Below, in pieces: positions 1-64,000 of a stretch of DNA of 64,000 nucleotides. Source of the DNA: Roseibacillus sp. (GTDB taxonomy: Bacteria; Verrucomicrobiota; Verrucomicrobiia; Verrucomicrobiales; Akkermansiaceae); contig JBPOGI010000004.1 of assembly GCA_051251855.1 (NCBI GenBank), forward strand, positions 192,001 through 256,000. Reading direction: 5' to 3'. The notes under the pieces are model-generated. The model was not told the origin of the DNA and ran no database searches. It worked only from the letters and a program-made list of their open reading frames with translations. The translations under genes and the position numbers were made by a program. Position 1 is the first letter of the stretch; the number at the start of each line of letters is the position of its first letter.

Positions 1-58
1 CCGCACCACCGTCGGTTCAGGGCTCCCTTTCACGAACAAATCAAATAGACATAAACTA

Positions 59-1117
59 ATGAAAAACACTTTTATCGTATCCGCCCTCGCCACTGCCACC
101 GCCTTCGCTGGCACCTCCGGGGACTTTCTCGAAACAACGGGCTGCCCTCCTGATCACGATCACTCCGCCCACGAGCACCATCATAACAACGCCCCTATCG
201 GCGTGATGGGAAGCCACACCCACGCAGCAGGCGAATGGATGGCTAGTTACCGCTACATGTTCATGCGTATGGAGCAAAACTATGATGGCAGCAGCACCGT
301 GAGCGATAGCTCAGTACTCAGTGACTTCGTGGTAACTCCCCAAAACATGGACATGCAGATGCACATGTTTGGAATCATGTATGCCCCCACCGACAAGATC
401 ACCATCATGGGAATGCTCAATCTCGTCGAGATGACTATGGACCACCGCACCCGCATGGGTGGCGCCTTCACCACTGAGTCATCGGGCCTCGGCGACAGCT
501 CCTTCGGCGCACTCTATCAGCTCTTCGCTGACGACAGCCAGTCCGTCCATATCGGCCTCATGGCTCTCCTTCCCACCGCCGACATCGACCAACGCGACGC
601 CACCCCATTGGGACCGGATAGCCAATTGCCCTACCCCATGCAACTCGGTTCTGGCAGCTGGGGAATCTCCCCCTCCATTACCTGGACCGGACATCAAGAC
701 GCCTGGTCCTACGGTGCCCAAGCGAGCGGAAAGTTCTACCTCGCCGATAACGAAAATGACTACCGTCTCGGCAACCGCTACGAAGGAACTCTCTGGGGCG
801 CACGTCAGTGGTCGGACTCGTTCTCCACCTCTCTGCGAGTGAGCGTCTCCCGCTGGGAAGACATCGACGGAGCCGACCCTTCCATCGCTACCACCCCACC
901 CATGGGGCCGATGGCAGGAGTCCCTCTCGTCCCCACCGCTGATCCTGAGCTTCGCGCCGGCACCCGCATCGACCTTTCGGCCGGAGCCAACTTCCGTATC
1001 CCCAACACCGGAGCCACTCTCGCAATCGAAGCCGGAGTGCCCGTCTACCAAGACCTCGACGGCCCCCAACTCGGCGTCGAATGGTTCGCCACCGCCGGAC
1101 TCCAATTTGCCTTCTAG
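59..1117 (+). CDS. Outer-membrane beta-barrel transporter-like protein with His/Met-rich N-terminus (possible Cu/Ni binding)
   Basis: Signal peptide; HDHSAHEHHH then APIGVMGSHTHAAGEWMASYRYMFMRM; MDMQMHM; amphipathic beta strands; C-terminal Phe (LQFAF). Confidence 0.7.
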   Translation: MKNTFIVSALATATAFAGTSGDFLETTGCPPDHDHSAHEHHHNNAPIGVMGSHTHAAGEWMASYRYMFMRMEQNYDGSSTVSDSSVLSDFVVTPQNMDMQMHMFGIMYAPTDKITIMGMLNLVEMTMDHRTRMGGAFTTESSGLGDSSFGALYQLFADDSQSVHIGLMALLPTADIDQRDATPLGPDSQLPYPMQLGSGSWGISPSITWTGHQDAWSYGAQASGKFYLADNENDYRLGNRYEGTLWGARQWSDSFSTSLRVSVSRWEDIDGADPSIATTPPMGPMAGVPLVPTADPELRAGTRIDLSAGANFRIPNTGATLAIEAGVPVYQDLDGPQLGVEWFATAGLQFAF

Positions 1118-1144
1118 TCCCTTTCTTAATTCAAGTTCTCACCC

Positions 1145-1175
1145 AACGGTCACTGGCAACAGTGGCCGTTTTTTT
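1145..1175 (+). terminator. Rho-independent terminator
   Basis: AACGGTCACTG-GCAA-CAGTGGCCGTT stem-loop followed by T run. Confidence 0.8.
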
Positions 1176-1179
1176 GAAT

Positions 1180-1239
1180 GGAGGGGCGACCTTTAATGTC
1201 GCCCGCACAAGCTCCAGCGGCAATAAAGGCCGCCGCTCC
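1180..1239. repeat. GGAG-headed REP doublet (REPIN-like)
   Basis: GGAGGGGCGACCTTTAATGTCGC (1180-1202) and inverted GCGGCAATAAAGGCCGCCGCTCC (1217-1239), 19/23 match. Confidence 0.65.
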
Positions 1240-1290
1240 TTTCAATTCCAGACTTGGCCACGAGTCTCTTAGTGTTCAGGCTCCTCGCCA

Positions 1291-2178
1291 GTGCATCGCA
1301 TCGCCACCATCGCCTTTGGCACCTTCACCCAGCTTGTACGGATGAAGGTCTTCTACTTTCTCGCCATTTTTGTGGTGCTGGCCATCGCGCTCAACTTCTT
1401 CCGCCTCCCCCACACCATGGGACCCGAGGCCGTCGCTGCTGAGGAGCTACGCCTTTGGAAGTCGGGCACCATCGGGTTGATGAAACTCTTTGCTATCATC
1501 TTCTCACTGGCCGCTACTGCACTGCTCATCCCCCGCGACCTTGAGGACCGTATCCTCTACACCATCCTCTGCAAACCCGTCCCCCGCCTCGACTACCTCA
1601 TCGGCAAACTTCTCGGCGTCCTCATGCTCACCTTCATCGCCCTTCTCGCGATGGACCTCCTGATGACCGCCGTTCTCCATCATCGCACCGGCATTGTGGA
1701 AGCCGAGCGGGTTGCCTTCTTGGAAAGCCGAAACTTCTCCAAAGCCGACATCGCCCTTGAGGTTGCCGAAGTCCGTCGCCATGGCCCCACTCTTTCGCTC
1801 CAATTTGGCATCTTGGGCATCTTTCTCGAAGCCGCCGTCATCGCTGCTGTTGCCCTCCTCATCTCCACCTTTAGTTCCTCTACCCTCTTCACCATCATCA
1901 GCACGATTATGGTCTACTTCATTGGCTTTTTCATGGGCCAAGCGCGTGAATTTTGGATGCAAACCACCAATCTCGGCGACTCCTTTGTTGGCCAAGCCGC
2001 CCTGCAACTCCTTTCCCTCATCTTCCCCGATCTCTCCATCTTTGGGCTCGCCGATGCCGCCATTGCCGGAACCGTCATCCCCGCGCTCACTGCCCTCAAA
2101 GTTTGTGGTCTCGCCCTCGCCTACCTCGTCACCTACACCCTTGTGTCTTGGTTCGTTTTTGCCGACAAAGAGTTTTAA
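1291..2178 (+). CDS. ABC-2 type transporter permease
   Basis: Multiple TM helices; DLEDRILYTILCKPVPRLDYLIGKLLG motif typical of ABC-2 permeases. Confidence 0.8.
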   Translation: MHRIATIAFGTFTQLVRMKVFYFLAIFVVLAIALNFFRLPHTMGPEAVAAEELRLWKSGTIGLMKLFAIIFSLAATALLIPRDLEDRILYTILCKPVPRLDYLIGKLLGVLMLTFIALLAMDLLMTAVLHHRTGIVEAERVAFLESRNFSKADIALEVAEVRRHGPTLSLQFGILGIFLEAAVIAAVALLISTFSSSTLFTIISTIMVYFIGFFMGQAREFWMQTTNLGDSFVGQAALQLLSLIFPDLSIFGLADAAIAGTVIPALTALKVCGLALAYLVTYTLVSWFVFADKEF

Positions 2179-2232
2179 CGTTCAGTCTTCAATGTTGGAC
2201 GTGAAACGTTCTCCTGCCTACCCTTCTCTCAA

Positions 2233-2396
2233 GGGAGTCGTTCAACGGCAAGACAGGGAATGGTGAAAACCAGCCCCGCTTCGGGGTTACCCCGAGGACT
2301 CAGCAAAACCGACCCATTCGACGCCGGGCTTAATCACGGTTCCACCGTGAGAGCGCCCGACGCAGGACCAGACAGGTTGCCGGTTGAACGACTCCC
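2233..2396 (+). ncRNA. Putative retron-type msr-msd ncRNA
   Basis: GGGAGTCGTTCAAC (2233-2246) pairs perfectly with GTTGAACGACTCCC (2383-2396), extended by GGCAA/TTGCC; internal hairpins TGGT-GAAA-ACCA, TCGGGG-TTA-CCCCGA, TCACGGT-TCC-ACCGTGA; lies immediately upstream of an RT. Confidence 0.7.
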
Positions 2397-2436
2397 ACTC
2401 CTTCTTCCTTTCCAAGAGCACCCCACCTGCGCCAAC

Positions 2437-3708
2437 GTGCCCGACGTGTCCTCGCAGCGTCAATGGCTTGAGAACTTCGCCACTCTTCTCCTCGAACGCG
2501 AGCGAAGCTTGGCAAGCTGGCAGGATCTCGCCACCGAGACCATCCCCGGCCCCCGACGGCGCTCCTTTCGGCTTCTTCTCGGAGAAGTCTGGGCTGCCAC
2601 TGACAAGACCCCTCTTCTCGAACACTGGCACCTCGCAAATATCCTTCAGGCCAACTCCCGCTTCAAACGATGGTGGGACAAAGGCCCTTGCCCGCTCCCT
2701 CCCGCACTCACCGCTGGCAATCCAACCGCCCAAGTCGACAACTCTGCTTGGGACCTCCCCGAAATCCCCACCCTCTCCTCACTCAACGATCTCATCGAAC
2801 TTCACCCCGACGACATGGGCTGGCTTCTCGGTCCCTCCCATCACTATCACCAAAAGTTGCTTCCCAAACGACGCGGCGGCCGACGACTGTTAGAATCTCC
2901 CAAACCCCTCCTCAAGCAAACGCAGCGAATCCTTCTTCGTCGCTTACTCGACCGCATCCCCCCCCACGAAGCCGCCACCGGATTCCGTCAAGACCATAGC
3001 ATCATCGACTTCGCCAAACCTCATACCGGAAAAGACGTCGTCCTCAAGATGGACCTTGCCCACTTCTTTCCCTCTCTCGGTCGCCCCCGAATCAAGCGCC
3101 TCTTTATGGCCCTCGGCTACCGTGAATCCGTGGCCTTCGCTCTCGCCAGCCTCTCCACCACTCGAAGCTCTTGCCCCCACTTCACCACCCCCGAGCGCAC
3201 TCTCTACAGTCGCTATCATCTCCCCCAAGGCGCGCCCACTTCTCCAGCCCTAGCCAACCTCGCCGCCTTCCGCCTCGACTGTCGTCTTGCAGGCTTGGCA
3301 AAAAAAGCAGGCGCAACCTACACCCGCTACGCCGACGACCTTCTCTTTTCAGGCGATCGAGACTTTACCCGCCAATGCCCACGCTTCCAAATTAAAGTCA
3401 TGGCCATCACTCTCGAAGAAGGCCTCGCCATCAATGCACGTAAAACACGCACAATGCACCGCAGCCAAAAACAATCCGCCGCAGGCCTCATCCTTAACTC
3501 GAAGCTCAACGCCCGCCGTACCGACTACGACCAACTCAAGGCTATTCTCCACAACTGCCGCCAACAAGGCCCCGCCTCCCAAAATCACCAAGCCCACCCC
3601 CACTTCGCAGCCCACTTGAAAGGACGCGTCGCCTGGATTGCCTCTCTCAACCCAGCTTGGGGTGAAAAGCTCCAGTCCACTTATTCCGCCATCGACTGGG
3701 AAAGTTGA
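2437..3708 (+). CDS. Retron-like reverse transcriptase
   Basis: PKRRGGRRLLESP, ATGFR, FAKPH, MDLAHFFPS, LPQGAPTSPALAN, YTRYADDLLFSG, INARKT, QSAAGLILN. The ORF-track start 2260 lies inside the ncRNA; in-frame GTG at 2437 or 2446 is more plausible. Confidence 0.92.
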   Translation: MPDVSSQRQWLENFATLLLERERSLASWQDLATETIPGPRRRSFRLLLGEVWAATDKTPLLEHWHLANILQANSRFKRWWDKGPCPLPPALTAGNPTAQVDNSAWDLPEIPTLSSLNDLIELHPDDMGWLLGPSHHYHQKLLPKRRGGRRLLESPKPLLKQTQRILLRRLLDRIPPHEAATGFRQDHSIIDFAKPHTGKDVVLKMDLAHFFPSLGRPRIKRLFMALGYRESVAFALASLSTTRSSCPHFTTPERTLYSRYHLPQGAPTSPALANLAAFRLDCRLAGLAKKAGATYTRYADDLLFSGDRDFTRQCPRFQIKVMAITLEEGLAINARKTRTMHRSQKQSAAGLILNSKLNARRTDYDQLKAILHNCRQQGPASQNHQAHPHFAAHLKGRVAWIASLNPAWGEKLQSTYSAIDWES

Positions 3709-4595
3709 TTTCCAAAGCCCCGGCCACCCTTCACACTCACGCCGTGAGCGATATCCCCGAACAGGAGAACCCCAACCCCCTCTTTGCGCTCGCAAAGCAA
3801 TACCCCTTCTTCGCACGCACCCCTCGTCGCCGTCGCATTGCCGCCAAGCTCGACCAAATCATCGGCCTTGCCGGTCTCAGCGCCATGCCTGCCAGCATCC
3901 CCATCGGCCATCGGAACCCTTATCAGGCTGGCCACCAATATTTGGACATCGCCATCGAGGGAACTGACGATTTTCTCGCCAAGATCCCCAAAACCGGCCC
4001 CACCCTCGTCGTCGCTAACCATCCCTATGGAGCACTCGACGCCCTCATCGCCTCTGACCTCACCCTCCGCGTCCGCCCCGATGCCCTCATCTTTGGCAAT
4101 GCCGTCCTCGTTCATCCCGTGCATGAAGAATGGCTACTTCCCCTCGAAATCCTCGACGAATCCTCCGCCGCACGCCGTCGCAACCTTGATAGCATGCGCC
4201 GCGCGCTCACCCACCTCCAGGCCGGCGGCTGTGTCCTCATCTTCCCCGCTGGCGAAGTCGAGCGCTGGCGCTGGCCTCGACTCCGCATCGAAGAAGGCGC
4301 TTGGACCGCCCACCTCGCCCGCCTCGCTCTCAAATCCAAAGCGACCATTCTCCCCCTCGCCTACCCGGGCGAAAACCCCCTCTGGTTTCACCTCCCTGGC
4401 GCGCTACATCCTACTCTTCGCCTCCTCGCTCTTCCCCGTGCCTTCCTTTCTCTGCGAGGAAGAACGATTCCCATCCGCACTGGCCAGCCCATCCCGATCG
4501 AAAGCCTCCCCTCCGACCCACACGCCCTCACCGAAGCTGTGCGCCAAGTCGTTCTTCGCCTCGCAGGAAGAGAAGATCAAAGCGACGGGAAATAA
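3705..4595 (+). CDS. Lysophospholipid/PlsC-type acyltransferase (OlsF N-terminal-domain-like)
   Basis: VVANHPYGALD (HxxxxD) and LIFPAGEV motifs; start could be GTG 3744. Confidence 0.82.
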   Translation: MISKAPATLHTHAVSDIPEQENPNPLFALAKQYPFFARTPRRRRIAAKLDQIIGLAGLSAMPASIPIGHRNPYQAGHQYLDIAIEGTDDFLAKIPKTGPTLVVANHPYGALDALIASDLTLRVRPDALIFGNAVLVHPVHEEWLLPLEILDESSAARRRNLDSMRRALTHLQAGGCVLIFPAGEVERWRWPRLRIEEGAWTAHLARLALKSKATILPLAYPGENPLWFHLPGALHPTLRLLALPRAFLSLRGRTIPIRTGQPIPIESLPSDPHALTEAVRQVVLRLAGREDQSDGK

Positions 4596-4637
4596 AATGG
4601 ACCCTTGGGCCCTCTCATGGGAAGAATAGCCCCGACG

Positions 4638-5147
4638 ATGAACGCACTCATTGAAGCCAATCTCCATTATATCGTTCAAGCAGAACGACTTCTGGCTCAA
4701 TTGACCGACGAGACGTTTTCTCAAGAATCGCCGGCCTTCTACCGTTCGACTATTGGAGGCCATCTCCGTCACTGCCTCGATCACTACGACTCCTTCCTCA
4801 ATGCCTTGCAGGACGGAAAAGTCGACTACGACGAGCGCATGCGACTTCCTGCCCTTGAAACCGAGACCGCCAGCGCCGCTGCGAAAGCAACCGAAATTCG
4901 CGAACGCTTAGAAATCGTCTCTGCAAAGGAAACCCCGGTAGGCCTGCTGGTCAAAATGGACTGCGGCATCGATAACACTGACTGGCAGCCCTCCACTCTT
5001 GGTCGCGAGCTGCAATTTCTCGTGAGCCACACCGTGCACCACTTTGCCATGATTGGTGGTATCTGCCGTGAACTCGGTATCGAACCCGAGAAAAACTTCG
5101 GCGTTGCCCCCTCGACCATTCGGCATCATGCCAACGTTTCGGCCTAA
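4638..5147 (+). CDS. DinB family protein
   Basis: STIGGHLRHCLDH, VDYDER, RELQFLVSHTVHH, FGVAPST; start chosen at ATG 4638 (ORF track 4605). Confidence 0.82.
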   Translation: MNALIEANLHYIVQAERLLAQLTDETFSQESPAFYRSTIGGHLRHCLDHYDSFLNALQDGKVDYDERMRLPALETETASAAAKATEIRERLEIVSAKETPVGLLVKMDCGIDNTDWQPSTLGRELQFLVSHTVHHFAMIGGICRELGIEPEKNFGVAPSTIRHHANVSA

Positions 5148-5148
5148 G

Positions 5149-6024
5149 ATGACCGCTACCGACTTAAGATCCGAAGTTCAAAACCTGGAAGCAAGCGCCC
5201 GCTTAGCCACCCAAGGAAACCTCGAAGTCTATCTCGCCACTGCCCAAGAAATTCCGAACGTCCTCCAAGAAATCGGACGCTTGCGCGAAATTTCCTTTCA
5301 AGCGGTCGGAGAAGGCACCGGACACGAAATCGACCTCGACCGCTTCGACGAACACTACCTTCACCTTTTTCTCTGGGACGGCGAAGAGCATCGCATCGCA
5401 GGGGCCTACCGGCTCGCACCCACTGACCAAATCATCGCCCAGCAAGGGCCCACCGGACTCTACTGCTCCACCCTCTTCGATTTCCAACCCGCCTTCCTCG
5501 AGCACCTCAATCCCGCCCTCGAACTCGGTCGCTCCTTCGTCACCCCGGCCTACCAAAAGTCCCTCGCCCCCTTACTCGCGCTCTGGAAAGGCATCGCCAC
5601 CTACGTCTCGCGTAACCCACTCTATCATCGCCTCTTCGGGCCCGTGAGTATCTCTCAAGACTACACCCCCCTCTCGCAAGATATCATCGTCAAATTCCTC
5701 CGAGAAAACCGATGGAACCGCGAACTGGGCCCTTTAGTCCGCCCCCTCAACCCCTTCCCCGGCAACCCCGAAATCTCGCCTCTGTTAGAAAGCATCGACC
5801 AAGTCTCCGCCAGAGTCTCGGAGTCCGAAGCCGATGGCAAAGGCATCCCCATCCTCCTCAAGCAATACCTCAAACTCAACGCCACCCTGTTAGAGTTCAA
5901 CTTGGATCCCTCTTTCTCTGACTGCCTCGACGCCTTGATCCTCGTCGACCTCCACGACGCACCTCCCGCAGTGCTCTCCCGTTACATGGGCAAAGAAGCC
6001 TACGCGAAATTCAAAAGGCAATAG
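5149..6024 (+). CDS. GNAT N-acyltransferase (OlsB / OlsF C-terminal-domain-like, 'putative hemolysin')
   Basis: EIGRLREISFQAVGEGTG, DLDRFD, IAGAYRL, LELGRSFV, LFGPVSIS, IPILLKQYLKLNA; ATG at 5149. Confidence 0.85.
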   Translation: MTATDLRSEVQNLEASARLATQGNLEVYLATAQEIPNVLQEIGRLREISFQAVGEGTGHEIDLDRFDEHYLHLFLWDGEEHRIAGAYRLAPTDQIIAQQGPTGLYCSTLFDFQPAFLEHLNPALELGRSFVTPAYQKSLAPLLALWKGIATYVSRNPLYHRLFGPVSISQDYTPLSQDIIVKFLRENRWNRELGPLVRPLNPFPGNPEISPLLESIDQVSARVSESEADGKGIPILLKQYLKLNATLLEFNLDPSFSDCLDALILVDLHDAPPAVLSRYMGKEAYAKFKRQ

Positions 6025-6054
6025 ATAACATTAGAAGCCTTCTAGGCCGGGATT

Positions 6055-6258
6055 GTATTCTTTGACGCAGAGCCACAGAGGAGACGCAAAGTTCACGCAG
6101 AGATTGAATTGAGACCTGATTGAAAAAAAAGAATTTCAGGCCCTGAATTTCCCCCTAAAATCAGGCTCTTTTCTGAGCTCTTCCTAAAAAACTCAAACTC
6201 AGAATCCCGACTCTGCGTTCAGTCTCTGGGTCCTCTGTGGCTCTGCGTCGAAAAATAC
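6055..6258. repeat. MITE-like / long inverted-repeat intergenic element
   Basis: GACGCAGAGCCACAGAGGA (6064-6082) is the perfect reverse complement of 6231-6249; inner ACGCAGAG/CTCTGCGT (6095-6102/6211-6218); AT-rich centre. Confidence 0.65.
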
Positions 6259-6283
6259 TGCCCAAATCGCAAAAAAACTGATC

Positions 6284-6310
6284 AAAAAAGGCGACCCGCA
6301 GGCCGCCTTT
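6284..6310 (-). terminator. Rho-independent terminator between convergent genes
   Basis: Minus strand AAAGGCGGCC-TGCG-GGTCGCCTTTTTT. Confidence 0.7.
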
Positions 6311-6333
6311 CAAATTCTAGAAATCGAAGAGCC

Positions 6334-6840
6334 CTACTTGGCCTCCACCGTCATCACGCCCTTCATCACACCAAAGTGACCCGTAAAGGTGCAGATGTAG
6401 TCATACTTTCCAGCCGCAGGAGCAGTAAAAGTCACCGTCTCTTCCTCACCAGGTCCGAGAATCTTCGTGGCAGCAACAACCTGCTCTTTCAATTCTGGCT
6501 TATTGGGCAAGCCGGTGGTCTGCGCATTTGCCATGCAGTCCATTGCAAATGTTGGCACCACTGTTCCGGTCTTCAGGATCACCACATTGTGACCCATCGC
6601 CGCCTTAGGCAACTTACCCACATTCTTGAAAGTCAGCGCAACAGTCTGACCTTCTTTGACAGTGAACTCCTTTTTATCGAACTGCATGGTGTCGTTGCCC
6701 TCGATCGTGACTTCGACATCTGCCTTCTTCACCTCCGCTACGGGAGCTTCCTTTTTGGCCTCCGCTTCGTCGGCCAAGGCGATACTCATTTGGGCCGCCA
6801 ATGCGACTCCGGTTGCAATCATCAATGTTCTCATATGCAT
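6334..6840 (-). CDS. Azurin/plastocyanin-family blue copper protein
   Basis: Signal peptide; GNDTMQFD, AMGHNVV, YICTFTGHFGVM type-1 Cu ligands. Confidence 0.9.
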   Translation of the reverse strand: MHMRTLMIATGVALAAQMSIALADEAEAKKEAPVAEVKKADVEVTIEGNDTMQFDKKEFTVKEGQTVALTFKNVGKLPKAAMGHNVVILKTGTVVPTFAMDCMANAQTTGLPNKPELKEQVVAATKILGPGEEETVTFTAPAAGKYDYICTFTGHFGVMKGVMTVEAK

Positions 6841-6902
6841 GTTGGGAAAGTGCCCTTAATACGGCCGGAAGCAAAAGATTATTCATATCTGCACAGAAAA
6901 TA

Positions 6903-7274
6903 TCAACGATTGCGCATAAAGTCCGCAACTCCAGAGAAAAACGTCATCAGGGTTTCTTTGGTCTCATCGGCAACCTTCTCAGCATCCATTGCCGCCTCCA
7001 TGAGCTCCAGCCATCGGTCCCTTTCCGCTTCACCAATACTGAATGGCATGTGCCGTGCACGCAGCCGTGGATGCCCTCGCTCTTGCAAATAGCTTTCATC
7101 CTGCCCGAAGCGGAATTTCAGAAACGAGGCCAGCCGATGCTCAGCTCCCTCCCAATCCTGTTCCGGATACATGGGACCAATGATAGAATCGCGCCGCACC
7201 CGCTCGTAAAAGGCAGCAGAAATTCCATCGAATCCTTTCGGACCCAACTCCTGCCAAATTGCTTCTTCGTCCAT
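6903..7274 (-). CDS. Group II truncated hemoglobin
   Basis: FYERV, GPMYP, GHPRLRARHMPFSIG, RDRWLELM; ATG at 7274. Confidence 0.88.
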   Translation of the reverse strand: MDEEAIWQELGPKGFDGISAAFYERVRRDSIIGPMYPEQDWEGAEHRLASFLKFRFGQDESYLQERGHPRLRARHMPFSIGEAERDRWLELMEAAMDAEKVADETKETLMTFFSGVADFMRNR

Positions 7275-7430
7275 CTGCTGCCGAAGGTGCCTAAAAGCCC
7301 ACTCAACACGAAGAAAAAACACACATTGCTCTCCACATTAGCAACTTCCTTCTTCACGCTCTGGGCAAGTCCAATTTTTTCCTAAATAAATAAACGCCAC
7401 CAAACGTTATTCTAGTTAACTCTCTTACCT

Positions 7431-10082
7431 ATGTCCGAAGACGCCTCACCTTTCGAACTTCTTCCCGCTGAGGAAGTTGAAAACCTCTTGCCTTCCTATA
7501 GCCAAATTTCTTTTCTCGCAAAAGGAGGCATGGCAGCCGTTTACCGTGGGGTGCAAACATCCCTGGAGCGCCCCGTCGCCATCAAAATGCTCCCAGCGGA
7601 ATTCGGGGCAGACGAGTCCTTCCGGCTCCGCTTTGTGGCAGAAGGTAAAGCGATGGCTCGCCTCAACCATCCCAACCTAGTCGGCATCTTCGATTTCGGA
7701 CAAGTGGATAACCTTCTCTACCTCGTTATGGAATTCGTGGAAGGGCAGACCCTGCACGAACATGCCTACGGCTCACCCATGGACGAGCTCGAAGCAGTTG
7801 ACCTTTGTCAAAAAGTCGCCGATGGCCTCGCCCATGCCCACGAGCACGGCATTCTCCATCGCGACATCAAGCCAGCCAACGTGCTCCTTGATAAAAACCT
7901 CAACCCCAAGCTCGGTGACTTCGGACTCGCCGAAGGAGACGAACGCGAAGAAGGCGATGACCTCGTCTTTGGCACCCCCGGCTACACCTCGCCTGAGGTC
8001 ATGGCAAATCCCGCCGCTGCCGACGAAAAGGCTGATATTTTTGCCATTGGTATCATGCTCTACGAGCTCATTACTACCACCCTGCCGGCAGACCCTTACC
8101 AGCCGCCATCCCGCGTTGCTAATACCGATCCTCGCATCGACCCCATCATCGCGACCGCTATACAACCTGACCCCAATCACCGCTACGCCTCTGCCAGCGA
8201 ACTCGCGGCGAGCTTGAAAAGCCTTCACGAGAAAATGAAGGCCGCTCCTCGCAAAAAGTTAGCCACCAAAGGCTCTTCAGGCAGCGCGGCCCGAACTCTC
8301 AAGGTCGACGCCCCCGCGCCTCCCAAAGATTTTCCCAACCCTGGGTCTGTCTTGGCTACCGGTGATTCCAATGGAGGCTCCGCGGCCCCGCCCCGCAGCC
8401 CCGCTCCCGCCATGGCAGGAGCAGCGCCCTCGAATCTCCCTTTGATTCGAAATCTCATTATTATTGGAATGCTCTGCGCAGCCATCGCCGTGGCATGGGA
8501 TGCACTCAAAGGCAAACAGGCGCGAATCGACAAAGAGAATCAGGTTCAGATCGAAAAAGCAGATCGCGAGAAAGCCAGGAAAGCCAAACTTGAAGCCGCT
8601 CGCCTCGCCAAGATGCAAGGCGGAGGCTCGCCCACAAACTCCGGCCAAGGATCCGCGACTGGCAAGACCAAGCCTACCGAACCTCACGTTCCCGAAGTCG
8701 AAGCACCCATCCCGCTCAGCCCTCGCGAGCAACTCGACGAACTCCAGTCTGCCCTGCAAGCTGGAGAGCGAGATCGCTTCCCCGAAGGCTCCAAGCAAAG
8801 AGGCACTGCTCGCTACTTCTTCATCAACGACGCACTCACTTGGTATGAAGCCATCGAATTCGCAGAAAGCTACGGTGGACACTTGGCAATGGCCCCCAAA
8901 GACAGCGACCTCAGCTGGTTAGCGAAAGAAATCCCGACCGACGACGATATCTGGCTCGGTGCAGGCGCCATCTCCCGCAGTGATTGGGAGTGGCTCGACG
9001 ACAGCATCGAGTTTGAACATAAAAAGCCTCGCACCAGCACCGGCACTGCCGCCATGGTAACAAATACCGGCTTCATCAGAGCGCGTGAGCCCTCCCTCAA
9101 ATTGCCCTTCTTCATTCAGTGGAACGACAACGGCAAGCGACTCGGCAGCCGAGAAATAGACTTCTTACAACTGTCGGAGACCCTCACTACTTCCGCGCCG
9201 TCTTGGCCTCCTGGCGTCATCTCCTACGAAGAGCGCCGCTACCTCATTCTCGGACGCTCTTTGACTCAATCCGAAGCCGCTGCCATCGCCGCCAGTGCCG
9301 GAGGAGCCCTCGCTGTCCCCTCCAACGAACTTGAAGCCTCCTTCCTCATGGAAGCGGTCACCAAATCTGGTCTTTCCGCCCTCTGGCTGGGAGGAGAAAA
9401 GCGAGGCGATGCATGGGCTTGGAGCACTAACGAGCCCTGGGAATTCGCACGCTGGAATGATGGCTATCCTCTTCCTGCAGAAAAGGCCGTCGCCCTCCAA
9501 ACGGTCGGCAAGGGATGGATCAACACCGATCCGTATCAAGATGCGCCCGGCTTCATCATCGAGTGGTCCGACGACGCCAAAAACGCTCCCGAATCCGAAG
9601 TTGCTCAGAACGATGGCCTCGCCGCCCTGAATACTCTTCGCGCCAAGGCGAAACGGTTCCTTGCGACCGAACAAAAGAAAACGCTCAAGGTCACCAAAGA
9701 CAACTACTTAGCCCAAGGCATGGCCATGAGACAAATGTTGCGAAACATCGCCAAAGAAGACGCCAAGGTCATTGGAGCTCGTTACGAGAAGTATCTCGCA
9801 GCCTCTGCGGGAAGTCGTCTTCTCGACCCCGCCGACTCTCCCATTGCAGGAGCCAATGATGCCGTTAAAATTCTCACCCGTTACTTTGAGATTCAAAGCG
9901 AGGCTGAGGCGAAACTCGTGAGCACCGCAGCTAAGGTCAGAATCAGCTACCACAAGGAGATCGACGACCTGATCACGGATGCAAAAGCCAAAGGACTCGC
10001 GTCCCAAGTCTCTCCCATGGAAAAAGAAAAAGTCGCTACTGGCACCTCAGGCGCGAGCTTCCTCCGACATTTGGGGCTCTAA
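7431..10082 (+). CDS. Hanks-type Ser/Thr kinase with TM segment and two C-type-lectin-like domains
   Basis: KGGMAAVY, VAIKML, HRDIKPAN, DFG, GTPGY; TM helix; LTWYEA..GGHLA..IWLG..WEW and GGALA..LWLGG..WAWS. Confidence 0.88.
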   Translation: MSEDASPFELLPAEEVENLLPSYSQISFLAKGGMAAVYRGVQTSLERPVAIKMLPAEFGADESFRLRFVAEGKAMARLNHPNLVGIFDFGQVDNLLYLVMEFVEGQTLHEHAYGSPMDELEAVDLCQKVADGLAHAHEHGILHRDIKPANVLLDKNLNPKLGDFGLAEGDEREEGDDLVFGTPGYTSPEVMANPAAADEKADIFAIGIMLYELITTTLPADPYQPPSRVANTDPRIDPIIATAIQPDPNHRYASASELAASLKSLHEKMKAAPRKKLATKGSSGSAARTLKVDAPAPPKDFPNPGSVLATGDSNGGSAAPPRSPAPAMAGAAPSNLPLIRNLIIIGMLCAAIAVAWDALKGKQARIDKENQVQIEKADREKARKAKLEAARLAKMQGGGSPTNSGQGSATGKTKPTEPHVPEVEAPIPLSPREQLDELQSALQAGERDRFPEGSKQRGTARYFFINDALTWYEAIEFAESYGGHLAMAPKDSDLSWLAKEIPTDDDIWLGAGAISRSDWEWLDDSIEFEHKKPRTSTGTAAMVTNTGFIRAREPSLKLPFFIQWNDNGKRLGSREIDFLQLSETLTTSAPSWPPGVISYEERRYLILGRSLTQSEAAAIAASAGGALAVPSNELEASFLMEAVTKSGLSALWLGGEKRGDAWAWSTNEPWEFARWNDGYPLPAEKAVALQTVGKGWINTDPYQDAPGFIIEWSDDAKNAPESEVAQNDGLAALNTLRAKAKRFLATEQKKTLKVTKDNYLAQGMAMRQMLRNIAKEDAKVIGARYEKYLAASAGSRLLDPADSPIAGANDAVKILTRYFEIQSEAEAKLVSTAAKVRISYHKEIDDLITDAKAKGLASQVSPMEKEKVATGTSGASFLRHLGL

Positions 10083-10103
10083 CATTCCATCCTCTTTCAA
10101 GCG

Positions 10104-10598
10104 CTACTTCCAAGCCGGCAGCCTCCGAGCTTGGAATTTTTCTTTATCGCGCACCTTTCTGGTCCAGCGAGGGCCATCTGCTTCGGTTTGACCTTGGGTA
10201 TCAAAGCGCACCCCAGCCACGGTCACAAAGACGTGTCCTTTCCGAACCCAGACAGTCAAATAGCGCCCCTTTCCTTTTTCTCCAAACTCAAAAAAACCAC
10301 CCGACGAACGCACACCCTTCATCGCTCCAATCTCTCGAAGGAAGAAACTCGCCGCCCCCGAACAATCGTAACCTGTATCTTCGAACTGGGCGTGTCCTCC
10401 TCCATACTTGTAGGGCTTTCCTATCAGCTTATTTCCAGCCGCCACCGCTTTCTTCACAATCTTCGGAGCTTCCGCCGAAGCCACTGCTCGGCCATCCTTG
10501 CCCAAAGTCACCAAAGGTGTCGCCACCTCCGCTTGCACTAAAGTAGCCCAGCTCCATAGGAAAAAACCAACGATTGCAAATCGAATCATAATAGCCAT
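10104..10598 (-). CDS. NlpC/P60-like peptidoglycan endopeptidase
   Basis: Signal peptide; KPYKYGGGH, YDCSG, GHVF. Confidence 0.8.
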   Translation of the reverse strand: MAIMIRFAIVGFFLWSWATLVQAEVATPLVTLGKDGRAVASAEAPKIVKKAVAAGNKLIGKPYKYGGGHAQFEDTGYDCSGAASFFLREIGAMKGVRSSGGFFEFGEKGKGRYLTVWVRKGHVFVTVAGVRFDTQGQTEADGPRWTRKVRDKEKFQARRLPAWK

Positions 10599-10641
10599 GA
10601 CTCTGCAACGAGCTCAGCTCGAATTCCATTCACCCCGAATT

Positions 10642-11340
10642 TCATCGACGCCTCCGAAGAGCGAAGCAAAGCGCCAGCCCACTCAACAAAGCCACCGATG
10701 GCTCGGGCACAACCTTAATTGAAAAAGGAGTGTGTGTTCCGGGAAAAGTCGCAGTCCCCTGATCCTCAAATCTCTCGGTAGGAGTGAAAAAATCAATTTC
10801 CTCAAAACCTGTCACCGCATAGGTCCCCGGAGTTGCATCGAGAGGAACGGTCCAATCAATTTGGAAAACCCAATCCGCATCCCAAGTAGTCACCCCTGCC
10901 TCTGGACGGTCGAGAATATCATCCGCGCGCAAAATTCCAAAGTCTCCCGAAGAAGTTGATGGAATGAACTCATTGTCTGCGTCGGCGGCATCGACCATGA
11001 AACCAGAAACGGCACCATTCGTACTGGCTAAAGGAACAATGAACGAGCCATCAGCATTCGCTCCCTCAAAAGTGATTGTGGAAATCCCCAAGTCGATTGA
11101 ATAGTCAACAACACCCAATCCAACACCAAGATTACCCCCTGCTGCCCAGCGAGTTACAACCTCGAATGAGAATGTGTCTCCTGGAGACATACACGTATTT
11201 GTAAGCGGAAGAATATCAATATTCCATTCCACTCCTTCGAGCGACGAGGGAGATTGCGCCATCAGAGCTGAAGCGGAACAAATGTTGAGAAAGAATAGGG
11301 GATACTTCGCCATGCCAAACATTAGCATTTTTCGAACCAT
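10642..11340 (-). CDS. PEP-CTERM sorting-domain protein
   Basis: C-terminal VPEPS-hydrophobic-RRRR. Confidence 0.8.
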   Translation of the reverse strand: MVRKMLMFGMAKYPLFFLNICSASALMAQSPSSLEGVEWNIDILPLTNTCMSPGDTFSFEVVTRWAAGGNLGVGLGVVDYSIDLGISTITFEGANADGSFIVPLASTNGAVSGFMVDAADADNEFIPSTSSGDFGILRADDILDRPEAGVTTWDADWVFQIDWTVPLDATPGTYAVTGFEEIDFFTPTERFEDQGTATFPGTHTPFSIKVVPEPSVALLSGLALCFALRRRR

Positions 11341-11371
11341 CTAACAATCATTAAAAACTTCGAAATCCATA

Positions 11372-11992
11372 TTAGTTAAGATACTTAATAACAAGCCGTA
11401 ACGCTCGGCCGCGGTGACTCATCCCGTTCTTAATCTCTGCACCCAGCTCCGCAAAAGTCTCTTCGTAACCCTCGGGGATGAAATACGGGTCATAGCCAAA
11501 GCCCCCCTCTCCCCGCGGCTTTTCCACCAATCGACCCTCCACCGAGCCAGCAAACTCTCCCAACGACTCTCCCCCCTTCGCCAGCACCATCACACAACGA
11601 AACCGCCCCGTGCGCTTCTCCTCGGGAACACTGGGCAACTCGCGTTCGAGCCGAGCATTATTCTTCAAATGATTCCCTTCCTCCCCGCCATAACTTGACG
11701 ACCAAACCCCCGGCTCTCCATTCAAGCCATCCACTTCCAAACCCGAGTCGTCAGCGAGCACCAGCCCTTCAACCTCTCTACTAATACCCACCGCCTTCAA
11801 GCTCGCGTTCTCCGAAAAAGTCGTCCCCGTCTCCTCAATCTCAGGCAAAGACACCCCCTCCGCTTCCAGCTCAGTAACATCAATCACCTCGTAAATACCT
11901 TGCAGCATCTCCCGAATCTCAATCGTCTTTTTCTTATTCCGCGTTGCCACAATCAATCGTTCCAAGGGAGCTGCCATCCCCCTTCTCAACAA
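11372..11992 (-). CDS. rdgB: Non-canonical purine NTP pyrophosphatase (RdgB/HAM1)
   Basis: ATRNKKK, EETGTTFSENA, ADDSGLEVD, GFGYDP, KNGMSHRG; true start may be slightly downstream. Confidence 0.92.
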   Translation of the reverse strand: MLRRGMAAPLERLIVATRNKKKTIEIREMLQGIYEVIDVTELEAEGVSLPEIEETGTTFSENASLKAVGISREVEGLVLADDSGLEVDGLNGEPGVWSSSYGGEEGNHLKNNARLERELPSVPEEKRTGRFRCVMVLAKGGESLGEFAGSVEGRLVEKPRGEGGFGYDPYFIPEGYEETFAELGAEIKNGMSHRGRALRLVIKYLN

Positions 11993-12043
11993 AAGATTCT
12001 TTTTTTGTGAAATAAATTCCGCGTCTCCTGCATCCTACGAGGG

Positions 12044-12472
12044 ATGAAAGCAATCCTAACGACCCTCGCTCTATTCCTCACCGCTACTTTCGCCACTGCG
12101 GCCAATGAAGACTGGAGCACCGACCTCAAAGCAGCCTTCGCCAAGGCGAAAAAAGAAAACAAACATGTCCTCGTGGAGTTCACTGGCTCCGACTGGTGCC
12201 CACCCTGCAAAATGATGCGCAAGAATGTCTTCTCTAAGAAGAGCTTCACCAGCAAGGCCTCCGAAGACTTTATTCTCGTCGAACTCGACTATCCACGCGG
12301 CGACAAAGCCCTCGCCAAAAAGAACGAGCCCTATGCGGAGAAATACAAAATCGAAGGCTTTCCTACCGTCATTCTCTTCAATCCCAAGGGAAAAGAATAC
12401 AACCGCTTCTACGCTTCCGAGCATCCCTCGATTGACAAATTCCTCGCCCACTTGAAGAAAGTCAAAAAGTAG
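12044..12472 (+). CDS. Secreted thioredoxin-family protein
   Basis: Signal peptide; FTGSDWCPPC; GFPT cis-Pro loop. Confidence 0.9.
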   Translation: MKAILTTLALFLTATFATAANEDWSTDLKAAFAKAKKENKHVLVEFTGSDWCPPCKMMRKNVFSKKSFTSKASEDFILVELDYPRGDKALAKKNEPYAEKYKIEGFPTVILFNPKGKEYNRFYASEHPSIDKFLAHLKKVKK

Positions 12473-12514
12473 CCCCCCTTCTTGGTAATTTCCCCCCGAA
12501 AGGACCAAATTGAG

Positions 12515-12551
12515 AAAACCCCGTCCGAGCGCTGCTGCTTGGCGGGGTTTT
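12515..12551 (+). terminator. Probable terminator hairpin
   Basis: AAAACCCCG...CGGGGTTTT flanking a GC stem. Confidence 0.55.
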
Positions 12552-12640
12552 CCTTTTTAAGCTTCCGGACTCGCGTTCTTGCAAAAGGAACTAAAATCCC
12601 TTGAATAAAAGACGGCCTCCCCAAGGTCATAGTATCAGTT

Positions 12641-13786
12641 ATGAAGAAGTTTCTCCCTCTCTTGCTCGCCCTCGTCGCGCTTCCTTTCCTTCAGTCCTGC
12701 GTCGGACCCGGCTATTATGGCTCCAGCTACGGCTCTGCCACCAATTACGGCGCCAGCGTCGGTATCATCTCCACTTCTCATTCACGTTGGGGATATGACC
12801 CCTATCGCCGCTCCTACTACGACTACTCTCTCGGGCAATACTACAACCTTAACGGCGGTCGCTACTACACCAGCCTCCCTACCCGCTACAATAGCCCCTA
12901 TTATCCCAGCTACTACACGCGTGGTTCCTCTTTGCGCTGTCCCACCAATCTCCCCTACCTGAACACCAGTTTCAGCCGTCCATCGGTCACCTTCGCCAGC
13001 ACCGGCAACTCCCGCTGGGCCTATGATCCCTATCGTCGTTCCTACTACGACAAACAAAGTAAGCGCTACTACAACACTTCCAGTGGCAGTTACTACAACT
13101 CGCTTCCCAAGCGCCATTCATCCCCCTCTTACCCCAGCGGACATCGCTCCGGACAACAGGTCCAGCTGCACAACCGCCTCCCCTACGTCAGCCATCAGAG
13201 CAGCTCTCAGCGCACACGTAGCAGTAGCTCCAGCAGCCGCAATCAACGCCACAGCTATCCCTCTAGCAACCAGCGCTCCGTTTTCCCAAGTCGAAACAGT
13301 CGTAGCACTCAGCGTCCGACCATTAACAGTTCCAGTTACCGCACTCGCTCATCAAGCAGCAGACCATCTTCCAGCTCACAGCGAAGCCGCCCTTCTAGTT
13401 CCCCGAGCCGGACCACAACCCGCACTCAGGTCATCCCGCAGAATCAACCAACGCGCACTCAACCAACGCGCACTCAACCAACGCGCACTCAGCAAACACG
13501 TACTCAGCAAACGCGCACCCAACCTTCCCGCTCCTCCTCTGAACGCGCCCAGCAAGCCCTTCGCCAAAGGAACGAACAGGCCGCCAGAGCAAGCGAAGCC
13601 GCAAGAACGCGCGAAAGCTCATCTCGAAGCAACCGCGGTAGCTCAATCGCACCCACCTCGCGAGGAAGCAATCGTAGCGGAAATTCAACCTCCACCCAAA
13701 GACAACCCAGCCCTCGGTCTTCCAGCAATGGAAGTGGGCGCGGCTCCAGAGGCAGCTCAAGTGAGTCTGGTCGCGGAATCTACTAA
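12641..13786 (+). CDS. Lipoprotein with duplicated Tyr-rich octamer module and Ser/Arg-rich disordered tail
   Basis: Lipobox LQSC; two RW(G/A)YDPYRRSYYD blocks; PTRTQ repeats. Confidence 0.7.
   Translation: MKKFLPLLLALVALPFLQSCVGPGYYGSSYGSATNYGASVGIISTSHSRWGYDPYRRSYYDYSLGQYYNLNGGRYYTSLPTRYNSPYYPSYYTRGSSLRCPTNLPYLNTSFSRPSVTFASTGNSRWAYDPYRRSYYDKQSKRYYNTSSGSYYNSLPKRHSSPSYPSGHRSGQQVQLHNRLPYVSHQSSSQRTRSSSSSSRNQRHSYPSSNQRSVFPSRNSRSTQRPTINSSSYRTRSSSSRPSSSSQRSRPSSSPSRTTTRTQVIPQNQPTRTQPTRTQPTRTQQTRTQQTRTQPSRSSSERAQQALRQRNEQAARASEAARTRESSSRSNRGSSIAPTSRGSNRSGNSTSTQRQPSPRSSSNGSGRGSRGSSSESGRGIY
13445..13519 (+). repeat. 15-bp coding tandem repeat, 5 units (Q-P/Q-TRT)
   Basis: CAACCAACGCGCACT x3 then CAGCAAACACGTACT and CAGCAAACGCGCACC. 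Confidence 0.85.
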
Positions 13787-13806
13787 GATCGTCTCTCCCT
13801 TTCCCC

Positions 13807-13842
13807 AAAAGCCGCTCGTCTTGATCGACCAGCGGCTTTTTT
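13807..13842 (+). terminator. Rho-independent terminator
   Basis: AAAAGCCGCT..GTC-TTGATC-GAC..AGCGGCTTTTTT. Confidence 0.75.
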
Positions 13843-13906
13843 GTCCGAAAAAACGACCTCATAAGTCTGGACTCTGCAATCTGGATTCAAGAGTCTCCCC
13901 CGCATT

Positions 13907-16465
13907 ATGTCCGACGAACGCTCCAAACCCTTTCCCTTCCACGAATTCGAACCCCGCTGGCAAAAGCGCTGGGCCGACGAAAAGACCTACCGCACCGCCG
14001 GACCTGGCGAAGACGGCTTCGACGCCTCCAAGCCCAAATACTTCGTCCTCGACATGTTCCCCTATCCCAGCGGCGCCGGCCTCCATGTCGGACACCCCGA
14101 GGGCTACACCGCCACCGACATCATCGGTCGCTACAAGCGCATGAACGGCTTCAACGTCCTCCACCCCATGGGTTGGGACGCCTTTGGCCTCCCCGCCGAA
14201 CAATACGCCATCAAAACCGGCCAACACCCCCGCGTCACCACCGAGGCCAACATCGACAACTTCCGCCGCCAGCTCCAGTCCCTCGGCTTCGCCTACGACT
14301 GGGATCGCGAGGTCAACACCACCGACCCTGGCTACGTCAAGTGGACGCAATGGATCTTCCTCCAGCTCTACAAATCCTACTTCTGCGAAAAAACGCAAAA
14401 AGCCCAGCCTGTTTCTCAACTCGAGGATAAAGGCTGGTCCCCCGAACAAATCGACGAAGTCCGCCTCGCCTTCATTCACGAAGCCCCCGTCAACTGGTCT
14501 CCCAGCATGGGCACCGTCCTCGCCAACGAGGAAATCGAAGAATGGAAAGCAAAGGGCGAAACTGTGGAACGTCGACCACTTCGACAATGGATGCTGCGTA
14601 TCACCAAATACTCCCAACGCCTCATCGACGAACTCGAGCCCCTCGACTGGCCCGACTCCATTAAAGCCCTGCAACGCAACTGGATCGGCCGCAGCGAAGG
14701 AGCCGAGGTGGACTTCAAAGTTCTCATCATCGATGAAGAGAAGTCCAAGGACGACGAGTCTCGCCACCTTAAGGAAGGCGACGATAGAATCACTGTCTTC
14801 ACCACCCGACCCGACACCCTCTTCGGAGCTACCTACATGGTCCTCGCTCCCGAGCACCCCCTCGTCGCCGAAATCACCACCCCCGAACAATCCGACGCAG
14901 TCAAATCCTACCAAGACACCTGCGCCAACAAATCCGACCTCGAGCGCGGCGACCTCAACAAGGACAAAAGCGGCGTCTTCACCGGAGCCCACGCCATCAA
15001 CCCCGTCAACCAAGAGCCCATCCCGATCTGGATCGCAGACTACGTCATGATGGGCTACGGCACCGGTGCCATCATGGCTGTTCCCGCCCACGACGAACGC
15101 GACTTCGAGTTCGCCAAAAAGTTCGAACTCCCCATCACCCAAGTGGTGCAACCCAAAGGCGACGACGACTGGCAAGGTTTCACCGGAAACGGGACCTCCA
15201 TTAACTCCGGTTTCCTCGACGGCCTCGCTACCCCTGAAGCCAAAGCAAAAATCATCGACTGGCTCGAAAGCGAAGGCAAAGGCACCCGCAAAATCCAATT
15301 CAAACTGCGCGACTGGCTCTTCTCCCGCCAGCGTTACTGGGGCGAGCCCTTCCCTCTCCTTTGGGACAAAGAGACCGGCGAACACTCCCCACTCCCCGAA
15401 AGCGAACTCCCCCTTCTCCAACCCGAGATGGAAGACTTCAAGCCCACCGGCGACCCCCGTGGCCCCCTCCTGAATTGCACCGACTGGATCAACTACAGCG
15501 ACACCCTCCGTCGCGAGACCAATACCATGCCCCAGTGGGCCGGCTCTTGTTGGTATTACCTCCGCTATTGCGACCCAGGTAACGAACAAGCCTTCATATC
15601 CAAAGAAGCGGAAGACTACTGGTCCGGCGACAACGCCCACGTTGACCTCTACATCGGCGGCACCGAACATGCCGTCCTGCACCTTCTCTACGCCCGCTTC
15701 TGGCACAAGGTCCTCAACGACCTCGGCCACCTGAGCACCAACGAGCCCTTCAAAAAGCTCGTCAACCAAGGCCTCATCATGGGTGAGGACGGACAAAAAA
15801 TGTCCAAGTCCCTCGGCAACGTCGTCAACCCCGATGAAGTCGTCGAAAAATACGGCGCGGACTCCCTCCGCCTCTACGAAATGTTCATGGGCCCCCTCGA
15901 GCAGGTCAAACCCTGGTCCATGAAAGGCGTCGAAGGCGTCTCCCGCTTCCTTGCTAAAGTTTGGCGTCTCCAAGACAAGGTTAGTGCCGAATCCAAAGGC
16001 GGCGACCTCGCCAAGATCACCCACCACACCATCAAGAAAGTCGGCGAAGACATCGAGGCCCTCAAATTCAACACCGCCATCTCCACCATGATGGAATGCG
16101 TGAACGCCTACACCTCCGCCAAAGAGATTCCCCAAGACCTCTTCCTCGACTTCTTGAAAGTCCTCAATCCCTTCGCGCCCCACCTCACCGAAGAATTGAA
16201 CTCCAAACTCGGCGGAACCGAACTTCTCAGCGAACAACCGTGGCCCGCCTTCGACGAATCCCTCCTCGTCGAATCCGAAATCACCATCATCGTGCAAGTC
16301 AACGGCAAGCTCCGCGCCAAACTCCAAGTCCCCGCCGACTCCGACAAAGCCACCCTCGAAGACCTCGCCAAGGGAGAGCCTAACGTGCAACAACACACCG
16401 AAGGCAAAACCATCCGCAAAGTCATCGTCGTTCCCGGCAAGTTGGTTAACATAGTCGCCAACTAA
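13907..16465 (+). CDS. leuS: Leucine--tRNA ligase
   Basis: [49 protein letters not shown]. Confidence 0.98.
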
Positions 16466-16472
16466 GGCTGGC

Positions 16473-17234
16473 TTGATGAAGAGGGTTTTACTTGCCAGCT
16501 TACTCGTCGGAGCTTTTCTCACGGCCAAGATTACCGCTGGAGACTGGTCCCCTTCTCCGGTGACTCAATGGCTAGTACAAACTCCCAAGCCAATTACGCC
16601 CAAGGTTCAGGAAGACGATTTTTCCTGCGGCTTCTTGGCCCTCTCATCGATTTACCAAAGCTACGGTCTAGATGCCGAACAAGCCCGTCTTCGCGAGAGA
16701 CTGGGAACCAACATCCCAGCCATCCCTTTTATTAAGTCTTCTAACGGGACCCTCCAACCCGACCTCTTTCGAGTTCTCAAGCAAGACGGATTTAGAGTAG
16801 AAACACTAAATCCGAAAAACCCTATGGAGATCCAGTTGCTCAAAGATCACCTTCAGGGGCCACACTACGCTCTCGCCTTAGTCAGCACTGCGCGGGCCGG
16901 AGGCCTTCACTGGATCGTCTTTACTGATTTCGACGATACTAGCGGAGCGGTCACTATTGCAGACTCCCTTCAGAGCAATCTACAAGAGCAACCGCTTTCT
17001 GAGCTTGTCGATACTACTTTGATCAGAGCACTCCTTCTACAGCCAGGCAGCCCTGATCCCAACGGTTCCTATGGTGCAGCCCACTGGATCGGAACCCAAG
17101 AAATGCTCTTCACTCTCACAACGACCCAAAAAATTCTAATCTCGGTTATCCTTCTAGCTCTTTTGGCAGCCTCCGTCTTCATCGTCTTGCGCCTAGCGAA
17201 GTTCATTGCCAACCTCAGAAGAAAAAGGGGCTAG
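16473..17234 (+). CDS. Membrane-anchored C39-like cysteine peptidase
   Basis: Signal peptide; QEDDFSCG, GLHWIV, IADS (Q-C-H-D); C-terminal TM and basic tail. Confidence 0.6.
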   Translation: MMKRVLLASLLVGAFLTAKITAGDWSPSPVTQWLVQTPKPITPKVQEDDFSCGFLALSSIYQSYGLDAEQARLRERLGTNIPAIPFIKSSNGTLQPDLFRVLKQDGFRVETLNPKNPMEIQLLKDHLQGPHYALALVSTARAGGLHWIVFTDFDDTSGAVTIADSLQSNLQEQPLSELVDTTLIRALLLQPGSPDPNGSYGAAHWIGTQEMLFTLTTTQKILISVILLALLAASVFIVLRLAKFIANLRRKRG

Positions 17235-17354
17235 TCCGGCCCGATTTCTACTCCAAATCGTCCCCAACAACCTGAGAATCAGGTCCGCAAGCTCCAGTTA
17301 AACCACACGTTAAACTCTCTTTCTTCAGGCATCTAAGAGAAACAGAAAGGTAAA

Positions 17355-20300
17355 TTGGCAAACTTACGGATTTGCGGACGTATCCTTGATACGCCGTCAC
17401 CCGTGCTTTCCACTTTGACCTCACTTTCGCTTCTCCCGCTCACCAAGCAGCTTCGCAACCTGCTTTCCATCTCGCTTGTCTTCATCTCCAGCGCTAACGC
17501 CGAGATCGACTTCAACCGCGACATCCAGCCCCTTCTCTCTGAGAACTGCTTCTATTGCCACGGCACCGACCCCGAACACCGCGAAGCCGACCTACGCCTC
17601 GACCTCCGCGAAGAAGCCATCAACGGTGGAGCCATCGCCCCCGGCGACCCCGCCAAATCCGAGATGCTCACCCGCATGCGCCTCGCACCCGACGACGAGG
17701 ACCTCATGCCTCCCAAAAAATCCCACCGCTCCCTCACCGACGAGCAAATTAATCTCATCGAAACCTGGATCAGCGAAGGAGCCGAATACGCCGACCACTG
17801 GTCCTTCACCTCCCTCCCCGAGCCCACCGGAACGTCTATCGACGAAATCGTCACCACCCAGCTTTCCCAAAAAGACCTTGCTCTCAAACCCCAGACCGAA
17901 CCTCACACTCTTCTCCGTCGCCTCACCCTCGACCTCACCGGTCTTCCACCCACCCCCGAAGAAATCGAAGCCTTCGACCCCACCCAAATCGAAGCCACCA
18001 TCGACCGCCTCCTCGCCAGCACCCGCTTTGGCGAACACATGGCCACCCCGTGGCTGGATATCGCCCGCTACGCCGACACCTACGGTTTCCAACAGGACAA
18101 AGACCGCTTCGTCTGGCCCTACCGCGACTACGTCATCGAAACCTTCAACAAGAACAAGCCCTTCGACCGCTTCATCCACGAGCAACTCGCCGGCGACCTC
18201 CTCCCCGACTCCGATCACGAGAGCCGTCTCGCCACCGCCTTCTCTCGTCTCCACCAACAAAAGGTCGAAGGCGGCTCCGTCGAAGAAGAATTCCGAGTCG
18301 AATACGTCGCCGACCGACTCCAAACCTACGGCACCGCCTTCCTTGGTCTCACCATGGAATGCTCCCGCTGCCACGACCACAAATACGACCCCACCACCGC
18401 CAAAGACTACTTCTCACTCTTCGCCTTCTTCGATGATGTCGACGAAGCCGGGCTCTACTCCTACTTCAACCCCGAGGCCGTCCCCACTCCCACCCTCCCC
18501 CTCCTCTCTGAGCAGGAAAAAACCAACCTCGCGGCTCTGGAATCCACTGTAAAAAACGCCGAGACAAAGCTCCAACAAGTCACCTCCGATCACAAACTCC
18601 CTAAACTCTTCACTCCCCTCCAAAATCAGCTCCTCTACCTCGACTTTGACGACCCGAATACCGTCGGAGCCAATTCCTCCGTCCCCGGAAAAAACGAAAA
18701 CGCCATTCAGCTTACCGGCGATGATGCCGTCGCCACCGAGGTCGGCGATTTCCCACGCGAACAACCCTTCACTGTTTCCGCTTGGATACAAACGCCCGAC
18801 ATCAAGGAACGCGCCGTCATCTTTTCTCGCTCCAAAGCGTGGACTGATGCCGCCTCCCGAGGCTACGAACTCCTCCTCATCGACAACCAGCTTCAATGGT
18901 CCCTCGTTCACTACTGGCCCGGCAATGCCATCTCGGTAAAAACCGAACAATCTCTCGAACCCAACCAATGGTATCATGTCACCGTCACCAACGACGGCTC
19001 TTCTCGAGCAGCGGGGCTCAAAGTCTTCATCAATAGCCAAAACGCCCCCACCGAAGTCATTCGCGACCAACTCACCAAACCCATCAAAGGAGGCGGCAAC
19101 CCTCACATCCGCATCGGCGAGCGCATGCGTGACCGCGGCTTCAAAGGAGGCCTCGTCGATGACTTCCAAGTCTTCGACCGCCTCCTATCCCCCCAAGAAA
19201 TCAAACTTCTCCATCAACTTGCTGACATTGTCCCTGATGCCGAAACCAACCTCATCCTGAGCGAAGAATATCAAGCCGCCCTCACCGAACTCCAAACCGC
19301 CCGCACCGCCTTCTACCGAGCTCAAAACGCCGTCGTCGAAATCATGACCATGGTGGAACTCCCCGAGCCCAAGCAAGCCTACATCCTCAACCGAGGCGAA
19401 TACAGCAATCGCGGCGAGCCCGTCGACCCCGCCTTCCCGGCCTTTCTTCCCACCCTCGGTTTCGAAGCCCCCGAAGGCAAAGTCATGAACCGCCTCGACC
19501 TCGCCCGCTGGACCACCCATCCCGACAACCCCCTCACCGCACGCGTCAACGTCAACCGGGTCTGGCAATCCTTCTTCGGTCGCGGCCTCGTCGCCACCTC
19601 CGAAGACTTTGGCATCCAAGGCGAATACCCCGAATACCTCGACCTCCTCAACGAACTCTCCGCGCGCTTCATCGCCTCCGGCTGGGACTTCAAAGCCCTC
19701 GTCAAAGAGGTCGTCTCCTCTCAGGTCTACCAACAACAGTCCCTCGCCAGCCCCGCCGAACTCGAAGCCGACCCCGACAACCGCCTTCTCGCTCGCGGCC
19801 CTCGCCATCGCCTCACCGCCGAGGTCATTCGCGACCAAGCCCTCTTCACCTCCGGACTACTCGTCGAAAAAATAGGAGGACCTCCCGTCAAACCCTACGA
19901 CCTTTCCGAGTCCTTCAAACCCAACGAGCCCGACACCGGCCAAAACCTCTACCGCCGTTCTCTCTACACCTACTGGCGACGCACCGCCCCCTCCCCCGCC
20001 ATGATGGCCTTCGATGCCGGCAAGCGTGACGTCTGCTCCGCCAAGCGCGACACCACCTCCACCCCGCTGCAAGCCCTCGTCCTCCTCAACGGAACCCAAT
20101 TCGTCGAAGCCGCCCGCCACCTCGCCGAAAAAGCGATCACCGAAGAACCCGACATCACCAAGCGAGTCGCCCAAACCTTCTTCACCCTCACCTCTCGTCA
20201 ACCCGATGATGCCGAAGTCACCATTCTCACCCAACTCTACCACGAACAACTTGCCCACTACCAAGAACATCCCGAAGAAGCAAAAACCTTCCTCAGCCAA

Positions 20301-20399
20301 GGCCAAGCCCAGCCCAAAGAAGCGACCCCCGAACTCGCGGCCTTCACTGCCCTGACCCAAGCCCTGATGAACTTGCACGAAGTCAACATCAAGCCCTAG
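17355..20399 (+). CDS. Planctomycete cytochrome c / DUF1549 / LamG / DUF1553 protein
   Basis: IDFNRDIQP..CFYCHG, MPP, CSRCHDHKYDP, LamG-like insert, TPLQALVLLN; exact start uncertain. Confidence 0.9.
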   Translation: MANLRICGRILDTPSPVLSTLTSLSLLPLTKQLRNLLSISLVFISSANAEIDFNRDIQPLLSENCFYCHGTDPEHREADLRLDLREEAINGGAIAPGDPAKSEMLTRMRLAPDDEDLMPPKKSHRSLTDEQINLIETWISEGAEYADHWSFTSLPEPTGTSIDEIVTTQLSQKDLALKPQTEPHTLLRRLTLDLTGLPPTPEEIEAFDPTQIEATIDRLLASTRFGEHMATPWLDIARYADTYGFQQDKDRFVWPYRDYVIETFNKNKPFDRFIHEQLAGDLLPDSDHESRLATAFSRLHQQKVEGGSVEEEFRVEYVADRLQTYGTAFLGLTMECSRCHDHKYDPTTAKDYFSLFAFFDDVDEAGLYSYFNPEAVPTPTLPLLSEQEKTNLAALESTVKNAETKLQQVTSDHKLPKLFTPLQNQLLYLDFDDPNTVGANSSVPGKNENAIQLTGDDAVATEVGDFPREQPFTVSAWIQTPDIKERAVIFSRSKAWTDAASRGYELLLIDNQLQWSLVHYWPGNAISVKTEQSLEPNQWYHVTVTNDGSSRAAGLKVFINSQNAPTEVIRDQLTKPIKGGGNPHIRIGERMRDRGFKGGLVDDFQVFDRLLSPQEIKLLHQLADIVPDAETNLILSEEYQAALTELQTARTAFYRAQNAVVEIMTMVELPEPKQAYILNRGEYSNRGEPVDPAFPAFLPTLGFEAPEGKVMNRLDLARWTTHPDNPLTARVNVNRVWQSFFGRGLVATSEDFGIQGEYPEYLDLLNELSARFIASGWDFKALVKEVVSSQVYQQQSLASPAELEADPDNRLLARGPRHRLTAEVIRDQALFTSGLLVEKIGGPPVKPYDLSESFKPNEPDTGQNLYRRSLYTYWRRTAPSPAMMAFDAGKRDVCSAKRDTTSTPLQALVLLNGTQFVEAARHLAEKAITEEPDITKRVAQTFFTLTSRQPDDAEVTILTQLYHEQLAHYQEHPEEAKTFLSQGQAQPKEATPELAAFTALTQALMNLHEVNIKP

Positions 20400-20409
20400 C
20401 CAGTCAACA

Positions 20410-20510
20410 GGAGCGTGGCTTTGCAAGCCGCCTCAACGAATCGTCAGAATTAGCTCACCCACCAACCACCTTCCAAACATCAACCTCAGCGGCTTAAAAA
20501 GCCACTCTCC
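20410..20510. repeat. GGAG-headed REP doublet
   Basis: GGAGCGTGGCTTTGCAAGCCGC (20410-20431) and inverted GCGGCTTAAAAAGCCACTCTCC (20489-20510). Confidence 0.7.
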
Positions 20511-20515
20511 CGATT

Positions 20516-21949
20516 ATGAACCGTCGCGAACTCATCCAAACTTCCACCATGGGCTTTGGCAGCCTTGCGCTCAACTCCATGTTGGCCGCCGAGAACAAGC
20601 CCGACCAACTCCCGCACCTCGTCGCCAAGGCCAAGCGGGTCATCTTTCTTTGCCAAGCCGGCGGGCCCTCCCAAGTCGACCTCCTCGACCCCAAGCCCCT
20701 CCTCAACAAGCTCCATGGCCAGCAACTCCCCGACTCCGTGCGCGGCGGACAACGCCTCACCGGAATGTCCGGCAATCAGTCCTCCATCCCCCTCGCTGGC
20801 TCGCCCTTCAAGTTCTCCCAACACGGTGAGTCCGGACAATGGTTCTCCGAAATCCTTCCCTACACCGCCAAAATCGCAGACGACATCTGTGTAGTGAAAA
20901 ACATGTACACCGAGGCCATCAACCACGGCCCCGGCGTCACCTACCTCCAAACCGGCTCCCAAATCGCAGGCCGTCCCTCCATGGGAGCGTGGATGCAATA
21001 CGGACTTGGCACTACCAACGAAGACCTCCCCGCCTTCGTGGTCCTCGTCACCAAAAACAAAAACGGCCAACCCCTCGTCTCGCGGCTCTGGGGCTCAGGC
21101 TTCCTTCCCTCCGAGTATCAAGGCATCCGTTTTCGCTCCGGCAAAGACCCCGTCCTCTACCTCAACAATCCCGAGGGCGTTTCCCCCAAGGCTCGCCGCC
21201 AACTCCTCGACCGTCTCGCCGACCTCCACGCCCATCAACACGCCGTCGCGGAAGAACAAGCCATCATGGACCGCATCAAGCAGTATGAAATGGCCTTCAA
21301 TATGCAATCCAGCGTGCCCGAAGTCGCCAACGTCAGCGACGAACCCGACTCCACCTTCGACCTCTACGGCAAAGACTCACGCAACCCCGGAACCTTTGCC
21401 GCCAACTGCTTGTTAGCTCGCCGCCTCGCCGAACGCGGAGTCAAATTCATCCAACTTTATCACCAAGGCTGGGACCAACACAACAACGTCAAAGGCGGGC
21501 TCACCAACCAATGCCGCGAGACCGACCAACCCTCTGCCGCTCTCGTGCAAGACCTCAAACAACGAGGAATGCTCGAGGACACCCTCGTCGTCTGGGGCGG
21601 CGAATTCGGCCGCACCAACTACTCCCAAGGCAAGCTCAATGGCGACAACTTCGGCCGCGACCACCATCCTCGTTGCTTCTCCATGTGGATGGCTGGCGGT
21701 GGCATCAAGGGCGGCGTCTCCCACGGTCAAACCGACGACTACGGCTACAACATCGTCAACGCTGACGGCGTCCCCATCTCACCCACCAAGCATCACTACA
21801 CCGAAGACGCCGTTCACATCCACGACCTGCAAGCTACCATGCTACACCTCCTCGGCATCGACCACACCGCTCTCACCTACAAATTCCAAGGCCGCCGCTT
21901 CCGCCTCACCGACGTCCACGGCGACATCGTCAAACCTATCCTCGCTTAG
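20516..21949 (+). CDS. DUF1501 domain protein (Tat signal)
   Basis: MNRRELI; AKAKRVIFL..GGPSQVDLLDPKP; GWDQH; WGGEFGRT; GRDHHP. Confidence 0.9.
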   Translation: MNRRELIQTSTMGFGSLALNSMLAAENKPDQLPHLVAKAKRVIFLCQAGGPSQVDLLDPKPLLNKLHGQQLPDSVRGGQRLTGMSGNQSSIPLAGSPFKFSQHGESGQWFSEILPYTAKIADDICVVKNMYTEAINHGPGVTYLQTGSQIAGRPSMGAWMQYGLGTTNEDLPAFVVLVTKNKNGQPLVSRLWGSGFLPSEYQGIRFRSGKDPVLYLNNPEGVSPKARRQLLDRLADLHAHQHAVAEEQAIMDRIKQYEMAFNMQSSVPEVANVSDEPDSTFDLYGKDSRNPGTFAANCLLARRLAERGVKFIQLYHQGWDQHNNVKGGLTNQCRETDQPSAALVQDLKQRGMLEDTLVVWGGEFGRTNYSQGKLNGDNFGRDHHPRCFSMWMAGGGIKGGVSHGQTDDYGYNIVNADGVPISPTKHHYTEDAVHIHDLQATMLHLLGIDHTALTYKFQGRRFRLTDVHGDIVKPILA

Positions 21950-21972
21950 AAACGAAGCAGGCCCCTTCTCCG

Positions 21973-22944
21973 TCAGAGTGCCTCGGCCATTCCCTTCCCA
22001 ATCAAGTAGTAGGTCTCCCAATTGCGCATCCAGTGATAGCCTTGTTTGGAAGGCGACTCCCCTACACTTCGCTGAAAGTCACGCGTCTCCACTCCAAAGA
22101 CATTCCCCGCAAACTCGGGATACTTCTTCCCATCGCTCAAGGCTAACTGCGCGGTCATCAGCTTTTCCACCCGCTTCTTGTAGCTGCCAGAAATATCCCA
22201 TCCCCCCATCCCGGTATTTGCGATCACGAACGGCAGGGCCTCATCCCCCAAATCCTTCCGCATATCCTTCACGAAGTTCACCATATTCTTCTCATAAGCA
22301 TCCACCGCATCCGCATTGATGCGATCATTCCACCCTTGATGCCAACCAAAGCCCACTAACTCAAATTCTTCACCAGAGTGTTCAGGAAAATAGGTCTTCA
22401 AGTTGTTCGTTACCTCTCCCACATGCGCCACCACCTGCGCATAGTGAAATCCCTTGTCGCCATCCTTTTTCGGCTCGGGATAATCAGCTGAACTTGGAGA
22501 AAGAAAGTCGTTGAAAAGCGAACGTCCACCCCAAGCGGACTTAATGAGCAAGACCGGATCCTCAAACCGATCTCCCATCACAAATCCAAAACCAAACTCA
22601 GGCCCAATATGGTCCGCCTTCGCGCCATAGCCCGTCGTCAACCACCCTTGCCGCAAATCTTCCTTGTTCGATAAATCGACAATCCAGACATCGTCCCGCA
22701 CGACAGGTTCACCGCTCTTATCCACCAAATGGCCATAATCATCCGGCTTGGACTTCACATAGTGCTCCATCGTGCCCTTCTCTCCCTTCACTTGCCCAAA
22801 GCCCACCATATTGGACTGCCCGGCCAGTACGAAAACCTTCAGCTTGCCGTTAGCAGGGACAGTTCCTGTTACGGAAGAGTCCTCAGCAAACGAGCTCAAC
22901 GGCAAGAAAAACAGAAGAACAGCCAGCGTTTTGAGATTCATCAC
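21973..22944 (-). CDS. Sialate O-acetylesterase (SASA/SGNH) family
   Basis: VFVLAGQSNM, IGPEFGFG, WHQGWND, YHW. Confidence 0.82.
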   Translation of the reverse strand: MMNLKTLAVLLFFLPLSSFAEDSSVTGTVPANGKLKVFVLAGQSNMVGFGQVKGEKGTMEHYVKSKPDDYGHLVDKSGEPVVRDDVWIVDLSNKEDLRQGWLTTGYGAKADHIGPEFGFGFVMGDRFEDPVLLIKSAWGGRSLFNDFLSPSSADYPEPKKDGDKGFHYAQVVAHVGEVTNNLKTYFPEHSGEEFELVGFGWHQGWNDRINADAVDAYEKNMVNFVKDMRKDLGDEALPFVIANTGMGGWDISGSYKKRVEKLMTAQLALSDGKKYPEFAGNVFGVETRDFQRSVGESPSKQGYHWMRNWETYYLIGKGMAEAL

Positions 22945-23003
22945 CTAAGCAAACTGCCAAGAGCTGCCATTTGTTACAGAATTCTCACTCACCGCCGACA
23001 CAC

Positions 23004-23831
23004 CTACTCGAACAACTCCACCCGAATCAGCACGAAGAGATTTTCAGTAGGGGCCAAGTCCTTCTTCCTATCTGGGGCAAGTCTTTCGAGAGCCGGTTGC
23101 AGATCGGAAGAAAGCCCCCCGATAGCGAGATACTGCCCGCTTTTCATCGTGACCGTCGAAGCTAGCTTTTTGACGTCAAAGAGCGGCATTTCAATCCGAT
23201 TTTCGGTCACTACCACGTCCACCGGATTCCCGAAAAGACCTTTCGCAGGAGCCGTGATGGGAGAACCGTAATTGATGAAACCAAAGAAAGAGGTCCGGCT
23301 CACATCGAACGAAAAGTCAATACTGTCACCAACCTTGCGTCCTTTGAAGCTTGCCTCAAAACCGACATTTCGAGTCTCAAAGCTCTTTGGACTCGATGGC
23401 GTCACCGGAAAGAAGCCTTCATGATCTTCCTTCTTCTCCGGCAACGAGGGCGGATCATATTCCGTCGGGTAAGTGAGCTCACGAATGAGCTCCACTTTAC
23501 CGGACTCGTTATTCCGACAGGTCAGCGTGGGCGTCGAAGTCAGCTCGAAACCACGGCGCGAACTCAGTTGCTTGACCAACTTGGCCCCCTCAGCCTCCGA
23601 AAATACGCCCGCCACGTGAGCCCCTTTGGCATCCTCCAAAACCTGATATCCTTTGGGAGCAGTGAAGAGATAGCTTTGAAACCTCAAGGCAGTCCCCTGA
23701 ATTTTGACCGGAGGAGTTTCTCTTCTCGGCTCAGCCACTTCATCTTTCGTTGATGAACAAGCGCTGAAAACCAAGAGAACCCCTGAAAAAACCAGCATTT
23801 TCCGGAGCCATTGCTTATTTTTCCCATTCAT
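23004..23831 (-). CDS. Lipoprotein carrying a secretin C-terminal-like domain (Amuc_1098-like)
   Basis: Lipobox FSAC; YPTEYDPP, VTPSSPKSFETRNVG, FINYGSPI, VTENRIEMPLF, LAIGG; ATG at 23831. Confidence 0.6.
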   Translation of the reverse strand: MNGKNKQWLRKMLVFSGVLLVFSACSSTKDEVAEPRRETPPVKIQGTALRFQSYLFTAPKGYQVLEDAKGAHVAGVFSEAEGAKLVKQLSSRRGFELTSTPTLTCRNNESGKVELIRELTYPTEYDPPSLPEKKEDHEGFFPVTPSSPKSFETRNVGFEASFKGRKVGDSIDFSFDVSRTSFFGFINYGSPITAPAKGLFGNPVDVVVTENRIEMPLFDVKKLASTVTMKSGQYLAIGGLSSDLQPALERLAPDRKKDLAPTENLFVLIRVELFE

Positions 23832-24033
23832 ACGATCTCTTGTCGCAGGGCCGACCACAGCCGTCAAGGACGTGAAAATAAGAGCGCTCCGCCCTAAATC
23901 ACGTGAATTTCAACTTTCAAGATAAGTTAATGATAGTTAGGGTCTTCATCAGCTGGCTACAATTCCGTTGTTTCCTTTTGCTCAAAAAAAACCGAAAAGG
24001 GTGGTTGCTCTTTTTTTCTCAACTCGCTCGCTT

Positions 24034-27000
24034 ATGAATCCGAATTCTTTCATCCAAGACCGAGGGGCTCTCGGAGGAATCCTACTCCTCTCGACTCTCT
24101 CCTCGCTAGCGGTGGATCTCGATTCCGATGGCTTGTCCGATCTATGGCAACTGAACTATGGCGCGGAATCCGAGTCCGCCAATGGCGACCCTGATGGCGA
24201 TGGCTACACCAACGCCGAAGAGTCTAGCGCCGGAACTGATCCATTTTCTGCCAACAGTTTTCCCGATCTTGGACCTTTTCAAATGGACACCAGCGGGAAT
24301 CCGATCTTCTTCACTTTCCCTACAGAGGCAGGCAAATTTTACCAACTGTCTCAATCGACCGATCTGCTCAATTTCCAAACCTTTGGCCCCACTATCGCTG
24401 GCGATGGCTCCGAGCAATCCGTCACCCTCAAGGACACCGAAGCATCCACTCGCGATGGACACGTGCAGCAGAGCTTCTGGTCCAACTTCGCAGGCACCCA
24501 AGTCAGCGACCTCGCTAACCTTCCCAACTTCCCCGCACAATCCGACGGACAAAATGAACTTACTCAGTTCGAGACTCAACGCGTGCAAGGCAGTGGATTC
24601 GGCAGTCGCCTGCAAGCACTCATCACTCCACCCGAGACCGGCAGCTACACCTTCGCTCTCTCCTCAGGTAGCCCCGCAAAGGCCTTTCTGAGCACCGACA
24701 CTGATTCGAACAACTTCGTAGACCTATCAGAAGTCTTCTTAGCTCAAGCAGATATTCTTCCCAATGAATGGGACCGCTACTCTTCCCAACGCTCAACACC
24801 GATTCTCCTCACTGCTGGTGAAAGCTACCTGCTCGAGGTCCAGCTGCTCTCGCTCACTGCCGAAAGCCACTGTCAGCTCGCATGGACGGGCCCCGGTATC
24901 ACCGATACCGCCATCATCACCTCGGAGCACCTCGCCCCACTTGAACTCCTTCCCGCGCCAAGCACCACACAAGACCTGCTCGTCCACGACTACGACACGA
25001 CCACCACCACTCTTTGGCCTAGCAATACCGAAATCGTGGACGCTCCCGAGGGCATGAATGGCAATGCCGAAAAGTTCAATGACGACCCCGGCAATCTCGC
25101 AGCCGAGACCCTCCTTCTCCCTCAATCCAGCAGCGACCATCTCTATGCGACTTGGCAGTTCCGCATGAGCCCCGGCCATGACGACGTCCACTTCTACTTC
25201 CAAGGCCCTGACAGTTCCGAAGAAGGCCCACGCGTTAATCTGGAGGAGCGCAATAGTTTCTCTACCGTCGCCGTGCGGACTGGCGGCACCTACGGAGTGC
25301 GCCAAATCGATGTCGAATTCGACACCACCTACCGAGTCGAACTCGTTGCTTCTCTCGACACTCCCTTCACTTACCAAGAAGGACTCTCCACTCGCACCGT
25401 CTCTCCCGACACTTTCGATATCTACATCACCGACACCAACGGTAAGCTCATTGGCAGCGAGTTCGGTCTCACCTTTAAAGATGAAGGAGAAAATGTGGTG
25501 AGTATTTTTGACCGCGTGCGTGCAGCTTCCATCACCCTCCCGAACATCGTTGTCGACTCTTGGGAAATCACGGATGGAAAAATCGCAGGTTCCGGCATCC
25601 TCAACCGCAACATCTCTGACTTCACTCTCGATGCCGACGGCCAATTCTTTCGACTACATATCAACGATGGAGACCAAGACGCCGACGGCCTCTCCAACTG
25701 GGAGGAACTTCTCCTCGCTAAACACCAACCCTTTCTCTTCTTTGATGCCGAGACCACTTCTGGCACGACTGATGCCGCCGCTATTAGCTCTCTTCTCACC
25801 AACAATACCGGCACTCCCGTCATCTCACTCGCCGCTTCAGATACCGCCGCCTTCGAGGACAACAGCCCCAATACCAGTGAAGACCATGGTGCCATTCTCA
25901 TCACCCGCACCGGCACCCTCGCACCAGTCACCATCAATCTTTGCATCGCAGCTTTGGAAAATACGGGGAGCACGGCCACCGTTTGTGACGGCACCTGTTG
26001 CTCCCTGATTGGAAGCGCTGGCGACGAAGAAGCGGAAGTCGGCGACTACACCCTCCTTGACTCTGACGGCAACCTCATCACCGACACCGTCAGCTTTGCT
26101 CTAGGAGAAATGAGCAAGACCCTCACCGTGGTAGCGCTACCCGACAACATTAACGAATACCCCGAAACCCTCAACCTCGCCGTTGCTCCCAGTATCGATG
26201 CCAGCTATCAACTCTCCGAGACTCTCAACGGGGCCTCCATCCAACTCTTCGACCTCGCCGACAATCCAGCTAACAACGCCATCTTCACCGGCAGCTTCAG
26301 CCAAGACGGTAATGCGACCCTTTCCTCGTTAGGTTCTGGCTTCACCACCGCTATCCTCAACGGACCTCGTACTAAACTTTTTCTCACCAACGAATTCTCG
26401 AACCTCACTTCGGTGCAACAAGACTCCCACGTCCACAAGTCCAACCCAGGACCTACCCCTGGCGACATTATCTATTCTATCACCAACGAACCTGGTGCCG
26501 AATCCCAACCTCCTCCCGCCTCCGACCCCTACCTCGGCTTCCTCACAGATTATGAGTGGGACCTGACCGAATCCTCAGGCGCCGTTCCAACCTCTGGCGG
26601 GGCCGCCTCCAAGCAAACTATCATCGACTCTCTCTTCGCCCAAAACAGCGAATCCCCCCTCTACCTCAACATCCACACCGTCGACAACCCTGCCGGCGAA
26701 ATTTGGGCCTTCCTCAATCTCACCGGCGGCTCCACTACCGACCCCGGCACCCCTACCGCAGCCGCCCTCGCTGGTTCAGCTGAATACCCGCAACTCTTCG
26801 ACGATGAGCTCGAAGCTGAAGTTCGACGCTTCCTCAACCAAGCCACCTTCGGTGCCACCGACGCTCAAGTCGCCGCCCTGGTCTCCACTGTTGAAACCGC
26901 TCGTGCCGCCGACTCAACTTATCATCGCGCTACCGCCTTCGAAGACTGGATTGACAACCAGATGGCCCTCCAACAGACCTACCTGTTAGATTACCACCTT

Positions 27001-29034
27001 GCTACCGACTTCCAATTCATGACCCTGAACGGCGCCTTCGACCCTGTCCTGAATCCCAGCGCCGAAGACTACACTACACCCACCCCACCGACGACTTGGC
27101 CCACCGTCAACCGAAGCAATCCGGACCCCGAAAAATGGCACCTCAGCGGACCCTACCCGCTTACTCGTGATGACGACCGCCTCGCCGACATCAACGATCT
27201 TCGAGTTGAACCCGGAAACCGCGAACGTCGTCACGCGCACTGGCAAATGATGCTCAACGCTCAAGACCAACTGCGCCAAAAGACCGGTTTCGCTCTCCAG
27301 CAAATCGTGGTCGTCAGCGCCGCGATCACCGCCATTCGCGATAGCCCCTATGCTGCCAGCAACTACCAAGACCAACTCAACATCCATGCCTTCGGCCACT
27401 ACCGAGACGTCCTAGGCTACGTCAACTGGAGCCCAATCATGGGCAAATGGCTCTCCAGCCTAGGCAATCAAAAAGGAGTCGATATCGATGGCGACGGCAC
27501 CGACGACATTTCTCCCGATGAGAACCTCGCACGCGAGAACATGCAGCTCTTCTCCATCGGCCTCTTCAACCTCTGGCCTGACGGGACCCTCCGTCTCGGA
27601 ACAGACGGAGCCCCTAACAACACCTACAACAACGAAGACATTCGCGAATTTGCCAAAGTCCTTACTGGCCAAAGCTTCAGCGTCCACAACGACCGCGAAG
27701 TCCCTTGGGGTGGAGTTCCCTTTGCCGACCTCGAAGAAAACACAAACTTTGGCCGCAACCAGAACCAAGCCCAGCTTCACGAAATCAAATACAACTACCC
27801 GATGAAAATGTTCGGTGAATTCCACGATCGCTCGGTCAAGAGCTTCGCCGGAGTCACCATTGACAACACCAACCTCACCGACCCCACCGAACAGGGAATC
27901 GCGGATATCGAAGATGCCATCGATTGGCTCGCAGGCACTCCCGGCGACGGCAACCCGGACTTTGACATGGTTCACAGTCACGGCAGCACTCCCGCCTTCA
28001 TCTGCTTGCGCCTCATCCAACGCTTCACCACTTCCAACCCTTCTCGCGATTACCTCCACCGCGTCGCCACCGCCTTCAAAGATGGCGAAGGAGACCTCGC
28101 CGCCACCGTGAAGGCCATTCTCTTAGACGCAGAGGCGAGACAACTCGACCCCACTAACACCACCTTCGGCCTCAAACGCTCCCCTCTCGAAACCTACCTG
28201 CAACTCGCCCGCTCCATGGAGGCCATCAGCTACCTGCCCATTCTTCCTCCGGGGAATACTTACCCCTTCGACACCGCACCCGGTGACTTTTCCAATAGCG
28301 ACCTCTTCCTCGACAACTTTGGCCTCCCCGCATCGCAACTTGCCAATCAAGAACGCAATCACCGCTTCCTGCAACACTACACCATCACCAGCGGAGCTAC
28401 CGGCATTCAGATGGTCCCTTTCCGCCAGGAAACAGTCTTCAACTGGTATCTCCCCGACTACGCTCCCAGCGGCCCCATCGCCGATGCCGGTCTCGTCTCC
28501 CCCGAACTCCAACTCGCCAATGAGCCTGACGTCATTCGCAACATCAACTACCAGCACTATCTCTTACGAGGCAACAACGGAATCTTCGTCGAATCTCTTG
28601 GCGGCTCCAGCGCGACCCAAGGCCGAGCTCTAGGTGCAGCCAGCGGTGACACCTCTTTCAACAACAACGATAACATTCGCCTCGATCGCGATAAGTGGGT
28701 CGCCCTCCTCTACCCTCCTGCCGAACCTACCGCGACCGACACCCGCACTGCTGAATCCCTTGCCGACGAGCAACTGGTAGACGAGCTCGACAAGCGCCTC
28801 ACCTATGGCTTCTTGAAGGCTAAGTATCCTTACGACCCCAGCGACGATGACGACCCCAATATCCCGGGCGTGGACAACTTCCTCAAAAACCCCCGCGAGC
28901 TCATCATCGATGGGATCACCGCCGGTCACGGTAATCCTTACAGCGGAAACAATGACGAAAGCGACAAGCGCGGAAAGTTCATCGACTCCCTTTACCTCAT
29001 CAGCGTCACTCCCGAGTTTCAGATTAAAAAGTAG
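24034..29034 (+). CDS. DUF1800 family protein with PA14, Calx-beta-like and CHRD-like domains (paralog A)
   Basis: DLDSDGLSDLW, ITPPETGSYTF, LYLNIHTVDNPAGEI, RRFLNQATFG, DQLRQK, PDENLARENMQLFSIGL, PEFQIKK. Confidence 0.85.
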   Translation: MNPNSFIQDRGALGGILLLSTLSSLAVDLDSDGLSDLWQLNYGAESESANGDPDGDGYTNAEESSAGTDPFSANSFPDLGPFQMDTSGNPIFFTFPTEAGKFYQLSQSTDLLNFQTFGPTIAGDGSEQSVTLKDTEASTRDGHVQQSFWSNFAGTQVSDLANLPNFPAQSDGQNELTQFETQRVQGSGFGSRLQALITPPETGSYTFALSSGSPAKAFLSTDTDSNNFVDLSEVFLAQADILPNEWDRYSSQRSTPILLTAGESYLLEVQLLSLTAESHCQLAWTGPGITDTAIITSEHLAPLELLPAPSTTQDLLVHDYDTTTTTLWPSNTEIVDAPEGMNGNAEKFNDDPGNLAAETLLLPQSSSDHLYATWQFRMSPGHDDVHFYFQGPDSSEEGPRVNLEERNSFSTVAVRTGGTYGVRQIDVEFDTTYRVELVASLDTPFTYQEGLSTRTVSPDTFDIYITDTNGKLIGSEFGLTFKDEGENVVSIFDRVRAASITLPNIVVDSWEITDGKIAGSGILNRNISDFTLDADGQFFRLHINDGDQDADGLSNWEELLLAKHQPFLFFDAETTSGTTDAAAISSLLTNNTGTPVISLAASDTAAFEDNSPNTSEDHGAILITRTGTLAPVTINLCIAALENTGSTATVCDGTCCSLIGSAGDEEAEVGDYTLLDSDGNLITDTVSFALGEMSKTLTVVALPDNINEYPETLNLAVAPSIDASYQLSETLNGASIQLFDLADNPANNAIFTGSFSQDGNATLSSLGSGFTTAILNGPRTKLFLTNEFSNLTSVQQDSHVHKSNPGPTPGDIIYSITNEPGAESQPPPASDPYLGFLTDYEWDLTESSGAVPTSGGAASKQTIIDSLFAQNSESPLYLNIHTVDNPAGEIWAFLNLTGGSTTDPGTPTAAALAGSAEYPQLFDDELEAEVRRFLNQATFGATDAQVAALVSTVETARAADSTYHRATAFEDWIDNQMALQQTYLLDYHLATDFQFMTLNGAFDPVLNPSAEDYTTPTPPTTWPTVNRSNPDPEKWHLSGPYPLTRDDDRLADINDLRVEPGNRERRHAHWQMMLNAQDQLRQKTGFALQQIVVVSAAITAIRDSPYAASNYQDQLNIHAFGHYRDVLGYVNWSPIMGKWLSSLGNQKGVDIDGDGTDDISPDENLARENMQLFSIGLFNLWPDGTLRLGTDGAPNNTYNNEDIREFAKVLTGQSFSVHNDREVPWGGVPFADLEENTNFGRNQNQAQLHEIKYNYPMKMFGEFHDRSVKSFAGVTIDNTNLTDPTEQGIADIEDAIDWLAGTPGDGNPDFDMVHSHGSTPAFICLRLIQRFTTSNPSRDYLHRVATAFKDGEGDLAATVKAILLDAEARQLDPTNTTFGLKRSPLETYLQLARSMEAISYLPILPPGNTYPFDTAPGDFSNSDLFLDNFGLPASQLANQERNHRFLQHYTITSGATGIQMVPFRQETVFNWYLPDYAPSGPIADAGLVSPELQLANEPDVIRNINYQHYLLRGNNGIFVESLGGSSATQGRALGAASGDTSFNNNDNIRLDRDKWVALLYPPAEPTATDTRTAESLADEQLVDELDKRLTYGFLKAKYPYDPSDDDDPNIPGVDNFLKNPRELIIDGITAGHGNPYSGNNDESDKRGKFIDSLYLISVTPEFQIKK

Positions 29035-29046
29035 TAACCCAGCACC

Positions 29047-30588
29047 ATGTCCGACTCCTACCAAATCTCCCGCCGTAAATTTCTCGCCACTGGCACCTGT
29101 GGGGCGATGGGCATTGGCTCGCTCGTCAACACCCTCGCACAGCTACAACTCATCAACTCCGCCGCTGCCGCAACAGGTGCCGGCGGACTCGATGTCGTTG
29201 GTGACGACTACAAAGCTCTCGTCTGTATTTTCCTTCGAGGCGGTTGCGACATGAACAACGTCCTCATTCCTGTAGCAGGAAATCCGCAAGCAGCAGGCTA
29301 CACTGCCGACCGTAATGTCGTGAGCATCCGTAACGGAGTGGCAGAGCCTACCCTCAATCCTGCGGGAGAAAACGACACCCTCGCCCTCAACACCACCGGC
29401 GACCCCTTCGGCCTTCATCCCTCCCTCGTCAATTTGCAAGCGATGTTCAACGGCAACGATGCCGCCTTCGTCAGCAACGTCGGCACCCTCGCCGAACACA
29501 CAAATCCAGGAACCTACAACAGCGCATCTCTCCCACGGCAGCTCTTCTCCCACTCCGACCAAGTCACCGAGTGGATGTCCTCTATCGCAGACCAACCCTA
29601 TCGCTCGGGTTGGGGAGCACGAGTAGCCGACCTCTACCACTCGACATGGAACCCCGACAGCCAGACTTCCATGCTCATTACTGCCGCGGGAAACAATCAA
29701 TTCATGAACGGCGGCACCGAAGCTCAATACTCGGTCACATCCTCCGGAGCCATCAGCTTAGCAGGATTTAGCAGCGGTGGACTTCCCTACGGAGGCGCTC
29801 TCGAAACCGATGGCAGCTACAAGACCAACTCCACCGGTAATCGCTTGCAGGCCCTCGAGCGCATCATGGCCTACAGTCATGCCAATATTTTGGAGGACGG
29901 CTACAACACCGTCGTCCAACGGGCTCGTGAGAACGAAGCCATCGTCACCGAAGCTTCCGAAGTCGCTACCAGCCTCGGACTCGACCTCGACACCATCTTT
30001 GCCAACGCCGATACCGGAATTGGAGACGAACTCAAAGCCGTCGCTAAGCTCATCACCGGCCGTAAATGCCTCGGCAACAAACGGCAAATCTTCTTTGTCG
30101 ACCTCAGCGGCTTCGACAATCATCAAGACATCAATGCTGACTTAGGAGGACTCCTCACCAATCTCGACAACGCTATTGGAGCCTTCAATGAGGCGATGAA
30201 AGCGCTCGCACTGGCCGACCCTGACTTCGAATACGACAAAGTCACCACCTTCCAAGCCTCCGATTTCAACCGCACTTGGACTCCCAACAGTGCCGATCCC
30301 AACACCGCAGGAACCGACCATGCTTGGGGGACTCATACCTTCATGTTCGGAGGGGCCGTGAACGGAGGACAGATCTACGGCACCTTCCCCGAACTCGCCG
30401 TCGGTGGTCTCGTCGATGTTCCCAGCGGCAGCCGAGGACGCTGGATTCCCACTTCTTCCGTCGACCAGTATTGTGCCGTCCTCGCCAATTGGTTTGGCGT
30501 TGATTCCAGCCTCATGGATACAGTCCTCCCCAACTTGGACCGCTTTGCAGACCCCTTCGACATCGCAACCAACCTCTCGTTTCTCTAG
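29047..30588 (+). CDS. DUF1501 domain protein (Tat signal), paralog A
   Basis: SRRKFL; DYKALVCIFLRGG; LFSHSDQ; SDFNRT; GTDHAWG; GRWIP. Confidence 0.88.
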   Translation: MSDSYQISRRKFLATGTCGAMGIGSLVNTLAQLQLINSAAAATGAGGLDVVGDDYKALVCIFLRGGCDMNNVLIPVAGNPQAAGYTADRNVVSIRNGVAEPTLNPAGENDTLALNTTGDPFGLHPSLVNLQAMFNGNDAAFVSNVGTLAEHTNPGTYNSASLPRQLFSHSDQVTEWMSSIADQPYRSGWGARVADLYHSTWNPDSQTSMLITAAGNNQFMNGGTEAQYSVTSSGAISLAGFSSGGLPYGGALETDGSYKTNSTGNRLQALERIMAYSHANILEDGYNTVVQRARENEAIVTEASEVATSLGLDLDTIFANADTGIGDELKAVAKLITGRKCLGNKRQIFFVDLSGFDNHQDINADLGGLLTNLDNAIGAFNEAMKALALADPDFEYDKVTTFQASDFNRTWTPNSADPNTAGTDHAWGTHTFMFGGAVNGGQIYGTFPELAVGGLVDVPSGSRGRWIPTSSVDQYCAVLANWFGVDSSLMDTVLPNLDRFADPFDIATNLSFL

Positions 30589-30741
30589 GTTTCACGAGAA
30601 GCGGGAAAATATCTTCACCTCCAACCTCATCAAATTTGAGGAGGTGAATTCCCTTCCAATGCCCCGATGAGAATCTAGGTTAGAAGGATGCTATCTCTCT
30701 GAGATTAAGAATTTTAGAATTTAGATTCTTCTGTGGAATAA

Positions 30742-33700
30742 ATGAATTTTTCAACCAACCCAATGAACACTTCGTTTGGCGCTCGTTTGCTCCCTCTTGC
30801 AGGGATGCTCCTTGCTCTTTCATCATCGTCACCCGCGATTGACCTCGATATGGACGGACTCTCGGATGTCTGGGAGCAGCAATATGGAGCCGAAAGCCTG
30901 CTCGCTGGAGACGATACCGATGGCGATGGCTTTACCAACTTGGGCGAATCCGCGGCAGGCACGGATCCTTTCGATTCGAACGACCACCCCAAACTAGAAT
31001 TCTCACTTCTCGACCCCGAAGACCCCCCGCTCGTTTTCACTTTCCCGACTCAAGCGGGAAAGCTTTATCAATTTCAAGATTCTCTGGATTTACAGATTTT
31101 CCGTCCTGTTGGAGAACCCATCACTGGCGACTCCACCCCCCTCACCTTAGCTCTGGACCCCGACAATGCGTCCTCTATCAGTGGCAATGTCATTCAACAA
31201 TTCTGGGCAGACCTCTCGGGCAACGATCTCACCACTCTTACCAACGACCCTAACTTCCCCGACAGCCCAGACGGAGAAACACGTCTCTCCTCACTCGAGC
31301 CTCCCCTCCTCTCAAGTTCCGGATTCGGCTTCCGAATGACGACTCTCGTCTCTCCCCCCCAAACGGGAGACTATAGCTTTTTCCTCTCGAGTGGTAGTTC
31401 GGCCGAACTCTCCCTTTCCAGTGACGACAGCTCCACGAACCTAGCGCTCATCGCTCAACTTCTCTCAGGACAATCGGTTGCACCCAATCAGTTCGATAGC
31501 TTCAGCAATCAACGTTCGGATGTCATCACTCTGAACGCAGGGCAATCCTACTTGCTAGAGGTCATCTCTATGAGCTCAACGCCCAAGAGTCATTGTCAAA
31601 TCGCTTGGACCGGACCGGGTATCACCGGCACGCAGATTATCGACTCCTCTCACATTGCTTCCTATCCCTTTCTTTCCGACGACTCGACCGACCTTGCCCT
31701 TCTAGAACACGACTATGATGAAATGGGAGAGACCTCACCCATCATCCAAGGAAATGTCGAAATCGTAACTGCGCCCGCAGGAATGTCTGGTCAAGCGGAG
31801 CGGCTACGTCCTTCTTCCTCGTCAGCTCTCTCAACCTATTTCCCTGAAACCAACGACCACTTATTTTTCTCGGTCTTGGTTAATGTTGATCCATCGAACG
31901 AGAACGTCTCGTTATTTCTCAAGGGATCCGGAAACGGTACCGAAGGGCCTCGCATCGATTTCGACTTATCCAACAGCCTACCCGCGATTCGAGCAGGAGG
32001 CTCTGGCGGCACGGCGGTAGCAGTTCCCATCAATGCCAATCAAACCTATCGTCTAGAGGTTCTTGCAGCCTTGGACACTCCCTTCGACTATTCGATCGGT
32101 CTCGCCGCCCATACCGTGCAACCGGACTCTTTCGATCTTTACGTCAGTGATACTAATGGAAACCTCGTTGCCAGCCACTCAGGCCTCACTTTTCGAGATG
32201 GCGCAAATGCGGTTGATGTCTTTCAAAGATTTCAACTTCTTCTCTTCAACGAACCCGATATCACTTTTGACGATTGGTTCATCACGGATGGCGTCATCGA
32301 TAGTCGCGGCTATATTTCGCCCAATGTTTACGAGACACTGTCACTTGCAGACCAACACTTCTTCCGACTTCAAATTTCCGATGGCGATCAAGACGGGGAT
32401 GGCATCACAGACTCCGAAGAACACCTCCTCGCTCCACACAACCCCTTTCTCTTTTTTGACTCCGAGACCAGCGCTGGAACCACGGACACTTCAGCCGCAA
32501 CGAACCTGATGGCGAATTCAAACGGTCCCATCACCCTTTCTCTCCAAGGCTCGGATGTAGCCGCTTTTGAAGACAACTCCCCTAACATCGACGTTGATAA
32601 CGCCACCGTAGTTATCAGCAGAACCGGCCCCTTAACTGCTGTCGACGCCAAGCTTTGCATCGCACCCCTCGCAAACACCGGCAACACCTCCACCATTTGC
32701 GATGGGCTTTGCTGCACCCTCGTTGGTTCCGCTGGAGACGAAGCCGCTGAAGTGGAGGACTACACCCTCGTGGACGAAGACGGCCAAGTCATCACCGACA
32801 CCGTCTCTTTCGAGTTTGGCGAGATGAGCAAGACCCTCACCGTCATCGCGACCAATGACGGCATCAACGAGTATCCCGAAACCCTGAACCTCGCGCTCTA
32901 TCCTGATAGTGCGTATGAAATTTCATCCACCATCAATGGTGCCTCCATTCAACTCTTTGATCTTCCGGACAGCCCTTCTAACTACGCCATCTTCACCGGA
33001 CTCTTCAGCCAAGATGGAGCCGCTGTCATCACTTCTCCTGGGTCGGGATCGACCACCGCCATTCTCAACGGGCCCCGCACCAAACTCTTTCTCACCACCG
33101 AGTTCACCGGCCTCACTTCGAATCAACAGGACGCGCACATCCACAAGTCCAACCCCGGCACCCTCGCCTCAGAGAGAGTGGGCGACATCATCTACGCCAT
33201 CACCAACGTTCCTGGAGCGGAAGGAAGCAATCCCCCCGACTCCGACCCCAAACTTGGTCCGCTGAACAACTACGAGTGGGATCTCGCTGATTCAGCGGGT
33301 GCAGTTCCAACAGCGGGAGGGGCCGCCTCCAAGCAAACCGTCATCGACTCCCTCTTCGGACAAAGCGGCGAAACCCCGCTCTACTTTAACGTTCACACCG
33401 TCTCAAATCCCGCGGGCGAAATTTGGTCCTTTCTTGAACTCACCGGCGGTTCCGTCACCGACCCCGGCGAGCCGATTGCAGCAGCACTCCCAGGTTCCAC
33501 AGAATTCCCGCAACTCTTCGGGGAAGACCTGAGTGCCGAAGTCCGCCGCTTCCTCGATCAAGCCACCTTTGGAGCCACCGAAGAAGAAGTCGCCATTCTG
33601 GTAAGCTCCATTGAAAACGAGCGCCTCACTGATGCCAGCTACCATCGACAAAGCGCCTTCGACAGTTGGATGGATGCCCAAATGGCGGTGCCCCAACACT

Positions 33701-35721
33701 TCCATGTCGACTACCAAATCGCGAGCAACTTCCAGCAAATGAAGCTCCGGGGTTGGTTTGACCCCGCACTCAATCCCTCCGATGGCACCACAAATCCTCC
33801 CTCGCTCCCTGCCTCTTGGCCCGTCATCGACCGTTCCAATCCCGACCCTACCAAATGGCACCTCACCGGCACCTATCCAGCCACGAACTCACAAGGCGCT
33901 CTTGCACAAGCCAATGGACGAGGAACCTTTCTCTACAACACCGACCGCCGAACGACTCACACCCAAATGATGACCGGGGCTCCCGATCAACTCCGGCAAA
34001 AAATGGGCTTTGCACTGCAACAAATTGTCGTGGTCTCGGTCGTCGACGACACCCTCCGAAACAGCCCCATGGGCTCCTCAAATTATCAGGACCAGCTCAA
34101 CTACCACGCCTTCTCGCACTACCGCGATATCCTCGGATTCGTAAACTGGAGCCCCATCATGGGAAACTGGCTCTCTTCCATTCAAAATCAGAAGGGACTC
34201 GATATCGATGGCGACGGTCTCAACGACACCTTCCCCGACGAGAACCTCGCTCGCGAAAACATGCAGCTCTTTTCCATCGGCCTCTTCGAACTCTGGCCCG
34301 ACGGCACCTTGCGACTCGGCAGCGACGGTGCTCCTAACAACACCTACACCAATGACGACATCCGCGAATTTGCCAAGGTCATCACCGGACAGTCCTTCTC
34401 AGTCAGCAGCAACCCTTGGGGGGGAGACCCCTTCGATACCCGACCCAAGCTCACCTCCTTTAACACCTCGCAAGGACAGTCCACCATTTACGGCGACCGC
34501 TACAACTATCCTCTCCAGATGTTCGGCGACTACCATGACCGCAGTATCAAAACCTTTGCTGGCACCACCATCGACAACACCAATATCACCGATGCCACCG
34601 AGCACGGCATCGCCGATATGGAGGACGCGCTCAACTGGCTGGCAGGCAAGCCTGGTGACGGCAATCCCGACTTCGACATGGTTCACAGCCACGGCTCCAC
34701 CCCTGCCTTTATCTGTCGTCGACTCATCCAACGCTTTGTTAAGTCCAACCCGTCCCGCGAGTATCTCCACCGCGTCGCCACCGCCTTTAAGAACAACGAA
34801 GGAGACCTTGCACTGACCCTGAAAGCCATTCTCCTCGACCCAGAAGCCCGAGTCATTGACCTCAACGACTCTAGTATCGGAATGAAAAGGTCTCCCCTCG
34901 AATGCTACATTCAGCTCATTCGCAAGCTGGGAGCCTTCACCTACATCCCCTTCACTCCCAGCACCGACTACCCCTTTGACAATGCTCCAGGAGATTATTC
35001 TAACCCCGACATCTACATCACCAACTTCGGCTATCCCATGAGCCAAGCTACCGGTCATCGACTCGACCAGCGCCTGCACATTGGCGTCACCAATTCAGGG
35101 AACACCAGCTCGCTCATGATGGAGTCCTTCTATCAAGAAACCGTTTTCAACTGGTATCTCCCCGACTACGCGCCCAGCGGCTCCGTTTCCAATGCCGGTC
35201 TCGTTGCTCCCGAGATGCAACTGGCTAACGAACAAGACGTCATCCGCAACATCAACTATTTCCGCCAGCTCTTCGTCAATTCCAATGGCGTCTTTGGACT
35301 CCCCTTTGGAGGCTCGATTACCCCCAGTCAAAAAACAGCCTTCAACGTCACCGACAATAGCGCGAACTCCTACCACAGCACTCGCCTCGATTTCAGCAAG
35401 CTTGTCAACGAGCTCTACCCTCCGACGCCACCCACCCCCACCGGTTCGGAGACCGCAGAATACCTCGCCAACCTGAGCATGCTCGACGAACTGGACCGCC
35501 GTCTCAATTACGGGCATTTTAAGGAGCGCTACCCCATCGATCCTGCGGACGACGGCCCGGATGGCATCTTCCAGAATCCACGCGAATTGATTCTCTCAGC
35601 CGTCACTTATGGAGGTGACAATCCCTATGATGGCAACAACGACTACAACAATCGTCTCAATCGAATTCAGGATGTTCTCTACCTCATCGTTGCGAGTCCC
35701 GAGTTCCAAGTCCGCAAGTAA
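30742..35721 (+). CDS. DUF1800 family protein, paralog B
   Basis: Colinear with 24034-29034 along its whole length; same DUF1800 motifs. Confidence 0.85.
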   Translation: MNFSTNPMNTSFGARLLPLAGMLLALSSSSPAIDLDMDGLSDVWEQQYGAESLLAGDDTDGDGFTNLGESAAGTDPFDSNDHPKLEFSLLDPEDPPLVFTFPTQAGKLYQFQDSLDLQIFRPVGEPITGDSTPLTLALDPDNASSISGNVIQQFWADLSGNDLTTLTNDPNFPDSPDGETRLSSLEPPLLSSSGFGFRMTTLVSPPQTGDYSFFLSSGSSAELSLSSDDSSTNLALIAQLLSGQSVAPNQFDSFSNQRSDVITLNAGQSYLLEVISMSSTPKSHCQIAWTGPGITGTQIIDSSHIASYPFLSDDSTDLALLEHDYDEMGETSPIIQGNVEIVTAPAGMSGQAERLRPSSSSALSTYFPETNDHLFFSVLVNVDPSNENVSLFLKGSGNGTEGPRIDFDLSNSLPAIRAGGSGGTAVAVPINANQTYRLEVLAALDTPFDYSIGLAAHTVQPDSFDLYVSDTNGNLVASHSGLTFRDGANAVDVFQRFQLLLFNEPDITFDDWFITDGVIDSRGYISPNVYETLSLADQHFFRLQISDGDQDGDGITDSEEHLLAPHNPFLFFDSETSAGTTDTSAATNLMANSNGPITLSLQGSDVAAFEDNSPNIDVDNATVVISRTGPLTAVDAKLCIAPLANTGNTSTICDGLCCTLVGSAGDEAAEVEDYTLVDEDGQVITDTVSFEFGEMSKTLTVIATNDGINEYPETLNLALYPDSAYEISSTINGASIQLFDLPDSPSNYAIFTGLFSQDGAAVITSPGSGSTTAILNGPRTKLFLTTEFTGLTSNQQDAHIHKSNPGTLASERVGDIIYAITNVPGAEGSNPPDSDPKLGPLNNYEWDLADSAGAVPTAGGAASKQTVIDSLFGQSGETPLYFNVHTVSNPAGEIWSFLELTGGSVTDPGEPIAAALPGSTEFPQLFGEDLSAEVRRFLDQATFGATEEEVAILVSSIENERLTDASYHRQSAFDSWMDAQMAVPQHFHVDYQIASNFQQMKLRGWFDPALNPSDGTTNPPSLPASWPVIDRSNPDPTKWHLTGTYPATNSQGALAQANGRGTFLYNTDRRTTHTQMMTGAPDQLRQKMGFALQQIVVVSVVDDTLRNSPMGSSNYQDQLNYHAFSHYRDILGFVNWSPIMGNWLSSIQNQKGLDIDGDGLNDTFPDENLARENMQLFSIGLFELWPDGTLRLGSDGAPNNTYTNDDIREFAKVITGQSFSVSSNPWGGDPFDTRPKLTSFNTSQGQSTIYGDRYNYPLQMFGDYHDRSIKTFAGTTIDNTNITDATEHGIADMEDALNWLAGKPGDGNPDFDMVHSHGSTPAFICRRLIQRFVKSNPSREYLHRVATAFKNNEGDLALTLKAILLDPEARVIDLNDSSIGMKRSPLECYIQLIRKLGAFTYIPFTPSTDYPFDNAPGDYSNPDIYITNFGYPMSQATGHRLDQRLHIGVTNSGNTSSLMMESFYQETVFNWYLPDYAPSGSVSNAGLVAPEMQLANEQDVIRNINYFRQLFVNSNGVFGLPFGGSITPSQKTAFNVTDNSANSYHSTRLDFSKLVNELYPPTPPTPTGSETAEYLANLSMLDELDRRLNYGHFKERYPIDPADDGPDGIFQNPRELILSAVTYGGDNPYDGNNDYNNRLNRIQDVLYLIVASPEFQVRK

Positions 35722-35744
35722 CAACCCATCTCTTTCCTCCTGCC

Positions 35745-37295
35745 ATGAAACACGAAACCTTCTCCCTCTCTCGCAGAAAATTCCTTCGCTACGGAACCTG
35801 CGGCTCCATGGGCATTGGCTCTCTCGTCAACACCCTCTCACAACTTCAACTCATTAACTCAGCAGCTGCCGCGTCCGTTGGCGGAAGCGATGTCGTGGGT
35901 GATGACTACAAAGCACTCGTCTGCATTTTCCTACGAGGAGGCTGCGATATGAACAACGTTCTCATCCCAGTCGCAGGAAATCCCCAAGCCGCAGCCTACG
36001 CCAATGACCGCGGAGTGGTTGCGGTCCCGAACGGCATCAATGGCCCCAACGACACTATTGCCCTCAACGGTCTCACAGAGCCTTTCGGACTCCATCCCTC
36101 CTTCGTCAACCTCGCCAAAATGTTCAATGGCACCTCTAACAATGCCACCGGACCCGAGGCCACTTTCGTCACCAATGTCGGGACCTTAGCTGAGAAAATC
36201 GAAACCCCCTCCGACTACAATAGCTCTTCCCTTCCCTTGCAACTTTTCTCCCACTCCGATCAAGTGACCGAGTGGATGTCTTCCATTTCCGACCAAGCTT
36301 ACACCTCAGGTTGGGGCGCTCGGGTTGCCGAACTTTATCACTCCACGTGGAATCCACAGAGCGCTTCTTCCATGCTCATTAGCGCGGCTGGAAATAATCA
36401 GTTTCTCGGCGGAAGCCCCACGAGCCCACCCTATAGCGTGACCTCAGCCGGCGCGGTTTCGCTCGCGGGCTTCGGTACAAACTACGGGAGCGCCCTCGAC
36501 AACAACGACAACTACACCAACACCCAGTCGGGGCGTCGACTCAAGGCCCTCGAGCGCATCATGGCCTACAGCCACAGCAATATCATTGAGGACTCCTACT
36601 CCACCGTGGTGCAACGTGCCCGAGAAACAGAGGCCGTCATCATCGAGAGTTCGGCGGTTGCGGCCAGCCTAGGACTCGACCTCGACGCCATCTTTTCCAG
36701 CTACGGAGCGACCGGAAACATTGCCGACGAACTCAAATCGATCGCCCGCCTCATCACGGGACGAAAATGCCTCGGCAACAAGCGCCAAATCTTCTTTGTC
36801 GACCTCGGGGGCTTCGATACTCATCAGGGCATCAACGGCAGCCTCGGCACCCTTCTCTCTCAAGTGGACAACGCCATCGGGGCCTTCAACCAAGCCATGA
36901 AGGACTTGGCAGTAGCCGATAGCGATTTCGAGTATGATAAAGTAACTACCTTCCAAGCCTCTGATTTCAACCGCACTTGGACTCCCAACGGAACGAATCC
37001 AACCACCGCCGGCACCGACCACGCCTGGGGCACCCACGCCTTCGTCTTTGGAGGAGCCGTCAATGGCGGCCAGTTCTTCGGCGAATTCCCCGAACTCACT
37101 GTTGGAGGCAACAACGACGTCCCCTCCGGTTCACGCGGGAGATGGATTCCAACCACCTCCGTGGACGAATATTGCGCCGTCCTCGCCAACTGGTTTGGCG
37201 TCCCGTCTGGCAGCACCCAAATGGAGACCATTCTCCCGAACCTCAGCCGTTTTGATAATCCATTTGCCGCTGGCAGCAATATTGCGTTTCTTTAG
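35745..37295 (+). CDS. DUF1501 domain protein, paralog B
   Basis: Colinear with 29047-30588; SRRKFL Tat motif. Confidence 0.88.
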   Translation: MKHETFSLSRRKFLRYGTCGSMGIGSLVNTLSQLQLINSAAAASVGGSDVVGDDYKALVCIFLRGGCDMNNVLIPVAGNPQAAAYANDRGVVAVPNGINGPNDTIALNGLTEPFGLHPSFVNLAKMFNGTSNNATGPEATFVTNVGTLAEKIETPSDYNSSSLPLQLFSHSDQVTEWMSSISDQAYTSGWGARVAELYHSTWNPQSASSMLISAAGNNQFLGGSPTSPPYSVTSAGAVSLAGFGTNYGSALDNNDNYTNTQSGRRLKALERIMAYSHSNIIEDSYSTVVQRARETEAVIIESSAVAASLGLDLDAIFSSYGATGNIADELKSIARLITGRKCLGNKRQIFFVDLGGFDTHQGINGSLGTLLSQVDNAIGAFNQAMKDLAVADSDFEYDKVTTFQASDFNRTWTPNGTNPTTAGTDHAWGTHAFVFGGAVNGGQFFGEFPELTVGGNNDVPSGSRGRWIPTTSVDEYCAVLANWFGVPSGSTQMETILPNLSRFDNPFAAGSNIAFL

Positions 37296-37304
37296 GGCCT
37301 CGCC

Positions 37305-37904
37305 GTGACCAATCCCAAACGAATTTTCTTCATCCTTGGCCTGCTGATCCTTGCGGCAATTTCCTACTATTTCGGAAAATCTAAGCCACCGGTGCAAAAA
37401 GAATCCAACGCCGGCCAAAGCATCCAGGGACAGGAAAGCACCTCCACACCAAAGCCGCTAACCCCAATCTCTCGCGCAGAAGCGCTTCGCAATCGAACAC
37501 CTTCTCCCGAGAAGAACCTCGAAGCAAGGGTGACCCGATACACCGATGGCTCCGCTGATCTCGTCGATGCCATCACCCTAAGCGGTCAGCTACACCAATC
37601 AACCGACCCGCGTAACGACCTCGAAATAATGGCTCAATTATTCGTTCAATACCGGCTCCTCTACCAAGAAAACCCCATCGGAACCGAAAACTTCGAATTT
37701 ACGGCCGCTCTCACCGGAGACAACACGAAAAAGGTCAACTTCATCGACCCTGAAAGCCCAGCCCTGACCTCCGCCAACGAACTCGTCGATCGTTGGGGTA
37801 GCCCCTTTGTCTTCCACCCCCTCAGCGGAAAAGAGATGGAAATCCTCTCCTACGGCCCCGACCAAACGCTCTGGACCAAAGACGACCTGACCCTCGATAA
37901 GTAA
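37305..37904 (+). CDS. Membrane-anchored protein with GspG-like C-terminal motif
   Basis: N-terminal TM; LVDRWGSPF...LSYGPD..DD. Confidence 0.6.
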   Translation: MTNPKRIFFILGLLILAAISYYFGKSKPPVQKESNAGQSIQGQESTSTPKPLTPISRAEALRNRTPSPEKNLEARVTRYTDGSADLVDAITLSGQLHQSTDPRNDLEIMAQLFVQYRLLYQENPIGTENFEFTAALTGDNTKKVNFIDPESPALTSANELVDRWGSPFVFHPLSGKEMEILSYGPDQTLWTKDDLTLDK

Positions 37905-38003
37905 AGCTTAGGGTTGAGAAGTCACTTTTGCCTTCGCTTTCAATCGATTGGGACTCTTGTCATTCATTCGTATTGCTGTAGTATTCTACTCACCCGAAGA
38001 ACT

Positions 38004-38459
38004 ATGACTCTCTCTGAACTGAAGGCCATTCTCGCTGCGAACCCAGAAAATCCAGTCTCCATCAATCTCCCTGATGGCAACTCAGTCCCTCCCCACTTTC
38101 ACGTCACCGAGGTCGCTTTCTCTAAAAAGGACTTCATCGACTGCGGGGGAACCATCCGACACGAAGGAAAATGCCTCCTCCAAATCTGGGTTGCAGACGA
38201 CATCGAACACCGCGTCAATTCCTCCACCTTGGCTAAAATCCTCGAACATGGTGCCCCCGTCATTCCAACCGACGAACTCCCCGTGGAGATCGAGTACTGT
38301 CTGCCAGGGCTCACCCACATGGAACTCACTGAAGTAAAACCCAACGAAGGAGTTCTTAACCTCATCCTTTCTCATCGCCAAACCGACTGCTTAGCAAAAG
38401 ATGTCTGCGGAATCTCTCCTTCTGGGGATAGCTGCGAACCGGGCTCTGGATGCTGCTAA
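38004..38459 (+). CDS. DUF6428-like Cys-rich protein
   Basis: HFHVTEV, FIDCGG, LQIW, TDCLAKDVCG, CEPGSGCC; ATG at 38004. Confidence 0.75.
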   Translation: MTLSELKAILAANPENPVSINLPDGNSVPPHFHVTEVAFSKKDFIDCGGTIRHEGKCLLQIWVADDIEHRVNSSTLAKILEHGAPVIPTDELPVEIEYCLPGLTHMELTEVKPNEGVLNLILSHRQTDCLAKDVCGISPSGDSCEPGSGCC

Positions 38460-39024
38460 ACCCAAACAAAGAGCGAACATAAAAGTAAACCTAACACTCT
38501 TTGTCGGAGCACTCTCTGCAGTCTTTCTAGCTTCGTGTGGAGGCTCTGCATCTGACAACGTCGCCACCACTTCTTCAGATTCAACTGCCGTCCCTGCAGG
38601 CAACCTCGAGAACGAAACCCTCTATCACGTCAATCGCTACCGCACCTCTAAAGGACTTCACTTACTCAAGCCCCACCCCGGCCTCCTAAAGCTCGCACGT
38701 ATCCATTCCAACAATATGGAGAAGCGGGATGAGATGGGCCATTTCGACTTTGAGAAGAGGGCCAAAACTGCCCAAAAGAAGTATAAAATGGGAGCCATGT
38801 CCGAAAACCTTCACCGCTCTTGGGGCGTCGTTCCCAGCGGAAGTTCCATCGCCAATCAGTGGGCTAACTCGCCCAAGCACAAAAAGAATATGGAAGGAAA
38901 CTTCCACTATGCAGGCATGGCAATCACTCAAAAAGAAGATCGTATTTATACCACTCTCCTTCTTGGTAAAGATCTTGGAGCAAGCACCCCTTCTTCTTCA
39001 GCTGCTCCGTTCCTCGTATTTTAG
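38401..39024 (+). CDS. CAP (SCP) domain lipoprotein
   Basis: Lipobox LASC; VNRYR, ARIHSNNM, SENL, WANSPKHKKNM; start uncertain (see findings). Confidence 0.8.
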   Translation: MSAESLLLGIAANRALDAAKPKQRANIKVNLTLFVGALSAVFLASCGGSASDNVATTSSDSTAVPAGNLENETLYHVNRYRTSKGLHLLKPHPGLLKLARIHSNNMEKRDEMGHFDFEKRAKTAQKKYKMGAMSENLHRSWGVVPSGSSIANQWANSPKHKKNMEGNFHYAGMAITQKEDRIYTTLLLGKDLGASTPSSSAAPFLVF

Positions 39025-39098
39025 CAGTCAGCAGTTCATTTTTCCGCACTATTTCTAACGGGTAGCCCAGAGTTGGCCCACCTCGTGCTCAGGGGGCG

Positions 39099-39809
39099 GT
39101 GTCAGAAGACACCACCCTCATGAAATACACTGTTGAAGGCTGCCCGATAGACTGGGAACCACAGCCAATTCGAGAAACCATCCGAAGAGCTCAGATGGAA
39201 GGGCACCACCCTAACCGCCTTCTCCTTGGTCACTGCGAAGCAGGTTCACTGCGCAGATATCTCGGCGAAAACTTCGAGGCCTCGGTTCCTAACTCTTTGC
39301 GAGACACCTACTACCTTGGACTGAAAGTCGAGGAGACAGACGCAGAGCACCTTATCGCCATCGACGGTGAAAAACTCACCGTTCATCCTGAAGACGATCT
39401 ACCACCACTTGAGAACAATCAGTCGCCCAAGTGGCACGACAAAGATCCGGTTGCAGATGAAGATAAGGCCTCCTCTGAACTGGAGTTCAAGACCGAGTGG
39501 GATGCCGCAGCTTTGCGCGAACTCATCAAAAAGAAATCGGCCGCCCAGCGCACCCCTGCATTTCTCTTCCTCGGACGCCACGAGGCCATGCTTCTACGCG
39601 TTCACCTTAACGCCGACTTTGGTCCCTCAGCGGTTCGAACCCTCAAGAATCTCTACTACTCTGGACTGGAAGTCATTGAAGTGGATACCGACCGCTTCCT
39701 TCGCACCGCAGGCACTAAGCGCGTAAAGGCATTCCAAGATGCTTTGGGAAGACGCCCCAAGTGGAAGGACCTACAATATTCCTCCAGCTGGCACTTCCGC
39801 ACAAGCTAG
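39099..39809 (+). CDS. Hypothetical protein with an internally duplicated ~70-aa domain
   Basis: W...R..I......P..L.LG..EA..LR..L...F......L...YY.GL.V.E.D occurs twice. Confidence 0.65.
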   Translation: MSEDTTLMKYTVEGCPIDWEPQPIRETIRRAQMEGHHPNRLLLGHCEAGSLRRYLGENFEASVPNSLRDTYYLGLKVEETDAEHLIAIDGEKLTVHPEDDLPPLENNQSPKWHDKDPVADEDKASSELEFKTEWDAAALRELIKKKSAAQRTPAFLFLGRHEAMLLRVHLNADFGPSAVRTLKNLYYSGLEVIEVDTDRFLRTAGTKRVKAFQDALGRRPKWKDLQYSSSWHFRTS

Positions 39810-39970
39810 TGCATCGTTTTGAAAATAGGGTTGCGTTTCGGCTCAGGAAATTTTCTGGAGAACAAGGCGCAAATTGCTTGTTGAATGGATATTCCACAGC
39901 TGCTTGCAACGCAGTTATTCTGAAAAAGAACCAGCTGAAATGCAGCGTTATTTTTGAAACGGTGCACTAG

Positions 39971-40660
39971 TTAGGCCGGCTTCTCCAAGCCAATCACAAG
40001 GGCGGACTCCCCCTCCACCCTCCACTGAACCTCTTGCCCAGCGACGCGGGCACGGTATTCCCGTGACTCGCCCGCTTGGTAGGCTGGTCCAGGCCGCAGG
40101 GAAATCATCCCCATAATGAGGTCTTGGTCTCCCTCCCCAAGTGCATTCCACTTCCCAATCGCCTCGGGGGAAATGCCCACCGCGATCCGAGTGGGCGGCT
40201 CTGGCGCAAATCCAGCCTGAGCATGGGGAAGTGAATCAACATACGGAACATAAGGTCGAATATCGAGGATAGGCGTTCCATCCACGATATCGACGCCCTT
40301 GACTCGGAGCTTGGGAAAGACGCTTTCAATCTCACAAACCGATAGACCAATTCGATTGGGTCGAAAGGGAGAACGAGTTGCAAAGACGCCCAATTTCTCA
40401 TTCCCACCCAATCGCGGGGGCCTGACTCGAAGCCTCGTCTCCTTGGGATCCACTCGGTCAAAAAGAAAAGTAATCCACAGATGGGAAAACCCCTCCAGTC
40501 CTTCCCTCCCCTCAGGCCCTGAATACCTCTCTACAAACTCCACCTCTCCCCAGGCCTCATCTATCAGTCCGGGTTGCCTCGGCACCCCAAACTTTTCATC
40601 CCAAGGGCTTCGCAAGTAGGCAATTGGTTCTAACTCAATCATGATAGGCTCAGTCATCAC
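39971..40660 (-). CDS. tsaA: tRNA t6A37 N6-methyltransferase TrmO/TsaA
   Basis: KFGVPRQPG, GLEGFSH, VRPPRLGGN..GVFATRSPFRPNRIG, DGTPILDIRPY. Confidence 0.92.
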   Translation of the reverse strand: MMTEPIMIELEPIAYLRSPWDEKFGVPRQPGLIDEAWGEVEFVERYSGPEGREGLEGFSHLWITFLFDRVDPKETRLRVRPPRLGGNEKLGVFATRSPFRPNRIGLSVCEIESVFPKLRVKGVDIVDGTPILDIRPYVPYVDSLPHAQAGFAPEPPTRIAVGISPEAIGKWNALGEGDQDLIMGMISLRPGPAYQAGESREYRARVAGQEVQWRVEGESALVIGLEKPA

Positions 40661-41332
40661 TTACGGGAAAACGTTCTGGGATTTACTAAGGAGACCATGG
40701 CTCCGTCCCAGCCACCAGCCTCCTAGAAACCCACAAAGATGAGCCTCCCAAGAAATTCCCCTCTCGGTCGGTAGCACTCCCCAAAGCATCCCCCCATAAA
40801 AGATAGCAACCAAGACTCCTGCCACAATCCACAGCGGCTTTCGCTCCGTCCAAGCTCGCAACAACAGATAGCCAAAATACCCGTAAATCAATCCACTCGC
40901 TCCAATATGAACGCTTCCTCCTCGGCCAATGAGCCATGTTCCGAGCCCGCTGATCAAAACCAGCAAGAAGGTCGTTTTGAGAAAACGTTTTCCCTCCGCC
41001 ACCACCATCAAGAATCCAAGACCCAGAAAGGCGACCGTATTATTAGTAAGGTGTCCCCAATCACCATGCAGCCAAGGCGAGAGAAAGACCCCCACCAACC
41101 CAAAGAACTCGCGCGGATGAATCCCCAACGCATCCAAGGGCAGACCAAATAATCCAAATACCCTGTCCGCGACCTCCACCATCCAGGCCATCGCAATCAA
41201 CCCCAATACAAGCCCACAGCCTGGCCGCGAAACCTTACCATAACCACCTGCCCCCCTAGCAGCGCCTCCCACGATTTCAACGGGAGCCTCTCTAGGCAGT
41301 GGCGGCCTTGGCGTTTCTGATTCCATCTTCAA
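40661..41332 (-). CDS. Rhomboid intramembrane serine protease
   Basis: LHGDWGHLTNN, HIGASG, SWEAHLCG. Confidence 0.9.
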   Translation of the reverse strand: MKMESETPRPPLPREAPVEIVGGAARGAGGYGKVSRPGCGLVLGLIAMAWMVEVADRVFGLFGLPLDALGIHPREFFGLVGVFLSPWLHGDWGHLTNNTVAFLGLGFLMVVAEGKRFLKTTFLLVLISGLGTWLIGRGGSVHIGASGLIYGYFGYLLLRAWTERKPLWIVAGVLVAIFYGGMLWGVLPTERGISWEAHLCGFLGGWWLGRSHGLLSKSQNVFP

Positions 41333-41371
41333 GCCATACTATGTCACGGGAGAGATTGTCGCGCTCTTAAT

Positions 41372-42136
41372 TTGTGGCAGAGTTATCACGTGAAACTTCT
41401 TTCCTCCTTCTTGAGCCTCCTTCTATTCGCCTGCTCGGCACCATCGCAAAGCAGCACAGCTAAGGTGAGCTTCAGCCAACTCAACATCAAGGCCATCGAA
41501 CTCATGCCCCGTGGAGGAGGTTACTCTGGTAGTGATGCCACAAAAAACAAGCTCCCCCTCGCCTGCACTATCGATCCCATCGGCCTCGTTTTTATTCCCC
41601 AAAAAGCTCAACCCAGTTTTTGTTCGGGAGCCACCTACCTTGTATTTCTTAAATCACTGCAAGCCTCCGAAAAGCTCTCCCCTCAAGTCACTCAGAAACT
41701 CGTTGTCTCTCAGGATCAAAAAGACGGACATGGCATTTTTGGCAGATGGAATGCCAACGGCCCCGGCTGTGCCAAGCTCGTCGCTGACCTTAGCTGCGGC
41801 ATCAACTTTACCGCTTGGAAAAAAGCCCAACCCGGCGACTTTCTTAAAATCTGGTGGACTGATCAGATCGGCGGCAAAGAACGTGGTCACCATGTCGTCT
41901 ACCTAAGCCATAACGAAGACTCGGTCACCTTCTGGTCCAGCAACCAACCCGGAGGCTACGGCGAGAAAACGGTTCCCCTGAGCAAGTGCAAGCGCGTCCT
42001 ATTCACCCGCATCACTTCCCCCAAGAAAATCAGTAACGTCACCAAGCTACCACCCAACGACCCCTGGCTCGAGCGTATGCTACGTGACGACTTCACCTGG
42101 GCCGAAATCGCCAAAAAGTGCCGAGTCCGCGACTAG
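41372..42136 (+). CDS. Hypothetical lipoprotein (possible papain/NlpC-like fold)
   Basis: Lipobox LFAC; FCSGATY, PGDFLKIWW, GHHVVY; likely start GTG 41390. Confidence 0.55.
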   Translation: MWQSYHVKLLSSFLSLLLFACSAPSQSSTAKVSFSQLNIKAIELMPRGGGYSGSDATKNKLPLACTIDPIGLVFIPQKAQPSFCSGATYLVFLKSLQASEKLSPQVTQKLVVSQDQKDGHGIFGRWNANGPGCAKLVADLSCGINFTAWKKAQPGDFLKIWWTDQIGGKERGHHVVYLSHNEDSVTFWSSNQPGGYGEKTVPLSKCKRVLFTRITSPKKISNVTKLPPNDPWLERMLRDDFTWAEIAKKCRVRD

Positions 42137-42237
42137 CCATCAGGATGGGTCGACCCCCTACTCATCTCTGCACCTCCTTTTCCTCTCGTCAGAAAATCCC
42201 TCTTTAAAAACGTCCTAATCCACTCCAAACTCCTCCT

Positions 42238-43251
42238 ATGGAAAAACGTCGTTTAGGAGAAAGTGGAGTCGTCGTCAGTGAAATCTGTCTCGGGACCATG
42301 ACCTTTGGCACTCAAGCTAACAAAGAAGAGAGTTTCCGCATCATGGACAAAGCCGTCGAAGCCGGAATTGACTTCTTCGACACCGCCGAACTTTACCCCG
42401 TCCCACCCACCGCCAAGCTCGCAGGCCTCACCGAAGAAATCGTCGGCGATTGGCTCAAGGACAAGCCACGCGACAGCATCATCATCGCCAGCAAAATCGC
42501 CGGCGCCGCCCACGGCTGGTTCAATCCTCCCGTTCGCCATGGCAAAGCAGCTCTTGATCGTGTCCACTTGCGTAAGGCCCTCGAAGGTTCTCTCCGTCGA
42601 CTCGGCACTGACTACATTGACCTCTACCAAATTCACTGGCCCGACCATGGGATGCGCCCCGAGGACACCCTCGAGGAACTCGACAACTTCGTGCGCGAAG
42701 GAAAAGTTCGCACCATCGGCCTCAGTAACGACGACAGCTATGGCGTCATGAAAGGTCTCTGGACAAGCGACACCCACGGCTTTGCGCGCTACGACACCGT
42801 CCAAAACAACTTCTCTCTTAATAACCGTCGCTCCGAAGATGAACTCGCTGAAGTCTGCCGCCGAGAGAAAGTTAGCCTCCTCCCCTACTCCCCACTCGCT
42901 GGTGGAGTCCTCACCGGAAAATACAACGACGGCGTTCCGGACGACGCCCGCTTCTCTGCCTATCTCAAAGCCGGACCTCGCCAAGCCGCCATGGCAGCCC
43001 GCTTCGTCAACGAGCGCTCCATCGAGAGCACCAAGCGCTTTATGGCCATCGGACAAGAAGCGGGCATCGACCCCACCACCCTCGCCACCGCCTGGAGCAA
43101 GCAGCACGACTTCGTTGCCTCCACCATTATCGGCGCGAGCAAGGCCGAACAACTTGACCCCATCCTAGCCGCTGCAGGGCTCGAACTCAGCCCAGAAGTT
43201 CTCGCCAAAATCGACGAAGTCAGCACCGAGATTCGCTACCCCATGGGCTAA
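42238..43251 (+). CDS. Aldo/keto reductase (Tas-like)
   Basis: [43 protein letters not shown]. Confidence 0.93.
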
Positions 43252-43270
43252 GATTCTCCCTTCACAAAAA

Positions 43271-45034
43271 TCACTCTGACTCCGAAACAGCGCTCACCTC
43301 AACGAGTGTGAACTTGTCGAGCTTAGGAATGGAGAGGAGGATCTTGCCTCCCTTGACGGTTACGGGCCCCACCTCGAATTCCTGCACATTCTGGTCGCTA
43401 CCATCCTTAGGACTGAGCTCTTTCGTGACCACTCGAGCAACGACTTGAGCGCCGTCAGGAAAACCCTCTCCTCGAAAATCGACCGGAGACTTTCCAGTAT
43501 GATAATGGCGCCCTGTCTGAATTGTCGCTGGAATCGTCAACTCAGCTCGCTCCAGCCCCGAAGCTCCACTGCCATAGAGAAGCACCGTAAATTTCTTCTG
43601 CGTCCGATTCCATGAAGAGACACGATAACGCTCACTCCCCGTGAAGCCCGCCCCGATGACCGCAATGTCATTTCCACGCTCGCCCGCGATGGCATGACGC
43701 ACCACCTCATCTTTACCTCCTGCAATTTGTGCATACCAACGCCAGACATAGTAGTGAAGATGATTTGGGTCCGCAGGATTCGTGTAGTTCTCGATCGTGA
43801 AATTTGGATTTCTTTCGTCCAGTTCTCTTAAAACAAAGTTCTTGTCCGTCCCTCCCAGCTGAAGCTTCTCCGTCACGACATCAGGTCCTCCGTCATTTGC
43901 TGGAATCACAATCTCGGGCTTAAGTTCCTTAATTCGACCATTGTAGTCCAGCCGCTTGGTGAGGCCCATCGCCCACGAACTCGAATTATCAGACCAAGGA
44001 AGATTGATAGTATTGAGACCACGCTGGAGACATTGCCCAATGATCGTGATTGATTTTTCGTAAGCATCGAGCTCGTTCTTCAACCCGTCCCCATTAACAT
44101 CATTGGCCACCCGACTGCCGTCCCAAGAAATCCACGACTCAGCCGACAGCACCGCCTTGTGATGGAGTCCAACCGCGTCGAGTTTACGACGAGCCATCTC
44201 GTAGTTCCCCCAAACAGAAGGAATCAGAGCACCGTCCATCCCTCCATAACCATCATTCTGATCCGACACGTTCAGATTGAGAGCGTCCACCGTCTCCATC
44301 AGCTCGGGAGTCGCAATCATGAAGTCATAGAACTGATCAATCGCCACCGCACCCACCCCCTCAAGGCCCCCAGCAGTGGGACACTTTCGACAAGGCGACA
44401 TCCCAGTCGTCGAGAGAATCACCGGAAGAGCAGGCTCGGTATCGTAGACCTTACGAATCGCTTTGGCACCGTTCAGGAGGAGTTCGTTGATACGAAAGTG
44501 AATATCGCCCTCCTTAACAAGACCTTCCAGATTAGCCTCATGAGCCAGCTGATAAGCATCGACCCGTCCTTTAAAGTGAGTGGCAATGCGCGTGCAAAAC
44601 TCCGGAAAAACCCCCACCCTGGGAGCGTAGCGGGATTCCCCCTTCTCAGTGGCCCAAGCCGGGCTACCAAAGAAAACGAACTCAACCTTTAAGCCTTCTC
44701 TTTGGCACGCATCGACCGCTCGGTCGATGGCCACTAAGCTACTGGAGGGACTATTAAGGTAATCACAATTCTCCGGATTTCGTTCGATGGCCTCCCAGCC
44801 AATCCAGAACTGAACATAGCTACTATCCTCCGCAATGACCGCCCGCGTCGAATCAAACTGATTATTCTCCGGACGCCCAGCAAAAGGCTGCCACCGCACC
44901 CCCACGTGCATGTGATCCATCGTCCAACGATAAGATGACTCCTCTTGAGCCTGCTCCAGCAAAGCCTCAGGTTCTTGCCCAAAAAGAGGAATAGAAAGTA
45001 GACAGAGAAGGAGCCGTTTCAAAGTGAAAGTCAC
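43271..45034 (-). CDS. Secreted protein, possible clan GH-A glycoside hydrolase-like
   Basis: Signal peptide; W..IE, PAWA, HFKGRVDAYQLAHEAN, LSAESW. Confidence 0.5.
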   Translation of the reverse strand: MTFTLKRLLLCLLSIPLFGQEPEALLEQAQEESSYRWTMDHMHVGVRWQPFAGRPENNQFDSTRAVIAEDSSYVQFWIGWEAIERNPENCDYLNSPSSSLVAIDRAVDACQREGLKVEFVFFGSPAWATEKGESRYAPRVGVFPEFCTRIATHFKGRVDAYQLAHEANLEGLVKEGDIHFRINELLLNGAKAIRKVYDTEPALPVILSTTGMSPCRKCPTAGGLEGVGAVAIDQFYDFMIATPELMETVDALNLNVSDQNDGYGGMDGALIPSVWGNYEMARRKLDAVGLHHKAVLSAESWISWDGSRVANDVNGDGLKNELDAYEKSITIIGQCLQRGLNTINLPWSDNSSSWAMGLTKRLDYNGRIKELKPEIVIPANDGGPDVVTEKLQLGGTDKNFVLRELDERNPNFTIENYTNPADPNHLHYYVWRWYAQIAGGKDEVVRHAIAGERGNDIAVIGAGFTGSERYRVSSWNRTQKKFTVLLYGSGASGLERAELTIPATIQTGRHYHTGKSPVDFRGEGFPDGAQVVARVVTKELSPKDGSDQNVQEFEVGPVTVKGGKILLSIPKLDKFTLVEVSAVSESE

Positions 45035-45084
45035 GCGGCCACCTTTAACAACCAGACTCTGATGAGAAGAGAAAAGTTCCTCCC

Positions 45085-45100
45085 TCCTATAAAATGAGGA
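45085..45100. promoter_or_regulatory. Putative operator TCCTCA-W4-TGAGGA
   Basis: TCCTATAAAATGAGGA in a divergent intergenic region; near-copies at 46138 and 51270. Confidence 0.55.
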
Positions 45101-45187
45101 AGCGAGTGCTAACCACTTCGGGGTCCTCTATTTTGGGGATATTCAGCCCTCGGCATCTGTGCCATCCTCCAAGATTCAACCCGTATC

Positions 45188-46003
45188 ATGAAACTATTCT
45201 CCCTCCTTCCCAATTCACTTCTGCTCGGATTCCTCACCTTTGGGAGCCCTCTCCATGGCGAGCTCCCTACCCTTGGAGAACCGTTGTTTGGAGTCTTCGC
45301 AAAAGCAGAAGAAAAAACCGTGGAAATCGTAGTAAATCAAAAGGGAGAGCTCATCATTTCTCCAATACTTAGGAATGGCTCTACCGCCCCCTATCGCAAA
45401 ATTCCAGTGCTCTTTGGCATCGAAGAAACCTTACCAAACGGCAAAATCCACGTCCGACCCATTCTTCCCGAAACCTTGGAATCCCCCCAACCCGCCACCG
45501 ACAAATTCAAAGAAGCCGTCATTACCGGAAAGATCGCGAGAGGAGTGGCCTTCGAACTCACCATTCAACAAAAACGCGGAGTTATCACTATTGGTGGAAA
45601 AATTACCGATCCAGGACCTTTGAAGGTAGAAAACCTTCGCTTCGTCGCTTCTCCTCAAATTCTCAACTTCTATGGCGCAGAAAAACTTCGATTGCAGGAT
45701 GATCCCAAGGCCTTCGAGGAACTGTTAGAGGAATCCTATGTGACCCTCAAGTGGACCGATGGCAAGCGTCACAAGTTCGGCTACATCGAAAGCCTCGGGG
45801 AAGAAAGCAGCGAGGTGAACGGCTCCGGCATTGCCGAAGTGGAAGCCAAGCTTCAAATCCTCGGCAACACCATCAACTTCACGGCCACCAAAGAATCATC
45901 CATCAAATTGCGAAACTTTGGCGCGCCCTATTTTCATTCCGGATTTTTCGTAGACTGGACTTCGCAGGACAACGACGCACAGCTCACTATCGAGGTCGAA
46001 TAG
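45188..46003 (+). CDS. Hypothetical secreted protein
   Basis: 271-aa ORF with signal-peptide-like N-terminus. Confidence 0.65.
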   Translation: MKLFSLLPNSLLLGFLTFGSPLHGELPTLGEPLFGVFAKAEEKTVEIVVNQKGELIISPILRNGSTAPYRKIPVLFGIEETLPNGKIHVRPILPETLESPQPATDKFKEAVITGKIARGVAFELTIQQKRGVITIGGKITDPGPLKVENLRFVASPQILNFYGAEKLRLQDDPKAFEELLEESYVTLKWTDGKRHKFGYIESLGEESSEVNGSGIAEVEAKLQILGNTINFTATKESSIKLRNFGAPYFHSGFFVDWTSQDNDAQLTIEVE

Positions 46004-46137
46004 CGATCAACTGAGCGTCACCGAACCCAGAATGAGAAAACGTCTCACGATACCATCGAATATCTCAGGTAGCGCACCCTTCCATCAACTCAACTTTTTA
46101 AGTTTTTAAGCAGTCAACCCAAGACCCTTGCTTTACC

Positions 46138-46153
46138 TCCTACAAAATGAGGA
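46138..46153. promoter_or_regulatory. Putative operator TCCTCA-W4-TGAGGA
   Basis: TCCTACAAAATGAGGA about 107 bp upstream of the PEP-CTERM gene. Confidence 0.55.
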
Positions 46154-46259
46154 TGGCGCTCTCTCTCGCATCAAGACCATAATTCTCAGGAAAGGTTGTT
46201 GAACCAGTCAGGACCCTCTTCCTTCTTCTTACCTCGCTAACCAAAACCACCAACTTAAA

Positions 46260-47684
46260 TTGAAAAAACTCAGCCCAACCTCCCTCGCCCTCCTTTATGG
46301 AGTCGCCTTCCCATCCATTGGCAGTGCTGCCACAGTCACAGTGCCAGGCGGTGCCAACACCACCTCGAACTACGAGCAAAATTGGAACAACGCCACCGTT
46401 ACTTCTGGGGGTTCCGGCAATCTTCTTCCAGCGGCTTCGGTTCCTGATAACGCAATCATTAACCAAGGCCGAACCGTTCAAGTGGACTCGGCCATCGATG
46501 TTGCAGCAGGAAATTTAGTCATAAACAACACCAACACCAGTGGCACGACCGCCACTTTGGAAATCAATTCCGGAGGTTCACTGACCAGCGGCACGACCAC
46601 TGTTTCCTCCAATGCTGATGCGGGTGTTTTGAATGTCCAAGGTGGCGCTTTGACGACCGGAGCATTGGATACACGACAGAATGGAACCACAACGGTCAGC
46701 TCGGGTAGCCTAGACTCAGCCTCCGTTCGGGTTCGAGGAAGTGGCGTCGCAGGGACGCCTGCCGGGGTCATGAATGTCACTGGTGGCACCGTCACCACGT
46801 CAGGGACTACGACTTTGGATTCAGGAGCCGAAGGCAACGGATCTCTGAACGTGAGTGGAGGCAGCTATTCCGCGGGAGGAGCGGTCACCGTGGACGGTTC
46901 GGTCAATGTGAGTGGTTCTGGGGCTCTTTCAGCTGGCACCAACAACATCAATGTCAATACGGGTGGCAGCGTCAATGTGAGTGGAGGCACCGTAACCAGC
47001 TCGGCGGCTTTGTCGCTGAACGGAGGTGACTTCAACGTCTCTGGCGGCACTGTAACGATGACCGATCCGATGCCTGGTGGTGGAGCAGGCTCCACCTATA
47101 ACGTGACCACAGCAGGAACAGGTTCACTCAACGTTACCGACGGAAGCTTCATCGTTGCTGGCGCTACGGCCGGATCGGATACCATTCAATTTGCTAACGA
47201 TTCTATCACCGTCAGCGGAGGAATATTTGATGCTTCTGGAGGTCAGGTGATTATGACCAGTAATGTGCAATTCAACGTCGTTGGCGATTCCGCCACCATT
47301 CAATTGGATCGCCTCAACCTCGCCCCAACGAGTCGTCAGGCAACCATCAACTTTGTCTTTGATGAGTCCGGTGTGAGCACCATCGAGAACGCTGCCTTCC
47401 TTTCGCTTTCTTCCGCCACCCTTCTCGTCGACGGTACCGACTACACGGGCGGAGTTGCTTCCCATGTGCTCTTCACTTCCAACAACCTCTCTACCACGAT
47501 CGACCCTGCCAATATCACCGTGACGGGTTTTGGAGTTGAGGGAGTGAACTGGGAAATCGTGCAAGACCAAACCACAACGGAAGACATCTTCTTCAACGTC
47601 TTGGCGGTTGTGCCGGAGCCATCCTCTGCTCTCCTCGCTCTCCTTGGTCTCACGGGTTTGACGCTTCGCCGTCGCCGGAACTAA
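46260..47684 (+). CDS. PEP-CTERM beta-strand-repeat surface protein
   Basis: G/S/T-rich LNVSGG repeats; C-terminal VPEPSS-TM-RRRR. Confidence 0.88.
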   Translation: MKKLSPTSLALLYGVAFPSIGSAATVTVPGGANTTSNYEQNWNNATVTSGGSGNLLPAASVPDNAIINQGRTVQVDSAIDVAAGNLVINNTNTSGTTATLEINSGGSLTSGTTTVSSNADAGVLNVQGGALTTGALDTRQNGTTTVSSGSLDSASVRVRGSGVAGTPAGVMNVTGGTVTTSGTTTLDSGAEGNGSLNVSGGSYSAGGAVTVDGSVNVSGSGALSAGTNNINVNTGGSVNVSGGTVTSSAALSLNGGDFNVSGGTVTMTDPMPGGGAGSTYNVTTAGTGSLNVTDGSFIVAGATAGSDTIQFANDSITVSGGIFDASGGQVIMTSNVQFNVVGDSATIQLDRLNLAPTSRQATINFVFDESGVSTIENAAFLSLSSATLLVDGTDYTGGVASHVLFTSNNLSTTIDPANITVTGFGVEGVNWEIVQDQTTTEDIFFNVLAVVPEPSSALLALLGLTGLTLRRRRN

Positions 47685-47707
47685 AGCTTCCCACTTTCCA
47701 GGCAATC

Positions 47708-47743
47708 CAAAAAATGTCGCTCCGAAAGGCGCGGCATTTTTTG
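47708..47743 (+). terminator. Rho-independent terminator (possibly bidirectional)
   Basis: CAAAAAATGTCGC...GCGGCATTTTTTG. Confidence 0.75.
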
Positions 47744-47746
47744 TGT

Positions 47747-48142
47747 TCTTCGTCAGATAAGTTGATGATTCGCGGTTTATCCCCCAAAAAATATCTTCGG
47801 ACAGAAGGGTCGACTTCAGTGGAATGGCACTGTGTTAAGCCACCTTATCGTGTCGAGGGCAAGGAAATGGGAGCGTGGTCTTTCCAAGCCGCCACCTTGT
47901 ATTGCCGTCAATTGAGGGTAGGCCTGTTCGTTCCCGAATCCGCTGTTCTTGGGGTGATTCGTCGGCTCTCTTACTAGCGAGATCCTCCCCAGCGGCTAGA
48001 AAAGCCACTCTCCCGAGCCTGCGGCCACTGCTTTTGTAAGCTCCCGATTTTTCGCCTATTACAGTGCCATTCGACAGAACTCAACGCTCCCTTCGATCCA
48101 GTGGTTTCCCCCATCAAGAATCACCAACCTATCTCACGATGA
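47747..48142. repeat. Nested inverted-repeat element enclosing a REP doublet
   Basis: 47747-47771 vs 48118-48142 (21/25 inverted); 47815-47833 vs 48061-48079 (17/19 inverted); inner REPs 47870-47892 and 47992-48013. Confidence 0.65.
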
Positions 48143-48145
48143 TCC

Positions 48146-48174
48146 AAAAAGCGGCCCCGCAATCGCGAGGCCGC
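48146..48174 (-). terminator. Rho-independent terminator
   Basis: Minus strand GCGGCCTCGC-GATT-GCGGGGCCGC-TTTTT. Confidence 0.75.
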
Positions 48175-48203
48175 CTGTCGAAAAAGAGCCTATATACCCG
48201 AAA

Positions 48204-51191
48204 TTAAGGAGTAACCACCAAACGAGCAAACTTCTTAGCATCAGGAGCCTGAGGTATGGTCAAAGTGACGGTATCAATTCCGGCTGCAGGAGAATCCTTA
48301 GCGACGGTCACTCCTGGACTCGCAGCAACGGCATTGTCCGAAACTGGATAGACAGCTGGGAAAGTCATCAAATCCGTACCAACCTCCACTTGCACTGCAG
48401 TCGTTCCATCAATCGAGTCTTGGTCACGCTCAAAGGAAAAGACCATGTCGCCGCCATTCACTGTCACACAAGGAACCTTACCCGAATCGTTCGTGTCCTT
48501 GTCTCCTCCGAGAACATACTCCACTCCGTTGGCAACCCCGTCACCATCGAAGTCGTCTTCAGGATTGCCCGCTGGAGCGTTAGTCGATGCCCACGCTGAG
48601 TAACCAGCAATGGCTCCAGTGACTGTGATACTTCCTGTTCCGGAAAGAGACGCTGGATGAGTTGCGGCATCGTAAACGCCCGGCACAAGCGAGGTCCCAT
48701 CAAGAATCAATACTGAAACACTATCCGTTCCGGTATAGTTGAGGTTCAGGACCGCGCCGTCCGCTACACTTACGGTTGCGAAGTTTGGAAGGAAGGCTGA
48801 AGCAATGCTCAGGGTTCCAGCATCAACGGTGGTGTCTCCAGTATAGGTATTGGCTCCCGAGAGAGTCAGAATACCGATTCCACTTTTCACAATCGAAGTC
48901 GTGCTCTCGATAACCCCTTCAAAAGTGGTATCGACATCTTGATTGACGGTCAAAGTGCCACCTCCAGTGATGACGTTGTTGGCCCCTATTCCGAGAGCGG
49001 AGGTACGAGTTTCGATCGAAGCCACGGTCTGATCAAAGCCATTGAGGTCGAGCGCTCCCGTTGAGTTCCCAGTGGTAGTAAAACCAAAGACGAGATCGGA
49101 GGTCGCCGGAATGGCATCCGAGACTCCCAGTTGTATCGTGTGGGAAAACGCAAGACCAGTTTGCCCCCATGTGTTGCCTGACACATTGAACACATTCGTG
49201 CCGCCGCCTCCTCCACTGAAATTACCTGTCCCAAGGTCAACAGTGCTGTTGAATGTGCTGGAGCCAATCGCTGAAAGGCTAACTCCAGTTCCAGTGTGGG
49301 TAATGCCGCCATTGTAGGTCAACGTTCCACCCCCAGTAGGTTGTGTTCGCACTCCAGAGGTCAAGGTAACGAGACCGTCGAGAGTAATGTCCCCATCGGG
49401 TCGAAGTGCGCCCACATTCTGAGTGTCACCGTTTCCTCCAATGGTCAGGTCTTCAGCAAGAGTTAAATCTCCCACGAGATGAAGAGTGGCTCCCGCTTCA
49501 ACAACAGTGCCACTCGCGGCTCCAGAAACACCCAACGCGCCCTCATTTAAGATCCTAAGGAAACCGTCACTCACGGTGGTGACCCCGGTGTAGGTATTTT
49601 CATTTGAGAGAGTCAAGAAACCAGCCCCGTCCTTGTTAAGGCCCAGCCCAGAGGCATCTTCACTGATCACCCCGGAAATCTCAAGATCGTGATCTTCGCC
49701 AAGATTAACTAAGCTGTTACCTCCCGTGAGTTCAATATCGAGCGAAATGCTATCGGTGATGGCATCAGTGCCCGGGGTTGTCACCGCGGTCGAAAGGATG
49801 GGCCCTTCTAGCTGGATACTATTTCCAGCCAAGGTGAAGCTCTCTCCATCTCCTCTATTACTGAACCTGATTTCTCCATAAGAATTACCAGCGGACAGGT
49901 CATTGCTCGTAGCGGCATTGGTTACACCGACAAACTCCAAAACCTCACCTCCTGCCCCTGTTGGAGCGACATCTCCAAGCCAGTTGGTCGCAGTGGACCA
50001 ATTGGCATCAGTCTCACCATCCCAAGTCAAATCAGCTTCACTGAGGCCTGTGATCACGGTAAGGGTAAAGTTGTTGGTAACCGCGCTCTGGGAAAAGGTG
50101 TAATCGACCCCCTCAACCCCGAAGCCCGTGATTGTTACGGAAGGACACTCGGTAGCGATGTTGTTGTAGTCGAAGAGCTCGAAGCTCGCTGGACCACCGT
50201 TATAGGCAGAACCATCAATCGTGATGGTCGTCGTCGAGAGCGAAGCATAGCCAACTCCCTTGAAGTTGCTCACCCCGCTCTCATCAAAGACAAAGTTGAA
50301 TGTCGCGGAACGACCGGCAGTGCTATTATTGAAGCGGTCAATCGTGATGTCCGCGTCATCGCCGATGATATTAAAAACAGTCGCCGCATCACCAAAGGCC
50401 TGCCCCCCTTGGGCACTCATGGTGCCCCCGCTAATATTAATGATTCCTCGAAACTGGATGGTATCGGTCGCTCCAGCGGCACCCGCCACAATGAAGTCGC
50501 CTCCGGAAAGGTTCAGGGTCCCTGTTGTTCCACCTGGCATCACTTGAAAGGTGCCTCCTTCAGGGCTGGGATCCGTCAATGTCACCGCGCCGGCTGATTG
50601 GTTGAACTCACCTCCCGTCAGGCTCAGACCCGCATCCGAAGTCACTGCCCCCCCAGTGACGTTGAACTGACCGGCTGCCACATTAATAACCGAAGTACTA
50701 TTGGCAAGAGACCCGCTACTCACCGTAACCACATTCAAAGGATTGTTAGCCGAAAGTGTCACCCCTGCCGTATTGAGGGTTCCTCCCTGAATGTTGAGAA
50801 CTCCCGCATCATCCCCGTCCCCAAGAAACATGGCGCCAGTGGTCAAAGAGCCACCAGTTTTAACGTTGAGCGTGGCAGGAGAAGCAGTACCAGCCAAATC
50901 ATTGATAAAGACATCGCCAGCCGCAATGTCGATCGCAGTATCCACTTCGATGGTTTGGCCCGGGTCGATGAAGGCGATATCCGGAATGGCCGCATCAGGA
51001 AGGACATTGAAGGGAGCGTTCGCAGAAGCAGTCACTGCTCCATTCCAATTTTGGTCCCAGTTGGTGGTGGTCCCCGCCGCTGCGTCTGAGAAGACCGAAG
51101 CAGCATGGGTAGCGGTCGAAACCGAGAATCCACAAAGAACTGCAAATGCAGTTCCTTTCGGGAAAGATATAAGAGGCTTACAGAATTTCAT
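48204..51191 (-). CDS. Autotransporter-associated beta-strand-repeat surface protein
   Basis: LNKDGAGFLTLSNENTYTGVT and KSGIGILTLSGANTYTGDT repeats; C-terminal DFDGDGVANGVEYVLG...KFARL. Confidence 0.88.
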   Translation of the reverse strand: MKFCKPLISFPKGTAFAVLCGFSVSTATHAASVFSDAAAGTTTNWDQNWNGAVTASANAPFNVLPDAAIPDIAFIDPGQTIEVDTAIDIAAGDVFINDLAGTASPATLNVKTGGSLTTGAMFLGDGDDAGVLNIQGGTLNTAGVTLSANNPLNVVTVSSGSLANSTSVINVAAGQFNVTGGAVTSDAGLSLTGGEFNQSAGAVTLTDPSPEGGTFQVMPGGTTGTLNLSGGDFIVAGAAGATDTIQFRGIINISGGTMSAQGGQAFGDAATVFNIIGDDADITIDRFNNSTAGRSATFNFVFDESGVSNFKGVGYASLSTTTITIDGSAYNGGPASFELFDYNNIATECPSVTITGFGVEGVDYTFSQSAVTNNFTLTVITGLSEADLTWDGETDANWSTATNWLGDVAPTGAGGEVLEFVGVTNAATSNDLSAGNSYGEIRFSNRGDGESFTLAGNSIQLEGPILSTAVTTPGTDAITDSISLDIELTGGNSLVNLGEDHDLEISGVISEDASGLGLNKDGAGFLTLSNENTYTGVTTVSDGFLRILNEGALGVSGAASGTVVEAGATLHLVGDLTLAEDLTIGGNGDTQNVGALRPDGDITLDGLVTLTSGVRTQPTGGGTLTYNGGITHTGTGVSLSAIGSSTFNSTVDLGTGNFSGGGGGTNVFNVSGNTWGQTGLAFSHTIQLGVSDAIPATSDLVFGFTTTGNSTGALDLNGFDQTVASIETRTSALGIGANNVITGGGTLTVNQDVDTTFEGVIESTTSIVKSGIGILTLSGANTYTGDTTVDAGTLSIASAFLPNFATVSVADGAVLNLNYTGTDSVSVLILDGTSLVPGVYDAATHPASLSGTGSITVTGAIAGYSAWASTNAPAGNPEDDFDGDGVANGVEYVLGGDKDTNDSGKVPCVTVNGGDMVFSFERDQDSIDGTTAVQVEVGTDLMTFPAVYPVSDNAVAASPGVTVAKDSPAAGIDTVTLTIPQAPDAKKFARLVVTP

Positions 51192-51269
51192 TGGTTTTTT
51201 GATTAAATTTCACGTGGAGAAGCAATTTCGCCAGTCTCCCAAACTGTCAGAATATCGGCCTTGAGGGTA

Positions 51270-51285
51270 TCCTCAATTTATAGGA
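51270..51285. promoter_or_regulatory. Putative operator TCCTCA-W4-TGAGGA
   Basis: TCCTCAATTTATAGGA (reverse complement TCCTATAAATTGAGGA) in the divergent region before the histidine kinase. Confidence 0.55.
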
Positions 51286-51416
51286 GACCCAACGGTTGGC
51301 TGGGACTCTTAAAGCTCCAAAGAGGAACTGCTTCCACGGACCAAAGCCATAAGGCGAGCCACTTCGAATCAAACAATTGATTTGAGATCTCAGGAGAAGA
51401 AGAGGAAAATGCCCGA

Positions 51417-53381
51417 ATGCGAGGACGATTGATTCGGCTAAGTTGGACGTTGGCCCTCGCGGCGAATAGCCTTCTGGGTTCTCCTCATGACGATCTCTCC
51501 CGCACAGAACTTAGAGAGCGCTTGGAATCAATTGACTCTGAGCTGAGCGAGCTGGCAAGCCTGAGTCTCAGAGGAGGAGTGGGAACGATCGGCTATCGTT
51601 CTGACAGCTATCAAGAGAGCGAAAACCGCGAATGGATACAAATTGATCTGGGAGAAGTCGAAACCATCGAGGAGATCGTTCTTGTCCCGACGATCTGGCG
51701 GGATACACGCACCGGATTTCGCGCCGACGGTTTTCCGTTAGAATTCCAAATTGTTGTTGGGACAGACAACGAAACCGGCACAATAGTCGCAAGCTTCACA
51801 GAAAAGGATCGCCTTCTCCCCCGCATTGCGCCCGTTGTCATTCCTTGTCAACGAATCGAGGCCTCTTGGATTCGAATCGAAGCCTTCCGTCTGAGCCCAA
51901 GAGCTTGGGATGGCCGCTATATTCTTCAGCTCTCTCAGATTTTGGCTTTCAATCAACATCTCAATGTAGCCCTCGGAAAAAAAGTCACCACCTCCTCCCA
52001 AGACCCCGCCAAAGGACAAGCAAGAAGCAAGGAGTATCTCGTCAATGGCTCGCTCCCCTACCTGATGGATGCGGCGCAAGGTGAACAAAGCGTGGCCTTT
52101 GTCAGTCGCCCAAGCACCTCTCCCGAAGCAGAATTGTCGATTGATTTAGGCTCCAAACATCTCTTGAAAAGCGCCCACTTCCACGCCACCGATCTCAGCG
52201 ACAGCGTCCCTCGAACGCAAGTTTCGGATTTTGGAATTCCTCTCAGTATGGTTTTGGAGGGAGCCAACCAGCCTGACTTCTCCGATGCCCTTCCTCTCAT
52301 CGACTACCAAAGAAATTCGGTCTATGAAATGAGTCCCATTCTCACCCAAAATTTTCCAGAAACGGAGTGCCGCTATGTCCGTCTCAAAATCCTTAAATCC
52401 TTTAGCGATTCCTTTAAAGGCATCACTAACTATCAAGTAGGCTTTGCCGAAATCGAACTTTTCTCTCAGGGCAAAAACGTCGCACTCGGTAAAGAAGTCC
52501 TGAGCAACCTCCCCCAGTTCACGCAAGGTCGGTCCCTGGAATCGCTCACCGATGGCCGTAATCTCTTTGGGGAGATTCTTCCTTTTCGTAACTGGATGAA
52601 GGAACTCGCACGACGGCATGAACTCGAAGTAGAACGCCCCTTTGTCGTCACCGCCCTCGACTCCAAGTACGCTCGTCAGCGAGTCATTCTTACGAGCCTA
52701 AAATGGCTGGCCGTCCTTTTGGCTGCAGGAATTTTAGTCACCATCTTTCTCACCCATATTTTTCGTCTGAGACACGTGGCACGCATTCGGGAACGACTGG
52801 CCGCTGACTTGCACGACGAGTTGGGAGCCAACCTACACACCATCGGACTTCTGAGTGACTTGGCCTCCGAGTCCGGCGACTCCCCTGAAGAACTAGAAAC
52901 TCTCCACCGTCGCATTCGTTCCGAAACCGAGCGTTCGGGAATCGCAGTGAGACATTGCACTGATATGTTGGAGGGAAAAGAACTCAGCTCGGACCTAGTC
53001 GGCGACATGCAGAGAGCTTCGCGACGAATTATGTCCAAGCTAAAACACGAGATTCTGATTGAAGGAGAAGAACATCTCCCAGCCCTCAAACAACGAATTC
53101 GCCATGACCTCTTTCTCTTCTACAAGGAATGTCTCGTCAACATCAGCCGCCATGCCGAAGCCAGTCAATATCAGACCTCCATCAAATTGGACGGAAAAAA
53201 GCTACGCCTCTCCATCAGTGACAATGGAAAAGGCATCTCCGACTCACTCGTAAACGGAGTCCCCTCTTCCATCAAACGTCGAGCGAGATTGCTCGGAGGT
53301 CGCGTGACCGTAGAAAGCCCCCCGAAGGGAGGCACCCAAGTGGTCCTCAACCTCAACACTAGAAAATGGGGAATCTTATGA
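51417..53381 (+). CDS. Sensor histidine kinase (HisKA_3 type) with discoidin/F5-8C-like extracellular domains
   Basis: WIQIDLG, NVALGK twice, TM, RERLAADLHDELGANL, KECLVNISRHA, ISDNGKG, GGT. Confidence 0.9.
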   Translation: MRGRLIRLSWTLALAANSLLGSPHDDLSRTELRERLESIDSELSELASLSLRGGVGTIGYRSDSYQESENREWIQIDLGEVETIEEIVLVPTIWRDTRTGFRADGFPLEFQIVVGTDNETGTIVASFTEKDRLLPRIAPVVIPCQRIEASWIRIEAFRLSPRAWDGRYILQLSQILAFNQHLNVALGKKVTTSSQDPAKGQARSKEYLVNGSLPYLMDAAQGEQSVAFVSRPSTSPEAELSIDLGSKHLLKSAHFHATDLSDSVPRTQVSDFGIPLSMVLEGANQPDFSDALPLIDYQRNSVYEMSPILTQNFPETECRYVRLKILKSFSDSFKGITNYQVGFAEIELFSQGKNVALGKEVLSNLPQFTQGRSLESLTDGRNLFGEILPFRNWMKELARRHELEVERPFVVTALDSKYARQRVILTSLKWLAVLLAAGILVTIFLTHIFRLRHVARIRERLAADLHDELGANLHTIGLLSDLASESGDSPEELETLHRRIRSETERSGIAVRHCTDMLEGKELSSDLVGDMQRASRRIMSKLKHEILIEGEEHLPALKQRIRHDLFLFYKECLVNISRHAEASQYQTSIKLDGKKLRLSISDNGKGISDSLVNGVPSSIKRRARLLGGRVTVESPPKGGTQVVLNLNTRKWGIL

Positions 53382-53438
53382 GCGCCTTGAAACGTTTCCA
53401 AATCTGTCTATCACTCTCAACCTTCTCCCTTCCCCACC

Positions 53439-54101
53439 ATGTCTGAAAAAATTCGCGTAATGCTCGTCGAGGACCACCCCGAGTATCGAGAAGTCGTAGA
53501 GCTCGCCCTGGGAAAGGAGAAAAGCTGTGAACTTTGGGCTGAATTTGGAACTGCCGAGCGAGCCATCCGTTACCTCCAAGACCATCAAAAAAGCGAAACC
53601 CCCGATGTCATTCTCCTCGATCTCAACTTGCCCGGCATCGACGGCTTGCAAGCCATTCCCCTCATCCTCGACATCGTACCCAACGTCAAAATTATTGTTC
53701 TCACTCAATCCGACCGTGAAGACCACGTCTTGCAGGCAATCGCGCAAGGAGCCTCGGGATATCTTTTAAAATCTTCCACCGTAAGGCAGCTCATCGACGG
53801 CATTTCTTCGGTCGTCAGAGGAGGAGCCTCTCTCGATGCTCGCGTCGCTCATGTAGTACTCACCTCCTTGCGCTCGAAGACTCAGCCAGAGGCTCCAGAG
53901 CTTTCCATTACTGGCCGAGAACTCGAAGTTTTGACTCTACTGGCAGAAGGCTTCTCAAAGAAGATGATCGCAGACCAACTCTCAATCAGCACCACCACGG
54001 TCGTCACTCACGTTACCAATATCTATGCCAAGCTGGATGCACAGAACGCTCCCGCCGCTATCGCAAAGGCTTTCCGTAGTGGTCTCCTAAAGTTGGACTA
54101 G
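53439..54101 (+). CDS. NarL/LuxR family response regulator
   Basis: LVEDH, DVILLDLNLPGIDG, GASGYLLK, TGRELEVL..HTH. Confidence 0.95.
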   Translation: MSEKIRVMLVEDHPEYREVVELALGKEKSCELWAEFGTAERAIRYLQDHQKSETPDVILLDLNLPGIDGLQAIPLILDIVPNVKIIVLTQSDREDHVLQAIAQGASGYLLKSSTVRQLIDGISSVVRGGASLDARVAHVVLTSLRSKTQPEAPELSITGRELEVLTLLAEGFSKKMIADQLSISTTTVVTHVTNIYAKLDAQNAPAAIAKAFRSGLLKLD

Positions 54102-54281
54102 CTCCCCGAAGTATTCGCCCCAAGGCAAACTCACTCGAATAAACTCCATTTTCAGGCACCGGAACCCCCGCTTTTTCTCTTCGACTCATGAAATGGAAGA
54201 ACACGCTAGAGAAAACTCGATCACATTTTCCAAGCGGAAAGATTGGTCAAAGCGCTGTTTTCTGGTAGCCAGAAGGTTCTC

Positions 54282-56318
54282 ATGAGCGATGCGGAAAAAA
54301 GCCCCCTTGATTTGACTGGTTTGGACTTCGGTCCAGCTTGGGCAAAAGACAAAACCCCAGCCCGCGATTATTCGAAAGAAGTCGGTCCTCGCGAAAACCG
54401 TGATCGTCGTGGCAAAGGCCCGCGCCGCGAAGGTGGTGGCGGACAAAACGACCGCCGCCAAAGCAATGATCGACGTCAAAGTAACGACAGACGTAACGAC
54501 CAAAGAGGTGATCGGCGCAACAATGATCGACGTAGTAATGATCGTCGCGGAGGTGACCGTCGTGATCAGCATCGCGAACCACGAGTCGAAGTCCCCGCTC
54601 CCGAAGGCTTTAACGGAGGCGTCATGCCCGTCGAAGAAGGACTCGACAATCTCTCCAAAGAAATCCAAGGCGGCGGCCGCACCTACTCCGTCTTTGACCT
54701 CGCTCGCGTCGTCATGGGAGCTCGCGAACGATTCAACGTCACCTTCGAGGCCCCCAAGGGCACCAAGTTTTTCCGCTGCAAGAGCGACGGCTCTCTTTGG
54801 CTCACCAAAGACGAAGCCGTGCGGCACTTTTGGCAAGCCAACCTTCTTTCTGAGCTCTACGAGCAAGTCGAAACCGAAGTCGAAGCTCCCAAAGGAAACT
54901 TCACCTCTGTCGCCAAGTGCGGACTCTCTGGCAAGTGGCTCGCACCTCCGAACTACCATAGCTACCCCACCGCAGTAGCCCAAATGCATGCCGAGCGCTA
55001 CGCCCACATGTCCTTGGAAGACTACAAGCGCAAGATTCGCGTCGAGAACGGCGAGGAAGTGGTTGCCGCTTGGATGGAAACACAAACCAAGAAGACTCAA
55101 TTTCGCCCGCTTTCTACCCAAGAAATTCTCGACCTCCGCGCCCAGCGCAAGGCCGCAGAAGAAGAGGCTAAGGAAGGATCCAAAGGAGACGCCCCAGACA
55201 AGGACGCTCCTCCTTCCGAACCTCAATCCGAAGAAGAACCCGCCCCAGTCGCCGAAGCTCCCACTGCAACTCCGGTAGAAGAACCAGCCACTGAAGAAAC
55301 GACAGAGGCTGTAATAGAAGAAGCTTCCACCAGCGGAGAATCTTCTAACGAAGAGCCTACCGAAGAAGTTGCAACTGAAGCCACCGAAACGACCTCAGAG
55401 ACCGCTGAAGAAGCTCCTCAAAGCGAAGATGAGACTCCTGCAGTCAAAGAAGAGAAGCCCTCCCCGGAAATTCAGCTTTTCGAGAGCCGTCGCGACGTCG
55501 AGCGTCACTTCGCCGACCACCACTTCAAACACATCTTTGCTCAGATTGACCGTGCTTGGGTGCCCGGTAACGTCTCCGCCAAGCTCCTGTCCCCTGCTCT
55601 TCTCACTCTCCTCAAAGCAACCGTCGCCGACGAGCGGCGCTACCCCTCCAAGCTGACTCCCATTCTCTGCCGTCAGCTCTCAGGCCGTCATCTGGCCGTC
55701 TTTAAGTGGAAGAAAAAGCTCAAGGCCGGCCCCGCCCGCCCTCATGCTGTCCCCGAAGATATCCAACTCGCCGAGCGTCCTCAACAAATGCTCGCGTGGA
55801 TCACCGAAAACAGTGGTAAGAACCTCGAAGACCTCTGGAATGGCACCCTTCCTGAGAAGACCGACGAAGAGACCAAGCGGAACTACTACCACGACCTCCA
55901 CTGGCTCCTCAACCAAGGCTTCGTCCTTCTCATGGCGGACAGCACCATTCACCTCGCGAAAGCTAAAGTGGTGGAAACTCCCAAAAAGGAGAAAAAGGAA
56001 AAGTCCGAGCCCAAAGAAGAAGCCAAGACCGAAGAGAGCAAAGCCGAGGAAGCCACCGAACCTGCCGAGCCCAAAGCAGAGGAGCCCAAAGCAGAGGAGC
56101 CCAAAGCAGAGGAGCCCAAAGCAGAGGAGCCCAAAGCAGAGGAGCCTAAAGCAGAGGAGCCTAAAGCAGAGGAGCCTAAAGCAGAGGAGCCTAAAGCAGA
56201 GGAGCCTAAAGCAGAGGAGCCTAAGGCCGAAAAGCCCAAGACCGAAGAGCCAGCAGTCGAGGAACCCAAGGCCGAAGAGCCTAAAGCAGCTACTGAAGCT
56301 CCTACGGAAGAGTCCTAA
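54282..56318 (+). CDS. Hypothetical protein with R/D/N-rich N-terminus and EPKAE repeat tail
   Basis: LDFGPAWA, KCGLSGKWLAPPNYHSY, DLHWLLNQG; ATG at 54282. Confidence 0.75.
   Translation: MSDAEKSPLDLTGLDFGPAWAKDKTPARDYSKEVGPRENRDRRGKGPRREGGGGQNDRRQSNDRRQSNDRRNDQRGDRRNNDRRSNDRRGGDRRDQHREPRVEVPAPEGFNGGVMPVEEGLDNLSKEIQGGGRTYSVFDLARVVMGARERFNVTFEAPKGTKFFRCKSDGSLWLTKDEAVRHFWQANLLSELYEQVETEVEAPKGNFTSVAKCGLSGKWLAPPNYHSYPTAVAQMHAERYAHMSLEDYKRKIRVENGEEVVAAWMETQTKKTQFRPLSTQEILDLRAQRKAAEEEAKEGSKGDAPDKDAPPSEPQSEEEPAPVAEAPTATPVEEPATEETTEAVIEEASTSGESSNEEPTEEVATEATETTSETAEEAPQSEDETPAVKEEKPSPEIQLFESRRDVERHFADHHFKHIFAQIDRAWVPGNVSAKLLSPALLTLLKATVADERRYPSKLTPILCRQLSGRHLAVFKWKKKLKAGPARPHAVPEDIQLAERPQQMLAWITENSGKNLEDLWNGTLPEKTDEETKRNYYHDLHWLLNQGFVLLMADSTIHLAKAKVVETPKKEKKEKSEPKEEAKTEESKAEEATEPAEPKAEEPKAEEPKAEEPKAEEPKAEEPKAEEPKAEEPKAEEPKAEEPKAEEPKAEKPKTEEPAVEEPKAEEPKAATEAPTEES
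56067..56216 (+). repeat. 15-bp coding minisatellite, 10 units (EPKAE)
   Basis: GAGCCCAAAGCAGAG x5 then GAGCCTAAAGCAGAG x5; degenerate units follow. Confidence 0.95.
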
Positions 56319-56323
56319 CCCGA

Positions 56324-56356
56324 TTTGGAGTGCGGTGCGCAGCACCTCACTCCAAA
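56324..56356. repeat. GGAG-containing palindrome (REP-like or terminator) between convergent genes
   Basis: TTTGGAGTG-C-GGTGC-GCA-GCACC-T-CACTCCAAA. Confidence 0.55.
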
Positions 56357-56363
56357 ACTCCCC

Positions 56364-57911
56364 CTACTCGTCCCCACCCAAAATCCCATTCAAAATCCCG
56401 AAGCCAGTCTTCACACCCTCTTCCACGACCCCGCTGCCCTGTTCCAGCACCTCTTCCACTACCTTCGCGCCCTCTTCCAGCACCAAGCCCTGATTCTCTA
56501 GCAAGAGACTTGTTCCTTGGTCGAGAGCTTCGCCACTATACCTCAGGGCCCACAAACCCGTCTCGGGAATCATCTCGAACATCCTCTCTCCCGCCGCCCG
56601 AATCATCCGCTCGCTCAGATCCTCTTTGGGACTCTTCATCGTCCCCGAGAGATTCACAGTCGCCCATAGCATTCCATTCTTCCCAGGTAGAAAAACCTTT
56701 TCTTCCGCACCCGGGATGTGCGCCAGCAAGCCCGGCGGCACTCCCACCTCCAACTGCCCCGAAAGCGCCTCGCTTTGCCCAGCTACCGTTCCCTCCACGC
56801 GCAAAAGACCTTCATCAAACAATTCCAAATCACGAACCTCCCACGAGTCTTCCTCCTTCCGCACCTTCGCCCGAGCCTCCTCAAAAGTCAGTCGCTGCAA
56901 CCGTGCCGTGCCCGCGTAGGCCGCAAGCCGATCCAGAAAAGGCAACCCCTCCACAACCCCTTGCTTCAACTCCAACTCACCCACGAGCGCCTCAGGATTC
57001 CAATCAGCACTTCCACTCAGGCGCCCGCTTATAATTTCTTGCCATTTCAGCGGCAAAAGAGTTTTCAAATCCCAGTCTTCAAACAAAGCGCTCAACCCAC
57101 TCTCTCGACCTAGAGACCCGGTGACCTCCAAAGACTCAAAATCATCGCCCGTCCACTCACTGGCGACAACCTCTAATCCCTCTTCGGAAAGAGCCAAAGC
57201 CCCGGTCTGCAATCGGAGCAACGAGGCCCACTCGTGAGGTGTCTGCAAGCGCCCACCCTCAAGGTTCACAATATTGGAAAATTGCTGTCGAGGTTGGCAA
57301 CTTAAGCTCACCCCATCCCAAGAGTAGTCCCCTGCTTCCGTCCTTACCTCTCCTTCGTAATCGCTCACCAAGACCTCGTGCACCTCCGTACGATTCGGAA
57401 GCCAATTCGCTCCCTTCTTCTTTTCACCCGAAGATTTTCGAGAACTCCCCTGAGTAACACTTTTATCAGCCCCCTTCTCGCGAAGATCCCATTCACTCCT
57501 CGCTTCGCGAATCTCAATCTTTGGAACAATCCAGACCTTGTCCCAAAAACCGCTCAAGTCGATCTCCGCAGCCAAATCGCGAGCCTTCCAATCCCCCGAT
57601 TTCGCACTGATTAACGAAAGCTCCCCCACTTCCATTCTCGATCCTTGCCATTCGAGGAACCCCACCTCGGCCCTTCCGCCCACCGCAGAACCGATTTCTC
57701 GACCCAACTGCTGACGGAACTCCTCGCTGCGGAGATAGCCTTTCAACCAAACAAAGCCCCCTAATAACACAAGAATCAGCACCAACAACAAGCCCAAGGC
57801 CCCCTTGAGCCACCATCCCCCTGAGCCCGAAGACTTTACCTTTGAGGGACTTTTACTAGGGGAGGATTGAGATGAAACTGAAGCCTTCCGCTTTCTCTGC
57901 CGACGGGACAT
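56364..57911 (-). CDS. AsmA-like membrane-anchored protein
   Basis: Basic N-terminus, single TM, beta-rich body, NLSGTMKSPKEDL; ATG at 57911. Confidence 0.55.
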   Translation of the reverse strand: MSRRQRKRKASVSSQSSPSKSPSKVKSSGSGGWWLKGALGLLLVLILVLLGGFVWLKGYLRSEEFRQQLGREIGSAVGGRAEVGFLEWQGSRMEVGELSLISAKSGDWKARDLAAEIDLSGFWDKVWIVPKIEIREARSEWDLREKGADKSVTQGSSRKSSGEKKKGANWLPNRTEVHEVLVSDYEGEVRTEAGDYSWDGVSLSCQPRQQFSNIVNLEGGRLQTPHEWASLLRLQTGALALSEEGLEVVASEWTGDDFESLEVTGSLGRESGLSALFEDWDLKTLLPLKWQEIISGRLSGSADWNPEALVGELELKQGVVEGLPFLDRLAAYAGTARLQRLTFEEARAKVRKEEDSWEVRDLELFDEGLLRVEGTVAGQSEALSGQLEVGVPPGLLAHIPGAEEKVFLPGKNGMLWATVNLSGTMKSPKEDLSERMIRAAGERMFEMIPETGLWALRYSGEALDQGTSLLLENQGLVLEEGAKVVEEVLEQGSGVVEEGVKTGFGILNGILGGDE

Positions 57912-58009
57912 GGTCCCCCTACTCTGCCCAATTTTAGAAAAGCAGCAAGATCGATGGCCGCTACAAAACCGAGCCTGTTCTTTTTCGAATATTCTGCCCA
58001 CAATCCCGC

Positions 58010-58483
58010 GTGTCGCCGGACGTCCATATTGAACCTGCTACTATCGAAGACCTCTCGGCTCTAACCGACTTGGTTGTGGACTTACTCGACCTCCAGGATG
58101 ATTTCACTCCCGATCCTTCTCTTCAAGAGAAAGGGATTCGCCACATCCTAGAAGAACCCGCTCGGGGACGTATCTTTGTCGTTCGCGCCCAAGATCGCAT
58201 TGTTGGAATGGCCAACTTGCTTTTCACCGTTTCCACCGCGATGGGAGGCTTTGTATTGATTATGGAAGACGTCATTATCCATCCCGAACACCGCGGCCAA
58301 GGCTACGGGGCCCTACTCGTCGAGGCTGTTGTCGAGTTCGCCCGCGAAAAGGACTTTAAACGCATCACCTTACTCGCCGACAAGCTCTCCAACGACTCTC
58401 AGGCCTTTTTCCAAGGACACGGCTTCCACTACTCCAGCCTCATCCCCATGAGACTCATCCTAGAACCCTCGGCCGTCTCTTGA
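58010..58483 (+). CDS. GNAT N-acetyltransferase
   Basis: EDVIIHPEHRGQGYG; AFFQGHGF. Confidence 0.88.
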   Translation: MSPDVHIEPATIEDLSALTDLVVDLLDLQDDFTPDPSLQEKGIRHILEEPARGRIFVVRAQDRIVGMANLLFTVSTAMGGFVLIMEDVIIHPEHRGQGYGALLVEAVVEFAREKDFKRITLLADKLSNDSQAFFQGHGFHYSSLIPMRLILEPSAVS

Positions 58484-58740
58484 CTGTTATGACAAGCCTC
58501 GTCGCGATCGCCCCAGCCGATGCTCATGCTTTGACCATGGTCGCCATCCTTGCCTTCGCTCTCGGCTCACTCCTCACCATGTTCTTAGTGATGGCGCGCA
58601 ATGGTAAACGCAACGCCGATCTAGACCTCCCGGAGTTCCCTGAAGAAGAGCCTGAGCCCGACAAGAAGCCGACGACTCCCCGCACCAAAGACGAGAAGCC
58701 TCCCAAAAATTGGGAAAAAGACGCTGATTGGTGGAAGTGA
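58480..58740 (+). CDS. Small membrane protein
   Basis: One TM; C-terminal WEKDADWWK. Confidence 0.55.
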   Translation: MTVMTSLVAIAPADAHALTMVAILAFALGSLLTMFLVMARNGKRNADLDLPEFPEEEPEPDKKPTTPRTKDEKPPKNWEKDADWWK

Positions 58741-58744
58741 AGAA

Positions 58745-58933
58745 CTAGCGGAACTGCTTCTGCTCCGCGCGCCACTCGTAGCCACCTTTTGCGAGACATG
58801 CTAGCAACTCCCCTTCTTCGAGACCGTGGGATTTACAAAGGTCTTCCAAGCTATTGGCATTGTTACGCAGCTCAGTATTCACCAAGCCCACCAGAAGATG
58901 TGGGTCCATCGATTGAAAGTTAGAGAGATTCAT
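58745..58933 (-). CDS. DUF4250-like small protein
   Basis: MDPHLLVGLVNTELRN..SLEDLC...GY....KQFR. Confidence 0.75.
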   Translation of the reverse strand: MNLSNFQSMDPHLLVGLVNTELRNNANSLEDLCKSHGLEEGELLACLAKGGYEWRAEQKQFR

Positions 58934-58937
58934 TTAT

Positions 58938-58996
58938 GGAGCAGGGACATTCCTGTCCCTGAATTCAATAAACAAGGACAGGAATGTCCTTGCTCC
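58938..58996. repeat. GGAG-headed REP doublet
   Basis: GGAGCAGGGACATTCCTGTCCCTG (58938-58961) and inverted CAAGGACAGGAATGTCCTTGCTCC (58973-58996), 22/24. Confidence 0.75.
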
Positions 58997-59001
58997 CGTA
59001 T

Positions 59002-60378
59002 CTAGAAGTGCAGCGCATGCCCATCGGCATCCAAGGTCGCCTCATGGATGGCCTCAGCAATGGTCGGGTGAGCATGAATGGTGCCATGAATCTCGTCGGT
59101 GGTCAGCTCCATCTCTAACGCCAAGCCCATCTCGGCAATCAAGTCAGTCGCATTCTCACCCATGATGTGTGCGCCCAGAAGCTCACCGTGTTCCTTACCG
59201 TAGAGGAGCTTCACAAAACCTTCGGTCTCGCCGATAGCCTGCGCTTTTCCGAGTGCCTGGAACGGGAACTTGCCGACCTTGTAATCAACACCCTCTTCCT
59301 TGAGCGCCTCTTCAGTCTTACCAACCGAAGCAACCTCCGGATAACAATAAGTACAACCAGGGAAGTTCTCCACCTGACGAGGAATGTGTCCTTCCACAAA
59401 GAGTCCATCCACGCACTGCACCGCCTCAAACATTCCAGTATGAGCCAACCAAGGAGGACCATTAATGTCGCCAATCACGAAAACGTTCTTCTGACTCGTC
59501 TCGTAGCGCTCGTTCATTTTCACGTAGCCACGCTCATCCAGCTCAGGATTCGCCCCACCAGGAAGAACCGGAGCCACTCCAATCGCGACGAGGCATGTAT
59601 CTGCCGTCAGCTCTTGAGTGCCCTTTTTATTTTCAACGGTCAGCGTGACGCTATTCCCATTGTTCTTAAACTGAGTCACCTTGGTATCGGTCAGACAATT
59701 GACCCCAAGCTTCTTGTAGGACTTCTCGAGCGCCTTACCCACTTCCTGGTCCTCTACCGGAAGAATGGTCGACTGCATCTCAACCAGAGTCACCTCCGTG
59801 CCAAAGGCCTTATAAACATAAGCAAATTCCACTCCAATCGCGCCCGCACCAATGATGAGCATGGACTTGGGTTGCTCCGCCAAAGTCATCGCATCCTTAG
59901 AAGAAAGCACCGCTTTCCCATCAAACGGAAGTGGTGGCAATTCGCGAGGCTTACACCCAGTCGCAATGATGATGTTCTTCGCTTCGTGAATCTCTTTCTT
60001 ACCGTCTTTCTCAACCCCAACTTTTCCGGGACCTTCGAGAGAACCGAAACCTTTTATGTAATCAACTTTGTTCTTCTTAAAAAGAAACTCAACCCCGCCC
60101 GCGAGACGGTCCGCCACCTTACGGGAACGACCGATCACTTCACTCCAATCATAGGAAAGATTGTCGAACTTCATTCCAAACTCCGCCGCCTGATGAGTCA
60201 TCTGGTGATAGAGGTGAGCGTTCTTCAAAAGTGCCTTCGTAGGAATACAACCCCAGTTGAGACAAGTGCCTCCTGGACGCTCCACTTCCACACAAGCCAC
60301 CTTCTTACCCAACTGTCCCGCGCGAATCGCAGCGATATATCCAGCAGGGCCTCCACCAATCACAATCAAGTCGTACAT
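59002..60378 (-). CDS. lpdA: Dihydrolipoyl dehydrogenase
   Basis: GGGPAGY, GGTCLNWGCIPTK, GAGAIG, HAHPTIAE. Confidence 0.97.
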   Translation of the reverse strand: MYDLIVIGGGPAGYIAAIRAGQLGKKVACVEVERPGGTCLNWGCIPTKALLKNAHLYHQMTHQAAEFGMKFDNLSYDWSEVIGRSRKVADRLAGGVEFLFKKNKVDYIKGFGSLEGPGKVGVEKDGKKEIHEAKNIIIATGCKPRELPPLPFDGKAVLSSKDAMTLAEQPKSMLIIGAGAIGVEFAYVYKAFGTEVTLVEMQSTILPVEDQEVGKALEKSYKKLGVNCLTDTKVTQFKNNGNSVTLTVENKKGTQELTADTCLVAIGVAPVLPGGANPELDERGYVKMNERYETSQKNVFVIGDINGPPWLAHTGMFEAVQCVDGLFVEGHIPRQVENFPGCTYCYPEVASVGKTEEALKEEGVDYKVGKFPFQALGKAQAIGETEGFVKLLYGKEHGELLGAHIMGENATDLIAEMGLALEMELTTDEIHGTIHAHPTIAEAIHEATLDADGHALHF

Positions 60379-60423
60379 AATCAGAAAATTTAGTTTTTAG
60401 GTCTTTCGTTTTTAGTTTTTCCC

Positions 60424-62106
60424 TTAGTAGGGCATCGGGAAGGCCTTATTAAAAGCAAAGACACGGCTTTGAATATCCGCCAGCTTCGCTTCATCATCCT
60501 TGTTGGTGAGCGCCTCATAAATCAGATCAGCCACCTTTTCAACATCGGCTTCCTTCATTCCACGCGTGGTCACTGCAGGAGTTCCAATCCGAATTCCACT
60601 CGGCTTCATGGGACTGCCAGTATCAAACGGAATCGCGTTCTTGTTCACGGTGATGCCTACTTTATCGAGAGTGATGCTCGCTTCGTTGCCGTTGATTTCA
60701 ATAGGGCGGAGGTCGACCATGAAGACATGGTTATCAGACCCACCTGAAACGATACGCAGGCCATGAGACCCGAGACGGTTGGCAAGTGCGGCAGAGTTTT
60801 TCACGACCTGCTCTTGGTATTCCTTGAAACCAGATTTGAGACACTCGCCGAAACAAACCGCCTTCGCCGCAATCACATGCATCAACGGTCCCCCCTGAAC
60901 CCCAGGGAAAACCCGGCCGTCCACCTTCTTAGCGTGCTCTTCTTTGCAAAGAATAATGCCACCGCGAGGACCACGGAGAGATTTGTGCGTGGTTGAAGTC
61001 ACAAAGTCTGCGTGAGGAACTGGGCTGGGATGAACTCCCGCCGCCACCAAACCGGCAATGTGCGCCATATCCACCATCAGATAAGCACCGACGCTCTTCG
61101 CAATCTCACCCATGCGCTCAAAATCGATGACCCGGGAGTATGCACTCGCGCCACTCGTAATCAGCTTCGGCTTGCACTCTTTGGCCAAAGCTTCCAAGGC
61201 ATCATAATCGATGGTCTCATCGCCCTCCGTAACGCCGTAGTGAACGACATCATAAAGACGGCCCGAGAAGTTGGCAGGGTGCCCGTGAGTCAGATGACCG
61301 CCATGCGCGAGGTCCATTGTCAAAATACGGTCCCCCGGCTTCAACACCGCAAAGTAGACCGCAGTATTCGCCTGACTCCCTGAGTGAGGCTGCACATTGA
61401 CGTGCTCGGCTCCGAAAATTTCTTTTGCACGCTCGATGGCGAGGGTCTCGACCTTGTCGACCTCTTCACAACCACCATACCAACGCTTGCCGGGATAACC
61501 CTCAGCATACTTGTTGGTCAGGACAGAACCCTGCGCTTCCATCACCGCAGGGCTTGCAAAGTTCTCCGAAGCAATGAGCTCCACGTGAGAACGCTGACGC
61601 CCGTGCTCGCCTTCAATGATATCGTAGACTTTTCCATCAGTCACTGCGAGGCGACTTCCCGACCCCTTAATCAAGCGACGCTCATGGCGCCCGCCCTCGA
61701 AAGCAGTCTTCAAAAACGCCTCTGCCATCTCGATGGCCAAAGACGTATCCGCATACATGTTACCGATGCACAGCACATTGGCGTCATTATGGCTACGGGT
61801 CACAGTCGCCTCTTCCACTGAATTCACCTTTGCGGCGCGAATGCCTTGCCAGCGGTTGGCGCTGATCGACATCCCAATCCCGCTTTTGCAGACCAAAATT
61901 CCGAAATCGAAACCGCCGTCGGTCATCGCGCGACAGACATCATTCGCAAAGTCCGAATAATCAACGGAATCTGCTTCATTGGTGCCAAAATCTCCCACCG
62001 TGCAACCCGCACCTTCAAGGTAAGTGCGGAGAGCCGCTTTGATTTCCAAGCCACCATGATCGGCTCCAAGAGCCACTCTAATATTCGGGAATGTTGCCTC
62101 GCTCAT
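60424..62106 (-). CDS. glyA: RpiB-serine hydroxymethyltransferase fusion
   Basis: N-terminal GADHGG, VDY, CKSGIG, RSHNDAN, GGRHERR; then [31 protein letters not shown] at 62106. Confidence 0.93.
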
Positions 62107-62235
62107 AGAATCGACAAATCGTCCCCCCTTCCCTGCCCCTTCCCGGCCAGAAAGGCAACCGCGAAAAGGACGTTTCAGGCCAGTTTTGAGCGAAAACAGC
62201 GGATTTGTTCCCAGCGAAACCAAGTCCACCCACGC

Positions 62236-64000
62236 CTAAGGAATCAAAACCGGACTAATCCTGAGCCGGTAGAAATTTTTCTCCTCATCTTCGAAGCTCA
62301 TAGAATCATGCACGAGAACTGACTCCAACTCGGGTCCAAGAACCACCGACCCGACTTCGCCCGCTCCTAGAACCGGAGTAAAATTCATCAAAGTAGTCGA
62401 ACTCAACAGCTCAACTTGGACATCGGAGGTCAAACGTCGCCGAGCCAGACGGATACCAAACTGCCCCCCGGGAGCATCACCATTGGCTTCTGGAGTAAAC
62501 CTCGGAGCATCCGCAAGACTTGGATTCATTCCGAGCGCATACTCATACCAGAGCGACCATCCGTCGTCATCACTATCGTCATCGGGATGCCCAGGCTGCC
62601 CAAAGGCTTGCTCCTCAGGGAGATAGTTCTCCGCCTGCCATCCGTTAAAGTGAATGAGGAACCCCCCTCCAGCCAATCCGGGGGACCCTTCTGCCTCGAT
62701 ACTGCTTCCCCACGTCTGCGGCTCATCGAAGGCATTGTAGACCGTCGCCAAATCTCGCAGCACAAGCGAAGACCCTTCCCCATCCGAAGGTGGATACCAA
62801 TGGTCAGAATAGGAAAAATCGAGAACGTTCTCACCCACCCTATCGACAATTTGGAGACGCTCTCCCGAGTTCGATAACTCTCCAAAATACGGCCCCAGGA
62901 CTGGCACCGAGAGAGTGGGATACCGCAGCGATAACGCGTTGGGATTATTCGCTAAAATAATGCGCTCCCCAGCACCCAAGGTCGTCCCCACAGGAAAGGT
63001 AAACGTGATGCCGTCATCAAAAGAAGCTCCGTCGAGCACCAGAGGAGAACTTCCCGTATTGACCAATTCGATAAACTCAAAATCATTCTCATTCAAAGCA
63101 GGCGTCACCGCGAGCTCGGCCGAGGTGGGCTCGGTCGGATGATACGAAATCTCACTCACTCGAAGAAATTGCTGAGCGGGAGACGGATTCGACGGAACCG
63201 TAAAGTCGTCCACGAAGGCCCCCGTTTCATTGCGCAGCGTCAAAAGCTCCCCACGCGCCGAGAGTTGACCCGAATAGCCACCTTGAACGTAGCGAAACTC
63301 ATTCCCCGTCGGCCCCGCAGCACGCGCTCGAAAGGCGGCGGCATCCTTCGCAATATGGAGCAATCCCCGATAGCCGGAACTGCTCTGACCACTCCCCGCT
63401 AGAATCACCGTTCCTGCCGGAAAGGTATACTCGATCGCTCCTTCCAGCGTCCAGCCCGAGAGATCCACCGAGGCTCCCGAATTATTCTGAAGGATCACAT
63501 ATTCCTCGTCCTGCGATCCCGAGGCAGGATTCTCATCCATTGATCGAATGATCACATTGGGAGTCGCAGCCTGAGTCGACGGAATGAAGGTGCCGTTAAG
63601 ATTCGCGTTCGAGCCAAAAATCACTCCCCGATGCTGGGGCAGCCATTCGTTATAAATTCGGGCCGAAGCCGCACTCGAGTTCTGCATATCTCCCCATGAA
63701 CCCCAGGCGTTAAAATCTCGATCCGCATCCGAAAACCCAGGCGGATTGATACTCAACTCCACGTCAATCACTCGATTTCGCACCCAATCCGTAGTCACTG
63801 GCGGCGAGGCCGACTGGAACAACTCACGACGCATCGTCTCAAAGCGGCGCACCCACATATCCTGAAACTCGGGCGTGGTATAAATCAGCTCCCAAAGCGG
63901 ATTCGTATTAAAGAGGATCAGCCCCGTTATCAAATCATCGTCAAAATAAAGATCCTGATTATTCCAACGATGCCCAAAGGACAAATCCACATCCCAAGGC
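62236..64000 (-). CDS. CotH-kinase / lamin-tail-domain secreted protein (5' end outside window)
   Basis: PWDVDLSFG at the window edge; two LTD-like blocks (EYVILQN..VDLSGW; FEFIELVN); C-terminal DSDDDG..EYALG...FYRL. Confidence 0.8.
   Translation of the reverse strand, partial: PWDVDLSFGHRWNNQDLYFDDDLITGLILFNTNPLWELIYTTPEFQDMWVRRFETMRRELFQSASPPVTTDWVRNRVIDVELSINPPGFSDADRDFNAWGSWGDMQNSSAASARIYNEWLPQHRGVIFGSNANLNGTFIPSTQAATPNVIIRSMDENPASGSQDEEYVILQNNSGASVDLSGWTLEGAIEYTFPAGTVILAGSGQSSSGYRGLLHIAKDAAAFRARAAGPTGNEFRYVQGGYSGQLSARGELLTLRNETGAFVDDFTVPSNPSPAQQFLRVSEISYHPTEPTSAELAVTPALNENDFEFIELVNTGSSPLVLDGASFDDGITFTFPVGTTLGAGERIILANNPNALSLRYPTLSVPVLGPYFGELSNSGERLQIVDRVGENVLDFSYSDHWYPPSDGEGSSLVLRDLATVYNAFDEPQTWGSSIEAEGSPGLAGGGFLIHFNGWQAENYLPEEQAFGQPGHPDDDSDDDGWSLWYEYALGMNPSLADAPRFTPEANGDAPGGQFGIRLARRRLTSDVQVELLSSTTLMNFTPVLGAGEVGSVVLGPELESVLVHDSMSFEDEEKNFYRLRISPVLIP

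Follow-up and report, generated by a model that had tools for sequence, protein, structure and literature searches.

The locus considered here, a reverse transcriptase (RT) gene preceded by a structured RNA near one end of the window (the whole 64,000-nucleotide stretch of Roseibacillus sp. DNA that was analysed), raises two questions: to which class of RT-ncRNA system does it belong, and what might such a unit do with no recognisable effector beside it? The first-pass annotation had described it as a divergent, retron-like, and apparently stand-alone system. The evidence given here indicates that it is probably a two-part retron of RT clade 11 (the 'outgroup' of PADLOC) in a Verrucomicrobiota genome.

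The RNA is bounded by a 14-bp perfect inverted repeat on the forward strand (2233-2246/2383-2396), to which the predicted fold adds five pairs (2247-2251 with 2377-2381, G2382 being bulged), giving a closing stem of 19 pairs with G2252 as the first unpaired base after the 5′ arm. The repeat, its 5-bp extension, the hairpins, and the FAKPH, YADD, and AAG motifs of the RT had all been read correctly in the first-pass annotation. Folding of 2225-2405 yields −82.2 kcal/mol (z = −5.14), a value that 0 of 200 shuffles equalled or bettered, and among 30 shuffled windows, two produced a 14-bp repeat at 60-300-nt spacing. The real window contains one further repeat of this type, at 6064-6249; it is a 19-bp perfect inverted repeat (6064-6082/6231-6249, ~150 nt apart) in the intergenic region 6055-6260, whose arms match about eight other sites in the genome at 81-91% and which is probably a small dispersed repeat (REP/MITE-like).

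Repeat, fold, covariation, and a covariance model together define an msr-msd ncRNA at 2233..2396 on the forward strand, closed by an a1/a2 stem. The 5′ arm (2233..2251) ends in a conserved CAA and is followed by the predicted branching (priming) G at 2252, in the context AAG-A where the family consensus is AAG-C. The first msr hairpin (2257..2276) carries a GAAA loop, with TGGT-GAAA-ACCA at 2261-2272; it varies in length and sequence among relatives, and the loop is not conserved. The second msr hairpin (2279..2297), absent from the first-pass annotation, is the most conserved element of the RNA. It pairs as an 8-bp stem with a 3-nt loop (GGGG-NUA-CCCC), the same shape as the stem bound by Ec86 RT via region Y (PMC6868368), and by analogy with Ec86 and Ec73 is the predicted binding site of RT region Y. 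The msd hairpin (2322..2362), supported by covariation and fold, includes CGGGC 2325-2329 / GCCCG 2355-2359 and TCACGGT-TCC-ACCGTGA (2334-2350). It is the predicted template and would become the msDNA hairpin; it lies inside the template region originally proposed (2320-2380), and its complement folds as DNA with a z of −2.7. A conserved GAC..G (2371..2376) ends in G2376, which stands opposite G2252 and at which templating is predicted to begin, and the 3′ arm (2377..2396) completes the structure. An Rfam search returned two chance matches only and no family for the RNA, and a sigma-70 promoter scan of 2100-2500 found none. A rise in sequencing depth over 2272-2405 in two DNA runs was discarded as an msDNA signal because the same rise occurs at other contig breaks.

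Conservation of the RNA was assessed at 93 non-redundant loci, comprising 14 from 151 genomes of the host family and 79 from the best 80 of at least 598 genome matches (one duplicate was dropped), which belong to Verrucomicrobiota, Planctomycetota, Acidobacteriota, and Burkholderiaceae. A GGGG-N-ACCCC hairpin is located 60-210 nt upstream of the RT in 86 of them. The RNA alignment consists of 74 of 87 extracted regions (2 near-duplicates and 11 others were left out), and its rows were selected by the GGGG hairpin, so that the invariance of this hairpin is partly due to selection while other positions are unaffected. In the consensus of 26 pairs, 95% of cells are paired and 18 pairs show changes in both partners; none of 500 shuffles reached any of the measures, and slid controls dropped to 36-50% paired. 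Two-sided changes are found in 7 of 9 modelled pairs of the closing stem, in 9 of 9 of the msd hairpin, and in 2 pairs of the stem 2279-2297, in which 98.8% of cells are paired. With regard to single positions, G2371 is present in all 74 RNAs and G2376 in 73. Two candidate primers had been named at first, of which G2252 stands, being unpaired and G in 73 of the 74 RNAs, whereas G2247 is rejected because this position is G in 13 of 74 and base-paired. AA comes before position 2252, and the base after it is C in 62 of the 74 RNAs (A at this locus); AGC is the known retron priming context according to PMC6868368.

The covariance model recovers all 11 held-out regions and six of the seven loci where the motif was not in range (a contig end cuts the seventh), and motif and model together detect the RNA upstream of the RT at 92 of the 93 loci. 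In the window, which belongs to the training set, it has a single match (2223-2411), and on nine type XIII-like loci it gave none better than E 0.14. A covarying inverted repeat is thus found upstream of homologues, and the original view of a retron-type RT with a cognate msr-msd RNA holds. Two loci differ in arrangement: a Bryobacterales locus (L098:2189-2368) has, 1.3 kb upstream of its complete retron RNA, a second, partial one (msr and msd start, 59 bits), and at another (L025:3189-3376) the RNA is located ~310 nt farther from the RT than elsewhere.

The RT gene occupies 2446..3708 on the forward strand and encodes a protein of ~420 aa with FAKPH at 3010-3024 (region X), YADD at 3328-3339, and AAG at 3478-3486 (region Y). 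Its start is placed by homology at GTG 2446, 50 nt past the inverted repeat, GTG 2437 being possible. No stop interrupts the reading frame between ATG 2260 and that start, and the protein is on public record with 481 aa, which bears out the warning that automated calling from 2260 would hide the RNA. The relatives are of ~420 aa (419-454 aa for the nearest), start in register with GTG 2446, and carry in-frame stops 7-22 codons above that start, so the 482-aa protein from ATG 2260 was rejected. The closest named relatives are from Roseibacillus (62% identity), along with Luteolibacter/Haloferula proteins. The AlphaFold model of the RT has a pLDDT of 94, and its closest fold is that of retron Ec86 (E 1e-20, target TM 0.81).

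Among the PADLOC profiles, the RT scores 411 bits on RT_other, 389 on RT_outgroup, and 303 on RT_XIII. Gordonia aichiensis, Nakamurella lactea, and Nocardia thailandica are listed as clade 11 in Table 1 of PMC10849725, and the RTs named for these three species also score best on RT_other and RT_outgroup (527-592 bits). In a quick tree of 53 rows (SH-aLRT without bootstrap, references matched by species name and not by accession), the query and the three actinobacterial references fall into a 37-row clade with an SH-aLRT of 100, from which 8 type XIII-like RTs and 8 RTs of other retrons are separate. The RT therefore groups with clade-11 RTs and not outside retron-like clades; the references form an actinobacterial subclade, and the query belongs to a verrucomicrobial one.

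The variant motifs are characteristic of this lineage. Across 94 aligned RTs, the first position of region X is F in 87 and N in none, and region Y reads AAG in 57, LAG in 23, and VTG in none; the references have FGWPH, FAAPH, and FGAPH in region X and LAG, LAS, and LAG in region Y. Since the references share the changes and neither the N nor VTG occurs among the 94, FAKPH and AAG are regarded as lineage markers. The region X His and the region Y Gly, given in PMC7736814 as the most conserved residues of retron RTs, are each retained in 93 of the 94, the query being aligned to the Ec86 motifs. The divergence implied by the first-pass annotation is not sustained, because F[AV]xPH and [AL]AG are normal in a large lineage, namely the published clade 11, which PMC7736814 describes as stand-alone (msr-msd)-RT cassettes with no effector and an open role. 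The retron is a further member of this catalogued effector-less lineage, whose RT relatives number in the thousands, and not a divergent new system. Judging from the host taxa listed in PMC13712802, its RNA is most likely of the A type (clade11-A/OutgroupA); none of 12 contig prefixes from the loci studied here was matched in the SPIRE table of that paper. Several actinobacterial clade-11 RTs (P0122, P0123, P0148, P0169, and P0189) have YGDD in place of YADD.

The clade-11 cassettes of PMC7736814 (clade11-A/OutgroupA and clade11-B/OutgroupB in PMC13712802; RT_outgroup PDLC03740 and RT_other PDLC02949) are in the same clade as the query, give the best HMMs, and share with it the ~420-aa RT, a ~100-aa N-terminal extension, F[AG]xPH and LA[GS]-type motifs, an upstream msr-msd, the lack of an associated gene, and the host phyla. 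The query differs from the references in belonging to the Verrucomicrobia subclade, in having AAG and not LAG, and in its priming context, AGA and not AGC; its N-terminal domain is not clearly homologous to that of actinobacterial clade 11. Type XIII retrons (clade 10; Mx162, Sa163) have the next-best HMM (303 bits), a long N-terminal extension, and members in the same bacterial family (L015-L022), but NAxxH and VTG are retained in them, SWIM/ARM genes accompany them as partners, their RNA is a different one, and they form a separate clade. Retron-Eco1 (Ec86), the best structural match, shares the a1/a2 stem, the priming G, the 8-bp/3-nt-loop stem, and the msd hairpin; compared with Ec86 and tripartite retrons, the query (27% identity) lacks an effector gene, NAxxH, and VTG and carries an N-terminal domain in addition. 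Retron-Eco5 (Ec107)-like orphan retrons (clade 2) have the same two-part layout without an effector, although their RT clade is different (176 bits on its HMM) and the RT model is shorter there (307 positions). The general features of retrons are thus present (an a1/a2-closed RNA, an unpaired G, one to three msr hairpins with one long msd hairpin, and a YADD RT), whereas the adjacent or fused known effector and the literal NAxxH and VTG of tripartite defence retrons (types I-XIII) are absent.

The limits of the unit can be drawn from its congeners. According to annotation and congeners, an ABC-2-type permease gene (1291..2178, + strand) and a lyso-lipid acyltransferase gene (3744..4595, + strand), the latter followed by a DinB-like gene and a GNAT N-acyltransferase gene, flank the retron and lie outside it. 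All five congeners tested have the permease, and in four of them no RT of this type was matched. In three congeners it is this permease gene that precedes the retron, and two of these also have the same acyltransferase downstream; in congener G061 (90% complete, no RT match) the acyltransferase gene begins ~60 nt after the permease gene. This empty site defines the unit as 2179-3743, holding RNA and RT only: a cassette of ~1.5 kb that is present or absent as a whole, in which 54 nt precede the RNA and 35 nt follow the RT. The permease, acyltransferase, DinB-like, and GNAT genes were dismissed as effectors because they are resident, their flanks adjoining without the retron in G061. As an aside, an OlsF-like amino-lipid synthase is split in the region 3744-6024: its O-acyltransferase half and its GNAT N-acyltransferase half are encoded by separate genes, between which the DinB-like gene lies.

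A search for partners over 4,197 stop-to-stop ORFs of at least 70 codons from the 93 loci (flanks of ~1.5 kb for 14 loci and up to 4 kb for the rest) revealed no recurrent gene. The large ORF clusters consist of spurious frames that overlap the RNA or the RT (generic histidine kinases are linked into one of them), and no other real gene occurs in more than five loci. Together with the empty site, this agrees with the proposal of a stand-alone system. Among 27 neighbouring ORFs (~32 kb), PADLOC detected no defence gene except a Ser/Thr kinase match; this kinase (7431-10082, PD-T4-6 matches) was set aside as a defence partner because its kinase domain is generic and it is 3.7 kb away. Pfam gave no match for three long upstream ORFs, whose frames may be wrong.

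Established retron chemistry suggests how the locus would operate. RNA and RT would be made on one transcript, possibly with read-through from the permease gene. The RT thumb (region Y, from AAG) would grip the 8-bp/3-nt-loop stem at 2279-2297, the 2′-OH of G2252 would prime, and copying would start at G2376, run back through the hairpin 2322-2362, and halt before the msr stem at about 2298-2310. The expected product is a branched msDNA of ~70-80 nt that would remain bound to the RT. This whole chain, from co-transcription to the branched msDNA, is very probable by analogy with characterised retrons. In PMC10849725, RT-DNA output is given as intermediate for clades other than 2, 9, 10, 3, and 4, and clade 11 does not appear there among the non-producers; nine clade-11 members were listed with RT-DNA vectors, and two were taken to editing tests that favoured producers.

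With regard to the role, the RT-RNA-msDNA particle may sense phage or DNA-damage proteins acting on the msDNA hairpin, and the signal may be passed via the N-terminal helical domain, directly or to a host partner encoded elsewhere. Such a sensor of phage or stress, signalling through the N-terminal domain or a partner in trans, is put forward tentatively, at somewhat below even chances. Against it stand the lack of a defence gene among the 27 neighbouring ORFs beyond the generic kinase match, the occupation of the same site in four species, the absence of close RT relatives from the phage collection (0, the best being 26-36% identical), and the lack of a catalytic-looking invariant residue in the N-terminal domain. 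Plasmid occurrence is rare (six records of this RT type). The literature searches brought up no study that tests a clade-11 retron for function or defence, and the role of orphan retrons is stated as an open question in PMC7736814.

The same biochemistry could also serve no defence at all, the retron being either a domesticated msDNA unit serving a cellular or regulatory function or a passenger that is close to neutral and retained by weak selection. The retron lies among housekeeping genes, is present in a single copy in the genome, and occupies the same site in four congeners; domestication is raised for clade 11 in PMC7736814. Comparison with three congeners gave a dN of 0.32-0.38 and a dS of 1.66-1.77 (near saturation) for the RT, hence a dN/dS of ~0.2, and the permease dS of 1.2-1.6 is similar; these values point to long residence of the retron under purifying selection. 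However, the distribution is patchy (14 genomes out of 151 in the family and, within the genus, 4 out of 8 besides this one), the retron is absent at the G061 site, and the neighbourhoods across phyla are unrelated in the 93 loci. Accessory defence genes typically come and go in this way. A role outside defence is possible but on the doubtful side.

A third reading assigns the output to the RT itself. The N-terminal ~80 aa (2446..2690, + strand) form a domain of no known family that, modelled alone, folds into five helices with a pLDDT of 85, and matches to solved retron RTs begin near query residue 107-143, beyond this domain. All 26 of the family RTs examined retain it (E < 1e-6 for 25); it is not found in type XIII or other retrons and is only doubtfully present in actinobacterial clade 11. 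Were it a toxic effector held inactive by msDNA, the locus would be a one-gene defence retron, and known single-gene retrons do have fused effectors (PMC7736814). On the other hand, the fused effectors known so far are C-terminal, and untruncated clade-11 RTs were expressed in Escherichia coli in the census of PMC10849725. The domain is net basic (median +7), which fits nucleic-acid binding; it has no invariant residue; and it had no match in Pfam, PDB sequences, or Foldseek, structure comparison giving a best Z of 6.0 with VIA and 0.76 in the ESM Atlas, which does not in itself make the fold a new one. A toxic domain at this locus is therefore improbable. The broader proposition, that the clade-11 retrons of PVC, Acidobacteria, and Burkholderia carry in this domain either an effector of their own or a module to which a host toxin docks, is unlikely too; if true, they would be minimal one-gene defence retrons with an N-terminal output.

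An RT-ncRNA class apart from the catalogued retrons, or a relative of DRT, UG, or group II RTs, is very unlikely. The missing NAxxH and VTG, the missing Rfam family, and scores under the NCBIfam retron cut-offs could be cited for it, as could the N-terminal profile, which detects 1 of 120 actinobacterial clade-11 N-termini (HHalign probability 6%), and the covariance model, which has no match at a Tsukamurella locus. However, the clade-11 references fall in the same clade with the same motif changes, and the model does match a Burkholderia locus and the RNA of an actinobacterial Dietzia plasmid locus (39.6 bits). Scores outside retrons are low (Drt2 42 bits against a cut-off of 390, group II 39 against 300, Drt3a 21), DRT and group II RTs all rank below retrons in the fold search, and Bryobacterales, Paraburkholderia, Planctomycetaceae, and Verrucomicrobiales are already placed under clade 11-A or B, with low or no novelty, in PMC13712802. 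A decayed retron that has lost its effector and is now inactive, which the lack of an effector and the changed region X and Y motifs might suggest, is hardly credible given the intact frame, the dN/dS of ~0.2, the compensatory RNA changes, and thousands of relatives with the same two-part layout in those examined.

As a clade-11 retron, the locus offers a test case with exact limits from the empty site, a priming G and template start set by conservation, and a separable N-terminal domain, and many other clade-11 members are equally good in this respect. More generally, filters based on NAxxH and VTG miss a large retron lineage, and gene callers can hide its RNA. Three genomes of the family (G085, G150, and G011) contain a clade-11 RT (L006, L009, and L014) together with a type XIII-like RT (L021, L020, and L022, respectively).
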